This document shows positions 1-64,000 of a stretch of DNA of 64,000 nt, piece after piece. The notes under the pieces are model-generated. The model searched no databases. It saw nothing but the letters and a program-made list of their open reading frames with translations, and had not been told where the DNA came from. Made by a program: the position numbers and the translations under genes. The stretch is from Lytechinus pictus (taxonomy: Eukaryota), in contig NC_087246.1 in assembly GCF_037042905.1 (NCBI RefSeq), positions 29,016,001 to 29,080,000 on the forward strand. The letters run 5' to 3'. Position 1 is the stretch's first letter. The number at the start of each line of letters is the position of its first letter.

Positions 1-1473
1 TTCATAAAGTAAAAAAATAATCCTCTTTGACAGAAAGCTCCCTGTAAGATCAAGTTTATTTTTTTTCATACTTGTAAGCATTTACTTCAATTCAACTGAA
101 AGCAATGACCCCCAATTTCCCTGAAAACGCACTAAAATAAAAACAGTTATCCAGTTTCCCACAAAGGCAGATCAAAATTCTTGCATGTACTGCAATACAA
201 TAAGGCCTTGTGTTTTGAACTCATTACACCGAAACAGTGGTTTTTCTAATAATTGTTCAACATTTTAGAATTCATTAGGTTTAACATCATAAAATTGGAA
301 GCTGAATAACAATGTAAATATGAGTATCACATGAAATCGAAACACTGAGTAAAGTGTGCATGATTGAATGAAGACAGACAAAGGTGGTTGATTGGGGAAG
401 GTTGTGTAGTGAACACAAACTAAATTTAGCAGAATGTGTTTATGTCTTAAGACATTTGACTTAGACATTTATTTTATTCAAGTAGGACGACAGAAGAATA
501 TACTGTCTAAATTCCATTAGACATTATCCAACATTCTACTCAATGCAATCTGGTGACTTTTTAGCAAAATAATTCAAATTTCATACATAGTATCAACTAT
601 CAACAATCATAGTCATTTTTGATAATTTTATGGAGAAAGATTCCTGCATAGTATGAGCACACAGATCACACAAATATTCTCAGGACTAATTTGCTCCATC
701 ACACAAGTTTCTTTTATGAGATGACAATATATTTTAGCCATTTATCTTGCATTGTACAATGTACAATGATCAGCATTCAAGAAAATATAAAGTAGCCTAC
801 AGGCCTACTATCAAAATCTATTCTATTAAAACTCCTCAAAAAAAGTTTGGAAATATGACTTTGATCGATAATTCCTCCTCGGTTTTAGTGAATATTAATG
901 TGTGATTGATATCAATGAATAGATCATTTAATTTTCTTTTAAAATGATACCCTACATGATATGATTATGGTTCACATGGAGGTGCAGTGCCTTGAAATGT
1001 GGAACAAGGTCAAAATTCAAAAGTTGCAAAAATGACACAATATTGAAAGTCACTGTTCTTTTTTCTGTGGTGATGAGTGAGTTTCTCAGTGGTTTCTTTT
1101 GTTTTCATGCACCTTAACCATGCTAACATCAACATTAACATGGAATCAAACACACCTCTGCACAAGCAAACACATAACAAACAAACAAACATGCATGGGT
1201 ATTTCAAACCACGACTCAAACCATGTTGTCTCATAGAAACATCACTACATAAACCACAACAAAACATCAAAATGAGGAAGCAGGGGCTTGATTTGAATGG
1301 ATTTTCATCTCTATTGACACAGACACAAGAATCATATTCTTTATTGTCCCTTCATGACTATTTCTGCTCGTTCTGCAGGTTTTCAATTCAGACCTCATCC
1401 AAAACTTTTGAATCCTGCTCTTTTCGTGACGGCATGATCATAACAAGCATGGTATCATGTTAAAGATAATTAA

Positions 1474-2057
1474 AGGGATGGTCCGGGCTGAAAATATTTT
1501 TATCTTAATACATAGAGGAGAATTCACTGAGCAAAATGCCGAAAATTTCATCAAAATCGGCTAACAAATAATAAAGTTATTGAAGTTTAAAGTTTAGCAA
1601 TATTTTGTGAAAACAGTCGTCATGAATATTCATTAGGTGGGTTGATGACGTCACATCTCCACTTTCCGTTTTCTTATGTTATTACATAAAATCATAATTT
1701 TTTTTCATTATTTCATACTTGTGTGAATAATATGTCTCCCTTATAATGAAATAAGTTGCAGCAATAAATATCTAATGCACTAAATCAGTTGTCAATCCAA
1801 TTTTTCTAGTTCTTGGAGGAAAAAATTTGAATAAACCTAATTTCATATAATGAAATACAAAAGAACAAGTGGAGATGTGACATCATCAGTCCACCTAATG
1901 AATATTCATGATGACTGTTTTCACAAATTGTTGTTAAACTTTAAAATTCAATAACTTTGTTATTTGTTATCCGATTTCAATGAAATTTTCAGCATTTTGC
2001 TCAGTGAATTCTACTCTATTTATTAAGCTATAAATACTTTCAGCCCGGACCACCCCT
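1474..2057. mobile_element. Non-autonomous DNA transposon (Kolobok-type MITE)
   Basis: TTAA|AGGGATGGTCCGGGCTGAAA...TTTCAGCCCGGACCACCCCT|TTAA; inverted arms about 200 bp; TTAA duplication with AG..CT termini. Confidence 0.85.
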
Positions 2058-2667
2058 TTAAATGATCTTTTGAATGATATATGCATTGTGTAAAATTGGG
2101 AGAAATTAATGGCCAAACTCAGATTTCCAAACTTATTTTGAGGGGTTTATAATTATCAGATCAATATTGTGTAGTAGGGGTTCTTCCAGTGGGTCATAAA
2201 CGTTATCTGTGGAAGGCTATACAGTATACTCATGAGCCATAATGGACTTCGTGATTGATTGATATGGTCCTACAGTTAATTTGTGGATTTACAAGAAAAT
2301 ATCTTTGCCAAATTCCTGTGCACGATCTTTTGGCAAGACACGAAATGGACCCTGATCCTTTTTGCATTTATTAAAAACAAATGATGTAGGGCGTCATTTT
2401 ATTTCAGTGATAATAACTACAAAATATATATTGTACAATTGCCAGATCTTGACTTCAAGCATTTAAGACAGCACATATACATATTGCTCACTGGAACAAA
2501 CAAGGAAGTTTCAATTTCTTTCATAATATTGTTTATGCCCACCTTACAACTAAAAAAAATATAGGTTATTAGGATGATGATCTTGTAATATGTCAAAATA
2601 GAAATATCATAGAGGGCTATGGATGAATGTCAGTAACAGCAGCATCAACAACCAGTTTCACTCACTG

Positions 2668-2881
2668 CATGGCCCTAGGAAGCGGGGGGGGGGGGGGGGG
2701 GGGGGTGCTGCGGGTGTTGTTCTCCATAGGCAACAACCCCTGGAATTCTGGTAGGTGTGGCAAAATGGAGAAATGTAACCAAAATGACCTACATTTTGTA
2801 GTGAAACCCTTTTTTTTTTGCTTGTCAAATTTACATTATAGGCATCCTCTCTAAAAAAATCATTCCAGGCCCAGGGCCCTG
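2668..2881. mobile_element. hAT-like MITE
   Basis: CATGGCCC...GGGCCCTG termini, exact 8-bp TSD ACTCACTG (2660-2667, 2882-2889), internal poly-G. Confidence 0.75.
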
Positions 2882-3067
2882 ACTCACTGTCTCATTTCTC
2901 ACAAAAAAACGTAACTATGAACACTAAAACCAAATACATGAATTTAACAAAGAAACTAAAAACACAAAAATGAATCAATACGAATAAGAAATAATCAAAT
3001 AATCAATCAATAACTCATGAATCCTACAAGAAAATAAAAACAGAGCTGTATGTGTGGTTTAACTTAC

Positions 3068-4955
3068 CAATGAGCGACATTTGAAAAACTCTTTGCATCC
3101 GTTAACTCGAAGAGAACCAGAGCTCCTGATGCCCCGTTGTAATGAGACTTGGTCAAGCTACGATATCTCTCCATTCCTATAGAATTGAATACAATATCAG
3201 TAATGTTTTCACATGTATATCAGAAGTATTTTGAGATCATACATGGAAGCAAGCTTTATCTGGGCTGTTCAACAGTTTCATTTAATATAATGTCTACCGC
3301 ATTTCAGACAGCTAGCCATCTTTCATGCAGTGTGGAGGACCTATATCTCATTCACACAATGTACTACTCCCCTTAAAACTGGGGTTCTGATTTTACTCTA
3401 TTGAATCTCCCTTTGTGATGAAATTGCAAAGTGGTGTTGATGAGTACACAGTAGACACTGATTATTTTCAAAAATTCAATCACGTAGACTTGGAATGACT
3501 TCAGTCCAGTGTAGGAAATAGAAAAGGGTGACAGGCCACTAAAAATTTGTAAAATGGTTCATGGAATGCTTTGAGACAGCTGTCTTTTCTAAGGTTGCCC
3601 CAATGTCTACCACAAACAACATTCAATAAAATTCAGGTTATCAATATTCTACATATAAAAATAGCAGAATATATGATTTGACAAAATAACTGAGCAAAAA
3701 GAAGCCCTTGAAATGAAAGAAATAGCCCCCAAAATTCAGCAATGGCCCCAATGTGGCAAAAAAACTGCCCGCAAAAGAAATAAAAATTATTTTCTACCTT
3801 GCATCGGTCGATGTATGAGTAGTAAAGCAAGACATAGTCCAGTGATACAACTGAAAAAACAGAGATCGATCACCTCTTACCCATTTCCTCCCATTTGCCT
3901 TCATTATTTTTTATTATTTTTTTTGTGGACATGCAAAGACAATCGTCTCGCGATCACGCATATTAGTTAGGCATGAGACTCCTACATTAGGTTTAGAGAC
4001 TTAGTGCATGCAAACAAATCAACGAGTACTGGTTCAGGTGCTGGTCAGAAAATTGGGATCGTCCCAGTTTACAGGGACCGTCTCATTTTCAAAGATTTCT
4101 CCACACAAGAAATCTCGGAAAGTTCATTCACCTATATTCAAGCGCCAACACTAATCAAGGGCAAAAGTCAGTGTAAACATATCAGGTTTCATTACAAGGT
4201 TATTGGAAGATGGCAAGTGATGAAAAATGGACAGTGAACTGGGGGGAATTGAGGTCACTGAAATTCAGTGAAATTAGGATTTACGGGGATTGAGAGTGCT
4301 AAAAATAGATTCAGTCTGAATTACGGCCTAAATTTAGGTCTAACTTATTCATTATAAATTTGTAAATTAATATATAAATTTATAATGAATAAGTTAGACC
4401 TAAATTTAGGTCTAACTTATTCATTATAAATTTGTAAATTAATATATAATTATAAATTTATAATGAATAAGTTAGACCTAAATTTAGGCCGTAATTTAGA
4501 GGGATTGGCTAGATCAAGTAGAACAACTAGCACTAGAACAGAAGTAGAAATAAAGGCGAAACCAACAAACACCCGTTTGGAGTCGCCTTTTTTAACACGC
4601 CTACAAAGTTGACTGACATTTTGTCACTCTTCTTCACCCCCCCCCCCCCCCCCCCCCTGCGACAGTGCGAGTGCAAATGAAAGAACCAGGCAGGAGACAA
4701 TAAACAAAAAAAAGAGCACGAATGGGACTACGTACCAGCAGTGTCGCGAATATCCAGCTGGATCGTCTTGTCATCTCGGTGAATTATTTTGCTTGATGTG
4801 TCCAGAGAATTTTGGTAACGATCAGAATCATCTAAATCAGATTGTGTATACTTGAGCATCAATGATGTCTTTCCGGTTCCAGCATCTCCTAAAAGGATGA
4901 TTTTCAAAAACAAATCAGCTTCTCCGAGCCGTTCCCGGGTCGGAAAGGAGGCCAT
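3068..4955 (-). CDS. Atypical Rab-like small GTPase, 5' part only. Exon 1 is 4955-4736 and exon 2 is 3176-3068; the exons with G4/G5 were not found and probably lie left of the window
   Basis: Exon 1: MASFPTRERLGEADLFLKIILLGDAGTGKTSL...KTIQLDIRDTA(G), with P-loop GDAGTGKTS and donor G|GTACGT. Exon 2 (TATAG acceptor, matching phase 1): GMERYRSLTKSHYNGASGALVLFELTDAKSFSNVAHW, donor TG|GTAAGT; it resembles RabF3-F5. The ATG is in an AAGATGG context. Confidence 0.85.
4315..4500. repeat. AT-rich compound palindrome (tandemly duplicated hairpin) in intron 1 of the Rab-like gene
   Basis: Outer arms AATTACGGCC/GGCCGTAATT; three copies of the palindrome CCTAAATTTAGG separated by two copies of an internal inverted repeat. 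Confidence 0.85.
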
Positions 4956-5012
4956 CTTTCCATGTTTCAATCACGCTCTAATATCGCTCTGATCTCTATC
5001 AATCAGCAAAGG

Positions 5013-5052
5013 TGACGTCATCGATCAAACAGCTGATATAAAGTGGGCGTGG
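5013..5052. promoter_or_regulatory. Candidate proximal promoter of the Rab-like gene: CRE plus Sp/KLF box
   Basis: Perfect TGACGTCA at 5013-5020 and GTGGGCGTGG at 5043-5052, about 60-100 nt upstream of the ATG. Function is inferred. Confidence 0.45.
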
Positions 5053-6672
5053 ACCGTGGTAGTTGAATTGTCTAAAGTATTGAGAATGGCGCGAAATAAA
5101 GCAAGTAAACAGTTTTACATCATTTTTAATCAAATAGAAATGTTTAATGGCTGAGCAACATGGGGCTTGATTGCTTGACTCCCTCAAAACATTTCATCTT
5201 ACAAATTATGCTCCACGGTGACTATATGAAAATAACATTACGTATGGGATAATTAGACTATTTCTCATACGTATATGTCCGTTTGTAAATAGTTTCCAGT
5301 CTGGTTAGCATCTTGACCTTATTTTAATACTTTTCATTTTGTAGATAAGTATCGGCTAATGATCAGGTTAATTATTCCAGTGCCCCGCTCACTCACAAGT
5401 CTTGCTTCTAAATGGGTCTTAAAACCAATTCGTCTATGTTATAATGAAACCGATGTGTGTTTACGCATTTAATATATGTATTGTGTATATTTATGTGATT
5501 ATAATTCGACGTCTTTGGTGTCAAATATAAAATTAAATTGATCCCCATCATATATCATGCTCCTCCCCCATTGCCTTATTTTGTCAGCATTCCCCTTTCT
5601 TTGCTTCTTCTAACTCTACGCTGCCTCGCTCGCTCCCTCCCTCCCCTTCTATTTTTTTTTTTTTTTCTCTCTCTCTCTCTTCTATCCACCCATATCCAAA
5701 GCCCCCCCCCCCCCCCTGCTCTCTTTCATTCCAGTCTAAGATTGGAACTCAGTAGTATATTGATTTTGTATAATGGGTATTAAAGTCTTCTAGATCAGAG
5801 GACTTGCATTTTCCATTTTTCAGAGGCCATTTCTAAACTTGAAAAACCACCTCCACCTAAAAGTCGCCTCACTCACCTGGTCAATTTGAATTCCAGTTGA
5901 GTGAATTAGACACCCCCACTTTATTTTTCCCTGATTTTTTTCTTGTCATTCCAGCTGTGACAGGGTTTTTAAATTGGTTACAATGTATAAGTATAAATCT
6001 TTCTATTCTAACTTAACAAATGAAAAAAAAAACAATTTTCAATTTTATATATATATGTGTATAAATATCTTTATTTCACATCAGAGTACATAATAACACA
6101 CTTGGTCTGAGGTCACCATGTATAATTAATAATGTATACATATTTCAAATTTCTTTGATCATGATATGCTAATTCCAAAGATGCATATAATATAAGGCCT
6201 GCCCCATTGAAGATGAAGGGGGCCAACCACTCCCCTTATGATAATAGAAAAAATACATTATGTAGATTTTCAAATGTAACTTGCCAGACCTGGAAAATAC
6301 TGCACTCTATCAACTTTTTAAAATTTCAAACATGATTAATCAGATTATCACTCCCATATTCAATCATGATTCATTCAAGAATAAGTTTAATTTCAATTGA
6401 TTTATTGGCTTTGAAATGATTCATGACCTCTACGACCTTTGACCTTGTTGTCCCTACATCAGCATGAGATCATGATCACATGATATACATGATCTAATTC
6501 TTCCAGTACAATCACAAGCCCGGAATGCATATAGGATATAGAAGTAGCCCTGGGTTTGTTCTATTGGAAAATTACTTTCACAAATAGGCAAAGTATGCAG
6601 ACTAGTCACAAGACAGGATTCAGTCAGTCATTAGTATAACATAGAATTAAATAAGTTTAATTACTGAATTAA

Positions 6673-7160
6673 AGGGGAAGTTCACCCTGACAAAAACTTT
6701 GTTGTAAAAATAGCAGAAAAACAATATAAAATATTGGTGAAGGTTTGAGGAAAATCCATTAAATATCAAGAAAGTTGTTACAATTTCAAGTTTTTTATTT
6801 GTAACGTCACAAACGAGCATATATTATGTAATATACAATGCATACATTTCATATTTTAATGATTCGTGATGACTTACTTTTTATTTTCTTCTTAGGAGCA
6901 GGTGTGAAATGATTTGTGTATTGATATACTGAAGGTACAATAAAAACCATTTTCAATTTTCTGAGAAAATTACATCTTATTGATTTTTTACTATACAATA
7001 TGGAGGAAACCAGCTCGCATATGACTTCACAAATCAAATAATTAAATTATAATAACTTTTTTATTCTTTGATGGATTTTCCTCAAACCTTTGCCAATATT
7101 TTTTTTATTATTTCTTCTGCTATTTTTACAATAAACATTCTGTCAAGGTGAACTTTCCCT
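6673..7160. mobile_element. Kolobok-type MITE
   Basis: TTAA|AGGGGAAGTTCACCCTGACA...TGTCAAGGTGAACTTTCCCT|TTCA; long inverted arms. Confidence 0.8.
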
Positions 7161-7855
7161 TTCAGCAGGAAACAAGTAAAGTAGCTCATGAAAGAGATGA
7201 AGGCAACTTATAATTCTAAATCTGAATAAAATCTCTATTTACATAAATATAATTTCAAAAATATTAGATTTAAAAGTATGTATGATCAAATTACTGTACT
7301 CTCTATCACTGAAAGAGAAATAAATGTTGTAATTCACTGCCAGCTAAAACTTGGGGTGGGGAGGGGGGGGGGGGGTCCTCAAGTGTCAATGGGTACTTAA
7401 CAAAATAACATAGGGAATGAGACTAATTGCACAAGTCAACCTTTCAAATGTCAAACAAAGTCAAAGCTAATTTTCAAAATATAATGTGCAAAGCATGTAT
7501 TACCTACCTATCTTAAGTTGAACAGAACTGTTCATTAAAAAAATTCTGGATCGTGAAATGCATCGTTAGCATGTGTTTATTTTAGGATGTTGAAGGTATG
7601 GACATTAAACCTCTCATAGATAGACATTAACAGAAATACTATACAAGTCTCTTTCAAGTTGTGATAAATTTAAGAGTCTATACCAATTAAAAGATTAAAC
7701 ATCAATAATATTTCTATTCATTGTATTAAAACCATCACATCATTAAACCCTTATAAACTCAGTACATACAGAATAACAGATATACAACTTTGTGCAAAAT
7801 AAATGGTATATTGAAAATAAGCCATGAAAGACTAGTTGCACATACACATTTCAAT

Positions 7856-8115
7856 AGGGACCCTGTCATACAAACAGTTTTGATTTGATCTAATTGATCT
7901 CAACTATGAATAGCCAGTGCCTTAACTGCATATGTCCATTCAAATTATTTTCTGAATATGATCTATGCTCATACATATATCATTAACTGGACAATCAGCT
8001 CCTCCGTATTTCCAAATGGACTTAGTATACATTTCCAGTATGAAGAATTACAAAGATGGATTACCATCGTAATGATTGATTGGATCTATCACAATTCTTT
8101 GTAAGACAGGGCCCT
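7856..8115. mobile_element. Small Harbinger-like MITE just 3' of the dehydratase stop codon
   Basis: AGGGACCCTGTCATACAAA...TTTGTAAGACAGGGCCCT imperfect inverted ends. Confidence 0.6.
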
Positions 8116-8148
8116 GATCACCCCCACTATATATACACGTAAGTCAAA

Positions 8149-11100
8149 TCATAGATTACAGGCTTCCTTGAATTTGAGCAACTGTTGAAGATTGATGGCG
8201 CCCCCACCGCACACGACGACCACCACACAGCCAAGCTTCTTGGGCAATTTGCCCTCGGCCTTCAGCTCACCTAGGACATCACTGTAGACTGCAGATGCGG
8301 CTGCCCCGCACGCTGGCTCAACCAAAATACGATGGTCATCTGGGGAGTAAAGACATATAGAAAATAATTGATTATGCATATTCTTGCTGTAGTGTGCTTA
8401 CTATTTTTTTCTTTATTTATTATAGGTCTATTTGTGTTCCAACATAATAGAAGTATTCGGGTAGTCCTTTATTTTTTCTTATTATCATCTATTGCCAATA
8501 TATGAAACATGAATTTTGTTTATGTTTTTATCATATATACATGCATGTAGAGTACCGAAGTGATGCATCACAAAAAACTTTTTTTTGCATTTCAGCATTT
8601 TTGATACCATATTTTAGTTGAGCATGATGCAATACCTCTACAACCCAAATTTGGTGGAAATTGGTCCATGGGGGCCTTGGATATGGCCTCACGAATACCT
8701 AATTAGCCCCATTGCAGTCAATGTATTATTGGTCTGGTTCTAAATGTTACTAGGAACCAGGCCAATAATACAATGACTTCAATGGGGCTAATTACATGTA
8801 TGTATTCATGAGGTCATCTTCAAGGCCCCCATGGACCGATTCCCACCAAATTTTGGTTGTAGAGGTATTTCATCATGCTCAAGCACAATATCATATCAAA
8901 AATGGTAAAATACAAAAAAATGAAAATTGATGATGTCACACTTTGGTACTCTGTAGAGGTTTGATGTATGATTCACTGACCTGCATGATCATAGTTCTCT
9001 GAACCTTAAAAAATAAACTGTACATAATGCACAATGTTTGTTTATAATTCATGTCAAAATCACTAGGAATTCTGGGTGGATTTCCTTTCATCAACAGGAG
9101 AGGCAAACAAATAAAAGAAAGCAAGGAGTTAATGTGCATGAATGCATAGGTATATAGCAGAAGGCACTGGAGCAAACATAAAAAATAATAAAAATAAATT
9201 GGAATGGCAAAACATGTAGTTTAATCTTGAAAGTACAATATATATGTTTAATTTGAGATTTCTTACTCCTAAAGAGACTGGGCCAATTTGAGGGATAAAT
9301 AGAGTGAAGGAAAGAGACCTGCTTCACACCCCCCCCCCCCCCCGATCTCATAGTTAAGCTTTACATCTGGATATACCAACTTTATTATGAATAAAAGTTT
9401 CTCAAAATTTCTCAGGGAAATAATAATGGAGTTGTGATCACATAAATCAGTCTAATTATCCTTTTACCTTTTAATTTTACATAGAATTTTAATAAAAATT
9501 TCATTCTTATGCTTGTTAGAATTATTCAATTTTCTTGGAGTGGACTTGGCCTTAAACTCAACAAATCAGAATCTCACTAGAATACAAGGGTACCCACCAA
9601 GTAAATGCAGGCAAGCATCTATGGCTCTTTGATCAGTAACCACACCAGAAAGAATATTGTGCTCTTTGTTAAGGGTTAAACAACGCTCAGTTACCCTCAG
9701 AGAACCAAGCGATTTAGCCACACTGATGACGAGAATTATAGCAAGATAGAAAAAGGAAGAGAAAATAATAAAATGAACAATACTTGGATATCACTTATTA
9801 GTGTTATGCAATTTTTTTAGCAATACCAAGGGTAAATATGATTACAGTGGAAATTCAGCCAAACAACTGATCTCATGATAACTGGGTCCGGTAACACAAC
9901 AATTAGCAATTAATTGTACGCTTGATTTTCATGATTAATTGTACCTCGTAGTCAATGCAATCAATCGTTAAAAAAATGCCTTACAATGATTGCTAAATTT
10001 TGTGTTACGGGCCTCAGGAGGTGTCATTCATCAATGCTTCTGACCAAGTGACAGTTGTTGAACCTTTTGAACAGGTGTTTCCTTGTAGACAGAAGTCCCA
10101 AAGATAAAGATAATATCTGATCAATTGTAAACTAATTACAATTGGTTACAGCTATATCACGTCTTCTCTTGATTAAACTGGGACTCCAACAATGATCTTG
10201 AAGGGTCATTGTCATTAATTGGGAATGAGCCTTTTGACTTTTTGAAAAACAGGTAGTAATATTTCATAAAGCTGGTTGTACATGACATGAATAGGGATCC
10301 TTTCTGTGCAAGATCAGATTCTTAGTAATTCTGTATTCCTGTCAGCTTAAAATTTTTGTTTATCACAAGCATTTTAATTCAAATTTCATAGTTGTGTCAA
10401 AATTTTTAAAGAAAAAGGTCACAAAAAACCCCCATAAATTGGGGGGGGGTTCTCATTTAGCACATCAAATGGTGACTAAATGTATGTTCCAGCTTTGTGT
10501 ACATGTAACTAATATGAAGTGGCCAGAGGTCCCTCAGAGAAGACCTAAAACAATCAGTACACTGCTTTAATTCGTACAAGCATTCATGTTTTTAAGCCAT
10601 GGTATAAAATCATTACTAAACCACTTGTGGACAAATCAGAGATTATAAATGAAATCTTGGTACAAAACATATCAGATCTGAATTTCCACTGTATAATCAC
10701 AGCAGAAAATCAAAAGTGCGCTTATTCCAAAAGTTATGGTGACATTTTCAGGCAAAAAAATAAATGAAGCAAACAAGTTATAATTTGTTAGAAGCAAAAG
10801 TTGTCTTGATGCAAAATCACCAACATACCAAGCAACTTCAGACAACCCTTTATGGCATCTTTGTCTGGAACAACACAAGGTATGATGGGATACTTGGAAG
10901 AATACTCCAAACTCTTTTCACACACGGTGAGGGCACCTAGACACTTGCACATACTGTAAGTATGAGAAGTAACAATTCTACATAGCTTGATATCAATCAT
11001 TCATTATTAATATTATTATTAATTGTTTGGCATCAGTTATGCCTTGGAGGCGAAAAGCAAACTGAATGACTCTACTAAAGTAACCAATTAAAGGAATGCA

Positions 11101-14100
11101 GATGGGCCACTACACCAGGGCCCCCCCCCCAGCTACTCTTAAACAAATAGTGCAGTGGGTACTGTAAGTGCAAAGACAGTGACTCTCCTCTACATGGGGC
11201 CTCCATTTAACATCCTATCCGAGGGACGTAGTGTTTTCCTCTGTAACATATAGCCTGCGTCTATGGAACGTGGGAGGGGCACGTTACACACAACGTAGGT
11301 TTCACTCATCCTCAATTGGACGTTATACTTATTCATGGATCAGGCAATTTACATTCACTTCGTCTACGTCTCAGAAAGTCTCTTTTAGGACAAAGGTTAA
11401 ACCCATTGGTCCTACTATCAATGTGGTCTCATTGCCGTTTGTTTTAAAACCACATTTCTTAGGTAGTAATTGTTTTTTTTATGCCAAAGAAGGATTTACT
11501 ACAATATACTTAATCGGAGCACTTAAGAATATATTTCTGTGTTCATGATGTAAGCTGGCAAATAATTATGGTACTGGTATTAAATTCTAAAAATATTATC
11601 TTGAACATTTTTGGGGGGAGGGTGGTTACCGGTATTTGAATCTATGTACAGTTTTAAAAAAATTAATCTAATGTAATTGTTGATTGTTTTCTAACCTGGT
11701 TATATCTGGTAGTGTCACAAGTTTCCCAGCCTTCACTGCAGCATTGAAGCTTTCAGCACCAAATGTTTCCATGGCAACTACAGGAACATCACTCCATCCA
11801 ACCCTCTGAAGACCCTGAACGACCCCGCAGAGCAGGCCTCCACCCCCGACGCATGTAACAACCACGTCAGGTTTTTTACCATGAAGCTGGTTTTGGATTT
11901 CCAAAATCATAGTCTCATGCCCTTCCCTGTTAAGTATTGAAAGGGGTTCAACAGCCTTTTAAGTGAGAAATATTAGGAACAAAGAATAAATGATAAATCA
12001 TGTTTAATTTAAACCTATTTGGACCCATCCCATAGCCTCTATAAATTGTATTAGAGAAAATATGTCCAGAGGATGTAAATCAGACTATTCCAGACAAGAT
12101 AGCCATTTCAATTAAATTTGTAGGCAATATTCAACAGATTTTTGAGAGGTGATGTTGGACAGTAATACCACAAATAACAAATTATCTGTGCTGTTTGATG
12201 CATAGATATTGTAATTTGACAATGAAGTAGAAATAAAATATCTGGACATCAACCCCCATTGTGCTATAACATACCGGTACATGATGTACCATGTACAAAT
12301 AATAATATTAATAATGGTAATATTAATAATAATAATAATAACCACAATAATAATAATTATAATAATNNNNNNNNNNNNNNNNNNNNNNNNNNNNNNNNNN
12401 NNNNNNNNNNNNNNNNNNNNNNNNNNNNNNNNNNNNNNNNNNNNNNNNNNNNNNNNNNNNNNNNNNNNNNNNNNNNNNNNNNNNNNNNNNNNNNNNNNNN
12501 NNNNNNNNNNNNNNNNNNNNNNNNNNNNNNNNNNNNNNNNNNNNNNNNNNNNNNNNNNNNNNNNNNNNNNNNNNNNNNNNNNNNNNNNNNACTGATAATA
12601 ATACTAATAGTTATACTAATAATCATTGATATTTATATTGCGCTTTAGACAAAAGTTTCAAAACAAATACCCATGATGGTAAGCAAAAATGCCTTCAATT
12701 TTAAAATCCCCCTTCCCTACTTTGGTTGGAGATAAGAATTGAATGTCCCATTAATCACATATTGCAAATATTTTTGTATCATACCAAACATCGGGATGAT
12801 CAAACGGATGGATGACTACTGCTGAAGGATCTTCCTCTGCCAATTGAAGAGCATGTTGGTTAGCATAGTCCCATACCTGTAAAGAATCATGTATGATATG
12901 TGCTGATTTGCCAGACAAACAAAATATTTAAGACTCATGGTCAGTTTTCCAATGATCGAGTTAGGATCTAATCTTACAATGGACGTTAACCGTAATATAT
13001 AGTTGGTTTTAATAAAACAAAAACAAACGAAACATCTATCCCACCAACATGCGAAACATCCAACCCCCTCCTTAAAAAAAGGGAGAGAAAGAGAGAGATA
13101 GAGAGAGAAAAAAAGACAGAGGAAAGAAATTGGTTTGCCTACTTTTCCATGGACAATGACATTGGCTCCAAGATCTCGTATTTTGTCTGCCATAAATTTG
13201 GGTGTACTCTCCGGAACCACAACTATTGCTGGCATACCAAGTTGTCTTGCAGCATATGCAGCAGCGTACCCGGCATTTCCTCCTACAAAACCAAAGATAA
13301 GACAACACTGTAAAATCATTGCAAAAATGTCAAGAGGGTGCTGATGACAGTTTGAAGTCATTCAAATTTTGTTCTTTACTGCATGGATTTACATTTCCCT
13401 ACATGTATGTGAGGTTAAGAATCAATAACTGAGAAATTTGACACATTTCAAACTAAATTATGAACTGCCTAAATTAACAACCATAATTACTCTATTAAAC
13501 AGGGACAACTTCTCAAAGACCTTGAGAGTTTAACTACTATATTGATATACATTTCAACAAGAGACCAAATTATCATCATTTTCAATCAGTTATCAAAGCA
13601 ATAGACATCTCGTTATCTGAAAGGACTTGATAGACCTTTGTGGGCTTGCATACTCTTTAAACCAAATATCAACCAAAGTATAACTTATAAAGGTTGCCAG
13701 TTGAAAACACACTTCCAGGCGTTTGCTCAAGTAGACAAGACTATCTGAAATTACACTTCCCATACCTGATAGGATTGTGGGATATTACCTGATGAACTTA
13801 TGATTCTTGTGTATCCAGCTTCAAGAGCCTGCAAATCACCAAAAAAAGTAAAATCAACGTCCATGAATACAGATACTCATCAATCCGTTTAGTAGTCCAT
13901 GATTCGACATTGATATTTCACTTGTATGCACAGATGATAATAACAAAGTCCTGGAAAAACAATGTTTTTCTTTTTTGTGATGAGGCTTAGGATCATCCAA
14001 TAGTAGTGAATTATAAACTGTTCATTTTTTTAAGTTAAGAATTAATCTCTTCTTTCAGTAGGCATATCTTACTGGTATCTTTTCAGAACTATTAAAGACC

Positions 14101-16416
14101 AACAAAAATAGTTTCATATCCTTCAATAATAATTTATATTCTATTTTCAAATTTCATTATGGGTATAGGCCTATTTACAGAGGTACATGTGGTTGGTCAT
14201 GAGAAAGGGGGCAGTCTTGTTTTATAGAATGAGTTTATGGCATTATGGGCATGCAATATAACATCATACCTCTTGATTTTGTGTATGTGTGTAAGTTTTT
14301 TTTTATATATGTATAATAAGTACTATAACTACATCCTTCCTTTACTTTAGATATTTTTCATCAGAGTGTAACATTTTTAAGATCATGTTTTGTTATTTTA
14401 AATTATTAGCAATCATTAATCTTTGAACTGTGAAATTCAATTGTCAACAATCTTATTTCTATACAAATTATAGGCCTAATCTAACCTGCAAAATATGCAA
14501 TCTGGTTGAAATAAAAACTATTAGAAGATTTTATTAAACATATTTACATTTATTCTTTCTGGAAAGTTCATGAAATTCACACTTCATGACCTTGGGTCAC
14601 AAAAAATGGGGGTGTTGTTATAAACACATGTATCTATTGACTATATTCTGATCTCATTTTGTGGGTTGAATTTCCCTTACAAACTAACAACTTAAACTCA
14701 ACTTAAACATCGAGTCAATGATTGACCACACAGAAAAGGGTTAATTTCCATTTTATCATGGAAACGGCCATGAGCGTTCCTCTGTGGCACAAAAAGCTCC
14801 ACAACTCGGGCACAAGCTAGGTTCTCACCCATCCACAATCTGCACTAGCTGCACTGCAGCAGGCTTGCCTAATTTACAATAACACAGAATTCCTAAAGAC
14901 TTAGACTTAATTCATTTCACAATAGTACTAGTAGCCTGGGGCCCGTTTCTCAACACCGTCATAAGTCTAACTTCTTGACTAAATCGGAGATAGTGAGCTA
15001 CTTGTCCGCTAACCGTTTCACGAAGCCCTCTTTACCAAGATCGGGTACAACAACCTCACTAAATATTTATGACACCTCCGAACCTGTCATAACTTCTTTC
15101 TTAATGACGTAGAGGCATCACGTGGGTAGACTATGACATGCAAAATTGCCTCGAAATTTGAAAATTGTAATCTTACGTAATCATTCATAGAAGTTGAAAT
15201 TACATTGCAAAACAGGTGTGATAGATCATTCAATAATAATTGTTATGCACAGAAACTATCAAAACTGTTGGTAAAACGCAACAAAACCACTCATTTTAAA
15301 ATAGTAAAGTAATTGAATCGATAAAGATTCTACCACGGCAGGTCATCCATAACTGGACTCGTATTCGTCGTTTTCAAACACTTATCATCATTTTTGATAA
15401 ATTCTATCTCTAATTTATGCAAAGAATTTGTCAAATCATGTGTTTCGGTATGTAAAAAAAATAAAAAAAATTAATTTAAACTATATTTTGATGATGTTTG
15501 GAACCATAAATAAACGTATAATTATCATTATTTTACAAAGATAACAATTGTGGTTTACTTTCGTAAACTATCAAAATTTACTATCCCGGGGATACCCATC
15601 TCATTGTCCCCATGTGATTTTTTAGTCATGAAATGATATATTCATAATTTGATTTTCTCAGCAATTACATGCTCAAGTCTTCATGGTTTATTAAGTATGC
15701 ATGGTTCATATTTTGCCTCTGCTATTATTTTTATTAGATGTATTTCCAAATTAATCACAATAATTGCAGTTTTATCACATTTTTGCTTTTCAAAAATTAT
15801 GCTATTTTGTGACTAAGGCTACATCTCGTCTGCTTTTTCTACCGATAGTATCGATATCAAGGGATTCTAGTTAGGAAGCCCTTCGTGAAACGGGTTTAGT
15901 AAGATTGGAACTAACTCCGTGGTTGGTGGATAAAGATATGACTAACTTGTCCAGGTGTTGAGAAACGGGCCCCAGGGTGCTAAAGCCGGAGTATTCTCAT
16001 CATGTTAGGCAGGGCCCGCTGGGTCCAATCCCCGGCCCTGGCTGGGAAAATAGCTTTTGGAACTGATCTGTGATCTGTCTACGTCTGAAGACCCAGGAGG
16101 CAGGAGCCAGAACAGGACATTTAATACAGGTACAAATTATTTAAGAATTTTTCATCCAAGTTCAAACACGTCATCAAATATAAAATCATGAAAATCTAAT
16201 CCTCCTAATATTACCCACGCTAATCATGTTAAATGAAATATTTTGCAACTTATTTAGTACCTTCTTGCATCTGTTTCCAATACCCCTAATTTTGAAGGAT
16301 GCCGTAGGTTGCATGTTGTCACATTTGATGTACACTGGACATCCTGCGATCTTCGTCATTGGAATGCTCTCCAAAAGAGGTGTCTTTATATGAAGCTCAG
16401 GTTCAGATCCTGCCAT
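8149..16416 (-). CDS. SDSL: L-serine/threonine dehydratase (SDS/SDSL family, PLP fold II), 324 aa. Exons 16416-16261, 13828-13789, 13282-13143, 12876-12785, 11926-11696, [10953-10829 OR 9722-9598], 8339-8149
   Basis: Motifs TPLLES, PLP-lysine SFKIRG, SSGGNAG, HPFDHP, VGGGGLL, VVAMET and EPACGAA. All introns are GT-AG with matching phases. The total is 975 nt with either exon 6. SSGGNAG and SVAKSLG resemble SDSL more than SDS, but the gene is probably co-orthologous to both. Confidence 0.95.
8548..8953. mobile_element. Fold-back MITE in the last dehydratase intron
   Basis: AGAGTACCGAAGTG...CACTTTGGTACTCTG ends; the arms pair over most of the length (GAGCATGATG..ATACCTCTACAACC, AATTAGCCCCATTG). 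Confidence 0.75.
9598..9722 (-). CDS. SDSL: Serine dehydratase alternative exon 6b (125 nt; not in the ORF track)
   Basis: CATCAG acceptor, G|GTGGGT donor, phase 2 to 1; encodes (S)VAKSLGSLRVTERCLTLNKEHNILSGVVTDQRAIDACLHLL. Confidence 0.9.
9882..10017. mobile_element. Short Harbinger-like MITE between exons 6a and 6b
   Basis: CTGGGTCCGGTAACACAA..TTAGCAAT and ATTGCTAA..TTGTGTTACGGGCCTCAG inverted ends. Confidence 0.6.
10829..10953 (-). CDS. SDSL: Serine dehydratase alternative exon 6a (125 nt)
   Basis: TTACAG acceptor, G|GTATGT donor, phase 2 to 1; encodes (S)MCKCLGALTVCEKSLEYSSKYPIIPCVVPDKDAIKGCLKLL. Confidence 0.85.
11005..11230 (-). mobile_element. Degenerate SINE remnant with a Deu-domain-like core
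   Basis: Minus strand CGTCCCTCGGATAGGATGTTAAATGGAGGCCCC...GCACTTACAGTACCCACTGCACTATT resembles the DeuSINE/AmnSINE core (from memory) and ends in an (AAT)n tail. Confidence 0.5.
12299..12625. repeat. (AAT)n microsatellite spanning assembly gap 12367-12590
   Basis: AAT repeats on both sides of the N run. Confidence 0.9.
14939..15972. mobile_element. PIF/Harbinger-like non-autonomous element in dehydratase intron 1
   Basis: GGGCCCGTTTCTCAACACC...GGTGTTGAGAAACGGGCCC TIRs, CTG/CAG flanks, subterminal inverted CCGTTTCACGAAG. Confidence 0.75.
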
Positions 16417-18645
16417 TACGCCTGTCAGTTCGTTTTCTTCTAAACCCAGGAGAAGGTTGCGAATGTCAAATGTCGCAAGAAGATAGTTTCGGGCTTTCAG
16501 ATATTAGCTATTAAAAAGTGATAAATGTTCAGCGTGCAGTGGCTCAGCTTCACCCGGCGCGGCAGTCGTTAGGCTAGCACAGGCCGGAGAGCTCCGGCAC
16601 CAGCCGGCCGGAGACGCCCAGCTGACCGGCGAGCCCTGCGAGCTGCAGGCGAAGTAGCAGCAAAGAGCTCCGGGCGGGGGCGCGTTTGGGGGCACGACCG
16701 AGCCAACCACTCACAAGCCGACGCGGGCTTAGGCTTTAATCCAATAACGTACTAATTGTTCAAATTTATTTTATGTGTCAATTTAACCCTATGTATTCTA
16801 TATTGACATTTTTATGTCACATTAAAATGTATTTCATTTACTTTTATTCATATTTTGCTTTAAAAATCGTTTTTTTATACAGAAATTTACAGACAAAATA
16901 ATATACTAAAATATAACGGCCTGAAAATATGGTAAAAATAGACAACACGTAATGATGATCTGTCCGGATTCGATTCACATTATTTGGAATCACCAAATCA
17001 CCTTTTCGTTTCAATTTCCTGCTGCTGTGCAAGTGTAGTGTGATGTGATTAATCAACTTCTGACAAAGTTTCATAGGCATACAGTGAATTGATTGTTTTG
17101 AGGTAATGTATGCATTATTGTCGGGCATTAACCCTATTAAACCCAGGGGCCAGGTCAGGCACAGGGCTAAATGAGTGGCACAGGGAGCTTCGCGGGCCGG
17201 AGTCAAATGAGCCTGGATGAACATCGCTTGAGGTATACATGTATGATGTACCCTATTTTCCTGGTGACAGTGCAGTGTCGACCCATGTATTGTGTGCATC
17301 TAACTTAGATCTAGACTAATCCGCTGTTTTGGAGAAAGATTTTTTCATCATTTTTTTTTTGTTTTTGTCCTCCTATACCGGTACTAACAATAAACATAGA
17401 TCTACTTCTTGATCAAAATACATAGTTTTACCGTACGCTGCCCAATCGTCGCTCAGTTTACGTATTTTCCTTTATGTTTCATTCAATTAGCTAGTATGAT
17501 ACCCTTACTTCTATATGTCAACTGAAAGAGAAAATACTGGAAAATTGTTTCATAGGATAATAATTATATGTCTTCAAAGCACCGCTGTGTAATTCGCCGT
17601 TTTCGGCACCCCTTGCGCCTGTCCCATTCGCCGCTCACCACTGCCCTAACTCTGCTCACTTAGCGCGCTCATTCATACATGTAGTTTATAAGGCCTGATA
17701 CTGTCTAACTCTTTTTTCTTGCACTTCTGAGTGAGAAAGTGTGTAATTTTGTTGTGATTAAATGTATTGTTCACAAGTTTTATAGTACTATACACTGTAT
17801 AAAATGTTCCTTTCGCCAAGTGCAATTATTTTTAGGGCCTCAAACTTTTTGTTACTGATCTACGCCTATATATCATTTTTTTTAATCCTCCAAACTTTAT
17901 TCCGTATTTTTTATAAAATACATATTTAAAAAAAAACCTTTCCCGACAAACTTTTAACTGATTTCAATTGTCTAATAATATAAATATGATTCTAATCCAT
18001 TCATGAATTTTATGAGTTTATTATTATTATTTATTTATTTCGGAAATGAAAAGTATATGAAATTGGAACAATTAATGTAATACAACATTAACAGAGTATA
18101 GATTGAGCACCCACTGGGTCAAATAAATTCCTGTTGTCAATAAAGACCATGACCCTAACCAGTGCTATAATAAGGGTGCTTACATAAAATCGGAAGCGGA
18201 TAAAAGAGTCAGCATGAACAAAAATGTTTAAAGAACAATATATATAATAGAATAACATGCTTGATATAGTTAAGTTAACTAACTTAAAATATCAATATTG
18301 ATGAATTTACATTCTTATGAATAAAACGCTATAAAGCTCTTTTAGCACATTCGCCATTCAAAGTAATCATTTTCGCCACTCATCCAACTTGAGTGCCCCC
18401 CCTTGTCGTCCCTTCCGCTCATCGCCCCCTGATGCCATTGACCATTGATTTCCATTATTATTTTTTTATTATTAGAAATAATTATTTGCATCCTCTTTCA
18501 GGTTCTAATTCAAATTTGTTGCTTTTACACTGTCTTGAGTCTTGACTCATTATTTATCAAGTATGTATTCGCGTATCCCACTTTTTTGTTTACTTTTTCG
18601 TTTACTCTTTATTTATTCCCCTACTTTTTCTTGTCGTATTGATAT

Positions 18646-20095
18646 CCCAGGACCAAAATCCAATTGAAACCAGTTGGATTTCTAACTGGTTTCAATTGGT
18701 TTCAATTGGTTTCAACTGGTTTCAATTGGTTTTAACTGGAATTTAACAATTTCCAGTTGAAACCAATTGAAACCAGTTGGGTAACTGGAAATCCTAACTG
18801 GAACCAGTTGGGCAACTGGAAATACTAACTGGAACCAGTTGGGTAACTGGAACCAGTTGGGTAACTGGAAATCCTAACTGGAACCAGTTGGGTAACTGGA
18901 CATTTCTTCCAACTGGAAATGACTTCTAACTGGAACCAGTTGGGTAACTGGAAATCCTAACTGGAACCAGTTGGGTAACTGGACATTTCTTCCAACTGGA
19001 AATGACTTCTAACTGGAACCAGTTGGGTAACTGGAAATCCTAACTGGAACCAGTTGGGTAACTGGACATTTCTTCCAACTGGAAATGACTTCTAACTGGA
19101 ACCAGTTTGGTAACTGGAAATCCTAACTGGAACCAGTTGGGTAACTGGACATTCCTTCCAACTGGAAATGACTTCTAACTGGAACCAGTTGGGTAACTGG
19201 AAATCCTAACTGGAACCAGTTGGGTAACTGGACATTTCTTCCAACTGGAAATGACTTCTAACTGGAACCAGTTGGGTAACTGGAAATCCTGACTGGAACC
19301 AGTTGGGTAAATGGAAATGACTTCTAACTGGAAAGTTGGGTAACTGGAAATGACTTCAACCAGTTGGGTAACTGGAAATCCTAACTGGAACCAGTTGGGT
19401 AAATGGAAATGACTTCTAACTGGAAAGTTGGGTGACTGGAAATGACTTCTAATTGGAACCAGTTGGGTAACTGGAAATCCTAACTGGAACCAGTTGGGTA
19501 ACTGGAAATGACTTCCAATTGGTTTCCAATTGGAAATTTTCCAGTTATCCAACTGGATCCAATTGAAAACCAGTTGATTTGCATATTATCTGGCAATGTG
19601 TACAGATTAATGTTTTATGTGATTCATCATTATTTACAATGTATCTATCCATTTCTTTTCATTCTCAAGTGCCACACTTTTTTAAGATAAATGTTTCGAA
19701 TACTTACCAGTGAAAACCATGTTCATAAATATTATAGATTATAATTAAAACAGATTAAAAGATAATTAGTACACCACTAACTGTTACCAAATTACATCAA
19801 ATACAAATACATATATTCGAAGCTCCTTCATGTAAATTTATATATATATATATGAGAGTCTACATTTCATCAATGCCCTTTACATTGGTATTTATAGACA
19901 TATAACAATGCTTCTGTGTTGGCATGAGCAATAGTTAGTACGAATGCTAATTAATTTGTAACTAATTAGGTTCATTCCAACTGGAAGTCCCAATTGGATC
20001 CAGTTGAAACCAATTGGTTTCAACTGGAACCAGTTGCCTCCAATTGGTTTCAACTGGAACCAGTTGCCTCCAATTGGTTTCAACTGGAAATCTCC
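18646..20095. repeat. AACTGG/CCAGTT-based minisatellite element with an 83-bp higher-order repeat
   Basis: Dense AACTGGAACCAGTTGGGT units at 18660-19580; 83-bp period starting 18901, 18984, 19067, 19150, 19233; second block at 19975-20095. Confidence 0.9.
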
Positions 20096-20593
20096 AGAAA
20101 CATGACAAAGTTTCATCTATTCAAATCAATCAGGAAACTACTGACCGAATTCAAAGGCCTATATAGGCCCATTCGTGGGAGATTTTTTCTTATTTATTCA
20201 TTTAAATTATTTATTTTATTTAGATTTATAGATATGAATCAGATAGGCATGCAGATAATGCGTATAGGCCTAACATAAAATATATGTATCATTAGGCTCA
20301 TAAGTTATCACATATAGGCCTAATAACACATCTATTTGAGGTGACGTGTATAAAATCCTTGTTTCATTCCAATTAAATTATCCCTCAATTTCATACTCAG
20401 AGTAAATAATATTGGTAATCATCAAAATATGAATACACCACATAAAAAAAACAGTATTACGATCGATAATAGCCTAGAAGACATGCCAGGGGCCGCGGAA
20501 CCGGGGGAGGGGCTTCACCCCAGAACAAAAAAAAAACTATCCCTATATCTCCACGTTGTTTGTACGTCGGTATTGATAAACATCGAAGTCTCA

Positions 20594-21562
20594 TTTTTTG
20601 TCTCACCTGCATAGCAGAGTGAGACTATAGGCGCCGCTTTTCCGACGGCGGCGGCGACGGCGACGGCGGCGGCGGCGTCAACACCAAATCTTAACCTGAG
20701 GTTAAGTTTTTGAAATGACAGCATAACTTAGAAAGTATATGGACCTAGTTCATGAAACTTGGCCATAAGGTTAATCAAGTATTACTGAACATCCTGCCTG
20801 AGTTTCATGTCACATGACCAAGGTCAAAGGTCATTTAGGGTCAATGAACTTAGACCATGTTGGGGGAATCAACATCAAAATCTTAACCTAAGGTTAAGTT
20901 TTTGAAATGTCATCATAACTTAGAAAATATATGGACCTAGTTCATGAAACTTATACATAAGGTTAATCAAGTATCACTGAACATCCTGCATGAGTTTCAC
21001 GTCACATGACCAAGGTCAAAGGTCATTTAGGGTCAATGAACTTTGGCCGAATTGGGGTATTTGTTGAATTACCATCATAACTTTGAAAGTTTATGGATCT
21101 GATTCATGAAACTTGGACATAATAGTAATCAAGTATTACTGAACATCCTGTGCAAGTTTCAGGTCACATGATCAAGGTCAAAGGTCATTTAGGGTCAATG
21201 AACTTTGGTCAAATTGGGGTATTTGTTGAATTACAGCCATAAATTTGAAAGTGTGTTGGTCTAGTTCATAAAACTTGGACATAATAGTAATCAAGTATCA
21301 CTGAACATCCTGTGCGAGTTTCAGGTCACATGATCAAGGTCAAAGGTCATGTAAGGTCAAAGAACTTTGGCCACGTTGGGGGTATTTGTTGAATTGCCAT
21401 CATATCTCTATAAGTGTATTGGTCTAGTTCATAAAACGTGGAAATAAGAGTAACCAAGTATCACTGAACATCTTGTGCGAGTTATAGTAGTTTTCAAAAT
21501 CAGCACTGCTGCTATATTGAATCGCGTGATGCAGGTGAGACGGCCAGAGGCATTCCACTTGT
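20594..21562 (+). mobile_element. Helentron-associated (HINE/DINE-1/Tsp-like) element with internal 192/162-bp tandem repeats
   Basis: T-run, 5' subTIR GTCTCACCTGCAT with partial hairpin (GTGAGAC), (CGG/CGA)n microsatellite, about 5 tandem units, 3' subTIR ATGCAGGTGAGAC (21529-21541), ends CTTGTT. Confidence 0.8.
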
Positions 21563-24500
21563 TAGCATTAGTAGACTTGTTAAGAGGTTGTACAAATGTC
21601 CCACTTGGCACAAATGTTCCTTGAGTCAAAAGAAAAAGATTCATCCAAAGAGACACGCTGTATCTATGCAAATAAGCAAGTAATTTGCATAAATTTGCAT
21701 ATTATGTCGATATAGTGAAAACAAGTATTTAAGAATATATATTTAACCAGAACTGCCCTAAAATTGGAAATAAAGACTTAGGCTAAGAAAGGGAAGAAGA
21801 TTGTCATAAAATGAATGGGATATCCTTGTTTGTTATTACTTAATTTACATGAATTATGCAAATTATGATTTAAAACAGAGTATTTTTTCATGAATCCTGA
21901 ACTGTTTTATAAATAACAGCAATTAATGCACAATATCAATATTCTACATGAAAGATAATATATTAGCGAAAACATCGATATGCTCCATGACAGTATTAGT
22001 GTATTAATTTGCTAAGAAAGAGGGAAAATATGTCAAAATGTATTACGTGATATTGCGCTAAAACGAGACCAAAACAAACCTCTATATCCAGTCACACTAA
22101 CGAATCCGACAATAAAGCGATCAATGGTATGTCATTTGAGATAACACAATCCCAACACAATAGCTTGCATCAGCTTCTCGTATCGCTTTTGTTGGTGTGT
22201 CTGCCACGCCGTAATCTATGGTATATACGGGCAAAATGCATTTCGGTATCGGTAAAACACCATTTGTTTTATTTGTTTCTAATTTGTTTCTCTTGGAAAA
22301 TTTACAGGATACATTTCTTTGCAGGTTACTGCTTTAATGAAGCTCTGGCACTTCAAAAATGTAAACACATGAATCATGACGAATGTTCCCCCACCTCAAT
22401 CCATATTTCAACTGTATTAAAATATCTAACTTTTTGGAGACCCCGAAGTGGCAAATTTGCATTCCCCCGGCATTCCTACTACTTTGCAAAACCAGTTTGA
22501 CTTGTATTATCGACTTGGAAAAGACAGATGTATGAGACATTAGTCAACATGTTTCCTGAAGAAAGTTTTTGGTTTATTTCAGCCTACGCCTACGGGAGCC
22601 CTCCGAATTTACCCCATTCCCCCCATATTTCGACACTAAATAAAAGAATATCGTGTTTTAAATCCACCGGCAAGGCAAATGGCGTTTTTTGGGTATAATA
22701 AAGCAACAATTATATTCATATTTTTATATTAATATTCATTATTATCATTATTATTTTAGTAGTACATAGAGGGGATATTGTTCTGCAGTTTGTAATAATG
22801 CTCTAGCACAGTAAAGGCTATAACCCAACAGGAGCATGCCTAGGATACCCTTTCCCTTTTGGTTTTATGTATTCAAAAAGAATTTATTGTCTTTAGAACT
22901 CTCAAAAGATTATTTTTGTTTGTATTGATATCTTGGAAGAGATTAAGGAGAAAATACTCTACAAGTGACATGTAGAGGAGTTGTGGTACATTGAAGAACA
23001 GCCACACGTAAGCTCTTAACTGCTGAAACCCCTTTATTGATTCCACTCTATGTTGAATTTAAATATTTTTAGAGCCAAATCGGAAGAAAGATGCATTTCT
23101 ACTACACAGTAAAGCCGCTTTACGTTCTCCTCTTGGAAAAAAAACATAGAAGGCATTGTTTTATATCGCATAAAATAAGTTTGTGTACATGACCATGATG
23201 ACGGTGGCCTGTCGAAGTTGCCGGCCCAACCCTTTATTTTGTTTTGACAATATATATTTAGAATATCGTCTAAATGAAGCCCTCATCTGGAAAAGGGCAC
23301 TTATTAAAGGCAGCATCTACATTATATAGAGGCCCGGGGGCTGAAGCACCCGCAAGATTTTCCGGGGGGGGGGGGGTTGCTGCCTGTATTATCCTCCATA
23401 GACAGCACCCCCTGGAATTCCGGCAGATGTGACAAAACGAAAAAAAAAAAGTTACCAAAATAACCTTCATTTTGTAGTGCATTCCTTTTTGTTTATTTGC
23501 TTGTTAAATTTCTTGGGACCAAAATTTTACATTGAACCTTTTTTGCTTTTCAAATTTAGCACCCCCTGTAAAAATCGTTCACAGTGCCTTGGAGGAGGCA
23601 TTGTTCTAGTGCACAGGCTATGTAAATAAGAAATTCTGGCAAATTAAAGCCTACTTCTAAGGGAGCTGGTTCCCCATCTCTTTCTATATTTTGACTATAT
23701 TGAAATATTTCATGTTTTTGTAGCCCCCACGGTGGCAAAAAGGCATCTTTAACACCTAATAAAGCAAATTTTAGTTTTATCGAACCTCTGTTTAATAGAT
23801 AGAGGAGACGTTGCTCTGTCGATTTCATGTTATAAGTTAATTACATCCTATACCACAAAGGAGCCTGCCTGTCGAAAGTATCACATCTCATTACGCATTT
23901 GACTCTATGTTTGAACCAGCGTCCTTTTGGAACTCTCAATTGAGACAAACGTCATTTTTTTTCTACATGGAAAAGTCACTTCCATTTTTTTTAAATTGAT
24001 TTTTCTTTAACACAGAGGGGACACTCTACCTGTCTGCAAGTTACAGGTAGAGAAAATCCGGCACATTGAAACATATCCAACATTGTGTGACTGTCGAAGT
24101 ACCCCCCCCCCCCCACAATTCTACATATTATATTACATATTAGATAAATATAGGAGGCATCATTTCACAGGTTGCATGTAGAAAATTCATGGTACAGAGC
24201 ATACCTTCATGGTTCCCCACTCCTTTCCATACTACCCTTTTTAAATCCCCTTTGGGGCCAAAAGCATTCCTCTTACTTTTTAATAACTTTACCATGGCTA
24301 GCTAATGTATAGTAAAAGCACATTTTCCAATGGAACCTCATATTTAGTATTACATTACAAGAAGATAGTGGAAAATGTACCAATACCCATCTAAATGAAA
24401 GAATATGTCTATGTTACGAACAATAATATACTTAGATGTGTGCTCGTGTACTAGAAATGCCATGGGGGCTCCCATTGGGAAAGGCTTTGATGTTCCAAAT

Positions 24501-27229
24501 GCTAATGTAAGCAGTAGAGTAGGCTCTTCTATTTCTTATCCAAGAGAACAATGAGTATTAAAGTGGTTTTTACAGTGTAGCAGAATTTGCAGAAATGTAA
24601 TTAATAAGATAATTAGTCGTGTAACTTCTTATATATATTTTTCGATGGGGATAGGCTGTAATTTGTCAGGATTTCTCTTCATTCAATCTTTATGCCTCCT
24701 TTATCTTAGGACGTTAATGAAAATATAAGCTGATTTAATATTCAGCAAAAGCGCCCCTTTTACAGAAGGGGCGTTATTAAAAGGCTACTTTAAATAGACT
24801 TATATAGTCAAAGGAAAGTGATTGGGCTACTTTGACAAGCAACAAGAAATAGTATAGGGTACAGGCTTCAATGTACCAGGACGTCTTTTAATGCAACCTT
24901 TAGTCCTCTGTCAAAAGATTAGTGGAAATGATAGCGATAATTTCGAATAAAAATTATATAACTCTTGATATTGAGAAAGGGGTGGGGAGTAATTCATTTG
25001 ACTAAAACATGGCTCAAAATACGCATTCACAGAAACCAGAATAAAATTAAGTACAAAAACTGCAATAATGCCCTTTTCCGTCTTTCTCTAATTTTACCAA
25101 GAGCAGAGGAGGTTTCATAATTAATATAAAAACTTGTTTTGCTAACTGTGGCAGCATTTAGGAAGCTCTAAAAGTTTTAGACCGTGAACTCTAAAACTCT
25201 AAAAGTTTCTTTAACTGTGGGACCAACTTTTGTAAATATAATCCCTATGTATATGTTAGAAGAGAATCGATTTAGTTTACACAAGCAATTAAATAATACT
25301 GTCTGGAACTATATAATCATACCAACTGTGATTAGCATAATATGAAAAGTTGCGTAGTTATACACCCAACAAACTGTTCTATCTGTATTTACTTTTCTCT
25401 TTCATGTCATAATGAACGTTAGTTTTCATTGTGCCACAATGTTAATTGGGAATCAGATATAAACTGCGAAAATTAGCCATTTTGTGTTCGAATTTGCATA
25501 ATGTATGACAATTTATGCATAATTCATACATAATGTATGCAAATTAGACGACAATATTGATGGATAAATGTTTTCTTTTCCTCCATCCATAGCACGTTAG
25601 TACTGCCATTTGAGTAAAATGCCTAATTTTTGGTAATTGAAGTTTTTTGCACTATTCATGGAATTAGTATATAAGTAAACTCATTAATATGTATTTATGG
25701 TAATAAATGGTCATTTGCATAGATGTAGTGAATTCCTTGTGCCCGAATACTTTCTAACAACCCTTTTTAACACATAAATCATTATTTATTAAGTTTAAAT
25801 CATTCAAAATCACACAAAAGCTTAATACAGTACTAATTTGAATAATGTATGCAAATTATGCTCTGAATATCACAAACAAATGAATTTAACGCAAATATTG
25901 AATATTACAAAGATACAGTTTTCTGATGTATAGTTTCTTTTCCTTTCATCATCATAAGATTGTCCCGAGTAAGACATGTTTTACTATTAATGCGGTTTTT
26001 CTAATGTTCAGAGCATTTTGCAGTTTTATGCATAAATTATGGTAATTAGGGATTATTTGCATATTTCACAAAGTTTGTTTGTCCAATGTTTTTCCCAAAC
26101 CCTAAGACACATTTCTACTATTTATTATTTACATACCACATTTATTGATACTTTTATTCAAATTAGATTATCCAGAATCATTTGAAAAAGAGGCACTTTT
26201 TATTGAAAATTTGTATAATTTATGCAAATTAGGTAATGAAATGTATGGTTACCGCATTTTTTTTCATTAGTTTTCTTTTGCTACCTCCACACAGGCTTTG
26301 GGGGGGGAGAGAAGAAATCGAAGGAGAAGTGAGAGAGGAAAATGTAAAAGAGAATAAAGAAGAAAAAATGGACGCGTCGCAAAAAAGACAACAGAAGAGG
26401 AAAATAATGAAATGAAAAAAAAAAGATTAAGAGGAAGGAAAATAAAAGGAAGAAGAAAAGACGAAAATGAGAGTTGGGGGACCGACAAATACCTGTACCC
26501 TTCATTTAGAACAAAATAACTATTCAGCCTGCGCTTCGCGCCCGCATTGCCCGTTTGTTTCATTATTCATGTCTTGTTTTCAAGTCATCCTCGGTCTGTA
26601 AGATAAAACATCATTACAGAAGTGCTTAAAATGTCTCGTTTTTTCTCCCCGAATCAGGGGCGGAAATCTCTCCCAAAATTTTTTTTTTTTTTTGGGGGGG
26701 GCAAGGGGCTGGAAAATTTGACAAGCAAAAAAAAATTGTTCAAGAATTCATATGACACTCGATCTCTTTTCGATCTCTTTTAAGACTTACTTTATTATTC
26801 ATGCATTACAGTTATAATCTGCTCTAGCTAACAATGAGCATAATAATATAGGCTGATCAATCGAGCTGATTTCTCTTAGAAAGTTGTACAAGCAAATATT
26901 ACCACTATTCTTATTGAATGTTTCTTATGAGGTAGGCCTATACTGAATTATGACCTGAAATAAATTCAGACATTCCTACATTGTTTACATTTAATTTTCA
27001 TCTCATATTAAATTCACGAGTTGAATTAGTAGAGTAATCAGGCGTTACCATGGCAACATACCATTACCATGCATTCAAATGAACTTATCCATGCAGAACA
27101 CTCTGTTGTTTTCGATATTTAATTCAAATGAGTTGGTCAAACCTATATAGATTTTGGCATTTTCATTGTCATTTTCCACCATTCATCTTTTCCCACCATA
27201 ATGTTGATTTATGATGGCAAGTCAATAAA

Positions 27230-27480
27230 TGCCCCCAATGTACATGGCCAAAGTTCATTGACCTTAAATTACCTTTGACCGTGACATGACCTGAAACTCA
27301 CTATAGGATTTTCACCGACTCCCTCATGATAGCTATAAAAACCTGTAGGCCTACCAGTATTTCAAACTTATGATTACATTTCACAAACTTATCCTGTTTT
27401 AAGATTTCAATGTTTACGACGCCGTCCGCGCGGCGCCGTCGGAAAAAGCGGCGCCCTGTCTCTGCAGGCAATCAAGACAA
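27230..27480 (-). mobile_element. Truncated inverted copy of the 20594-21562 family
   Basis: Reverse complement contains GAGAC..GGCGCCGCTTTTTCCGACGGCG and one unit ending AAGGTCAATGAACTTTGGCC. Confidence 0.7.
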
Positions 27481-28582
27481 TTGTATTTTTCTGCGGGAAA
27501 GATAAGCCGTTACCATGGCAATGGATCTTTTGCAAATACTTTGATGACTTTATAGGCCTATATCTAGAAATTAAATTTGGAAGGCTTAAAAATGATAGAT
27601 TGGACCATTTAAATTGACAGGGTAATATGCCATATAGGCTCAATATGTTATTTTTTAAAAACATATTAATCAGTTGCCATGGCAACGGCGGAAGGAGGCA
27701 TTTATGAAACTGGCAACAAGCGGATTCATGTTCAGCACCATATAAATAGAGGAAATGACACAAAAAATCAGATTCTAAAGAAAAGTCTACTTGAAAAATT
27801 ATGACAATTCCGTTTAGGCCCTATACTCTTACAAGTATTATCATACTACAATCAGGTTGAGCGGAGTTAGGGCAGGCTGCTATCTCAAGGTATGCCCTCG
27901 CTAATTCATTCACACAACAAATATTCATTCTAGAAAAATTTGTCATGACGACATATCAGGACCTCCTGCACCTGCGACTCTCACATTTTCATTCATCATA
28001 TAAGAATATAACATTTTTCACTGTTTTTAGGAGTTTTTAAAGTGATTGAAACAAAACCGTAATTTGGTGCAGTTGCGGTACAGTTGATCGAAGTTCAAAC
28101 AGTTATCGGGTTACTTTACATTTAAAGCAGTATTTCACGATGATTTATTAAGGGATTGATTTTATTTTTCCACACTTTGTTTTTTCATGTAATGGTCTCC
28201 TCTTGGGTGCTTAATTATGCGAGTATACTAAACAATAAGGAATTTGGGACGAATTTAAAATGATAATCATAATAAGCAGCGTGCGCATCGCGCTTGTGAG
28301 GGTGAGCGAGAATTGGGCAGCGAACGGTACTGACATACAGCCTAGTTAATACAGTTACAGGGGTACATTTTATTATATTTATAATCTTATTAAATTCTTG
28401 TTCAATCTTAATCTTTTAATGGCCTTTTAAAGTTTTTAGTTTTAAGAGCATGGGTACCAGTACCACTTCATCAATCTGAGATTGTGAACTTGTGAACCTC
28501 ACCCCTCCTCCCACTAAAAAGAAATTTCATTGCCCTTGCACAATATCATTATCAATTTATATTTTTATTCCTATATTTGCAG

Positions 28583-31500
28583 ATGGGAGGTGAGGATGTC
28601 TATGTGTGTTATCATGAAAGTGACAACAAGTTTGCACAATTTCTAGCTGGTAAGCAAAATCAGGGAATAATTTTCCCGGTATCACATCGCAATTTACTCC
28701 ACACTTTTTAAATACTGCTACACATACAGACATAAAGTCTTTTGTACAGCATATTTTAACATACAACTGTACATTACTAAGTTGAGACTTGAGAGCTTTT
28801 CTCTTAGGACCAAAAATGCTATTCATATTTGTAAAGCAAAATTACTCCCTGAAAATATAGATATTTGACTGACTGGGCTGAGACCCTGTGAGATTATGTA
28901 AAGTAATGTTACTTTATAACAGTGTAAACAAGGTTTTAAAATCCCCTAAATACCTACATGTATTGTATCAAATCAAAATAAATATCCATGGTTATTAGTA
29001 CATGTGTTTATAAATAATGAAAACCTAATTGAAGAGAAATAAAAGGAAAGATAAAGTCTTTTCATTCACTTGCTCAGTTTTGAGTTTTAGCCTTGGATTT
29101 GTTTGAAAATCCTAGAATGTATCGATATTGCTATATACAATTACCTTTTCAATATGATTATTTTTCCTCACCTTGAACCTGGAAGTATGAGGTGCCCTGC
29201 ATAGAAAAACAAATGTCTTAATTCTTCTGATTACTGTTTTGGATTTCACAGATAATTTAAGACAAAATGGGTTGGGAGTGTGGAGACCCAACACCGATGC
29301 CCCCTCCAGCAAAGGCAAAGCTCTTGTCGATGCCAAGGTAAACTAATATGTACCTAATGATTCGTAATGACATCTGGGTGAAATTCTGCAGAAATTAATC
29401 CCACCCCCATTCTATTTCTATGGACATTTCTATTTCCCCTCATTCATGAAATCCTGATTATATTAATATGAATTTCTCTAAGACTGAGTCCCCCAACATA
29501 TAAAGTGTGAAATATCAAACAGGCACACAAAAATTATTTGGTCATTTGTATATATATATATTTGGGTATGTATCATAGTGATACTTGGATTTTATATGCC
29601 AACATTGTATTATATTTTTAGAGTTTTTCAAACAGGAATATGGAATAATTCATTGGTACTATCAAAAGAAAATTAGAAAATCAGTTCAGCCTTCAATTGC
29701 TACATTAAAAAAAAAATCTTATTGAAACAGGCTTGAAAAATATGCATAAAACAGCCAATTTGTGTATTTCTATCCGAACCACGGGTGCAAGAATTATCAA
29801 AACAGCTTTATTTATGTTTACAGGTCTGTCTTGTGATCTTGAGCGAGGCTTCCCTGCAGGATAAATCATGTGAAGATGCAATTTCTCTGGCATATATATC
29901 TGATAAACCTGTCTTCCCTGTAGCCATCAAAGCATTCCCAGATCTGGAAAAGAATCTCACCTTCTCCATGTAAGTTGCAAAGAAATTTTTGATATAAAGA
30001 AGAGGCATTTTTGTGGAAGACTAGAGTTATGTTTTTTTACCATAGTGATATCAAAACTAAATTACAAATCAAAATGTTTGCGTAATATAAATACTGACTA
30101 AATATGTGGATTGATCACTCTATTCACAGCCATTAACCCATTAGTGACTGAGCATACATATATGTAGGCTGGAGTCTATGGAAAATGTGTTATAGCAAAA
30201 TTATCCAGTCTCCAACGGGTTAATATAAATGGCTCTGTTCTTCCTGAAAGTACAACAAAACTTACTAAAAAAAGATGTAAGATGTTATACACATATATAA
30301 AAGTACTTGTGCAATATTAAAAAAAATAGATAAAAAGATCATAATCAATGATTTAATGCACATCTAAATAGGTTAATAGGAAATTGACTCCCACCAACAA
30401 GAAAAATATTAAGGTTTATCTTGAAGTACAAAATGGTCCCCAGTCTTCTTTAAACCCAACATGTACATATTTATATTCCTCATAACAAATTGATTTTTGT
30501 ATGAATTAATGTTTACGAAAAATGTAATGAAATGGAAGAAAATAAATGTTTATTTGAATTGAATTGAAAAAGTCATGCATCACAGCTTTAGGAAAACCCA
30601 AGGCCTTTTGTGGTCAAAATCTCCTATTCACATTTTTCATGTTTACTGCTCGTTTGTTTTTTAATCAGCAACGTCATATTAATCACGTAATAATTCATCT
30701 TTTCTTCCAGGAGGCTGATATTGGCCAAACTGAACTGGGTGTTCTTCATACCATCCGAGGACTCCTCCGAGTACCCCACCCAATCCCTGCCTGTCCTCAT
30801 TTCATCCATGAAGCGGGAGATAGAAGCAGTCTCGCAACGTGACAAGCCCCAAGCTGGAGATATCGAAGGTAATCTCGAGGGTGGTGGTTCATCCCAACGA
30901 GCTTTCTACAAACGATGGAACAGCGTGAAAGATGACGTAGAGCAGATTGATTTCTGGGAGGAGAACTTTGGCAGTGCAAAAGAAGTCACATGGATCAAAT
31001 TCAGGGAAGCTTTCCTGGATGTCTATGAAGAACAGATCAATGGTCAGTTTTTTCTATTGGAAAGTTATTTTTAAAGTAAATTTTTTCTCTTTTTTTGAAA
31101 GATTTTTTAAAGTTAGCATCTTTTTTGTAAGTTGTTTGAAAAAAGGAGAAAATCACAGAAGCAGATTGATGAAAGTTAAACGAAACCAGCCAAAATATAT
31201 AAAGAAAATTAATATTTTTATGTTGTAATAAGTAGTAATCACTAGATCTATTATTCTGTACATATAGGTGGGGGATTTCATATTCGTCAAAAAGATCGTT
31301 GTTAGGAAGTGTACAGACAGACAACCACTTGTGCTCCTATTCCAATACACAAAATAAACATATCTTATATTCAGAATATTTTTCATTTATGAGGGCATAT
31401 AACAAAAACAAATCTTGTAATCTAATCACCATTCCCATGGAAAAGGCAAAACCACAAAGTCCTGATAAAAATGACAAATAGAAGGGTTGTCCTAACCACT

Positions 31501-34500
31501 TCCCTAATCAAGAAGTTGACAGTTTGCAATTCCCATGGAATTAGTAATCTCATTTTTCAAACAGTCATTTTAATTTTCTTTAAAATTTTCAATATTCGGT
31601 TTCCTTTTTTTTCATTAGTACAAATCGTGAAGTTTGATTGGCCTTCTAATAGCTGACCGTGGGGGTCAATTGTTTTAATAATGTATTTTGATAATAATAG
31701 TTACATTTATAATTATATAGCGCTTTATACATTGGTTTATAAGTGCTTTACATTGTGACTATTATTACCCTGGTCATAGGATCCATCACTGTTCCACACA
31801 TGAAGTGCACCATCTCCACTCCCTGGGGAGTATCCTGGCCAGGCAACCTTTTATCAGTGCACACATGCCAATGTTATCATAATTACTTTCACATCCTACC
31901 GGGTACCCATTTGACACCTGGGTGGAGACTGACAAATGTGGATAAGTGCCTTGCCAAAGGACATTAGCGCCGGATGGGATTCGAACCCTCCACCGTTGGT
32001 TTAAGAGTCAAGTGAATGAACCACTACACCTTCCATGACACATCCACAAGAAATGTGGAGGTCACATTTCAGAAATGTGACTCAGAATGACAATAAATGT
32101 TCTGGAATAACCAGAGCATTAATAATAGTATTGATTTAACATGCAGAATGCATCCATTAGTGTAAACACCCAATACTTATTGCTTGTTATTTGATTATAT
32201 GGAACAAAAATGAACAAACTATTTAATATAATGTAATCTGTATTACAATCACAGCTGTACATAATGTGACTTAGGCTCCTGGCTCTTGTGGCTGTAATAT
32301 AAAGCCTTTATAAATCCAAGTGATTACGTCAAATTTGTGGTTTGGTTCACTTTGCTTTGTTTTTATTGTCAGTGGAAATTATTATTTCAGACCTACAGTC
32401 ACTTGAATCCCCCTCCCAACGATGATGAAAACCTGATGAAAAGTCCAGCTAAAGTAAAGTTGGGTAAAATTTGAATTTCCACAAATTTCAAGACTATTCT
32501 TCCTGTAGATTTTCAAGGTTATAAGTGTGATATTGTCAATACATAGATTTAAGTGTTCTACATATAAATTTACTTTAAAAACATAACTCTAAGATCTAAA
32601 TTGATTCTGGTGTCTTGTGTTGCTAGATCAAATTACATCCAGCAATACCCAATGGATCATCAATATCCTGTATGGAGATGTCCTGGAGCTTAAAAAGACT
32701 GTATCAAAGAAGATGTACGATGATTTCTGTGGAGACGCATCCTGGGGTCCTGATCGATTCTTCCTACGTCTCATGGATTACGCCAAGGGGACTATCGCTA
32801 TGAGAGGAGTCTTTAACATGAAGAGTACTGTCAGACTTGATGCTGTCCAGAACCTTGGTATGTGAATCTCAGTCATAATATGCTTCATTGTCGTTTACCT
32901 GCAAAAATTAATAGTACATGCATGATAAGTAAAGATTCATGCTTGCTCCGTAACAAATAACAACTCACTGTTGCGACTTTTTCGCAAATTATCACATGGC
33001 ATCTATGGGCAAATGACAATTGCAATGAAGGGGAGGCCCTTATATTGTTTGAGATTTTGCAGCTTCTGTGTGCACAGGACTACATCCAGCTCGCGAAAGA
33101 TGGCTAGGAATCTTTTTAATTGCCGGTTCCCACTTGTGTGACAAGTTGAAGCGGAGCCCTCTCTTGCGAGGGATGGGCTTTCCACTCTTTCGGCTTCCTT
33201 GATGCTACATTCAAAACACCTGGATTCCTTTTCCAACATACCTTAATACTTGTTTTATTCACAATAGCAAATTGGATGGACACCGTATGACATTTTATAG
33301 ATTATGGAATGCATGCTGAAAATCAGGTTATATAGGGAAAATATAGGGTTTGCTGAAAGGATTACTTTTCAAGAAAAACTGATACTTAACATTATGATTC
33401 ATTTCACCCTTTCCTTTACCAGGTCAGTTCCGTACTGCACCGGTGATAACATCTCTTCTCTCTTTACTTGATGACAAGGATGCTAATATGAGAGCTGTAG
33501 CAGCCATTGCTTTAGGAAAGACAGGTAGGATGAAGAGGTATCTCAGTTTTTGTCTCGCCTGCGTAGCGGAGCGAGACATAGGTATCACTATTTCCGGCGT
33601 CGTCGTCGTCGTCAACAATTGCGTTGTACACCCGGGGGGGGCCACTTCCATTCACGAGTGGATACCATGCGCGACCATGGGGTCTCGAAAAGCACCCTAA
33701 ACACGTAATTTCCATATTCTGAAAATGCACCCCTTAACAAGTATTGGCGTGTGAAACCCTACCCTTAACAATTATTGGAAACAAAACGATACTCTTGGCA
33801 AATATTCCCTGAAATGAACCCCTAAACAAGTACAGGAATGTTTTATTGTTACGGGTCCTTCGGTCGTCGGCTTTACCTTATTTTGGTTTAGTACGACCCC
33901 ACCTTCTACACTTTGCGCAAATCGGACTCTAAACACGAAGTGTTGGGGCAAAATGGACATCCTTTATAAAACATTTTAATTTTGTTTTATCATTCCCGCA
34001 AATTCGACCCTAAACACGTAATTTTCCTAGCGAAATAGACACCCTTTTTTCATTATTTTTGTGTTTTTGATATACCCTTATCACGTTACGTACGTAACGT
34101 GCCCTATCGTGAAAAGGACATCCTTTTTACGTGTTTTTTTGGTCGCGCATGGTATCCACTCGTCAATGTAAGTGGCCCCCCCGGGGTTGTACACCCAATA
34201 ACTTTCTATAGCTTCGAGGTGGGATCACCAAATTCATACCAGAGGTCCATCTCCTGAAGGCACAGGTCAAGTTTGAATATGAATCGAATTTGAATAAGGT
34301 CAAAGGTCAATGAACTTTCCATGACTGGCACTGTGCTATGTTGTACACATAATAACTTTGTATATCTTCGAGGTGGGATCACCAAATTCATACCAGAGGT
34401 CCATCTCCTGAAGGCACAGGTCAAGTTCGAATATGAGTCGAAATGTGAATAAGGTCAAAGGTCAATGAACTTTCCATGACTGGCACTGTGCTGTGTTGTA

Positions 34501-36678
34501 CACACAATAACTTTCTATAGCTTTGAGTTGGGATCGCCAAATTCATACCAGAGGTCCATCTCCTGAAGGCATAGGTCAAGTTCGAATATTAGTCGAATGT
34601 GAATAAGGTCAAAGGTCAATGAACTTTCCATGACTGGCACTGTGCTGTGTTGTACACACAATAACTTTCTATAGCTTCGAGTTGGGATCGCCAAATTCAT
34701 ACCAGAGGTCCATCTCCTGAAGGCACAGGTCAAGTTCGAATATTAGTCTAATGTGAATAAGGTCAAAGGTCAATGAACTTTCCATGACTGGCACTGTGCT
34801 GTGTTGTACACACAATAACTTTCTATAGCTTCGAGGTGAGATCGCCAAATTCATAACAGAGGTCCATCTCTTGAAGGTGCAGGTCAAGTTCAAATGTGAG
34901 CCGAATTTGAATAAGGTCAAAGGTCAATGAACTTTCCATGACTGGCACTGTGCTGTGCTGTACACACAATAATTTTCTATATCTTTGAGGTAGGATTGCC
35001 AAATTCATACAAGAGGTCCATCTTTTGAAGGTGCAGGTCAAGTTCGAATGTGAGTTGAATTTGATGAAGGTCAAAGGTCAATGAACTTTCCATGACTGGC
35101 ACTGTGCTGTGTTGTACACATAATAAATTTTTATATCTTCGAGGTAGGATTGCCAAATTCATACAAGAGGTCCATCTCTTGAAGGTGCAGGTCAAGTTCA
35201 AATGTGAGTTGAATTTGATTAAGGTCAAAGGTCAATGAACTTTCCATGACTGGCACTGTGCTATTTTGTACACACAATAACTTTCTATAGCTTCGAGGTG
35301 GGATCGCCAAACTCGTAACAGAGGTCCATCTCTTGAAGGTGCAGGTCAGGTTCGAATGTGAGTTGAATTTTATTAAGGTCAAAGGTCAATGAACTTTCAC
35401 ACTACTTTGTTCCTCTAGTGACATGAACTTTATCATTTTATACTTTTTAACACTAACATTTTACTTCAGAACTCAGTACTCTCTATACCTGAACCAGATT
35501 TTGTATTTTACTTGTTTATTCTTTGAAAACTGTTATTTATTTAATGAGCTATAGTTCTTGGCACCATTTATAATATTCACACAAATTTGCCAATGGTACA
35601 ATAGAAAAGCTGTCAAGGTTTCTTAAATGTTACCCTTTAGATTTGACATGCAGTCTCTTCATGACTGCAATATGCAGGCGAGACAACGCTTGGCGTTTGC
35701 CTTGTTTTAAATAATCACATTTGAATAATATTTGACCTTGATGTATTGTGACAAGTTTGTTCACGATCCTATACACCATGCTTAGTCTGCTCATGGAAAC
35801 AGTATGTAAACATTTATTGAAATTATGGGGAAGACATATATTGAGTTATCTTGAAGTAAGTGGCTCTGATATTAAATAGAATCATGCAGCTCTTTTACAT
35901 GTGTTTTAAACATAATTTTCGGATTTAAACTTTTGTTTACTCCCTTCTCTATTCCACCGCTCTGAATACAGAGGTGAGAAGCAAACGGGTCGTGACTAAG
36001 CTGATCTCTAAACTGACGGATGAAGATCGTTTGGTGAGAGAGGCAACATGTTTATCCCTTGGTCATCTCAAAGCCAAGTCTTCAGTGCCCAAGTTGGTTG
36101 AAAGATGGTCAGTACCTTATGTCAAAGTTTACAGACGGATTATCTCTTTGAATTCATTTACTTTCTCTTCTCATTCATGCAGCAGTGTATGATTGAATTA
36201 TTAAAAAAATAATAATTTCAAGATAGAATGGGATGACAGTGCCTCCTGGCATGTCTGGCAAGCAAACGCCCCCTGCCCCCCTAAAAAGTACATAACTGTT
36301 TACCATTTCCTATTAGTAGGGTATTTACTTTTCAAGGGAAACTCCACTAGTTACAGCCCTGAATTTTTCCAAACCCATTACTAGTCCCCCCCCCCCTTCC
36401 TCCCTTCTCTCTCTCTCTCTTTCTCAAATTCTGTGTGGGGTGGAACTTTTTTGTTTTGTTTTGTTTATCATTGGCATCTCCTCTCTTGGAACCTCTATAA
36501 AGAAATATTCCATTCTCGACTTATCCACCACAGGAGGAGCGATGTGATATCAGATGTGAGAAAATCAGCAGAGATTGCACTGGAGCAGGTGGGTTCCGAA
36601 GAATCCCAGAATGCACTCCGGATGACGTACCTGCTCTCCCAGGAAATGACTAAACTTGAAGCGGAGGATGTGAGCTAG
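28583..36678 (+). CDS. Uncharacterised 414-aa protein: N-terminal TIR (TIR_2-like) domain, central Cbl-type EF-hand-like region, C-terminal HEAT repeats. Exons 28583-28649, 29252-29337, 29824-29969, 30711-31042, 32627-32857, 33423-33524, 35972-36107, 36534-36678
   Basis: Eight exons splice GT-AG in phase to 1245 nt ending in TAG. TIR pattern: DVYVCYHESDNKFAQFLADNLRQNGLGVW...VCLVILSEASLQDKSCEDAISLAYISDKPVFPV. HEAT repeats: LLSLLDDKDANMRAVAAIALG, LISKLTDEDRLVREATCLSLG, SDVISDVRKSAEIALEQVG. The ATG directly follows an acceptor (TTGCAG|ATG), so an upstream exon is likely. Confidence 0.85.
30137..30219. mobile_element. Tiny piggyBac-like MITE (83 bp)
   Basis: TTAA|CCCATTAGTGACTG...CAGTCTCCAACGGG|TTAA. 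Confidence 0.65.
31690..32045 (-). mobile_element. tRNA-derived SINE
   Basis: Minus strand has A-box-like GGTGTAGTGG, B-box GGTTCGAATCC, core TCCTTTGGCAAGGCACTTATCC...CTCCACCCAGGTGTCAAATGGGTACC, and an L2-type tail AAAGCGCTATATAA..TATTATT. Confidence 0.8.
33547..35706 (+). mobile_element. Second HINE/DINE-1-like family carrying eight 154-bp tandem repeats (intron 6 of the TIR-HEAT gene)
   Basis: 5' subTIR GTCTCGCCTGC (33552) with hairpin partner GCGAGAC, (CGT)n, tandem array 34186-35400, 3' subTIR GCAGGCGAGAC (35674-35684), terminal hairpin AACGCTTGGCGTT, ends CTTGTT. Confidence 0.85.
33631..34185. mobile_element. CCCGGG-terminal MITE nested in the HINE-like element
   Basis: About 45-bp TIRs CCCGGGGGGGGCCACTTCCATTCACGAGTGGATACCATGCGCGACCA; 8-bp TSD GTTGTACA (33623-33630, 34186-34193). 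Confidence 0.9.
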
Positions 36679-37962
36679 ATAAGAAGGGAACAAGATAAAG
36701 TAGGCTGATAGGGGGGGGGGATTGGAAGTAGTACTAAATCCAAAGTTTTGAATCCAGTTTTGTCCCTGAAAACAGGGGTGGCCAGATTTCCCACACACTT
36801 GCAGCGCAGCAATCACCCTTGAGTAGCGGGCAACAATTTTTGAGATTTTGGAAGGGGCAGTTTGATAGAGTTATTATGAATTCTTATTTGCAGATAATTT
36901 GTAGGTAATTTACATGAATTCATAAACTAACAATAAAAGAAAATACAGCCTTATCAACGTCTGTAATTGAAAATGCAGATATATCTTTACATTAAGAATG
37001 TCTTTCATATTCTGCCTTCATCTCAGTTTTTGTCTTTTTTCATGTGAATTTAACTAAATTCATTTGCAATATTGCACTTATGCTAGTACTGCAACTATAC
37101 TGCAAGAATCCAACAATATCATTATAAATCATAATCAGATCATATAAACCATGTATTCAATATTTTCCAGTCATAAAGAAGGCAATAAATATACATACAG
37201 ATGGAATTTCTTATCCATGTTGATATTCCTTTGTAAGACTTTCAATCATCACTTTCTCAGAAATTCTTAGCCATTTGCAACATTTAGCTTGCCTGTAATT
37301 TTGCTTAGATTAGTTACTGCATAAATGCACCGATTAAATAGTGCGTTTTGTATAAATAATATGAAAAAAGATTTAAAAAATTGAAATGTAGTCTTGGAAT
37401 AATTTCTTGGTTATAACTTGTTCAAATTATATCAACCTATAAGCTATTATATATATATTCCTGATTTATATATTCCTCAGTATCTGGTATCTTGGTCTGT
37501 TGAAGTGCAATAGATAATAGAGTAGTTTTGTATATTTTGCTATTTTGGGTTTTTTCACATAAAGATATGTTGTGTAGTGCGAAGAGCATTGGTGGTTAAT
37601 TTCCAGAAGGTTTTTAAACCGATTGTAAAATAGCTGTTTGAACTTGCATACCATTTAACAAATATGCAGATGTTCACAGGTCAAAACAAGAAGAATGTAT
37701 TATAGAGAACTTTTTATTATTTAATGATAAAACTTATCAAAATAATTTCACAATGGTACAAGTACATTTCATTCCAAATACATTGACATATTTATTAAAA
37801 ATAGGGTTGTATATTTCACTCCATTCCACATACATGTACATCTATTTATCTCACAGAACTATTTATAAAGTACCTCTATACTGTAATTCAATAATGATCT
37901 TCTGCTGATGTTGTCCCTGCTTACCACATCTGCCAACTGTAGGTGGTTAACAGAAACATTAT

Positions 37963-38396
37963 GGCCCAAATTCACAAAGGTGGTTTTGAAAACTCACGGT
38001 TGAGTCCATGGTTTATGCAGATTTCCTGTATAAATTACGCTTAATTTAGCGCGTATCGGGCGCGTGTATAAAAGATTCCAATGCTGATGCGCGCTTTTGT
38101 CACAGTGCGCCAAATTGACGCCTGTTGCCGTGGATATCCACGCTATTTTATTCATGAGTCTACTGTTTTTATTAATGAGTTCACTCTTCAAACAGTGGAC
38201 TCATGAATAAAATAGCGTATCTAACCATGGTAACAGGCATCAATATGGCGCACTGTGACAAAAGCGCGCATCAGCATTGGACATCTTTTATACACGCGCC
38301 CGATACGCGCTAAATTAAGCGTAATTTATACAGGAAATCTGCATAAACCATGGCCTCAACCGTGGGTTTTCAAAACCACCTTTGTGAATTCGGGCC
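37963..38396. mobile_element. Near-perfect fold-back MITE (Harbinger-like GGCC ends)
   Basis: GGCCCAAATTCACAAAGGTGGTTTTGAAAAC...GTTTTCAAAACCACCTTTGTGAATTCGGGCC; arms about 200 bp, spacer about 30 bp. Confidence 0.9.
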
Positions 38397-41300
38397 AATT
38401 GGTTTATAACTCATAATTGACAGATAACTACAAAATAAATTCCTGACACAGATTACCTGAACTCTTTCATTAAAACCAATTTTTTCAACTTAAAGTTATG
38501 AAACAGTGAAATAAAAAATGCTAGGGGATGTAGAATTAAAAAATATCAAACATGCATTACACTTGTACCAATGCAAACTTCGGTAGTGCAATTCCTGTTT
38601 TTGTAAGCTTTGCTTTTATACAATGACTATTCAAGACTATCAAAGTGAATTGATATGGTTTTTTTTTTCACATTTGTAAATCCACTTCTAGTATATGATT
38701 TAAAGTTCATTCTTGGTGCTGGTTTTGATGTTAAACGCACAATTTAGAATGCCTTTCTTATCTCTGAACTTTGTGGGTTTGAGGGCTTATTTTATTAACC
38801 TTAAAAATCCTAATTTACCTTGTATTTTAATAATATAGAGTCTCCAATAATATGAATTATGGCTCACATGGAAAGAAAATTAAATTAAGAAAATATTAAG
38901 AAATAGAATTCTAGGTATATTGCATGGGATTGTGGTTCATTGTGCAAGCAACATATACACCCATTTATTAACAACTTAAGAGAGATCAATACATGCATAC
39001 ATTATATTTTTCTTGTCAATTAAAAAAAATATTGTATGATTAAAAGAATTTAAGAAGTATATAATGTACATTGTGTCCCAGTAAAAAAAATAAACAGAGA
39101 ATTGTGTTTTAACGTAACATTAGTAATCACAGATGTCATGAATTGATGACATGATTGTAAAGCAGTGTCCCTTTTTTAAAAATTTGTTGCAACTCATATG
39201 ATGCTTCAACCACACATCAGTGAGTAAAACAATTTAAAGAAAGGATACCATAGTCATTTGGTGGATGGTATCTAAATTTTTTAAAAAAATCACGTCTCAG
39301 AAGTTCCACATGTGCCCTTTCATTCAAAGAAAATAAACAAGGATAACAAAGTTCTACTTTTTTTTCTCCAAATACAAGCATTTGTTTAATTTCATTAAAT
39401 ACATGCATTTTTCTCTGATTGCCTAACATAGCAATATCATGGTTCCCAAAGGAATTGATGTGAGGTTGATTGACAACAAAAAGAGGTGGTGAGTTTGTCC
39501 AAAGGTCAGCTTGTGAAAGTATCATTATTTCAAGAAAATAGAACATTGTTGTTTGTTTGTGATTTTCAGATACCATCAGCCAAATGATTTTTTATGTGCT
39601 TTCTTAAAAGAATGTTACTCATGAGTAGTATGTGTCATGTGAGTTGCATCAGATGAAAGAAGTGAAACTAAATAAGGTTTACAGTGAAATATCATTAGTT
39701 AATCACATCTGATGAAATATGAATAATTCTCAATTTTTTTCTGTGACACACTGTGTAAACAAAATAGAGATGCAAGTTCAAGTGTCGTTAACAGTTCATA
39801 ATGTACTATCATAATTACTGTTATCTTTTATATAAGAAATTTGTGTCATTTTACATAACAGTTTATATTGCAAATTTTATACCATATTTTCTGATTTTGA
39901 TGTGAAATAAATCCGCGTTTATTGCAACTCTTCAGAATGAGATCTACTTATGATTTTTGTGCAATTACTGTTTACTTTGTGTGTCAGTTAATCATACCCC
40001 CCCCCTTTTTTTTTTTAATGGGTCTCACTTTCCTAAAGCCTGTTCAGATATAGTTCGGGCAAACTTAGCAACCAAGATTACCACCATTTAAATTCAATAA
40101 AAATCTAGATAGTTGCTTTGCTACAAAAAGGGAAAATTTGAATTCCTATAAAAAAGTTAGCACAAAATATATCACAAGTAGTTTGTCCAATTTCAGGCAA
40201 GAATGCCCTTTGATAGTTGTGTGATACATGTAGCTGAAAATGCTGAGCTTGGTCATATATTCTAAACAATGCATGTACTGAATTACCCATGGCATAGTCT
40301 CAAGAAGGGGGAGGGGAGGCAAAAGATTGTATTCCCTTAACCCTACATGAGCTCAAGAAGGGTCGTATTTGAAAACCCCTACTATAATATGATAAATCTG
40401 TGTTCATAAACACAATCAGTTTCCCAGAGCCTTCGTACTTTACTTCTAATAGGCATTAAAATGTAATGGGACACTACTGAATGGAACAATTTTCAGATTC
40501 TTCTTTAGCATATTACCATAGACCTGTTTGGGTCGTTTCTCTATCTTGTCACAATTTTTACTTTTGTAATTTCCCTTTGTAGTATTAAAAGAATATAAAT
40601 CAGATATTAATCAACCTTTAGTATATCACCATAAAACTCCCCATGATTTTTATACTGGGGTATGAGAGAGGGGATTTAAAACCATATACATTGAGGGGGA
40701 AGGTAATTCCTTCGGAAAATATATACCTGTACAGCATACCTGAGAATACCCTGAATAATGTTTATAAATATGTTTGGTCCATTTTAGAACAACATGTGGG
40801 AGCTTTCAATTATAAGTCAACCTTTCCACATGCATAGAGACTAAATGGTATTAGGCATTTCTAAGAACTGAGGTACAATATGTCATTTGTCAATTATAAT
40901 TGTTTACGATTAAGATAGGATAAATCATCAATAATTCTTGGTGTCATTTTTTTATGGAAGATACATAAGTAGTATATGGCATGTCATTGTATAATTCAGA
41001 ATATGTAATGTATGAAAGTGTCAGCCTGGGCAAGCCTTGTGTGTAACTTGAGGGGGACAATTTGTACTACCTAGAGGTCCCCGCAGATGACTTGCGCCTG
41101 TTTTTATTTCACTTTATGAAGTATCAATTGGCCTGTCCACCACAAACTTGCTTTCAACACTAGCAAAATACCAAAAAGCATCTAAGCACATTTTCGGTGA
41201 AAAACTGACAAAAAATAATTAAGAAAATCTTTTTTTAGTATTTATAGCTCTTATTTATTAGTATCTCCTCATTGTATTTGAGGTATACAAGATAAATAAC

Positions 41301-41452
41301 CAGGAATAAATTGATAAAACATCAATACAATTATTGAAGCACAATTTGAAAATGTTTATCTTTCTGAAACAGCTTCCAGGTCGATCCTTGGCCAGGATAT
41401 TTGTCAATGTTATTAATATTATTATTTCAGTCCTCTTTGGCATCAACAAAGT

Positions 41453-44242
41453 TCAGCAGAAGACATCTCTGAAAGCTTCCTTTTCTAAATCACTGAGGTC
41501 AGGGTGCCAAAGGTCAACCATTAGAATGACCCTTGACCCATCAATACCGTTCACTGATCCTTCATTTGCATTGACTGCTTCATGTAAAAAGGAGTCATCA
41601 AACAAGAGACAATCCTCTTCTTTCCATTGCTTGCATTCACCAGCCACTGTCAATGAGCAATTATCTGGGATCTGAATGCCTGTACAGATGGGAAAAACAA
41701 AACATGTTCAAAAGTTGTTATTATTTCGGCTACAATCAGACAATTGCAAATACAAATATATGATAATTAATATGTAATCCAACTTGTATTACATGATTAT
41801 ATTGAAAAAAAAATGACAAGATACTTCACTTACATTCCTATTCCTCCAATGTTGTTACAATTACTTTCTAGGCTGGTCGACAAAGGGCAAGAAGATGTTG
41901 CTATCCTGTGGAACCTCAACATAATAAAACCTTATAATCAAAGCACTCTATCAAATAACCAGGGGCATTTCATAAAGTTTAGTTATGCACAATGCTAAGT
42001 ATGACTGGTGACCACTTCTTGTGCTACATGAGAATGAGGAGATATTTTTCCTGTCTTAAAACCATGGGATTGCACTTCCAAAAACCCTAAAACCATAAAA
42101 AAATAAAATGAAATAAGATTTTAGGGTGTAATAGTACCTAAATGACACCTAAGGCGGATATTACATGGTCCGTAGTGAGGGGATATGTGGGAACCTGGCT
42201 GTAGAACAGAGAAGCAGGCGTATCCAAATGACACTCCCTGCATGAAGGTCTCCAACTTCTCTAATACTTTCACAGTCCTTGCACATTTCAAGCAGTTATC
42301 CTCTATCCTTCTGCCTTGGTTAAACAGATGGAAGACATTCCACGACCCAGAGGGTACATTATTCACAGACCACCCGCTGCTGTCACCTTCCAAATATCTT
42401 GCATAAATGCTTTCAAACTCCTGTTTGATGACTCCAAACTTGTCTTTTAATATATGAACGTCACTCCTATGCGCTTTGCTAGATACAGCCTCAATGTCAT
42501 ACCATGGGTAGCCTTGAAGTATGGGATAGGAGTAAACCATTGGATTTTGAAGCTTTATCGTTTTCTCCTCAATGTCAGCTTTGTCAGATACACCATCCAT
42601 ACATCCTCCTAGCGTGTCTTGTCGAAAGCTTGCGCATAAATCTTTAAGGAAGAGTTGGTTCTCCGAGCATTGCTTCTCCAAAAACTCTCCAAGTCTTTCG
42701 TTCCACAGCAGGTGATTGTCTTTCCTTGGTTTACATCTGACACAGTCTGGTTGATGACATTGAGCGTAGTCTCCCAATACATCGGGCTTTGATACTTCAT
42801 CTGCCTAAACAACAATTTAGAAATTACTAACATAGACATAACAGTATTTTGTTTTTAAATAGAAAACAGCACATGAAGAGAATGCTATTTGTCAAAAGGA
42901 GCAAGTGTGCTAAAACATTTTGCAACCGTATGTTTTCGCATCAAAGTTAGTTCTATTCTATGAAATTATTCATTTTACTGCATGCAAAATAATTTGTAAT
43001 TTGTATTCTTTCAATAAAAAAATATAGGCCTACTAGTATTCATGAAATCTAGGGGAAAAAACATAAATTTCATTTATATCAGGATAAATTGTTTTCATTT
43101 CACCAATATATTGGTAATACACAAAGCATCATCTCACTCTCGATGCACACAAGTTTGTAACATATGACACTTGGAGCGGATCCAAGATTTTTTGAAAGGG
43201 GGGGCACATTTTCCAGAGGAAAACATTTGACAAGCAAAAAAAATGGTTCTAACCAAAAAAAAAAAAAAAAAAAAAAAAAAGGTCTTCACTTTCAAAAGGG
43301 TGGGCACACTTTGGTTTTCACTGCATTTTTACATTACAAATTTTAATTGTGCCTCTCAAAAGGGGGGCACAGACGGGCTCTGCCCCCCCCCCCCCCTTGA
43401 TCCGCCAGTGACTGGAGTCATAAAATCTACATAACATCAGCAACTGCTACTGAAACCATCAGTCACTAAATTATTTTGAGAGATATATCAGACCTTGCTA
43501 AAAAAAAAAAAAAGCAACACTGGTGGATCCAGGGGGGGGGGCACAGCCAGCCCATGCCCCCCCCCCCTTTTGAGAGGCACAATTAAAAATTTGTAATGTA
43601 AAAATGTGGGCCCCCCTTTTGAAAGTGAAGACCCTTTTTCTTTTTTGCTTGTCATATTTTTTCGTGGACGAAATACCCTTAATTTTTGGTTAAAAACATT
43701 TGCGTCTTTTGGGGGTTTTTCTTCTTTTTTTTTTGCTTGTCAAATTTTTCCTCGGGAAAACGTGCCTCCCCCTTTTGGGAAATCTTGGATCCGCCCCTGC
43801 CTTGCAAAGTGTTTAATGGGCATTAACTGGCCTACTTAACACTTGTACAATCACAAACTGGAGTAGACTATGCGTCAGAAAAATATATGAGACCCCTACA
43901 AGCAGTGGCGGACCGTGACCCGGAGGAGACAAAGCATTGGAGGGGCACAACATTGTTCACAAACAATACAGTGCCCCTCCAATCATTGTCTCCTCCGGGT
44001 CATGGTCCGCCACTGCCTACAAGCATTACCTGGGAACCTGGTGAAAATTATTCACTGGTAAATCAAGTGCAGAACTTATCAAAGCTATTATTGCTTACTT
44101 TCTTTGCATCCTGTTCTGATGTCTCTGCTTTCCTTCCTTTGATGAAGATGTATAAAAGCAACAAAAGTCCTGCTGCGGTGGTCAGTACATGCTGGGAATA
44201 AAACTCCCATGTAGAATCACCCTCCTCTTCGTTTAGATCCAT
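41453..44242 (-). CDS. ASPHD2: Aspartate beta-hydroxylase domain-containing protein (ASPHD2/ASPHD1-like), 345 aa. Exons 44242-44099, 42804-42138, 41679-41453
   Basis: N-terminal hydrophobic anchor (VLTTAAGLLLLLYIFI), CHQPDCVRC, HISPHYGPCNIRLRCHLG, FDDSFLHEA and RVILMVDLWHP. Junctions are GT-AG and in phase; total 1038 nt. Confidence 0.9.
43168..43799. mobile_element. Two adjacent hAT-like MITEs (about 43168-43410 and 43518-43799) in the ASPHD intron
   Basis: GCGGATCCA...GATCCGCCAGTG and CACTGGTGGATCCAGG...TGGATCCGCCCCTG ends; poly-G/C/A tracts; TTTGACAAGCAAAA motif shared with other copies in the window. Confidence 0.65.
43903..44015. mobile_element. 113-bp hAT-like hairpin MITE
   Basis: CAGTGGCGGACC...GGTCCGCCACTG, arms about 46 bp, exact 8-bp TSD CCTACAAG. 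Confidence 0.9.
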
Positions 44243-45483
44243 GTTCCGTCAGGGGAAGCAAACCTGCCTTGGTCTTAAAATAATTTTCCTGAAAGCAAAA
44301 CCAAAAATAAGAAAAGAAGAATGGTGAAGTTTTAAAGTCAAATCCACTTTGACCCCCCCCCCTCAAAAAAAAAAAGGCATGCCAAAAAAGGAGTCAAGAT
44401 CATCATACTCATAGACATATTATTATTAGATGGCAATCCAACAATGAAAGTCATCGCCGACAAATATTGATTCTTATAATAATTTAATTATTGGAATGGA
44501 AAGTACCTGTTTTGTAGCCCCACCTATATTGAAGTTAACTTTCAAGTTTCAAACAAATGAATTTTATACGCACTTTTCTTTTGAACAGTAGATCAATCAA
44601 GACCGACCAGGCCAGATGCCTTGATGAGCACGGCGACCCAGCATCGTGTATCATCAACGGTTCACTTCAGGACAGCATTCACTCACTCATTCAATGAACA
44701 AGGTTAGGATTTTATTACCATTCACCTAAGTTCAGCATCATGTCTCATGACTCGTGTAAAAAAAGTCAGTGTCGAGTGGCATAGCACTTAGCAGTATTCA
44801 GTACAGCCAGGCATATGACTGGTAGTGGTAGACAGGATAGGATAATCGTTTTTTGCAGGAGATTCATTAAAAAAATTCTTATACTTCACTTCCATTCCAA
44901 TCAGAGTGAAGCCGACAGGTCGTTCAGCTCAGCAGGACAACCAATATTGCAATGCAAGAATCGAGAAAGGCTTCCTTGCAATGCAGTGTAATAGTGCAGT
45001 GGTTTACAACGTGTACGTGTATTGGTATTTTGTTTTCCTCAGCTCAGCAGCTCGCAGCGCTTTCGTAGATAGTCTATTTAAACTAAGCTTGTTATTGAAC
45101 TTATTCGTCATTTTTAATTTATTTAAGTCTAGAGACAAATTATTGATTTATTAAATTTTATTCAGTATCTTGAGCAAATACTAATAATATATTTAATTGA
45201 TATTATCATGATAGGTATCATGAGATATGCTAAAAATAATGAAAGTTACTGTAGATCTAGAAGCAAGATAAGGCTAAAATAGGGAAATTCCCTAAAACTG
45301 GGCGTTGTCTCGGACGCGACGCGGCTCGGCCGGTATACTCTAGCTCTGGAGGTTGGTAAGTGGCCATGGCGTACGGGGGGGGGGGGGGGTACTTAGATTT
45401 GGTTTGGCCGGGGTGTGCGGCTGAAGGTTCAAAACCCATACCCATATTTACGGGTCATTGTGGCTAAAAAGGTACCCATTATT

Positions 45484-45929
45484 TAGACCAAAAGCTTCGG
45501 TCTCTGTTATGTTGGTTGTTCAGCTGAACTCCGTTGGCTTCACTCACCAAATACAGAGACCGAAGTTCTAGCGCGATCTGTACAGGGGACTCAATGGCCA
45601 TATGTTTATGTACTTAAGATCGGATAAAACGGGGAAGTGAATTTGCGTGACAGCTGAGGTAAGTCACTGTTTTTGTTCCTTTTAACTTGATTTTTCTCCG
45701 TTTTTTGGCAATTAATGCCAAGAGGGAATATTAATTTGCATTTTGGTCGCGTTAATTTTCAAAATTTTTATTCATTAAAGACAAAAATTGAAGAGCCCCG
45801 ACGGGGGGATTTTGCATTGCAAGTCCCCTAATGGTGGCTGCACGCTAGCGAGCCGTCTGTGTACGAGGAGACAAAAAAAAAAAAAAAAAGTTAAAAAACT
45901 CCTCGAAACAGACGGCTGCCAGCTGTCTA
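45484..45929. mobile_element. Non-autonomous element with TAGAC...GTCTA termini and a 9-bp TSD
   Basis: CCCATTATT flanks both ends (45475-45483, 45930-45938); internal hairpin CTTCGGTCTCTGT/ACAGAGACCGAAG. Confidence 0.7.
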
Positions 45930-46173
45930 CCCATTATTATGGATTTATTACAGGGGCGGATCCAGGATTTTCCAAAAGGGGGGGGGGGGGGGGCACATTT
46001 TCACCTTGAAAATTTGACAAGCAAAACAATTTTGTTTAAAAGGTTATCACCCAAAATGTAAGTTCATTTCGAATTTGCACCTAAGACATTGGATGAGAAT
46101 ATGTACCCATGTTTAAGGCCAATGTCTAAAAATCGGGGGCCATGTTCAGGGATTTTCCGGCATAAAACCATAC

Positions 46174-49100
46174 TAGTCAGGCAGCATATGTAATTTACTT
46201 CGACAATTTGGCTAAGTCTGATATTTCACTTTTATGTAATTGGTGACATCACAAGGAACAACTTTCAACTTGGTGACAAAATTCTAATGGTCATCTTGAC
46301 CATGTTAGCGGTCAAAATGGGGTCAATTTTTTCAAATTGCCCTGATTCTGTCGAGTGACACATCAAATTGTTTGTCTTGTTATACTGAACAAAAAAGTGT
46401 ACACAATCATATACTCTTGACCTTTTGTTAAAAAGTTATGACCGGAAATGTCAAAAGGTCAACGAACTTTCGTTTAATGGCAAATTACACTGAAGGTGTG
46501 AAGAAAGCTCATTTTCCGTGTTTTTATGCATGTGGGTACATTTTTATTTTCGATTTTGATAAGTCCATCATCAGAAGTCCTTATCCAGAAGATATAAAGG
46601 GTCAAAACAAGGTCAGGGAAAGGTCAAAAGGTCAACAAACTTCCATTGGAAGCCAAAATACACGTCTAAAAGCGGTTAGAAGTTTAGAAGTCTTATTTTT
46701 CGTGGGTTATTTATTTTGAAAAGTCTCTATCAAGGAAGACATTATAAAGGGGTCCAATGTGCTTATTTAGGAACATATATAGATAAACAGAGATAGACGT
46801 CGAATATATTCAATGTGGTATCATTGCAGGAATACCTTGAAACGACTTGACAAACCGTAATGCCCTTAATAGTCGTATCATTTTCATGATGTTATAAGTG
46901 TAACCAGCTCTTTCCGAGTTTCTTGATTTAGAAATTCAATTCAAGTTATATTCATTTTAAATTTACAAGTCTTTGATTTGTAAAGATACATTTCATCCAT
47001 TTGCTTTGTACATAATATTTTAATCAACAAGGAGTATTGTAATGTACTGAGGTATATACATGTATGTGCACTTTGTTAACAGACACATCCAGGGACTCGA
47101 TTTTAAGGCGCGCGAGAGCGATCGCGCGCTACATGCGCGCCTTAATCCATTTTTGGTAGCGCGATTAATAGCGCGCCTCGCGATAGCTGACCTGCGCGAA
47201 AATGCCTAAAGTCGCCCTCGAAATCACCCAAAATCATGCTTTCGGGGGCGACATAAAATCTGAATGTCGCCCCCGAAGTTATTGCCGAGTGATAACAACT
47301 CAACGGCCCACTAGTGCCATATGCTCGAGCTCCGCTTACCATTTAAAAACCATCCAAAATCCACACTCAAAATCACGAATAAGCCTTAAAAGTAGCGAGT
47401 AGCGCAGTTTCAAATTCCGAAGTTGCGTTATTTTTTCTGTACCACGTATTTCCATACACATGGTACCAGGTATGGAAAAAAAAATCAACGCAACGGTCGG
47501 GAAAGAGTTGCATGTATAGGGATCCATTATGACTACCACCGTGTGCCATTTCGAATGCACATGTTTCCCCTACAGATATCACAATTCTGTGATAAAATAC
47601 GGTAATTCGAATTACACAGGAAATAAATCCCAGAGTCTAGTAACCTAGCATTGGTGAGTTGTCATTCGGCTTTGCTTTTTAAAACGGCTTATTAACTTCC
47701 AAAATAAGTTATCTAATTTATCAATTATAACAAAAAAATCATTTGTTTTCTTTTTCTAGGGGATGAGGTATTATATCAGACAATAAATCATCAAACAAAG
47801 CTCCATCTCTTTTACAAGGACGGCGGCAGGCTCACGCATTGGCGCTTTTACTAGCTAGCCAGTTGAAGCTCTGTCTCTCTGCCAGAGCTCTGGGGGACAA
47901 TTCGCTCAGTAAAGGCCTCAATGATGGTGATTTTCTGTTTCAGACAGAGTTTACATTTCAGGAATATTATTCAAAACTGCCAATAAAGTTTGATGATTTC
48001 TTCATTGTCATGTATATTTAAGTTCTTAATGAATACATTCTCACCAAATTTAGACTCCCCCATAGAGAAATTAAATTTTCATGGAGATCTGCGTTTTCAA
48101 AGAACTTCAGGAAAAGTTAGGGTATGTGATGGGCCTTTATTACATGTACATGGCTGACTAGGGTATTGTACTGGAATAAATGGAGTAGAAATTAGATATT
48201 GAATTCATTTATATCCAAGTCCAACTCACAGTCACACACACACGCACACACCCACACACACCCACATCCAAGATTCTAAACATGATAAATAACTTTAAAA
48301 ATCATACAATATTAAACAAAAAGTAATAATTCCTTAATAAGTGAACAGGTATTCCTCAAAATACAAAAAAGTAGCATTTAAAAAGAGCCCCCGAAATTTG
48401 ACAAAAAATTAAAATGGAGCCCCCGAAAAAAAAAAAAAAGTTTTGACTTAACTTTTAGCCAAAGTCAAAACCTAACTAAAACAGGTTTTACAACACACAA
48501 TCTAATTACAATACATTGTAAAACAATTATAAATACTTCCTTTGGTTGTTGATTGTAATTTTATAGTACATACATTTCCTCCATCCATTTTGTTAATTGG
48601 GCAAAAAGCTCCCCTTGTATGTTGAAGAAGAGCTTTTTGAAGTGCTCCTCTACCGCTCTCCTTAAAAGTTCTAGGAGAGCTTTTTATTGCTCCCCTTATA
48701 ATTATAAAACCGAGTCCCTGCACATCGATTGATCAGTGCTCCCAGCTCCTCATGTCTAACATCTTATTTGGATTAACTTACGAATAAGATAATGAGGTTA
48801 GGATTGAGGAAGGTAATAAGTTGGACTCCAATACCCTCAATTAATTGTAATGTGTGACGGTTATATTATTTCTATTATTTCTGACAAAGAGGCAACATAT
48901 CGTGCAGCAAGCATGCTGTTTGTAGTCAGTCATGTGTGTCCATCATGCTGAAGTGATATATTCTGACCATTATTCGATCTCTGGACTACACATTCCTGAT
49001 TATGTGCTGACATTAACACGGCTTGTACTATTTTATCAAGTGTGTTTTTCCAGAGCATACAACTGATGTGCATAGATGCTAGATGCAGATTTTGTTTTTG

Positions 49101-50562
49101 TTCTTTTGTCGTTCTTGTTTTTTCCTACTTGCTGAACTACCTGGATGTTACTAGAAAGAATAATCACATATGTCATTGAAGTAAACCACAGCCATACCGC
49201 AGCGGAAATTAGAGGGGGGGGGCAGCTGCCCCCGGAAATTGTGAGGACTTGCATTTTTACTGAAAAATAAATAAAATTGACCAAAAGTATGCGCAAAATC
49301 CTTAAATTTCACTTTGCAAAATGCAAAAGGGCCCCAATGGTAAGATCAGAACAGCACATGCACCAGAAATGTGTAGTCCTTGTTGTCTCCAGAGATCAAG
49401 TAATGGCCAGAATATTATCACATCAGCATAATGGACACCCATGACTACAATGAGCATGCCTGCACGATGTTGCCTCTTTGTCAGAAATAATACAACCGTC
49501 ATACATTAGAATTAATTGAGGAGCAATTGGAGCCCAACTTATCATCCTCAATCCTAACCTCATTAAAGATAATCCAAATGAAATGTTAGGCAACTTTCTT
49601 AGGAGTTGGGAGCACTGATCAATTTTTATGTTTATTCTGTTAACATAGTATTATACTTATACCCCAATACATTACAATAATTTCTGTTAATTAGAATATT
49701 CTGTACAAAGCAAATGAAGGAAATACTTCGTTACATATCAAAGACTTGTAAATTGAAAATGAATTGAACTTGAATTGAATTCCTAAATGAACAAACTTCC
49801 CTGGTTGCTCTTAATTATCACATCATGAAAATGATAAGATTTTAAGGGCATAAGGGTTTATCGAGTCGTTTCAAGGTATTCCTGCAATGACACTGAATTT
49901 GTATTCGACGTCTATCTTTGTTTATCCATTTGGTTCCTAAATAAGCACATGGACCCCTTTATATACAATGTCTTCCTAGATAGAGACTTTTCAAAATAAA
50001 GAACCCACGGAAAATAAGACTTCTAAACTTCTAACCGCTTTTAGACGTGTATTTTGGCTTCCAATGGAAGTTTGTTGACCTTTTGACCTTTCCCTGACCT
50101 TGTTTTGACCCTTTATATCTTCTGGATAAGGACTTTTGATGATGGACTTATCAAAATCGAAAATAAAAATGTACCCACATGCATAAAAACGGCACGGAAA
50201 ATGAGCTTTCTTCACATCTTCAGTGTAATTTGCCATTAAACGAAAGCTAGTTCGTCGACCTTTTGACATTTCCGGTCATAACTTTTTAACAAAAGGTCAA
50301 GAGTATATGGTTGTGTACACTTTTTTGTTCAGTATAACAAGACAAACAATTTGATGTGTCACTCGACTGAATTGGGGCAATTTAAAAAATTGACCCCTAT
50401 TGACCTTATTTTGACCACTAACATGGTCAAGATGACCATTAGAAATTTGTCACCAAGTTGAAAGTTGTTCCTTGTGATGTCACCAATCACATAAAAGTGA
50501 AAAATCAGACTTAGCCAATTTGTCGAAGTAACCGGTAAATCATGACATATGCTGCCTGACTA
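46174..50562. mobile_element. 4.4-kb non-autonomous element with about 850-bp TIRs (Academ-like)
   Basis: TAGTCAGGCAGCATATG...CATATGCTGCCTGACTA, 3-bp TSD TAC. The near-identical ORFs 46438-46719(+) and 49991-50269(-) are the two arms. A second internal inverted pair lies at about 48730-48960 and 49430-49620. Confidence 0.85.
47090..48720. mobile_element. hAT-like non-autonomous element with a 6-bp TSD, nested in the Academ-like element
   Basis: CAGGGACTCGATTTTA...TAAAACCGAGTCCCTG termini; CACATC at 47084-47089 and 48721-48726. Confidence 0.8.
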
Positions 50563-51720
50563 TACCACATTAGGGATTTCTTCAAAAAAAGCGACCCACT
50601 CCAGCGGCATATCCCCGTATGCCTTATTTCGTGAGTAACCCCCCCCCCCCCGGGAACAAATCAGCAGAACCAGTTTAAAAAAAACACTTGAAATATGATA
50701 ATTTTATTATTTTCCGGTTTGAATTGAATAAGTGTCCTATGAAATATGAAACAGAGAGTAATTATCATAATTTAATAACAATTAATCAATCTGCTATTTT
50801 AGCTGATGGAAGTTATGTGATAGGCCTACATACATCTGATTCTTGCATAGGTGAGGGAAAACATTTTGAAGAAAGAATATGAAAAAAATAACCTTTTTCT
50901 TTCTTTTATTAAAAAATGAAATAAAAAAGTTCCATACCTCTGTTTTAATTTGATTATCAATTTAAAATAAACCAAAGTCGAAATCAAGATCCCAGAAATA
51001 ACCCCACCCCCCCCCCGAAAAAAAAAAATTTCGAGTACAACAATGATGTTAGCTTTCTGATACTTGCATTCATCAAACAATTGCTATTTCAGTTGCCTAC
51101 CGTTGCAATAGCGTCTTAATACACCGATGATTTTCAACAAAATGAAGTGTCAAGTAAGAAGCCTAGCTGTAAAACGTCCTCGTGTAATACAATCATTCTC
51201 TTAATACCATCAAGGAAATTTTTCCTATTTCTTTGAATGATGTAATTACACCCCTTGGACTGCAAAGTACAAAATAATAGCTTTTCATATTTTTTTAGAA
51301 CAAAATAACCTTTAGTTTACAGTGAACTTTTTCTGCTTGTCAGAATTTCTCGGTAGGCCTACCAAAATGACTTTCATTTATAAGTGAACCCCCCTTTTTT
51401 TTTTTGCTTGTCAAATTAATTTATCGGTTCCAAAATGAGTGAAATGACCTTCATTTTGGAGCCCCCTTGGGCTGCAAAGTAAAAAGTAATGACCTACATT
51501 TTGGAGCCAACCCCTTTTTGTGCTTTTCAAATTTTTCGGGAGCAAAATAACATTGAGTTCATAATGAACTTTTTTTCCTTGTCAGAATTCTCGGTACCAA
51601 AATTACTTTCATTTGGTAGTGAAACCCTCTGTTGCTTGTCAAATTTCTCGGTACCAAAATGTTTTTTTTTTTTTTTTTTTGCTTGTCAATATTTTTGTCA
51701 AACCCCCTCCTTGGAAAAAC

Positions 51721-51883
51721 CAGGGGAGTGTTTCATGAAAGGACATGTCGGACGTTCTATCCGACAAGTCCCATTTTATCCGACAGTTACCATAGTTGCA
51801 GTGCTTGTCAGCCAATCAGAATAAAGGAAAGATGTCAGATCTGACAACTTGTCAGACAAAAATGTTGATGAAACGCTCCCCTG
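51721..51883. mobile_element. Short Harbinger-like MITE
   Basis: CAGGGGAGTGTTTCATGAA...TTGATGAAACGCTCCCCTG. Confidence 0.7.
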
Positions 51884-51887
51884 ATCT

Positions 51888-53828
51888 CAGGGCCGTAGCT
51901 AGAGGGGGGGTATGGGGGGGTGTGACACCCCCCCAACATTCATGGCAGTCGGCAAAATCATGTACCAGTTGGCAAAATGGAGGATAGGGGAGNNNNNNNN
52001 NNNNNNNNNNNNNNNNNNNNNNNNNNNNNNNNNNNNNNNNNNNNNNNNNNNNNNNNNNNNNNNNNNNNNNNNNNNNNNNNNNNNNNNNNNNNNNNNNNNN
52101 NNNNNNNNNNNNNNNNNNNNNNNNNNNNNNNNNNNNNNNNNNNNNNNNNNNNNNNNNNNNNNNNNNNNNNNNNNNNNNNNNNNNNNAAGAAGGTTACGAC
52201 TCATGGAGTAAAGACAACCCATCGGCAAATCCAAGTCCATGTAGCCAGGCTTAGAGCCCTACTAGTCAGCAAAATACAAAGGACAAAACAGATGGAGCTA
52301 TAATAACACACAAAGTAAGCCCCCGGTCCTCCCCTAATATAAACAAGCTTGTGAGTTTGCAAATTATACCACAATTATTGACGATTTAACAAACACATTA
52401 GTTTTGTAAAATTAGAGGCAAGACAAAGTGATGTACAAGTACTGCCCCGTTTCAGAACTGAAAAGAACAAAACTCTGCAGTTGGCAAATTCATGAAGACA
52501 AGTGTACAACTTGTAGACTTGTCTACAAGTTTGCAGTTGGCAAAAAACACAAGTTATTATTGTTTTGTGTAGTGATATGTGCTTTTTTCATGAATATATA
52601 CTTGAAGTGACTGCCCCCTTTTAAGGCCTTAATATAAAACATTTCCAGTCTGTGTTTACGTTTGCATTGGTGTGGACCGATATAGGTACCGGGCTGGTGT
52701 TAAATCAACACCGGCGTGTTTTTTTTTGCAGTGCACAAATTCCTAAAGACAGTCCTTAAAATGTCCCTTTTTCTGATCTAATTATAACAAATTTTCAGCT
52801 CGCGCTTCGCGCTCGCATCACTTGATTAGCGAAATAGTAAATTCCTACAAACAAGCCATAGAATGCCCCTCTTCAGGTCTAAATTTCAAAAATTGTCAAC
52901 TCGCGCTTCTGGGCCGCAATATTTCATTAGTGAAATACGTATCATGTTCATGATTGTTCATGATTACAATGACCACAAAAAGTGCTTCATGTGCTTAGTT
53001 GTAATTATAACAAAATTAGCAAGCGCTTGGCGCTCGCATTAGATGACTATGATGAGATACGTACGCACTTCATGAATTCCAAAAGATAGTCCTTAAAATG
53101 TCCCTTTTTAGGGTCAAGTTATACAAAAAAATTCCGCTCGCGCTTCGCGCTCGCATTGTTTGTTTTGTGAGACAGGTACATATCATGATTACAAAACTTT
53201 GCTTATAATGTCCCTTTTTAGGACTGAATATCAAACATTTTCAGCTCGCGCTTCGCGCTCGCATTATTTGATCACTAAGATACATATCCGTTTAATTGCA
53301 TAGTCCTTAAAGTGTCTCTATTAGGTCAGTATACCTGGCAATTGAGCGCGCTTCGCGCGCCCACTTAATGACTCAAACTTTTTGCTGCCCCCCCCCCCCA
53401 ATGCCGCGACCCACGGTACGCCACTGTTAGCAGTAGCACTCTTGAAATTTTAGTTGAGTGTCTTGCAAAGAAGGTCAATTAAAAATTAAAAAATCTTTGA
53501 TTTTTATATTATTAATGCATAGGGTATATAATTATACTGCAAGTTAGCAACTACGGCACACTAGCCTTTCTATTTTGATCCAAAATGTTTATTTTTACAG
53601 TGCAAATATCTTTGTATATCTTTGTATAATTTACCTTAAAGTATTCACCAAATGCCACTAATTTAATTCTAAAAATTCAAAATCTTTTGGCATGTAATTA
53701 TTGTAGGGGGGGGGGGCACATCCCCCATCAGACTACCCCTATGCTCACGTTGGTGCGATCACGCCAAATTTAGTTGGCAAATTTAGCTGGTACACCCCCC
53801 CAACAAAATGCTTCTGGCTACGGCCCTG
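51888..53828. mobile_element. hAT-like non-autonomous element containing gap 51993-52186 and a nested repeat with GCTCGCGCTTCGCGCTCGC units
   Basis: CAGGGCCGTAGCTAGA...TCTGGCTACGGCCCTG; exact 8-bp TSD CCTGATCT (51880-51887, 53829-53836). Confidence 0.85.
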
Positions 53829-54807
53829 CCTGATCTGCCCCTGATCATGTCCATGATTTTAATAAAGTGCTAAATATATATATCAACAAATTTCAGCTGC
53901 CTTGCATCAGGGAGATACGTATATCCTCTTCATGAATATCTATCAGTTTACAAACAGTTCTTGAAATGCATTTTACAGGCCCGGTATTTTCAGCTCACGT
54001 TTTGCATTCACTGTCGGGTCAGTTTATCCAAAATTTCAGCTTACACATCGCGCTATATTGTTTATCAAGAAACATTGGTTTTTTTTAATAAAAAAGTGCT
54101 AAAACGGTTTTCAGATCGGAATTACCACAAATTTTCAGCTTGCCATTCGTGCTCCGGGCATAATTTTTTAGGTATGATACTCATCGTATTCATAATTAAA
54201 ATTACTGCAAAGGACACTATTGGCAAAAACGTCCCTTTTTAGGTCTAAATCGAAAAAATACAGCTCGCGCTTTGCGCTGGGAGTTATTGTTTATTGCATT
54301 GAGATTTACATATTTTTTTTATAAAGAAAAGCTGAGTAGACGTGCTTTAACTGTCCGAGTTTTTTTTTCATGTCGGTATATTAACATTTTCAGCTCGGAC
54401 TTATGAGTTCTAGCCTCTTCAGCTGTGATTCATCCGGTGGGATCCACTGACGTACAGATGGGGGGGGGGGGGGCTTATATGGACCCCACAAAAAATCACG
54501 ACTAAGGCAAGTAAGAAGAAAAAAGTAAAAAAGGGTGAACTTTTTTTCAATACTATGTCAAGATTTGGCAGTAGATTTTTGTTATCAAAAGGTAAAAAAA
54601 ATTGATCGCTGCTTCACTTGCTTACAACTTTTTAGCAATTTCGCCCACTGTAACAATATCTAGCCCCAATATCTTTGTTGTTGCTCATTACCTACTGATT
54701 TGACCCAACATATCCTTAGTGGATGCTTACACATGCAGAAAAAAAAACTAATACAGTGAAACAAACTGAGGAACATGAAGAAAACTATTTAGTGCGTAAT
54801 TGAACAA

Positions 54808-54970
54808 TATTCATTCATACATGCATGCGTTAATTGATTGATTCATTCATTCATTCATTCATTCATTCATTCATTCAATCAATCAATCAATCATTCATTC
54901 ATTCATCCACCCATCCCATCCATGATCCATCCATCCATTCGTTCGTTCGTTCATTCAATCATTCATTCAT
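54808..54970. repeat. Compound tetranucleotide microsatellite (ATTC/AATC/ATCC/GTTC)
   Basis: Read directly from the sequence. Confidence 0.9.
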
Positions 54971-55104
54971 GCATTTGTCGCTTATAGGTTCAATGCACTC
55001 GACTAAGTCAAGGCACCGACAATCCCTACGATATGAGTTCTATATCTTGTAGAACATTCACTGTTATTTTTTAAGAATATTGTTACATGTATTATACATA
55101 TATA

Positions 55105-55155
55105 CAGTGGCGTACCTAGGATTTTCCACAGGGGGGGCAAAATCGGCCGCCAAAA

Positions 55156-55186
<31 letters not shown>

Positions 55187-55231
55187 TCTTCAATTAAAAA
55201 AATATAGGTTTAACCAGAAAATAAATTGACA

Positions 55232-55272
<41 letters not shown>

Positions 55273-55433
55273 TCTTCAAGCTCATCAGGGGGGCAGTAAA
55301 GGTCTTCAAGCTCGTCAGGGGGGGCAAAAAAGGTCTTTTAAGCTTGTCAGGGGGGCAGGTATATGTCTTTTGTATGGGTTGTTGCTCGTCAGGGGGGGCA
55401 GAGTGCCCCCCCCCCCCCGTAGGTACGCTAGTG
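55105..55433. mobile_element. hAT-like MITE
   Basis: CAGTGGCGTACCTA...TAGGTACGCTAGTG; exact 8-bp TSD CATATATA; internal GCTCGTCAGGGGGG repeats. Confidence 0.85.
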
Positions 55434-55499
55434 CATATATATGATCATGGAAATTGGCGTATTGATGTATTTTTGATCGTGAATAATGTCAACCCAACC

Positions 55500-55746
55500 A
55501 CAGAACTTTTCTAGTCTAGCGCCATCTCTAGTCTGCATCTTGGTTTTATTTGGTCATGTGACTGTTCACAGCGGCGTTTTTAATTTTTTTCAAACGTAAA
55601 CCAGTTACAGACTCCGATCCCACGCATTCATTTCGCCGTCTGTGACTGTGTCAGCATTGCTTGTCTTGTTAAAAACCGAGACTGGAAGACTTGAGACTTT
55701 CTTCTTGCATATCTGGGTCCTTGTGTAAACATAAATAGAGGTTCGG
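55500..55746 (+). promoter_or_regulatory. Candidate promoter and non-coding first exon of the gene whose CDS starts at 59550
   Basis: CpG-containing unique sequence with GTCATGTGAC (E-box-like), TTCAAA (reverse CHR-like) and donor CGG|GTATGT at 55747. The link to the downstream gene is inferred. Confidence 0.4.
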
Positions 55747-56029
55747 GTATGTACCGTACGTCAATTTCAGTGATTTTTAATACTCATGAGTCATGTCAAA
55801 AAGTTAAAATAAGCTAGGGCCTAGGCCCTAGGGCTAGGCCTATAAATTATTAATGAATGATGATGATGGCCGATGGGGGGGGGGGGGGCATGTCTGAGAC
55901 TGAGTCTGAGTGAGAGTGTACACTAAGTACTGTACTCTGTAGTGTGACTGTGAGACTGCACAACTTTTCTTCTTTATTTAAAGACTTAACGTTAGACTAG
56001 CCAGGAGACTCCTGACTCAAGGCCACCGC

Positions 56030-56476
56030 CAGTAGAGGCGCACGGCCAATATAGGAGACTGTCTCCAATGTGGGAGATTATCTCCAATATCAGAGACTTT
56101 TGTAAAGAATCTGGGTATCCAATTTCAGAGACAGTCTCCAGTTTTGGAGTCCAATTTCCTTTGTTTACATTTGCTGCAAAAGGATTAACTTGGCGGCAAA
56201 TAAAAATGTGATAAGCAGATTCCTCATGAAAAATTACCCCTTTTCACCGTCTACTTTAAAAATTCACCGTCTACTTTTGTTTTGATAAGGATTTTTGTTG
56301 TCAATCACACACAAAACAAATGGGCTTCTGACCTCAGTGAGACAAAATTTTGGGTGGAAAAAATCATGCTTTTGTTGGTGTTGTTTCTTTTGTCCTTTTG
56401 CAAAGCAAGTCTCCAATGTGGGAGATTGTCTCCCTTATTGGAGAGAGTCTCCCATATTGGCCGTGCACCTCTACTG
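56030..56476. mobile_element. MITE with CAG..CTG ends and a 5-bp TSD
   Basis: CAGTAGAGGCGCACGGCCAATAT...ATATTGGCCGTGCACCTCTACTG; ACCGC on both sides; subterminal GGAGA/TCTCC repeats. Confidence 0.8.
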
Positions 56477-57255
56477 ACCGCACACCTTACTGTTCGCGAT
56501 CTGATTTTGGAACAAATCGCATTTTGCTCATTTTCTGAAAAAGTGAATGGAACATATCATTTTATTTGAGCCTGAGGCTCAGCCTAGGCTGAGGTTAAAA
56601 TTAATTGAAAGAATACTAATATAACCATTTTGAAAGATTACAAGCCTTTATTCTAGAGTAAAGGCAAAATTAGTTTAAAATCGTAGGCAATCGTGCGACT
56701 GCTATGACGTCATTACGATACGACTACTCGGACTAGATATTATTATTAAATTTGCTTTTAATTTTATTCTAAGAAGGGTGATAAAGAGATAGCATAGTCA
56801 CAGATTTGAATGTAGCCTTGTAGGTATTCGTACGATGATTTAGAACATTACACAGTAGGATATTCCAAGTCTCAATATTAGCATCAAATTCTATACATTT
56901 TATTCTGAAATCGGGTCGGAGACCAATCGTAAGGTGTGCGGTCGCCTTAAGAGTTAAGGCAGCTAACCCAGGGTCAGGAGCTCCGGCCCGCTTCTACTCA
57001 TACTCACGGGACTAGGGTAGATTGTGGTCACAATAATTTGGAAAGAAAAATGTGAAAACGGAAATTATGCACTTACCACGATTATAATTTATATGAAAAG
57101 ACGAGAAGAACTTGCCACCGTGTTTACGTCGCCATCTTGATTCTTGATTTTATTGTCTTTTGCTTGGCAACAGCACGCAAATCGCGCGGTTTAGTGTAAC
57201 ATCTGGGTGTATGCATGTACCCTGTATCCACATTACATAATACACAGTGCATTAA

Positions 57256-57851
57256 AGGACAAGTCCACCCCAACAAAAAGTTGATTCAAATAAAAAGAGA
57301 AAAATCCATCAAGCGTAACACTGAAAATTTCATCAAAATCGGATGTAAAATAAGAAAGTAATGACATTTTAAAGTTTCGCTTAATTTCACAAAACATTTA
57401 TATGCACATCCTGGTCGGTATGCAAATGAGGAGACTGATGACGTCATCCACTCACTATTTCTTTTGTATTTTATTATATGAAATATTCTAATTTTCTCCC
57501 CATTGTCAAGTGAAACATTGATTAATTCCTCCCTGAACATGTGGAACTAGCATTGTTTAATACTATATGGTTCAGTCAACTTGGTCCTTATTGTCAAATC
57601 TGTAAAAAATGAAATATTGTATAATTCAAACAATATAAAACAAAAGAAATAGTGAGTGATGGACATCATTGACTGACCCATTTGCATGTCACTGAGTTGT
57701 GCATATCACTGTTTTGTGAAAAATAAGCGAAACTTCAAAATGCCATAACTTTTTTATTTTACATCCGATTTTGATGAAATTTTCAGCGTTATTTTTGTTT
57801 GATTTTTCTCTTTTTATTCAAATCAAATTTTTGTTGGGGTGGACTTGTCCT
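57256..57851. mobile_element. Kolobok-type MITE
   Basis: TTAA|AGGACAAGTCCACCCCAACAAAA...TTTTGTTGGGGTGGACTTGTCCT|TTAA; long inverted arms share AAATTTCATCAAAATCGG with 1474-2057. Confidence 0.9.
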
Positions 57852-58184
57852 TTAATGAGTATGTTAGATTCATAGACAGGTCTGTGTATCAATGTGTGTA
57901 AAAGAGAACATGACTGCACAGAGAATCAATGAAGCATCTAAACCAGGTCAACTCCATGTCTAACAAAGAAGTGAAATTTACAAAGACTGAGCAGATGAAA
58001 TGAATTGCATCTAACATTCCAACTTGTTTATAGAAAGTTCTCTGACCTATAGAATACTAAACTGCATCTAAACTGTACATGTAAATACAAAGTTCTCTGA
58101 CCTATGAAAATAAGGCTCTACACCATGAATACTGAGCATGTTATCCGGGCTACACAAGATTCAGGGATTTTGAAGAGAAAGGCT

Positions 58185-58532
58185 GGTCTACTTTCATTTA
58201 GTCTAATGCCATTCTGTCCATTAACATTTCGTCTAACAACCATTTGGTCCATTAACCATTTGGTCCAATCATCACTTCGTCTAATCACAATTTCGTCTCA
58301 TAACCAGTTGGTGTAATATCCATTTCATTTTCATTCATTTTGCACAATTTAACACTTAGTCCAATTAGACCAAATAATATAAGGACAAAATGGCCATTGG
58401 ACCAACTGGTTATTAGACGGATGGCATTAGACTAAATGAAAGTGGGCCATGTGATGAGTGGACGAACTGATGGTAGACCAGATGATAGTAGACGAGTTGG
58501 CAATTGGACGAATTGGCATTAGACGAATTGGA
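58185..58532. repeat. Inverted-repeat element built of short GTCTA/GTCCA and TAGAC/TGGAC motif arrays
   Basis: CTACTTTCATTTAGTCTAATGCCAT in the left half is mirrored by ATGGCATTAGACTAAATGAAAGTGG in the right half. Confidence 0.55.
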
Positions 58533-59549
58533 ATCCTTGAGAAATGCTTGAACTGAACTTTGTCCCCAATCATGCCGATATATTTATTTTTAAACATATC
58601 TTCATGTTTGTCAATTAGATTCTATTCCTAGGTCTATATACAGGAAAGGAAAGTGTTGAACTTAGGGTAATTAGAGAGAGAAAGAGAGAGATTGAAAGAG
58701 ACAGAGGGAGACAATACAATAACATACATTGAAATTGTTAGTATATTTTTAAAAATTTTCTTTTAAAGTGACTCACAGGCCCCAGTTTTACTTGACCCCC
58801 ATCATGATAAAACGCCCTCTTAGAATGTTGGCTAGTGCTATAATTATGACCAATTTCTGGGGACATGTGGATCTCTTTCAGAATATTGGCCCTATTGCAA
58901 ATATTATTTAAAAAGTATTTAAATTTACTAATTGAAATTATCACTGATCTAAATAATTTATACCTGTTTTTCAAAAGATTTGGCCAGAGTTGAAATACTG
59001 GTGGTAAATAGAACGATCTACTGCCTTGGCAATTTTTTTAGAATAATGGGAAATGGGTGGAAATGCTGGGAAGGCCCCCTTGGTAGACCAGCAGCACCGT
59101 GATTGATGCTGCTGGGTAGGGCCTTCCGTTTTCATTTGTCAAAAATTCATATACTATTTGTTAACAGAAATTCAATTCAATTCAAATACTACAAAATATA
59201 CTTCTTGAATATTTCCAGGTATTGCCCAGGAAATCCAGGAAGGTGGCAGAGCTGCCCTGAGTTAATATTTTTTTTGAGCATGCTAAGAGAAAAGTTATGA
59301 AAATGCAACAATAAAATAGATGGCATTCCCCAGAAATATTGATTTCTGAAAGGTGACATATGAGATATTAAGACTGTATTTCACGAATACCGCCCCCGGG
59401 TTTTCCCCATGGATGTCATACATGTATAGAGATGCTCCATGATTTAGACCTACTTTGGTTATACAAATAAATAACATTTAATTCTGTTTGTATTTTTCTC
59501 ACAGTAGCAGAAAGAGATGACAAGCTGAGAATAAATACGAAACAAAATC

Positions 59550-62500
59550 ATGTATCAGAGGACACCATTCCGTTCTCAGAGGTTGACAGAACCTCTGAGA
59601 GACAAAGAAAACGTCAAATCTACTGGTTTAGCAGCAATGGTGAGTAAAAAAGACCACTGTAAAATAAGAACAGGATAATTCAACTCCTGACTGTAACACA
59701 ATTGGTGTTACCTTTCGAGGACTTGATTTGTCTGGTCTGCGGTTTTGTATCCAAGCACTTTAACTTTGTCACCAGTCTCTGTGACAACTTCCCTTCGATT
59801 TTGTAGGAATTTTGCTTTGCTTCGATTTGTATAGTGTTAAGTCAAAACAGTATGTAGTGTTGTGGTATTATCAATCAATTTTCTATTGACAAAATATTAA
59901 TGCTTGAATTGTTAAAGAGTCACTCATGTCAATCTGTAGGCCTACATATAGCCAACTCAACTTCAAATGCAAACAGTCAAAGTCGATGGACGATTTCAAG
60001 TATTAAAATCCAATATTTTTTAAATCTGCTTGAAATTTGCAGGGATCCAAGAGTATGCCCTAATGACCAAATAAATATGTATATTTAGCAATTTTCATTT
60101 AAGAATGGAAAATTGTCCTGATTTTCTTTGGTTTCAAGATGTTCATGTATGGAGTCATTTGGATGTTGGGAGTAATGAGTTGTAGTTTTTGATGCTTCGA
60201 GGGATATACAATGTAAGATTGTTTGAATCAGACGAGTTTTTGATATTGAGTCCAATTGATTAGACTTACACTGAGTTCTATGTGCTTTTAGATCATGCTA
60301 GCTTCAAACTATGTAAGAGAAAAAATATCTATTTTATGTTGGTGTTATGATTGAATGTGATGATAAACCTTCTACTCTTACGACCTTCATTTCTCTCATT
60401 CCATTCCAATTTCCATAGGTACCTGGAAGGGCCAGAACCCCCATGAAAGCATTTGACTCTCCTCACACACCCCTCACTCCGTTGAGGCAGCCTCTAGCTC
60501 TGGTGAATGGGCCAGGGTCGGGTTTGAAAGGCCAGCAACCTAGGAAGCAGAGCCTCAAGCCTTCGTTACCCCGTATCGAGGCCCTTCGGAATGAGGGTGG
60601 GATAGGGAAGCTAGATGGGGGCTCTGCCACGAAAGGGACTAAAACTCCAAAGAGACCTAAACGACAGAAGTGAGTGGCCAGTTTGCTTGTTATTTGAATT
60701 TTAAAACCCAAAATAATTTGGTGTTTTTAGCTTGGTTAATTTATTGTTGCCAATATTGCAATCCCATTGTTGCAACAATTTTCATTTGCAGAGGTTTTAT
60801 GTACACACACTGCATATTTTTTTTTTTATTATATGGTTAAATGCACAGATGAAATAAAAAACATTTTACTTGATTCTTTGTTAGTACATTTAATGAGAGC
60901 ATCTCAAATGCGATCTCAAATTTGAGGATGTACTTTCCATTAGATTGTGGATGCTATTTAAAAAAAAACTGATACAAGCCTTACATTGAAGACAAGTAGT
61001 GTCTATGTCTAGGGTTTGCAGTCAAAATCACTGATTCATCTGTTTATTCAATATTGACTGCAGTCCTCTAGGTCAGAAAGGAATGGCTCTAGAGAGCCTT
61101 ATGTATATAAGCCAAGTGGTCAGATATTTGTCACAATAAGTCTTTGTGATAAGGTTACCACCATACTGGCATTTTTCCAGTATTCATGGTCTTTGTGTGT
61201 TGCATTCTGCTGCACTGGACCAGCCACGCCGACGGCCCTTTGAGTGTTTCAACTTGGGTGTTTGGGATGCCACAATTATTTTTCACCTTTTTAATTTTAA
61301 ATTATTAATGACTTCCATTTCATCTATTAAGCTCAGGTATTTGTTATTTATTTATATGGTGCATGTTTCATCTTGTCTGAAGCAAATTTTGGCAAAATGA
61401 ATTGATCTCTTTAAACATTGAGCGTCATTTGTTTCTTTCAGGTCCAAGAGCTGTGCTTCTACACCCAGCCTTGCCAGTGTCACTAAACCTAAACCGGATG
61501 ACAGTGTTGTAGATTCTATTACATCTCATCTCTTTGATCAGATTCTTCAATCTGAACTGGGTCTGGTCAAAAGTAAAACCACGTTACTTCAGGTAAGTCA
61601 TTGACCTCTTGAGGGGCGGGGCTCCACAATACATTTGATCAGATTTTTCAATGTGAACTGGGTTTTGGTTTGAACAACGTTCTGCTAAGTGAGTGACCTG
61701 TTGAGGGGCAGGGAACTACAGTGTGATCGGAATGTTCAATCTGAACGGGTCTGCTTAGAAATAACACCACCCTACTAAGTGAGTGACCGGGGGGGGGGGG
61801 GTTACATGAGTTTGATTTATTCAATAACTATTGGATTCTGTATTGATCACAAAATAGGACTCATGATTTTTTTTTTACCTAAGAAGCTAATATCAGGGTT
61901 ATAACCATAGATTTTTTACAATTCAGATTGTATCTGCTGTTATCAAGGATTTTATTGATTTCTGAAGAGCATTTTGTAAATTGATTTACCAGTGGGTTTT
62001 AATCCCAATTCATGTTTCATGCACCATCATCTTGGATGGTATACAACTTTCTAATGTTTTTACTTCCCATTTTCCTTTTTTTCATAACTATTAGTCTTAG
62101 CAGAAAGAAGTGGTTTGTGAAAATTGAAAATTATTATGAAGTATAGTTAGTATCTTACCATATAGTATTAAAGCAGATTATAATCAAATACCCAAATAAA
62201 GAATATTGTGCAGCCCTATTCTAGAGTGTGTGTTATTTTATGTCATTTGTTTGCTGATTGATTCCAATCAAGATGGCACATTATCTGTACCAATTCATTA
62301 AACGTTTTAATCCTCCATATTTGATTGTTGATTTCACACTATTTGTAAATCACGGTTAACCAGTACGCCTCTGTGAACATGACTTTGGTTGTTCAACAGT
62401 CATCTGCTGTACACTACATACATGAGAGGTTTTTAGTATTGTCCTCTTTTAAAGAATGAAATGAAACTGAAAAGCTTTTTCCTTTTTTTTCAACAGCCAA

Positions 62501-64000
62501 AATTGGAAAGAAGCATTTCCCCCGTAAAGGTCAGAAGACTTTCTGACACTGTAGAAGATATCCAGGATGGCCAAGACATCACTGAGCCTTGGTTTGATGA
62601 AGCTGTGTCTGCCTATGTAGAGGGAATCATCAGTAGTGCTCTTCATTCCCTTCACCAAGAGGTATGCCATATGAGAGCATTGTGGTCTAGTTGTTCTGAC
62701 TCTTGCCTTTAAATCAGAGGGTCATGTGTTCAACTCCCAGCCATGGCATTACTTTCCTTGAGAGGTATGCAACATGGGAGCATTGTGGTTCTGACAATTG
62801 CCTTTAAATCAGAGGGTCATGGTTTCAATCCCCAGCCATGGCATTAGTTTCCTCTAGAGGTGTGCAATAGGGGAGCATTGTGGTCCAGTGGTTCTGACTC
62901 TTGCCCTTCAATCAGAGGGTCATGGGTTCAAATACCACCCTTTTCTTCAGCAAGAAATCTATCTACTTTGTACTTTACTTGACCCAGGTGAAGTAAATGG
63001 GTACCTGACCAGTAGGAATATTTGTTCTTTGGAGTGCGTGTGCACCACAGGATGACCAGCTTGGCTAAAGCCAGGATGAAAATGACAACAGCATCTTGAT
63101 CTCCCAGCAGAGTGGATTTGTGCACTCTATGCCCCGTGTTCTGAAGTCTGGTTTAACTTAGGCCATGGTCTAACTTTGTGTTAGAATTAAAAGCTAAACA
63201 TTTTATGTTTTCTATCTTTACTTTGCATTTTCATCATGTTTTGACTGCTTTGAGTATCATATGAGCTGACAAATTGAACTTGTACCATTGGAGATACCTG
63301 TTACAATTGGCTATCCATTGTTAAACCAGAACTTAGAAAAATTAATTTGATTTTGAGAGTTGACATTTTGCTATTTACCACAATGGCATAGTCACCATTA
63401 TATGCTAAATTTTAAGCTGTGCTGCTCTGATTTGATAATAAAATCAAGAATCTAAAGAAAATATATATCTGCCAGATCTGTGTTTGAAATACCTAATTAC
63501 AGCATATTTGTATGATACCTTTACCAGTTGACAGTCCTTAGATTTCTACTTTCTCTTTTTTTTTTCATTTGGCTTATAGGCACAAATGGCGTCCCACAGA
63601 ACTGATTCAGAGGTAACGACTTACAACCAAACTTTAAAATCACCTTCTTCAAGACCAGAGCCATCGGATGAGGACATACAGACCTATGTTGATGCTGTCC
63701 TTTCTGTGCAGCTTCAGCTTGTCAGAATGGAATATGAGGACAAACTGAATTCTTGCCTGGATCATTCATTGGGTTCTCCTCGTGAAGCCTCAAAGAATAG
63801 TCTTCAAGATGGTTCCTTGACTTCCTTCAATGATGATGGACTTGAGGGCGCCCTCGATGCTGACATTAATGATAGTTTGGTAGGTAGCCTTTCATTTGCG
63901 GACACTACCCCATCTAAGGTGAAAATGCAGTGTGCTAGTCCATGTACCAGCCTTCTTCTCGATGCATTTGCTTCTCTGAGCGAGGGAGGAACTCCACTTT
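59550..64000 (+). CDS. Unidentified, largely low-complexity protein with cell-cycle motifs, 5' part. Exons 59550-59639, 60419-60669, 61442-61592, 62497-62661, 63580-64000 (still open at the window end)
   Basis: ATG in an AAAATCATG context with an upstream in-frame TAA (59532). Five exons join in phase through GT-AG with no stop. Contains DKENV (KEN box), RQPLALVN (D-box-like), TPFR/TPMK/TPLR/TPKR/SPVK CDK sites and RRLS. Confidence 0.8.
62672..63135 (+). mobile_element. tRNA-derived SINE with a triplicated head
   Basis: Three heads GAGCATTGTGGT..GTTCTGAC..TCAGAGGGTCAT..GTTCAA (A/B-box-like); the third continues into the core GACCCAGGTGAAGTAAATGGGTACCTG. Confidence 0.7.

Follow-up and report, generated by a model that had tools for sequence, protein, structure and literature searches.

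A serine dehydratase-like gene with two versions of exon 6

The window, a 64,000-nucleotide stretch of the Lytechinus pictus genome, carries on its minus strand a serine dehydratase-like gene with seven coding exons and a 324-residue product (Table 1). A PALP domain (PF00291) spans residues 9-306 of the 324, with E-values of 5.1e-71 for the form that contains exon 6a and 2.7e-73 for the form that contains exon 6b. It takes up approximately the whole protein, without an extra regulatory domain, and exon-wise PALP matches were also found within the window. The strongest structural matches were to human SDS (4h27, 7.8e-101), rat SDH (1pwe, 1.1e-100) and human SDSL (2rkb, 1.1e-99), with much weaker matches to IlvA and serine racemase (1e-27 to 1e-33). 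K42, G170-G173 and C305-G307 lie outside exon 6, are shared by the two isoforms, and occupy invariant or nearly invariant columns among 40-42 homologues. We take K42 (in SFKIRG) to be the PLP Schiff-base lysine, the GGGG run to be the glycine-rich phosphate loop, and C305-G307 to be the C-terminal CGG motif. Judged by these sequence features, the predicted product is a member of the L-serine dehydratase / L-threonine deaminase family (SDS/SDSL), which are fold-type II PLP enzymes.

Table 1. Positions of the gene and of its exons within the window.
Feature	Position	Strand	Remarks
Serine dehydratase / threonine deaminase-like gene, coding part	8149..16416	-	AG/GT at every junction
Exon 1	16416-16261	-	exon model
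Exon 2	13828-13789	-	exon model
Exon 3	13282-13143	-	exon model
Exon 4	12876-12785	-	exon model
Exon 5, constitutive, 231 nt, 3' end ..TLPDIT + AG	11696..11926	-	donor to 6a or 6b
Exon 6a, 125 nt, phase 2 to 1, residues 221-261, CKCLG motif	10829..10953	-	minor, ancestral-type copy
Intron 6a/6b, 1106 nt	9723..10828	-	contains repeat at ~9916-10066
Exon 6b, 125 nt, same phase as 6a, AKSLG motif	9598..9722	-	major, divergent copy
Exon 7, last coding, starts AT/GAC.., terminates with stop codon	8149..8339	-	acceptor for 6a or 6b

Exons 6a and 6b are both stop-free in the frame used, and both have canonical borders (acceptor ..cttacag and donor gtatgt for 6a; acceptor ..gtcatcag and donor gtgggt for 6b). 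Coding sequences with either exon measure 975 nt and encode 324 residues. Because the exon length of 125 nt is of the form 3n+2, inclusion of both exons, like omission of both, throws the reading frame off and leads to an early TGA. With both, this stop falls at nt 24-26 of 6b, leaving 99 nt to the 6b/7 junction; if both are skipped, it arises immediately at the 5/7 junction. A full-length enzyme can therefore come from single-inclusion mRNAs only.

The two exons align without gaps, with 17 of 41 amino acids and 66 of 125 nucleotides identical, so that 24 of the 41 residues differ. Their homology is clear both from BLASTP (E = 2e-11; its own count of 18/41 arises because the first GTG is read as M) and from the ungapped score, which was reached by none of 100,000 shuffles. 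The motif SMCKCLG in 6a corresponds to SVAKSLG in 6b, and 6a has five Cys residues against two in 6b. Each exon occurs once in the 812-Mb assembly, where neither has any other close relative. The original prediction, made from the DNA alone, had described this anatomy correctly: the lengths, phases and splice sites, the gapless 17/41 identity, the motifs and Cys counts, and the consequences for the reading frame.

In the models, the exchanged segment (residues 221-261) begins as a loop after the strand ending at S220 and continues with a helix, a strand and the start of another helix. This loop includes the position equal to Ala222 of human SDS and Ser228 of SDSL, a residue that presumably sits beside the PLP ring. 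AlphaFold gave both isoforms the same fold and secondary structure (mean pLDDT 94.1 and 94.0, with 76 for loop 221-230 in both), and the 6a and 6b models were indistinguishable, so that they do not discriminate function. PDB searches with single exons, which gave nothing for 6a and for 6b a match to human SDS at no better than E 0.16, were uninformative because the exons are too short.

Both products are in RefSeq, where XP_063971079.1 (6b form) and XP_063971083.1 (6a form) of L. pictus are 100% identical to our translations. Isoforms X1 and X2 are present in L. pictus, L. variegatus and S. purpuratus, and thus the exon pair has already been automatically annotated. S. purpuratus also has an isoform X3 of 269 residues, which is the truncated double-inclusion product. 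These models can be read together as one mutually exclusive system and its unproductive by-product. A literature search found no paper on the urchin exon pair, or on such a pair in a fold-type II PLP enzyme. What is new here is an unannotated coding exon in Diadema, the ancestral-type status of 6a, the Cys residues of 6a, and an independent duplication in Amphiura.

Transcripts and the basis of exclusivity

Junctions between exons 5 and 6b and between 6b and 7 were present in all four RNA runs (X1, X2, X21 and X22), and the read strand agreed with a minus-strand gene. The contig of the 6b form had a depth of 117.8 in X1 and 14.1 in X2. Reads across the 5-6b and 6b-7 junctions numbered 9 and 27 in X21, and 14 and 7 in X22; junction counts from raw runs are small because approximately 6% of each run was read.

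Run X2 contained a pair of 180-nt unitigs that agree in their exon 5 and exon 7 ends and enclose 6b in one case (depth 14.1) and 6a in the other (depth 7.8). In the 6a unitig, the whole exon is preceded by 29 nt of exon 5 and followed by 26 nt of exon 7. In this run 6a was flanked solely by exons 5 and 7, and the 5-6a-7 form made up ~36% of transcripts. The joints recorded were 11696/10953, 11696/9722, 8339/9598 and 8339/10829; a 5-7 skip joint was not listed among those of the RNA runs. Usage of 6a differed between samples: X1, which is from the same study as X2, had no 6a words despite its 6b depth, and 6a was absent from X22 too. All sampled 6a words were found in runs X2, X3, X30 and X31, and half of them in many organism-B runs. 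The productive 6a form is thus documented by one contig set (X2) and by word matches elsewhere.

Run X21 was the only one with the 6a-6b joint (9722/10829), in five reads with three starts. There, 6a was joined to 6b or, in one read, to exon 5, and in no read to exon 7. In X21, 6a appears only within the unproductive double form.

All five joints that had been proposed for checking (5-6a, 6a-7, 5-6b, 6b-7 and 6a-6b) were therefore detected across the four runs. The main form is 5-6b-7, 5-6a-7 is a minor form whose usage varies between samples, and forms with both exons or with neither are rare or unproductive. The exclusivity originally called obligatory holds in that single-inclusion mRNAs of both kinds exist, but it is not absolute, as double inclusion occurs in the five X21 reads and in the RefSeq X3 model.

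How is one exon chosen? Steric hindrance, which had been thought unlikely, is ruled out in urchins by the spacers, 1106 nt here and 370-2018 nt elsewhere. Incompatibility between U2 and U12 splice sites was rejected as well: the donors are all of the gt(a/g/t)(a/g/t)g type, with no (A/G)TATCCTT U12 donor. The suggestion that RNA structure might enforce the choice was not borne out, as no docking/selector pairing was found in the flanking introns by a simple search, which weak or distant pairings could escape. The introns of L. pictus and S. purpuratus could be aligned only up to 33 nt beyond the exons, and when the conserved flanks were scanned for duplexes, none at homologous positions outscored the shuffled controls. 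Around the 6a donor, a Lytechinus hairpin was not significant (z -1.5 and -1.2), and the fold was different in S. purpuratus. In Diadema, a duplex between the downstream flank of 6a and the 3' end of 6b scored -42.8 against -34.2 +/- 2.9 for the control, an unreplicated observation from a single species.

Age and ancestry of the exon pair

Both exons are 125 nt long and bounded by AG/GT in four echinoid genomes (L. pictus, L. variegatus, S. purpuratus and Diadema setosum). In Diadema, 6a is intact and unannotated (L002:16286-16410), which makes the duplication older than the split between Diadema and the camarodonts. The three independent assemblies of the other species all have 6a followed by 6b between exons 5 and 7, and the orthologous intron between them measures 370 nt in Diadema, 1678 nt in S. 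purpuratus and 2018 nt in L. variegatus.

The amino-acid sequence of 6a is identical at all 41 positions in the two Lytechinus species and 61% identical to that of Diadema. Between L. pictus and S. purpuratus, exon 6a is 81% identical. Against S. purpuratus, dN/dS was 0.39 for 6a, 0.09 for 6b and 0.05 for exon 5. Among camarodonts the 6a values (0.39-0.46) lie above those of neighbouring exons, and 6a has undergone non-synonymous change approximately four times faster than 6b. Against Diadema, synonymous sites are saturated and dN is similar for the two exons (0.34 for 6a, 0.39 for 6b). Differences in 6a by codon position numbered [16,7,24] in the Diadema comparison (third > first > second, p = 0.01) and [8,5,10], which is not significant, between L. 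pictus and S. purpuratus. Only ~11% of random 41-codon intronic windows are stop-free. The pair is thus old, with both copies under coding-type constraint in echinoids. This agrees with the earlier view of an old duplication kept by selection: splice sites and coding-type substitutions are preserved in four genomes, three of them other urchins with intact 6a orthologues.

The same view had implied that 6a was the odd copy, and here the comparison points the other way. In the trees the 6a copies form a clade (support 96/96), as do the 6b copies (85/90), the latter on a long stem branch. Starfish, crinoids and acorn worms have one exon 6, which looks like 6a and not like 6b. We conclude that 6a is the ancestral-type copy and that the dominant 6b is the divergent one. 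Exon 6a nevertheless carries fixed residues of its own. Residue 222, an invariant Ala in 42 homologues, is Cys in all 6a copies, and at residue 224, the position of SDS Ala222 and SDSL Ser228, 6a has Cys and 6b has Ser or Thr.

Outside the urchins, no second exon 6 was found at the serine dehydratase loci of a sea cucumber, three starfish, a crinoid and Saccoglossus, although the Anneissia locus has N gaps, which makes the absence weaker there. In Asterias, only a remnant-like element of ~24 nt was seen. A deep origin of the pair, in which 6b would go with vertebrate SDS and 6a with SDSL, was rejected: every combination had 10-20 identities of 41, and motifs in common, TDQ for example, are found again in molluscs and annelids. 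A grouping of 6b with amphioxus and sponge (41/73) was weak, looks like long-branch attraction, and was likewise set aside.

Interpretation and comparison with known systems

The data are very probably explained by an old, mutually exclusive exon pair that arose by tandem duplication of exon 6 and gives rise to two 324-residue PLP enzymes. Exon 5 is joined to 6b by default, or to 6a in a minor and sample-dependent fraction of transcripts, and then to exon 7, so that the two enzymes differ within segment 221-261. The double form would be cleared by NMD, and the choice of 6a may be set by trans-acting factors rather than by RNA structure. The isoforms may also differ catalytically, most likely through residue 222 (Cys or Ala) together with residue 224 (Cys versus Ser/Thr) near the cofactor.

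It is unlikely that 6a serves mainly as a regulated 'poison' exon. Lying upstream of 6b, it would shift the frame and lower enzyme levels through NMD, and the 5-6a-7 protein would be a by-product. Run X21, in which 6a is joined to 6b and never to exon 7, fits this reading, as do the 269-residue X3 model in S. purpuratus and a dN/dS of 6a in camarodonts that exceeds that of neighbouring exons. However, neither an open frame nor a fixed length nor conserved amino acids would be required of a poison exon, and 6a has kept its 125 nt, its frame, and 61% identity to its Diadema orthologue at a distance where synonymous sites are saturated. The third > first > second pattern of codon-position differences, the 6a-specific fixed residues and the ~36% of X2 transcripts in which 6a lies between exons 5 and 7 only also argue for a coding role.

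Much the same observations bear on the idea that 6a is a decaying relic of the duplication, whose inclusion is functionless splicing noise. We regard this as very improbable. The exon is indeed minor, is absent from X1 and X22, and shows relaxed constraint between L. pictus and S. purpuratus. Yet it has persisted with intact splice sites in four genomes across the Diadema/camarodont split, among flanking introns that can no longer be aligned, and without a single amino-acid change between the two Lytechinus species. Its orthologues form a supported clade, an open frame of this length is expected in only about one in nine random intronic windows, and its usage in X2 is too high for noise. A third reading, that two paralogous genes were collapsed or mis-joined in the assembly, found nothing in its favour and is effectively refuted: each exon occurs once in the genome without a close relative elsewhere, the layout is identical in three independent assemblies of other species, and in the RNA the two unitigs have their exon 5 and exon 7 ends in common and some reads run directly from 6a into 6b.

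A mutually exclusive pair of this kind has a familiar counterpart in vertebrate PKM, where exons 9 and 10 give PKM1 and PKM2, and where a segment at a functional site of a metabolic enzyme is likewise swapped. Tandem-duplicated exclusive exons of the PKM type resemble the urchin pair in that the exons are adjacent, homologous, equal in length and phase, ancient and conserved, with one used per mRNA. In both, the length is not divisible by three, so that an mRNA with two copies or none loses the reading frame. The urchin pair differs in its host, a fold-type II PLP enzyme, and in that its major isoform uses the divergent copy and its minor isoform the ancestral-type one. Two papers describe human 'tandem duplicated exon substitutions' as mutually exclusive exons from tandem duplication (PMC8373072, PMC9741552). 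Frame-enforced exclusive exons of this origin are well known, and the urchin pair is no new mechanism. The docking-site/selector systems of Dscam, 14-3-3zeta and MRP1 also pick one exon from a tandem array; unlike in these, no conserved complementary intronic elements were found in the urchin gene.

The SDS and SDSL paralogues, of which SDSL is the less active, offer a second comparison. Human SDS (4h27, 1p5j) has SVAKALG and SDSL (2rkb) has SVAKSLG, so that the Ala/Ser difference cited in the original prediction holds at the sequence level. The paralogues vary at the same residue as the urchin copies, with Ala or Ser there and Cys (6a) versus Ser or Thr (6b) here. In vertebrates, however, the two enzymes diverge from end to end and are expressed from separate promoters, whereas the urchin gene swaps 41 residues under one promoter. 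With 10-20 identities of 41 in every combination, 6b is not specifically related to SDS, nor 6a to SDSL.

A further parallel is found in a brittle star. Amphiura filiformis has two SDS-like RefSeq isoforms (X1, XP_072044435.1; X2, XP_072044437.1) of 323 residues that differ only in residues 221-258. As in urchins, the homologous exon 6 is tandemly duplicated, with two copies of 125 nt and AG/GT sites, and at the SDS Ala222 position Ser in one copy is matched by Cys in its partner. With 71% identity, the two cluster together, alongside other Amphiura paralogues and apart from urchin 6a and 6b. They stem from a duplication that is independent of, and younger than, that in urchins. Their spacer of 73 nt could impose exclusivity by steric hindrance, which is impossible at the 370-2018 nt of urchins.

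This recurrence leads us to propose, tentatively, that echinoids have, from a time before Diadema and the camarodonts diverged, used splicing as an isozyme switch that swaps PLP-facing residues, that brittle stars arrived independently at the same solution, and that exon 6 is a recurrent 'tuning knob', with isoforms that might be catalytically or redox-distinct by tissue or state, in parallel to SDS and SDSL. If the isoforms do differ in kinetics, in their choice between Ser and Thr, in cation dependence or in redox sensitivity, they would provide a compact natural experiment: one PLP enzyme, varied solely in 41 residues around its cofactor, with the ancestral-type version retained as the minor form. 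The independent duplication in a brittle star, with a Cys/Ser alternation at the same position, points to this segment as a preferred site of diversification in serine dehydratases.

Anatomy of the gene and identity of its products

Open segments at 6-19 kb of the window were translated and their junctions inspected, which gave a gene model with AG/GT sites throughout and seven coding exons. Exons 6a and 6b are identical in length (125 nt) and phase, and align without gaps with 17/41 amino acids and 66/125 nucleotides identical (BLASTP E 2e-11, a score reached by none of 100,000 shuffles). With either copy the coding sequence is 975 nt long and encodes 324 residues. A full open reading frame results only from single inclusion: when both copies are present a TGA is read at nt 24-26 of 6b, 99 nt upstream of the last junction, and when neither is present a TGA arises immediately at the exon 5/7 junction. 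The exon pair had thus been described correctly in the original prediction in all details checked (lengths, phase, splice sites, amino-acid identity, product length and TGA position in the double form). Each copy occurs once in the 812-Mb assembly, where its sole relative is the other copy.

Coordinates of exons, exon copies and neighbouring elements (window positions unless a locus is named)
Feature	Position	Strand	Remarks
Exon 1	16416-16261	minus	gene model
Exon 2	13828-13789	minus	gene model
Exon 3	13282-13143	minus	gene model
Exon 4	12876-12785	minus	gene model
Exon 5	11926-11696	minus	gene model
Exon 6a	10953-10829	minus	gene model
Exon 6b	9722-9598	minus	gene model
Exon 7	8339-8149	minus	gene model
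N run, intron 4	12367-12590		224 N
Foldback, intron 6b-7	8580-8920		MITE-like
Foldback, inverted arms	8580-8701 / 8799-8920		86% complementary
Foldback, inner pair	8700-8740 / 8754-8794		93%
High-depth repeats	~9916-10066; ~11124-11274		
Diadema setosum 6a	L002:16286-16410 (OZ188189.1)		intact 125 nt, AG/GT
Amphiura filiformis exon 6 copies	L006:8180-8304; 8378-8502		125 nt each, AG/GT
Asterias rubens element, intron 5	L005:6045-6083		~24-nt near-copy of exon 6 start

The N run in intron 4 is bordered on either side by low-complexity AT-rich sequence. Contig depth over the foldback is very high, reads of either strand and 'opposite strands' joints occur there, and the element resembles a MITE-type repeat.

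In both products a PALP domain spans the full length (E 5e-71 and 3e-73). Their matches to human SDS (4h27, 1p5j), rat SDH (1pwe) and human SDSL (2rkb) reach about 1e-100, and scores are far lower for biosynthetic threonine deaminases and serine racemases. Three conserved motifs, SFKIRG with the PLP lysine (K42), the GGGG loop at 170-173 and the C-terminal CGG at 305-307, all fall outside the exon 6 segment. The 6b and 6a products are 100% identical to the L. pictus RefSeq proteins XP_063971079.1 (isoform X1) and XP_063971083.1 (isoform X2), respectively, and both isoforms had therefore been predicted earlier by automatic annotation. Such isoform pairs also exist in RefSeq for L. variegatus and S. 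purpuratus, and S. purpuratus isoform X3 (269 aa) is the double-inclusion product, with its stop within 6b. A full-text literature search found no paper joining serine dehydratase and mutually exclusive exons, bar a camel transcriptome study that is unrelated. PALP-domain exons occur at nine or more further loci of the assembly (C8:5.10, C17:28.41, C11:5.57, C2:19.37, C7:16.64 and 10.96, C9:13.88 and 25.02, and C16:21.98 Mb); these belong to other fold-type II PLP enzyme genes, and no close relative of 6a or 6b was found at them.

AlphaFold models of the two isoforms (mean pLDDT 94.1 and 94.0, pTM 0.92) have the same secondary structure. Exon 6 supplies loop 220-231, where confidence is lowest in either model (pLDDT 76), helix 232-240, strand 243-248 and the first turns of helix 250-264. 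Both exon sequences are compatible with the fold, and the models are silent on function.

Use of the two exons in RNA

RNA was mapped onto window positions 7500-12000, using two same-species contig sets from one study (X1 and X2) and two stranded raw runs (X21 and X22, ~6% of each read). On the plus strand the spliced joints read CT..AC, equivalent to GT..AG in a gene on the minus strand, and first mates lay on the plus strand, as fits minus-strand RNA in usual stranded libraries.

Support for exon junctions (contig depth in X1 and X2, reads in X21 and X22)
Junction	X1	X2	X21	X22
5-6b	117.8	14.1	9	14
6b-7	117.8	14.1	27	7
5-6a	0	7.8	1	0
6a-7	0	7.8	0	0
6a-6b	0	0	5 (3 starts)	0

Exon 6b gives the default form, and a productive 6a isoform exists, with both of its junctions present in X2. 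There the two forms are twin 180-nt unitigs with identical flanks (29 nt of exon 5, 26 nt of exon 7), the mark of a genuine either/or bubble, with a 6a share of ~36%. No 6a words were found in X1, and 6a usage therefore differs sharply between samples of the same study. Words of 6a were also present in two further same-species sets (X3 and X30) and, all or half of them, in many runs on a close relative, spread over several studies; the single nucleotide by which 6a differs between L. pictus and L. variegatus would explain the half-share. Among the joints listed for this region in the four data sets there was no 5-7 skip. The pair had been called obligatorily mutually exclusive, which holds for the reading frame but not for the RNA: the 6a-6b joint shows that low levels of the out-of-frame double form are produced, and that exclusivity is incomplete.

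The reads contained many polymorphisms, at 9622, 9627 and 9675 (6b), 11859 and 11892 (exon 5) and 8241 (exon 7). Those in 6b include non-synonymous changes (I to V, R to T, T to I), of which R to T is also the fixed difference from L. variegatus. The sole variant seen in 6a, at 10872, is synonymous.

Origin and maintenance of the pair

Orthologous loci were retrieved and searched for both copies. Exon 6a followed by 6b, each 125 nt with AG/GT sites, was found in L. variegatus, S. purpuratus and Diadema setosum, and in these urchins 6a has none of the disruption of a pseudo-exon. Diadema 6a precedes the annotated exon 6 by 370 nt; none of the four Diadema RefSeq proteins examined contains it, so it is probably an alternative coding exon that annotation has missed. 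In a tree of the 41-residue segment, 6a and 6b form separate orthologue clades (support 96/96 and 85/90), and the duplication is therefore older than the split between Diadema and camarodonts, ~200 Myr ago or more. The search for a second exon 6 was negative in a sea cucumber, three starfish, a crinoid (with N gaps at the locus) and Saccoglossus, which most simply would place the duplication on the echinoid stem. The Asterias element, 16/17 identical to the exon and with an acceptor-like site (..ttag followed by GGTGCTAAATGCCTTGGTGCCCTT), is situated ~300 nt upstream of the true exon and is either what is left of a decayed duplicate or a product of chance.

Starfish, crinoids and hemichordates have a single exon 6 (motif AKCLGALTVC..SLEY) that is far closer to 6a than to 6b (for Asterias, scores of 143 and 92), and 6b lies on a long branch of the tree. 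These comparisons indicate that the minor exon, 6a, represents the ancestral type and that the dominant 6b is derived, the reverse of the polarity suggested by comparison with human SDS.

Between L. pictus and S. purpuratus, dN/dS was 0.39 for 6a, 0.09 for 6b, 0.05 for exon 5 and 0.08 for exon 7. Against Diadema, dN was 0.34 for 6a and 0.39 for 6b, with dS saturated for both, and differences by codon position were [16,7,24] for 6a (p 0.01) and [16,8,27] for 6b, the third > first > second pattern expected in the long term of coding sequence. Exon 6a is identical at 41/41 residues between L. pictus and L. variegatus, and the introns flanking the exons do not align past 33 nt between L. pictus and S. 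purpuratus. The codon pattern, residue identity and unalignable introns show that 6a is under purifying selection as coding sequence, though this is relaxed among camarodonts.

Six differences (6a/6b, urchin numbering) are fixed and type-specific: Cys/Ala at 222, Cys/Ser or Thr at 224, Tyr/Leu at 237, Pro/Asn or Ser at 242, Pro/Thr at 249 and Gly/Ala at 256. Ala222 is invariant in 42/42 aligned homologues, so the Cys222 of all three 6a orthologues is a conserved lineage-specific departure. The counterparts of residue 224 in the human enzymes are SDS Ala222 and SDSL Ser228, confirming that exon 6 spans this site. We take this position to sit against the PLP ring, with nearby backbone atoms presumably binding a cation.

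The Amphiura copies, 71% identical, cluster together and with other Amphiura paralogues, so the brittle-star duplication is independent of that in urchins. The differences between Amphiura RefSeq isoforms X1 and X2 are confined to residues 221-258, and the SDS Ala222 position is Ser in one copy and Cys in the other. Single-copy species (Anneissia, Lineus) show Cys/Ser changes there as well; the parallel with urchins is suggestive, not proof.

Basis of exclusivity and comparison with known systems

How might single inclusion be achieved? The urchin 6a-6b spacers, 370 to 2018 nt long, rule out steric hindrance, which had been thought unlikely in its simple form; the Amphiura spacer is only 73 nt, making that pair a candidate for exclusion of this kind. 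Incompatibility of U2 and U12 sites is ruled out by the ordinary donors. RNA structure had also been proposed to enforce exclusivity, but a docking/selector search of the urchin introns found no conserved complementary elements. These negatives, with the frame rule, lead us to propose that trans-acting factors probably choose between 6a and 6b through splice sites of unequal strength, and that NMD would clear splicing errors. NMD acts on stops more than 50-55 nt before the last junction, and the double-form stop, being past this usual threshold, is a predicted target.

The mutually exclusive pair 6a/6b of this PLP enzyme is real, old and kept by selection, and both of its products are supported by RNA. 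The isoforms were already known as RefSeq entries; new are the ancestral polarity of 6a, the depth of conservation (including the unannotated Diadema exon), the conserved 6a Cys at an otherwise invariant Ala, the observation of double-inclusion RNA and the convergent brittle-star duplication. The gene may encode two functionally distinct enzymes. In kind, this is a standard tandem-duplicated, frame-enforced exon pair, to which the nearest analogy is the tandem pair of PKM exons 9 and 10.

What the first reader, a model, noticed from the sequence alone, without database searches (positions are those of the whole stretch)
28583..36678. Unrecognised signalling architecture: TIR, Cbl-type EF-hand-like module, HEAT repeats
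Seen: a clean 8-exon ORF, most of whose exons are poorly represented in the ORF track. About the first 130 aa follow the TIR_2 pattern. The middle segment DFWEENFGSAKEVTWIKFREAFLDVY...VLELKKTVSKKMYDDFCG parallels the EF-hand-like subdomain of the Cbl TKB domain ([26 protein letters not shown]...DYISVFEFDIF, from memory). The C-terminus has 3-4 HEAT repeats. Known: the canonical animal TIR adaptors are MyD88, TIRAP, TICAM and SARM1 (ARM-SAM-TIR), and the Cbl EF-hand normally sits beside an SH2. I do not know of this combination. Inference: a cytosolic TIR adaptor or sensor in an expanded invertebrate innate-immune repertoire.
Basis: partly seen in the sequence, partly recalled or inferred. Interest (0 to 1): 0.85.

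Follow-up and report, generated by a model that had tools for sequence, protein, structure and literature searches.

The report
Sea-urchin TIR, Cbl-type EF-hand, HEAT protein
This is a real, expressed sea-urchin gene for a cytosolic protein that joins a TIR signalling domain to a Cbl-type EF-hand-like module and four HEAT repeats. It belongs to an old, uncharacterised animal gene family rather than to a lineage-specific immune expansion.

Summary
Eight coding exons (28583-36678, + strand, all GT-AG) splice into a 414-aa ORF. It is 98.8% identical over its full length to Lytechinus variegatus LOC121408375. Stranded RNA-seq reads confirm the five junctions between exons 1 and 6.

The three domains are real:
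- TIR_2, residues 6-113.
- An EF-hand pair, residues about 179-246. Its nearest relatives by sequence profile and by fold, in every library searched, are the Cbl / Cbl-b / Cbl-c EF-hand-like domain.
- Four PBS-type HEAT repeats, residues 279-413.

This is not part of an expanded repertoire. It is one of two ancient paralogues of a family found from sponges and placozoans to amphioxus and tunicates. No vertebrate member appeared in my searches.

The TIR is closest to NAD-cleaving TIRs such as SARM1. The inferred catalytic Glu is kept in 35 of 48 family members but is Ala in sea urchins; the paralogue in this genome keeps it.

The most likely role is a non-enzymatic TIR scaffold or regulator, with the highly conserved EF-HEAT module as the partner-binding part. 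Function is inferred, not shown. The scan had noted this same stretch once before (s1-306780).

The parts
28583..28649 (+). Coding exon 1 (start codon, TIR beta-A). An acceptor AG sits at 28581-28582, and the transcript continues 5' into an upstream exon that was not located.
   Evidence: contig X1 record 2 maps from 28581 and has 138 nt more at its 5' end.
29252..29337 (+). Coding exon 2 (TIR).
   Evidence: Junction 28649>29252 seen in RNA reads and contigs. Model.
29824..29969 (+). Coding exon 3 (TIR beta-C / alpha-C / beta-D). Codon 29878-29880 (GCA) is Ala70, at the inferred catalytic-Glu position.
   Evidence: Junctions. Pfam TIR_2 on the exon alone, E 0.005. Column counts.
30711..31042 (+). 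Coding exon 4: end of the TIR, the disordered linker (residues 147-175) and the first helix-loop-helix of the EF-hand-like pair (motif starts at about 30949).
   Evidence: The Cbl match centres on this motif.
32627..32857 (+). Coding exon 5: second helix-loop-helix of the EF-hand-like pair, the connecting helix (residues 254-273) and the first HEAT helix.
33423..33524 (+). Coding exon 6 (HEAT repeat).
   Evidence: Pfam HEAT/HEAT_2 on the exon. Junction 32857>33423 in RNA reads.
35972..36107 (+). Coding exon 7 (HEAT repeat).
   Evidence: Pfam HEAT_2, E 1.3e-5, on the exon. Ungapped match to P0019.
36534..36678 (+). Coding exon 8 (last HEAT repeat, C-terminal helix, stop codon TAG at 36676-36678).

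Best explanation
The locus is an intact, transcribed gene for a 414-aa soluble cytosolic protein with three modules:
- An N-terminal TIR domain of the TIR_2 / SARM1-like class, about residues 5-145.
- After a roughly 30-residue disordered linker, a pseudo-EF-hand pair homologous to the EF-hand-like domain of the Cbl tyrosine-kinase-binding region. Neither loop has a calcium-ligand pattern.
- Joined to that by one long helix, four PBS-lyase-type HEAT repeats.

It is the sea-urchin (Lytechinus) orthologue of an ancient metazoan family with two paralogous branches.

Inferred mechanism. The TIR mediates homotypic TIR-TIR assembly. The EF-HEAT block is the most conserved part of the protein and acts as a rigid partner-binding or regulatory platform. 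In sea urchins the Glu that NAD-cleaving TIRs need is replaced by Ala, so this copy most likely acts as a non-enzymatic scaffold, adaptor or regulator rather than as an NADase.

Shown: gene structure, expression, domain folds, family membership and the Glu-to-Ala state.

Inferred: scaffold function, binding role of EF-HEAT, and lack of calcium binding.
For: Gene and expression.

TIR:
- Pfam TIR_2, 46 bits.
- The family profile hits SARM1 TIR best in the PDB, E 9e-6.
- Foldseek on the full model finds SARM1, plant RPV1/RUN1 and AbTir TIRs.

EF-hand:
- AF2 gives helix-strand-helix twice, at 181-245, with pLDDT about 90.
- The family profile against the PDB hits only Cbl / Cbl-b, E 8e-5; the next hit is at 0.37.
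- 31 of 48 members hit Pfam Cbl_N2 individually, best E 3e-5. No generic EF-hand family is hit by more than 4 members.
- The Foldseek top 50 in the PDB are all Cbl-family TKB domains.
- VIA-align's top hit is Cbl 6xar_A, Z 6.9 over 89 residues, against calmodulin at 5.4.
- Swiss-Prot models: ranks 1-10 are all Cbl proteins.

HEAT.

Conservation by module, Lytechinus against Ptychodera: HEAT 57%, EF 51%, TIR 44%, linker 22%.

Glu column: E 35, Q 5, A 4 (all four echinoids), L 3, R 1 of 48. RNA reads show no variant at the Ala codon.

Cytosolic: no hydrophobic segment.
Against: - No functional data exist for any family member.
- The window's own protein scores below Pfam's Cbl_N2 cut-off: 13.7-16.1 bits against 22.
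- Foldseek E-values for Cbl are weak, 0.24 and worse.
- Sequence similarity to Cbl is concentrated in about 30 residues of the first helix-loop-helix.
- The equivalence of Ala70 with the catalytic Glu rests on a gapless motif match to the plant TIR alpha-C motif, which I took from established knowledge. HMMER's own alignment to SARM1 ended just before this position and did not confirm it.
- The TIR is no less conserved in echinoids than in lineages that keep Glu, so loss of a function is not visible as relaxed constraint.
- The upstream exon was not found, so a longer N-terminus cannot be fully excluded.
Confidence: 0.6

Rival explanations
1. The protein is a regulated TIR NADase built on the same logic as SARM1. 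The EF-HEAT solenoid senses a ligand or partner and releases the TIR, which then cleaves NAD+.
For: - The nearest solved TIRs are NAD-cleaving ones: SARM1, AbTir and plant TIRs.
- 35 of 48 family members keep the Glu. Sixteen also have Tyr (three more Phe) four residues before it; these are mostly, though not only, second-branch members.
- A helical-repeat domain beside a TIR recalls the ARM domain of SARM1.
Against: - The window's protein has Ala at the Glu position, as do all four echinoid orthologues.
- There is no SAM or other oligomerisation domain.
- Domain order is the reverse of SARM1's.
- No enzymatic data exist.
Confidence: 0.12
2. The urchin copy is a pseudoenzyme. It regulates the Glu-bearing paralogue on another chromosome, or TIR receptors, by co-assembling through its TIR as a brake or decoy.
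For: - The same genome carries a second-branch paralogue whose TIR exon keeps the Tyr-Cys-x-Asp-Glu motif.
- The Glu-less copy is still strongly conserved: 87% identity to Strongylocentrotus.
Against: - This is purely inferential; no interaction was tested.
- Crinoids and some other lineages also lost the Glu independently, which fits any non-enzymatic role equally well.
Confidence: 0.15
3. The middle domain is a generic EF-hand pair, and its likeness to Cbl is convergence in one short motif, not common descent.
For: - Similarity is concentrated in the first helix-loop-helix.
- Foldseek E-values are 0.24 and worse.
- VIA Z of 6.9 lies within the range that the tool's own notes call common for helical models.
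- There is no 4H bundle or SH2 domain alongside.
Against: - The evidence is reciprocal. Pfam's Cbl_N2 profile picks out 31 of 48 members, while generic EF-hand profiles pick out at most 4.
- The family's profile picks out only Cbl in the PDB.
- Cbl ranks first in four structure libraries that hold many other EF-hand structures.
- The loop length and spacing of the first, non-canonical hand are identical to Cbl's by direct reading.
Confidence: 0.2
4. The ORF is a chance or decayed reading frame (a pseudogene or a gene-model artefact).
For: None beyond the short exons.
Against: - Spliced stranded RNA reads are present.
- The match to orthologues is ungapped.
- The family is conserved across phyla.
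Confidence: 0.01

Closest known systems
Cbl / Cbl-b / Cbl-c tyrosine-kinase-binding region, EF-hand-like domain (Pfam Cbl_N2, PF02761)
   Same: - EF-hand pair fold.
- The same short, non-canonical first loop with matching spacing of Phe-Trp, Phe-Gly, Val, Trp and Phe-Arg positions.
- Best match by profile and by fold in all libraries.
   Different: - No 4H bundle before it, no SH2 after it and no RING domain.
- The second loop lacks Cbl's calcium ligands (read directly from the sequence).
- The window's protein is below Pfam's cut-off.
SARM1 (ARM-SAM-TIR NADase)
   Same: - A cytosolic TIR of the same sequence class; it is the best PDB sequence hit.
- The TIR is paired with an alpha-helical repeat domain.
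   Different: - Domain order is reversed.
- HEAT of the PBS-lyase type rather than ARM.
- No SAM octamerisation domain.
- The inferred catalytic Glu is Ala in this protein.
Conserved invertebrate TIR-domain proteins ('ecTIR-DC' families of Gerdol et al. 2017, as cited in PMC6321704 and PMC8662601)
   Same: - A cytosolic TIR protein that is widespread in invertebrates, with no vertebrate member seen.
- A Trichoplax sp. H2 member exists. PMC6321704 says eight Trichoplax TIR proteins fall in these families.
   Different: I could not read the 2017 paper. I therefore cannot say which numbered family this is, or whether the EF-hand-like module was noted there.
Bacterial TIR-HEAT proteins (for example P0072, from an Anaerolineae metagenome-assembled genome)
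   Same: An N-terminal TIR with the Glu, followed by PBS-type HEAT repeats; hhalign probability 98.7%.
   Different: No EF-hand-like module between the two parts. The middle of the alignment has no confidence.
STAT linker-SH2 and Dictyostelium Shk kinases (EF-hand-like domain before an SH2)
   Same: The same EF-hand-like fold class appears among the weaker matches: 1uus at Z 4.8, and ShkA/C/D.
   Different: Much weaker matches than Cbl, and there is no SH2 domain here.

Membership tests
TIR domain (Pfam TIR_2, PF13676) | Profile score above the curated cut-off | tested here: met
   46.2 bits against a cut-off of 28, residues 6-113, on P0019 (98.8% identical proxy). Exon 3 alone gives E 0.005.
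TIR domain (Pfam TIR_2, PF13676) | Flavodoxin-like alternating beta/alpha fold that matches solved TIR domains | tested here: met
   AF2 shows strands at 6-9, 52-57 and 81-85 with intervening helices. Foldseek hits SARM1, RPV1, RUN1 and AbTir TIRs at E 1e-3 to 5e-3, probability 1.00.
NAD-cleaving TIR enzymes (SARM1, plant and bacterial TIRs) | Catalytic Glu in helix alpha-C (aromatic-Cys-x-x-Glu-Leu context in plant TIRs) | tested here: not met
   Ala70 (GCA, 29878-29880). The family column reads E 35, Q 5, A 4, L 3, R 1. The positional equivalence is inferred from the motif, not from a superposition.
Cbl_N2 EF-hand-like domain (PF02761) | Profile score above the curated cut-off (22 bits) | tested here: inconclusive
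   The window proxy scores 13.7 bits as a whole protein and 16.1 bits as the domain alone, both below the cut-off. 31 of 48 family members hit at E up to 1. The best E of 3e-5 corresponds by my estimate to about 25 bits.
Cbl_N2 EF-hand-like domain (PF02761) | EF-hand pair fold that is closest to Cbl among solved structures | tested here: met
   - Foldseek PDB top 50 are all Cbl family.
- VIA-align top hit is 6xar_A, Z 6.9, 89 residues aligned.
- Swiss-Prot models, ranks 1-10, are all Cbl proteins.
Cbl tyrosine-kinase-binding region (4H + EF-hand + SH2) | Four-helix bundle before the EF-hand and a divergent SH2 after it | tested here: not met
   No Cbl_N or Cbl_N3 hit in Pfam. The model shows one helix plus a disordered linker before the EF-hand, and HEAT repeats after it.
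Calcium-binding EF-hand | 12-residue loop with acidic ligands at positions 1, 3, 5 and 12 | tested here: not met
   Read directly from the sequence against the model's strand positions. The first loop is short, as in Cbl. The second loop has Met at position 12 and only one acidic residue. Some second-branch members do have acidic loops.
HEAT repeats (HEAT_2 PF13646, HEAT_PBS PF03130) | Profile scores above cut-off and a helical-hairpin solenoid | tested here: met
   HEAT_2 93 bits, HEAT 33.7 bits, HEAT_PBS 24.8 bits. Alpha-Rep and PBS-type HEAT structures are the top PDB hits. Four hairpins at 279-413.
SARM1 orthologue | ARM-SAM-SAM-TIR domain order | tested here: not met
   No SAM hit. The TIR is N-terminal and the repeats are C-terminal.
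MyD88 / TIRAP / TICAM adaptors | Death domain (MyD88) or family-specific regions | tested here: not met
   Pfam finds only TIR_2, HEAT families and sub-threshold Cbl_N2.
ecTIR-DC families (Gerdol et al. 2017) | Assignment to one of the numbered conserved invertebrate TIR families | not testable with these tools
   The paper is not held, and the figure in the PMC6321704 supplement is not readable as text. The phyletic pattern is consistent.

The most novel reading that the evidence does not exclude
The family is an ancient animal TIR enzyme or sensor, invented independently of SARM1. A Cbl-type EF-hand fused to a HEAT solenoid gates a membrane-tethered NAD-cleaving TIR; 20 of 48 members begin with a myristoylation-like Met-Gly motif. 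The TIR-HEAT core may descend from bacterial TIR-HEAT proteins. Sea urchins would then have turned one paralogue into a catalytically dead regulator of the other. It would also be the first occurrence of the Cbl EF-hand-like module outside the Cbl family, showing that the module existed as a mobile unit before it became fixed beside an SH2 domain.
Probability: 0.15. Interest if true: 0.7.

Novelty: new variant of a known kind. Interest (0 to 1): 0.5.

Why it matters
TIR proteins are central to immunity in animals, plants and bacteria, but the animal ones that have been studied are almost all vertebrate-type adaptors plus SARM1. This locus belongs to a family that is conserved from sponges to amphioxus and has no vertebrate member in my searches. 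No paper in the searched library mentions it.

Three things make it useful:
- It gives a second home for the Cbl EF-hand-like domain, which Pfam models only from Cbl proteins.
- It pairs a SARM1-class TIR with a very conserved helical-repeat module, a natural candidate for a ligand-gated or partner-gated TIR.
- Sea urchins offer a natural experiment: one paralogue lacks the catalytic Glu and one keeps it, in an animal where knock-downs and larval immune assays are routine.

It does not overturn anything. It is a well-supported annotation of an uncharacterised family.

Tried and rejected
- Pfam on single exons gave nothing for exons 4 and 5. The Cbl signal appeared only with the whole protein or the whole domain.
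- A search of 1.84 billion representatives with exon 4 alone gave only 10 weak hits, but these led to the full-length relatives.
- I looked for an upstream coding exon with the myristoylated Met-Gly-Cys extension seen in hemichordate, amphioxus and nemertean members. Nothing was found in 10-29 kb of the window, by tblastn or by motif scan.
- A narrower TIR profile (alpha-C to beta-E), meant to force an alignment across SARM1's catalytic Glu, found nothing useful. The Glu equivalence therefore stays an inference.
- The idea that the echinoid TIR is under relaxed constraint after losing Glu was rejected. The TIR is the least conserved folded domain in every lineage, with or without Glu.
- The language-model look-alike search on the middle domain gave only scores below 0.8.
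- Literature searches found nothing for TIR-HEAT, for Cbl EF-hand together with TIR, or for the locus names. Gerdol et al. 2017 is not held.
- No complex prediction was run, because the report claims no specific binding pair.


Full report
**Observation**

The region 28583-36678 holds eight + strand exons with AG/GT borders. They join in frame to a 1245-nt ORF of 414 codons plus a stop. The spliced protein is 98.8% identical, residue for residue without gaps, to P0019. That protein is annotated 'uncharacterized protein LOC121408375 [Lytechinus variegatus]'. The spliced protein is also 87% identical to S. purpuratus LOC100888669. The window is therefore from a Lytechinus sea urchin, and I used P0019 as a proxy wherever a tool needed a stored protein.

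Two raw stranded RNA-seq runs and two sets of transcript contigs show the splice junctions 28649>29252, 29337>29824, 29969>30711, 31042>32627 and 32857>33423. The reads lie with the first mate on the minus strand, as expected for a + strand mRNA in a standard stranded library.

A 1369-nt contig accounts for all eight coding exons by length. It also carries 138 nt further 5' of 28581 that do not lie in 27700-28580. The exon starting at 28583 is therefore preceded by an upstream exon that I did not locate. I found no upstream coding extension within 18 kb.

The reads also show coding polymorphisms (Tyr10His, Asp23Glu, Gln124Glu) but none at the Ala70 codon.

**Domains**

Pfam on the proxy gives TIR_2 at 6-113 (46 bits, cut-off 28) and HEAT_2, HEAT, HEAT_EZ and HEAT_PBS at about 279-384. 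It also gives a sub-threshold Cbl_N2 match at 179-223 (E 0.1).

An AlphaFold2 model built on a 48-sequence family alignment has mean pLDDT 84.8. It shows:
- A TIR-like beta/alpha domain.
- A disordered stretch at 147-175.
- A helix / short strand / helix unit twice, at 181-245. This is the signature of an EF-hand pair.
- A long helix at 254-273.
- Four helical hairpins at 279-413.

Foldseek on the whole model finds alpha-Rep and PBS-type HEAT proteins, then the TIR domains of SARM1, plant RPV1/RUN1 and AbTir.

**The Cbl question**

From the family side:
- A profile of the middle region searched against all PDB sequences returns only Cbl-b and Cbl (E 8e-5 to 1e-3). The next hit is noise at E 0.37.
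- The alignment is driven by the first helix-loop-helix, where the spacing of the conserved aromatic, Gly, Val and Arg positions is identical to Cbl's.

From the Cbl side:
- Pfam's Cbl_N2 profile hits 31 of the 48 family members individually, best E 3e-5.
- No generic EF-hand profile hits more than four members.

By structure, using a separate model of residues 174-278 (pLDDT 86.8):
- The Foldseek top 50 in the PDB are all Cbl, Cbl-b or Cbl-c TKB domains. The best is E 0.24, probability 0.95, about 65 residues at 3.2 A and 23% identity.
- VIA-align, run independently of Foldseek over 48,161 chains, puts Cbl 6xar_A first with Z 6.9 and 89 aligned residues (chain 183-283). Calmodulin follows at Z 5.4, and a Dictyostelium STAT at Z 4.8.
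- In Swiss-Prot models, ranks 1-10 are all Cbl proteins, followed by an EF-hand protein and Dictyostelium SH2 kinases.
- In AlphaFold DB clusters, the first two hits appear to be family members (a 38%-identical uncharacterised protein and a Lingula protein), followed mostly by Cbl and SH2-domain proteins.

Each single number is modest, and the window's own protein does not pass Pfam's cut-off. The agreement of reciprocal profiles and four structure libraries nevertheless makes homology to the Cbl EF-hand-like domain the best reading; I put it at about 0.8. There is no 4H bundle and no SH2 domain, so this is not a Cbl TKB region. Neither loop has a calcium-ligand pattern by direct reading.

**Family and distribution**

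Two database searches recovered about 48 full-length relatives with the same architecture. They come from a calcareous sponge, Trichoplax, an acoel, all five echinoderm classes, hemichordates, amphioxus, a tunicate, gastropods, bivalves, a cephalopod, a brachiopod, nemerteans and an annelid. None is named beyond 'uncharacterized' or 'TIR domain-containing'. No vertebrate, arthropod or nematode protein appeared, but absence was not tested exhaustively.

A maximum-likelihood tree places the window's protein beside L. variegatus, inside echinoids, inside an echinoderm-hemichordate branch. A second branch holds a crinoid, Saccoglossus, the tunicate and most molluscs.

In the window's own 812-Mb genome, exon 4 is single-copy. 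A profile search finds one further locus on another contig, and it belongs to the second branch. This is therefore a conserved gene pair, not an expanded repertoire.

The family fits the description of the conserved invertebrate TIR families cited in PMC6321704 and PMC8662601. I could not read the defining paper to assign a number.

**The TIR and the Glu**

The family's TIR profile is closest in the PDB to SARM1 (E 9e-6), then to AbTir and other NAD-cleaving TIRs.

After strand beta-C the family has the Ser-x-x-Ser-x-x-Ser-x-aromatic-Cys-x-Asp-Glu-Leu pattern. By established knowledge of plant TIRs, this pattern carries the catalytic Glu. That column reads Glu in 35 of 48 members, Ala in all four echinoids (including this window, codon 29878-29880), Leu in three members including both crinoids, and Gln or Arg in six others. 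The paralogue in the same genome keeps Tyr-Cys-Lys-Asp-Glu.

This agrees with the scan's separate note s1-306901. I could not confirm the residue equivalence by an explicit alignment to SARM1, so it remains an inference.

**Constraint**

In every lineage pair I compared, the HEAT and EF modules are more conserved than the TIR, and the linker is barely conserved. Lytechinus against Ptychodera gives HEAT 57%, EF 51%, TIR 44% and linker 22%. The echinoid TIR is not more relaxed than TIRs that keep Glu.

Twenty of 48 members begin with a myristoylation-like Met-Gly motif, several of them Met-Gly-Cys. The echinoderm first-branch proteins, including this one, do not match that motif, apart from one crinoid (Antedon) that fits the loose pattern. 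The protein has no hydrophobic segment.

**How it most likely works**

The anatomy is a TIR on a flexible tether attached to a rigid, strongly conserved EF-HEAT block. That suggests a protein in which the helical block binds a conserved partner or ligand and the TIR assembles with other TIRs.

For this urchin copy the missing Glu argues for a scaffold, adaptor or regulator rather than an enzyme. A regulated-NADase reading fits the Glu-bearing relatives better than it fits this protein. A brake-on-the-paralogue reading is attractive but untested. All of this is inference, and no functional evidence exists in the searched literature.

**Verdict**

- The Cbl-type EF-hand claim is supported.
- The 'expanded repertoire' part is not supported.
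- The gene is an ordinary, intact member of an uncharacterised but ancient family whose architecture is a new variant among TIR proteins.
- Interest is moderate.

Noticed in passing
window 34186-35398: A 154-bp tandem array with 7.9 copies and 93% matches fills much of intron 6 of the gene. The array itself was not covered by the read laying.
   Followed up: partly
window 28695-28893, 31680-32077, 33471-33650: Intronic stretches with contig depths above 1000 in two runs, and many loose read ends. They are probably dispersed repeats or transposon fragments that are transcribed elsewhere.
   Followed up: no
window 55374 (+ strand): An ORF begins Met-Gly-Cys-Cys-Ser-Ser-Gly-Gly, a dual-acylation-like N-terminus. 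It presumably belongs to a different gene about 19 kb downstream.
   Followed up: no
L008 6684-6532, L004 2854-1471 and L010 8061-4935 (G000:C9, about 13.68-13.70 Mb, minus strand): Second-branch paralogue of the family in the same genome. Its TIR exon keeps the Tyr-Cys-x-Asp-Glu motif that the window's gene has lost.
   Followed up: partly
L010 5150-7200: About 15 tandem copies, roughly 142 bp apart, each repeat the first 18-19 codons of the paralogue's last coding exon, just upstream of the real exon. It is an exon fragment amplified as an intronic satellite.
   Followed up: no
window 28610, 29252-29253, 30781: RNA reads from the same species carry coding differences from the assembly: Tyr10His, Asp23Glu and Gln124Glu. 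His10 matches the L. variegatus RefSeq protein.
   Followed up: partly
P0072 (Anaerolineae metagenome-assembled genome protein, 462 aa): A bacterial protein with an N-terminal TIR (Glu present) followed by PBS-type HEAT repeats. It aligns to the animal family at hhalign probability 98.7% but has no EF-hand part. This could reflect a shared origin or convergence.
   Followed up: partly
window 12367-12590 and 51993-52186: Runs of N (assembly gaps or masked stretches), outside the gene.
   Followed up: no
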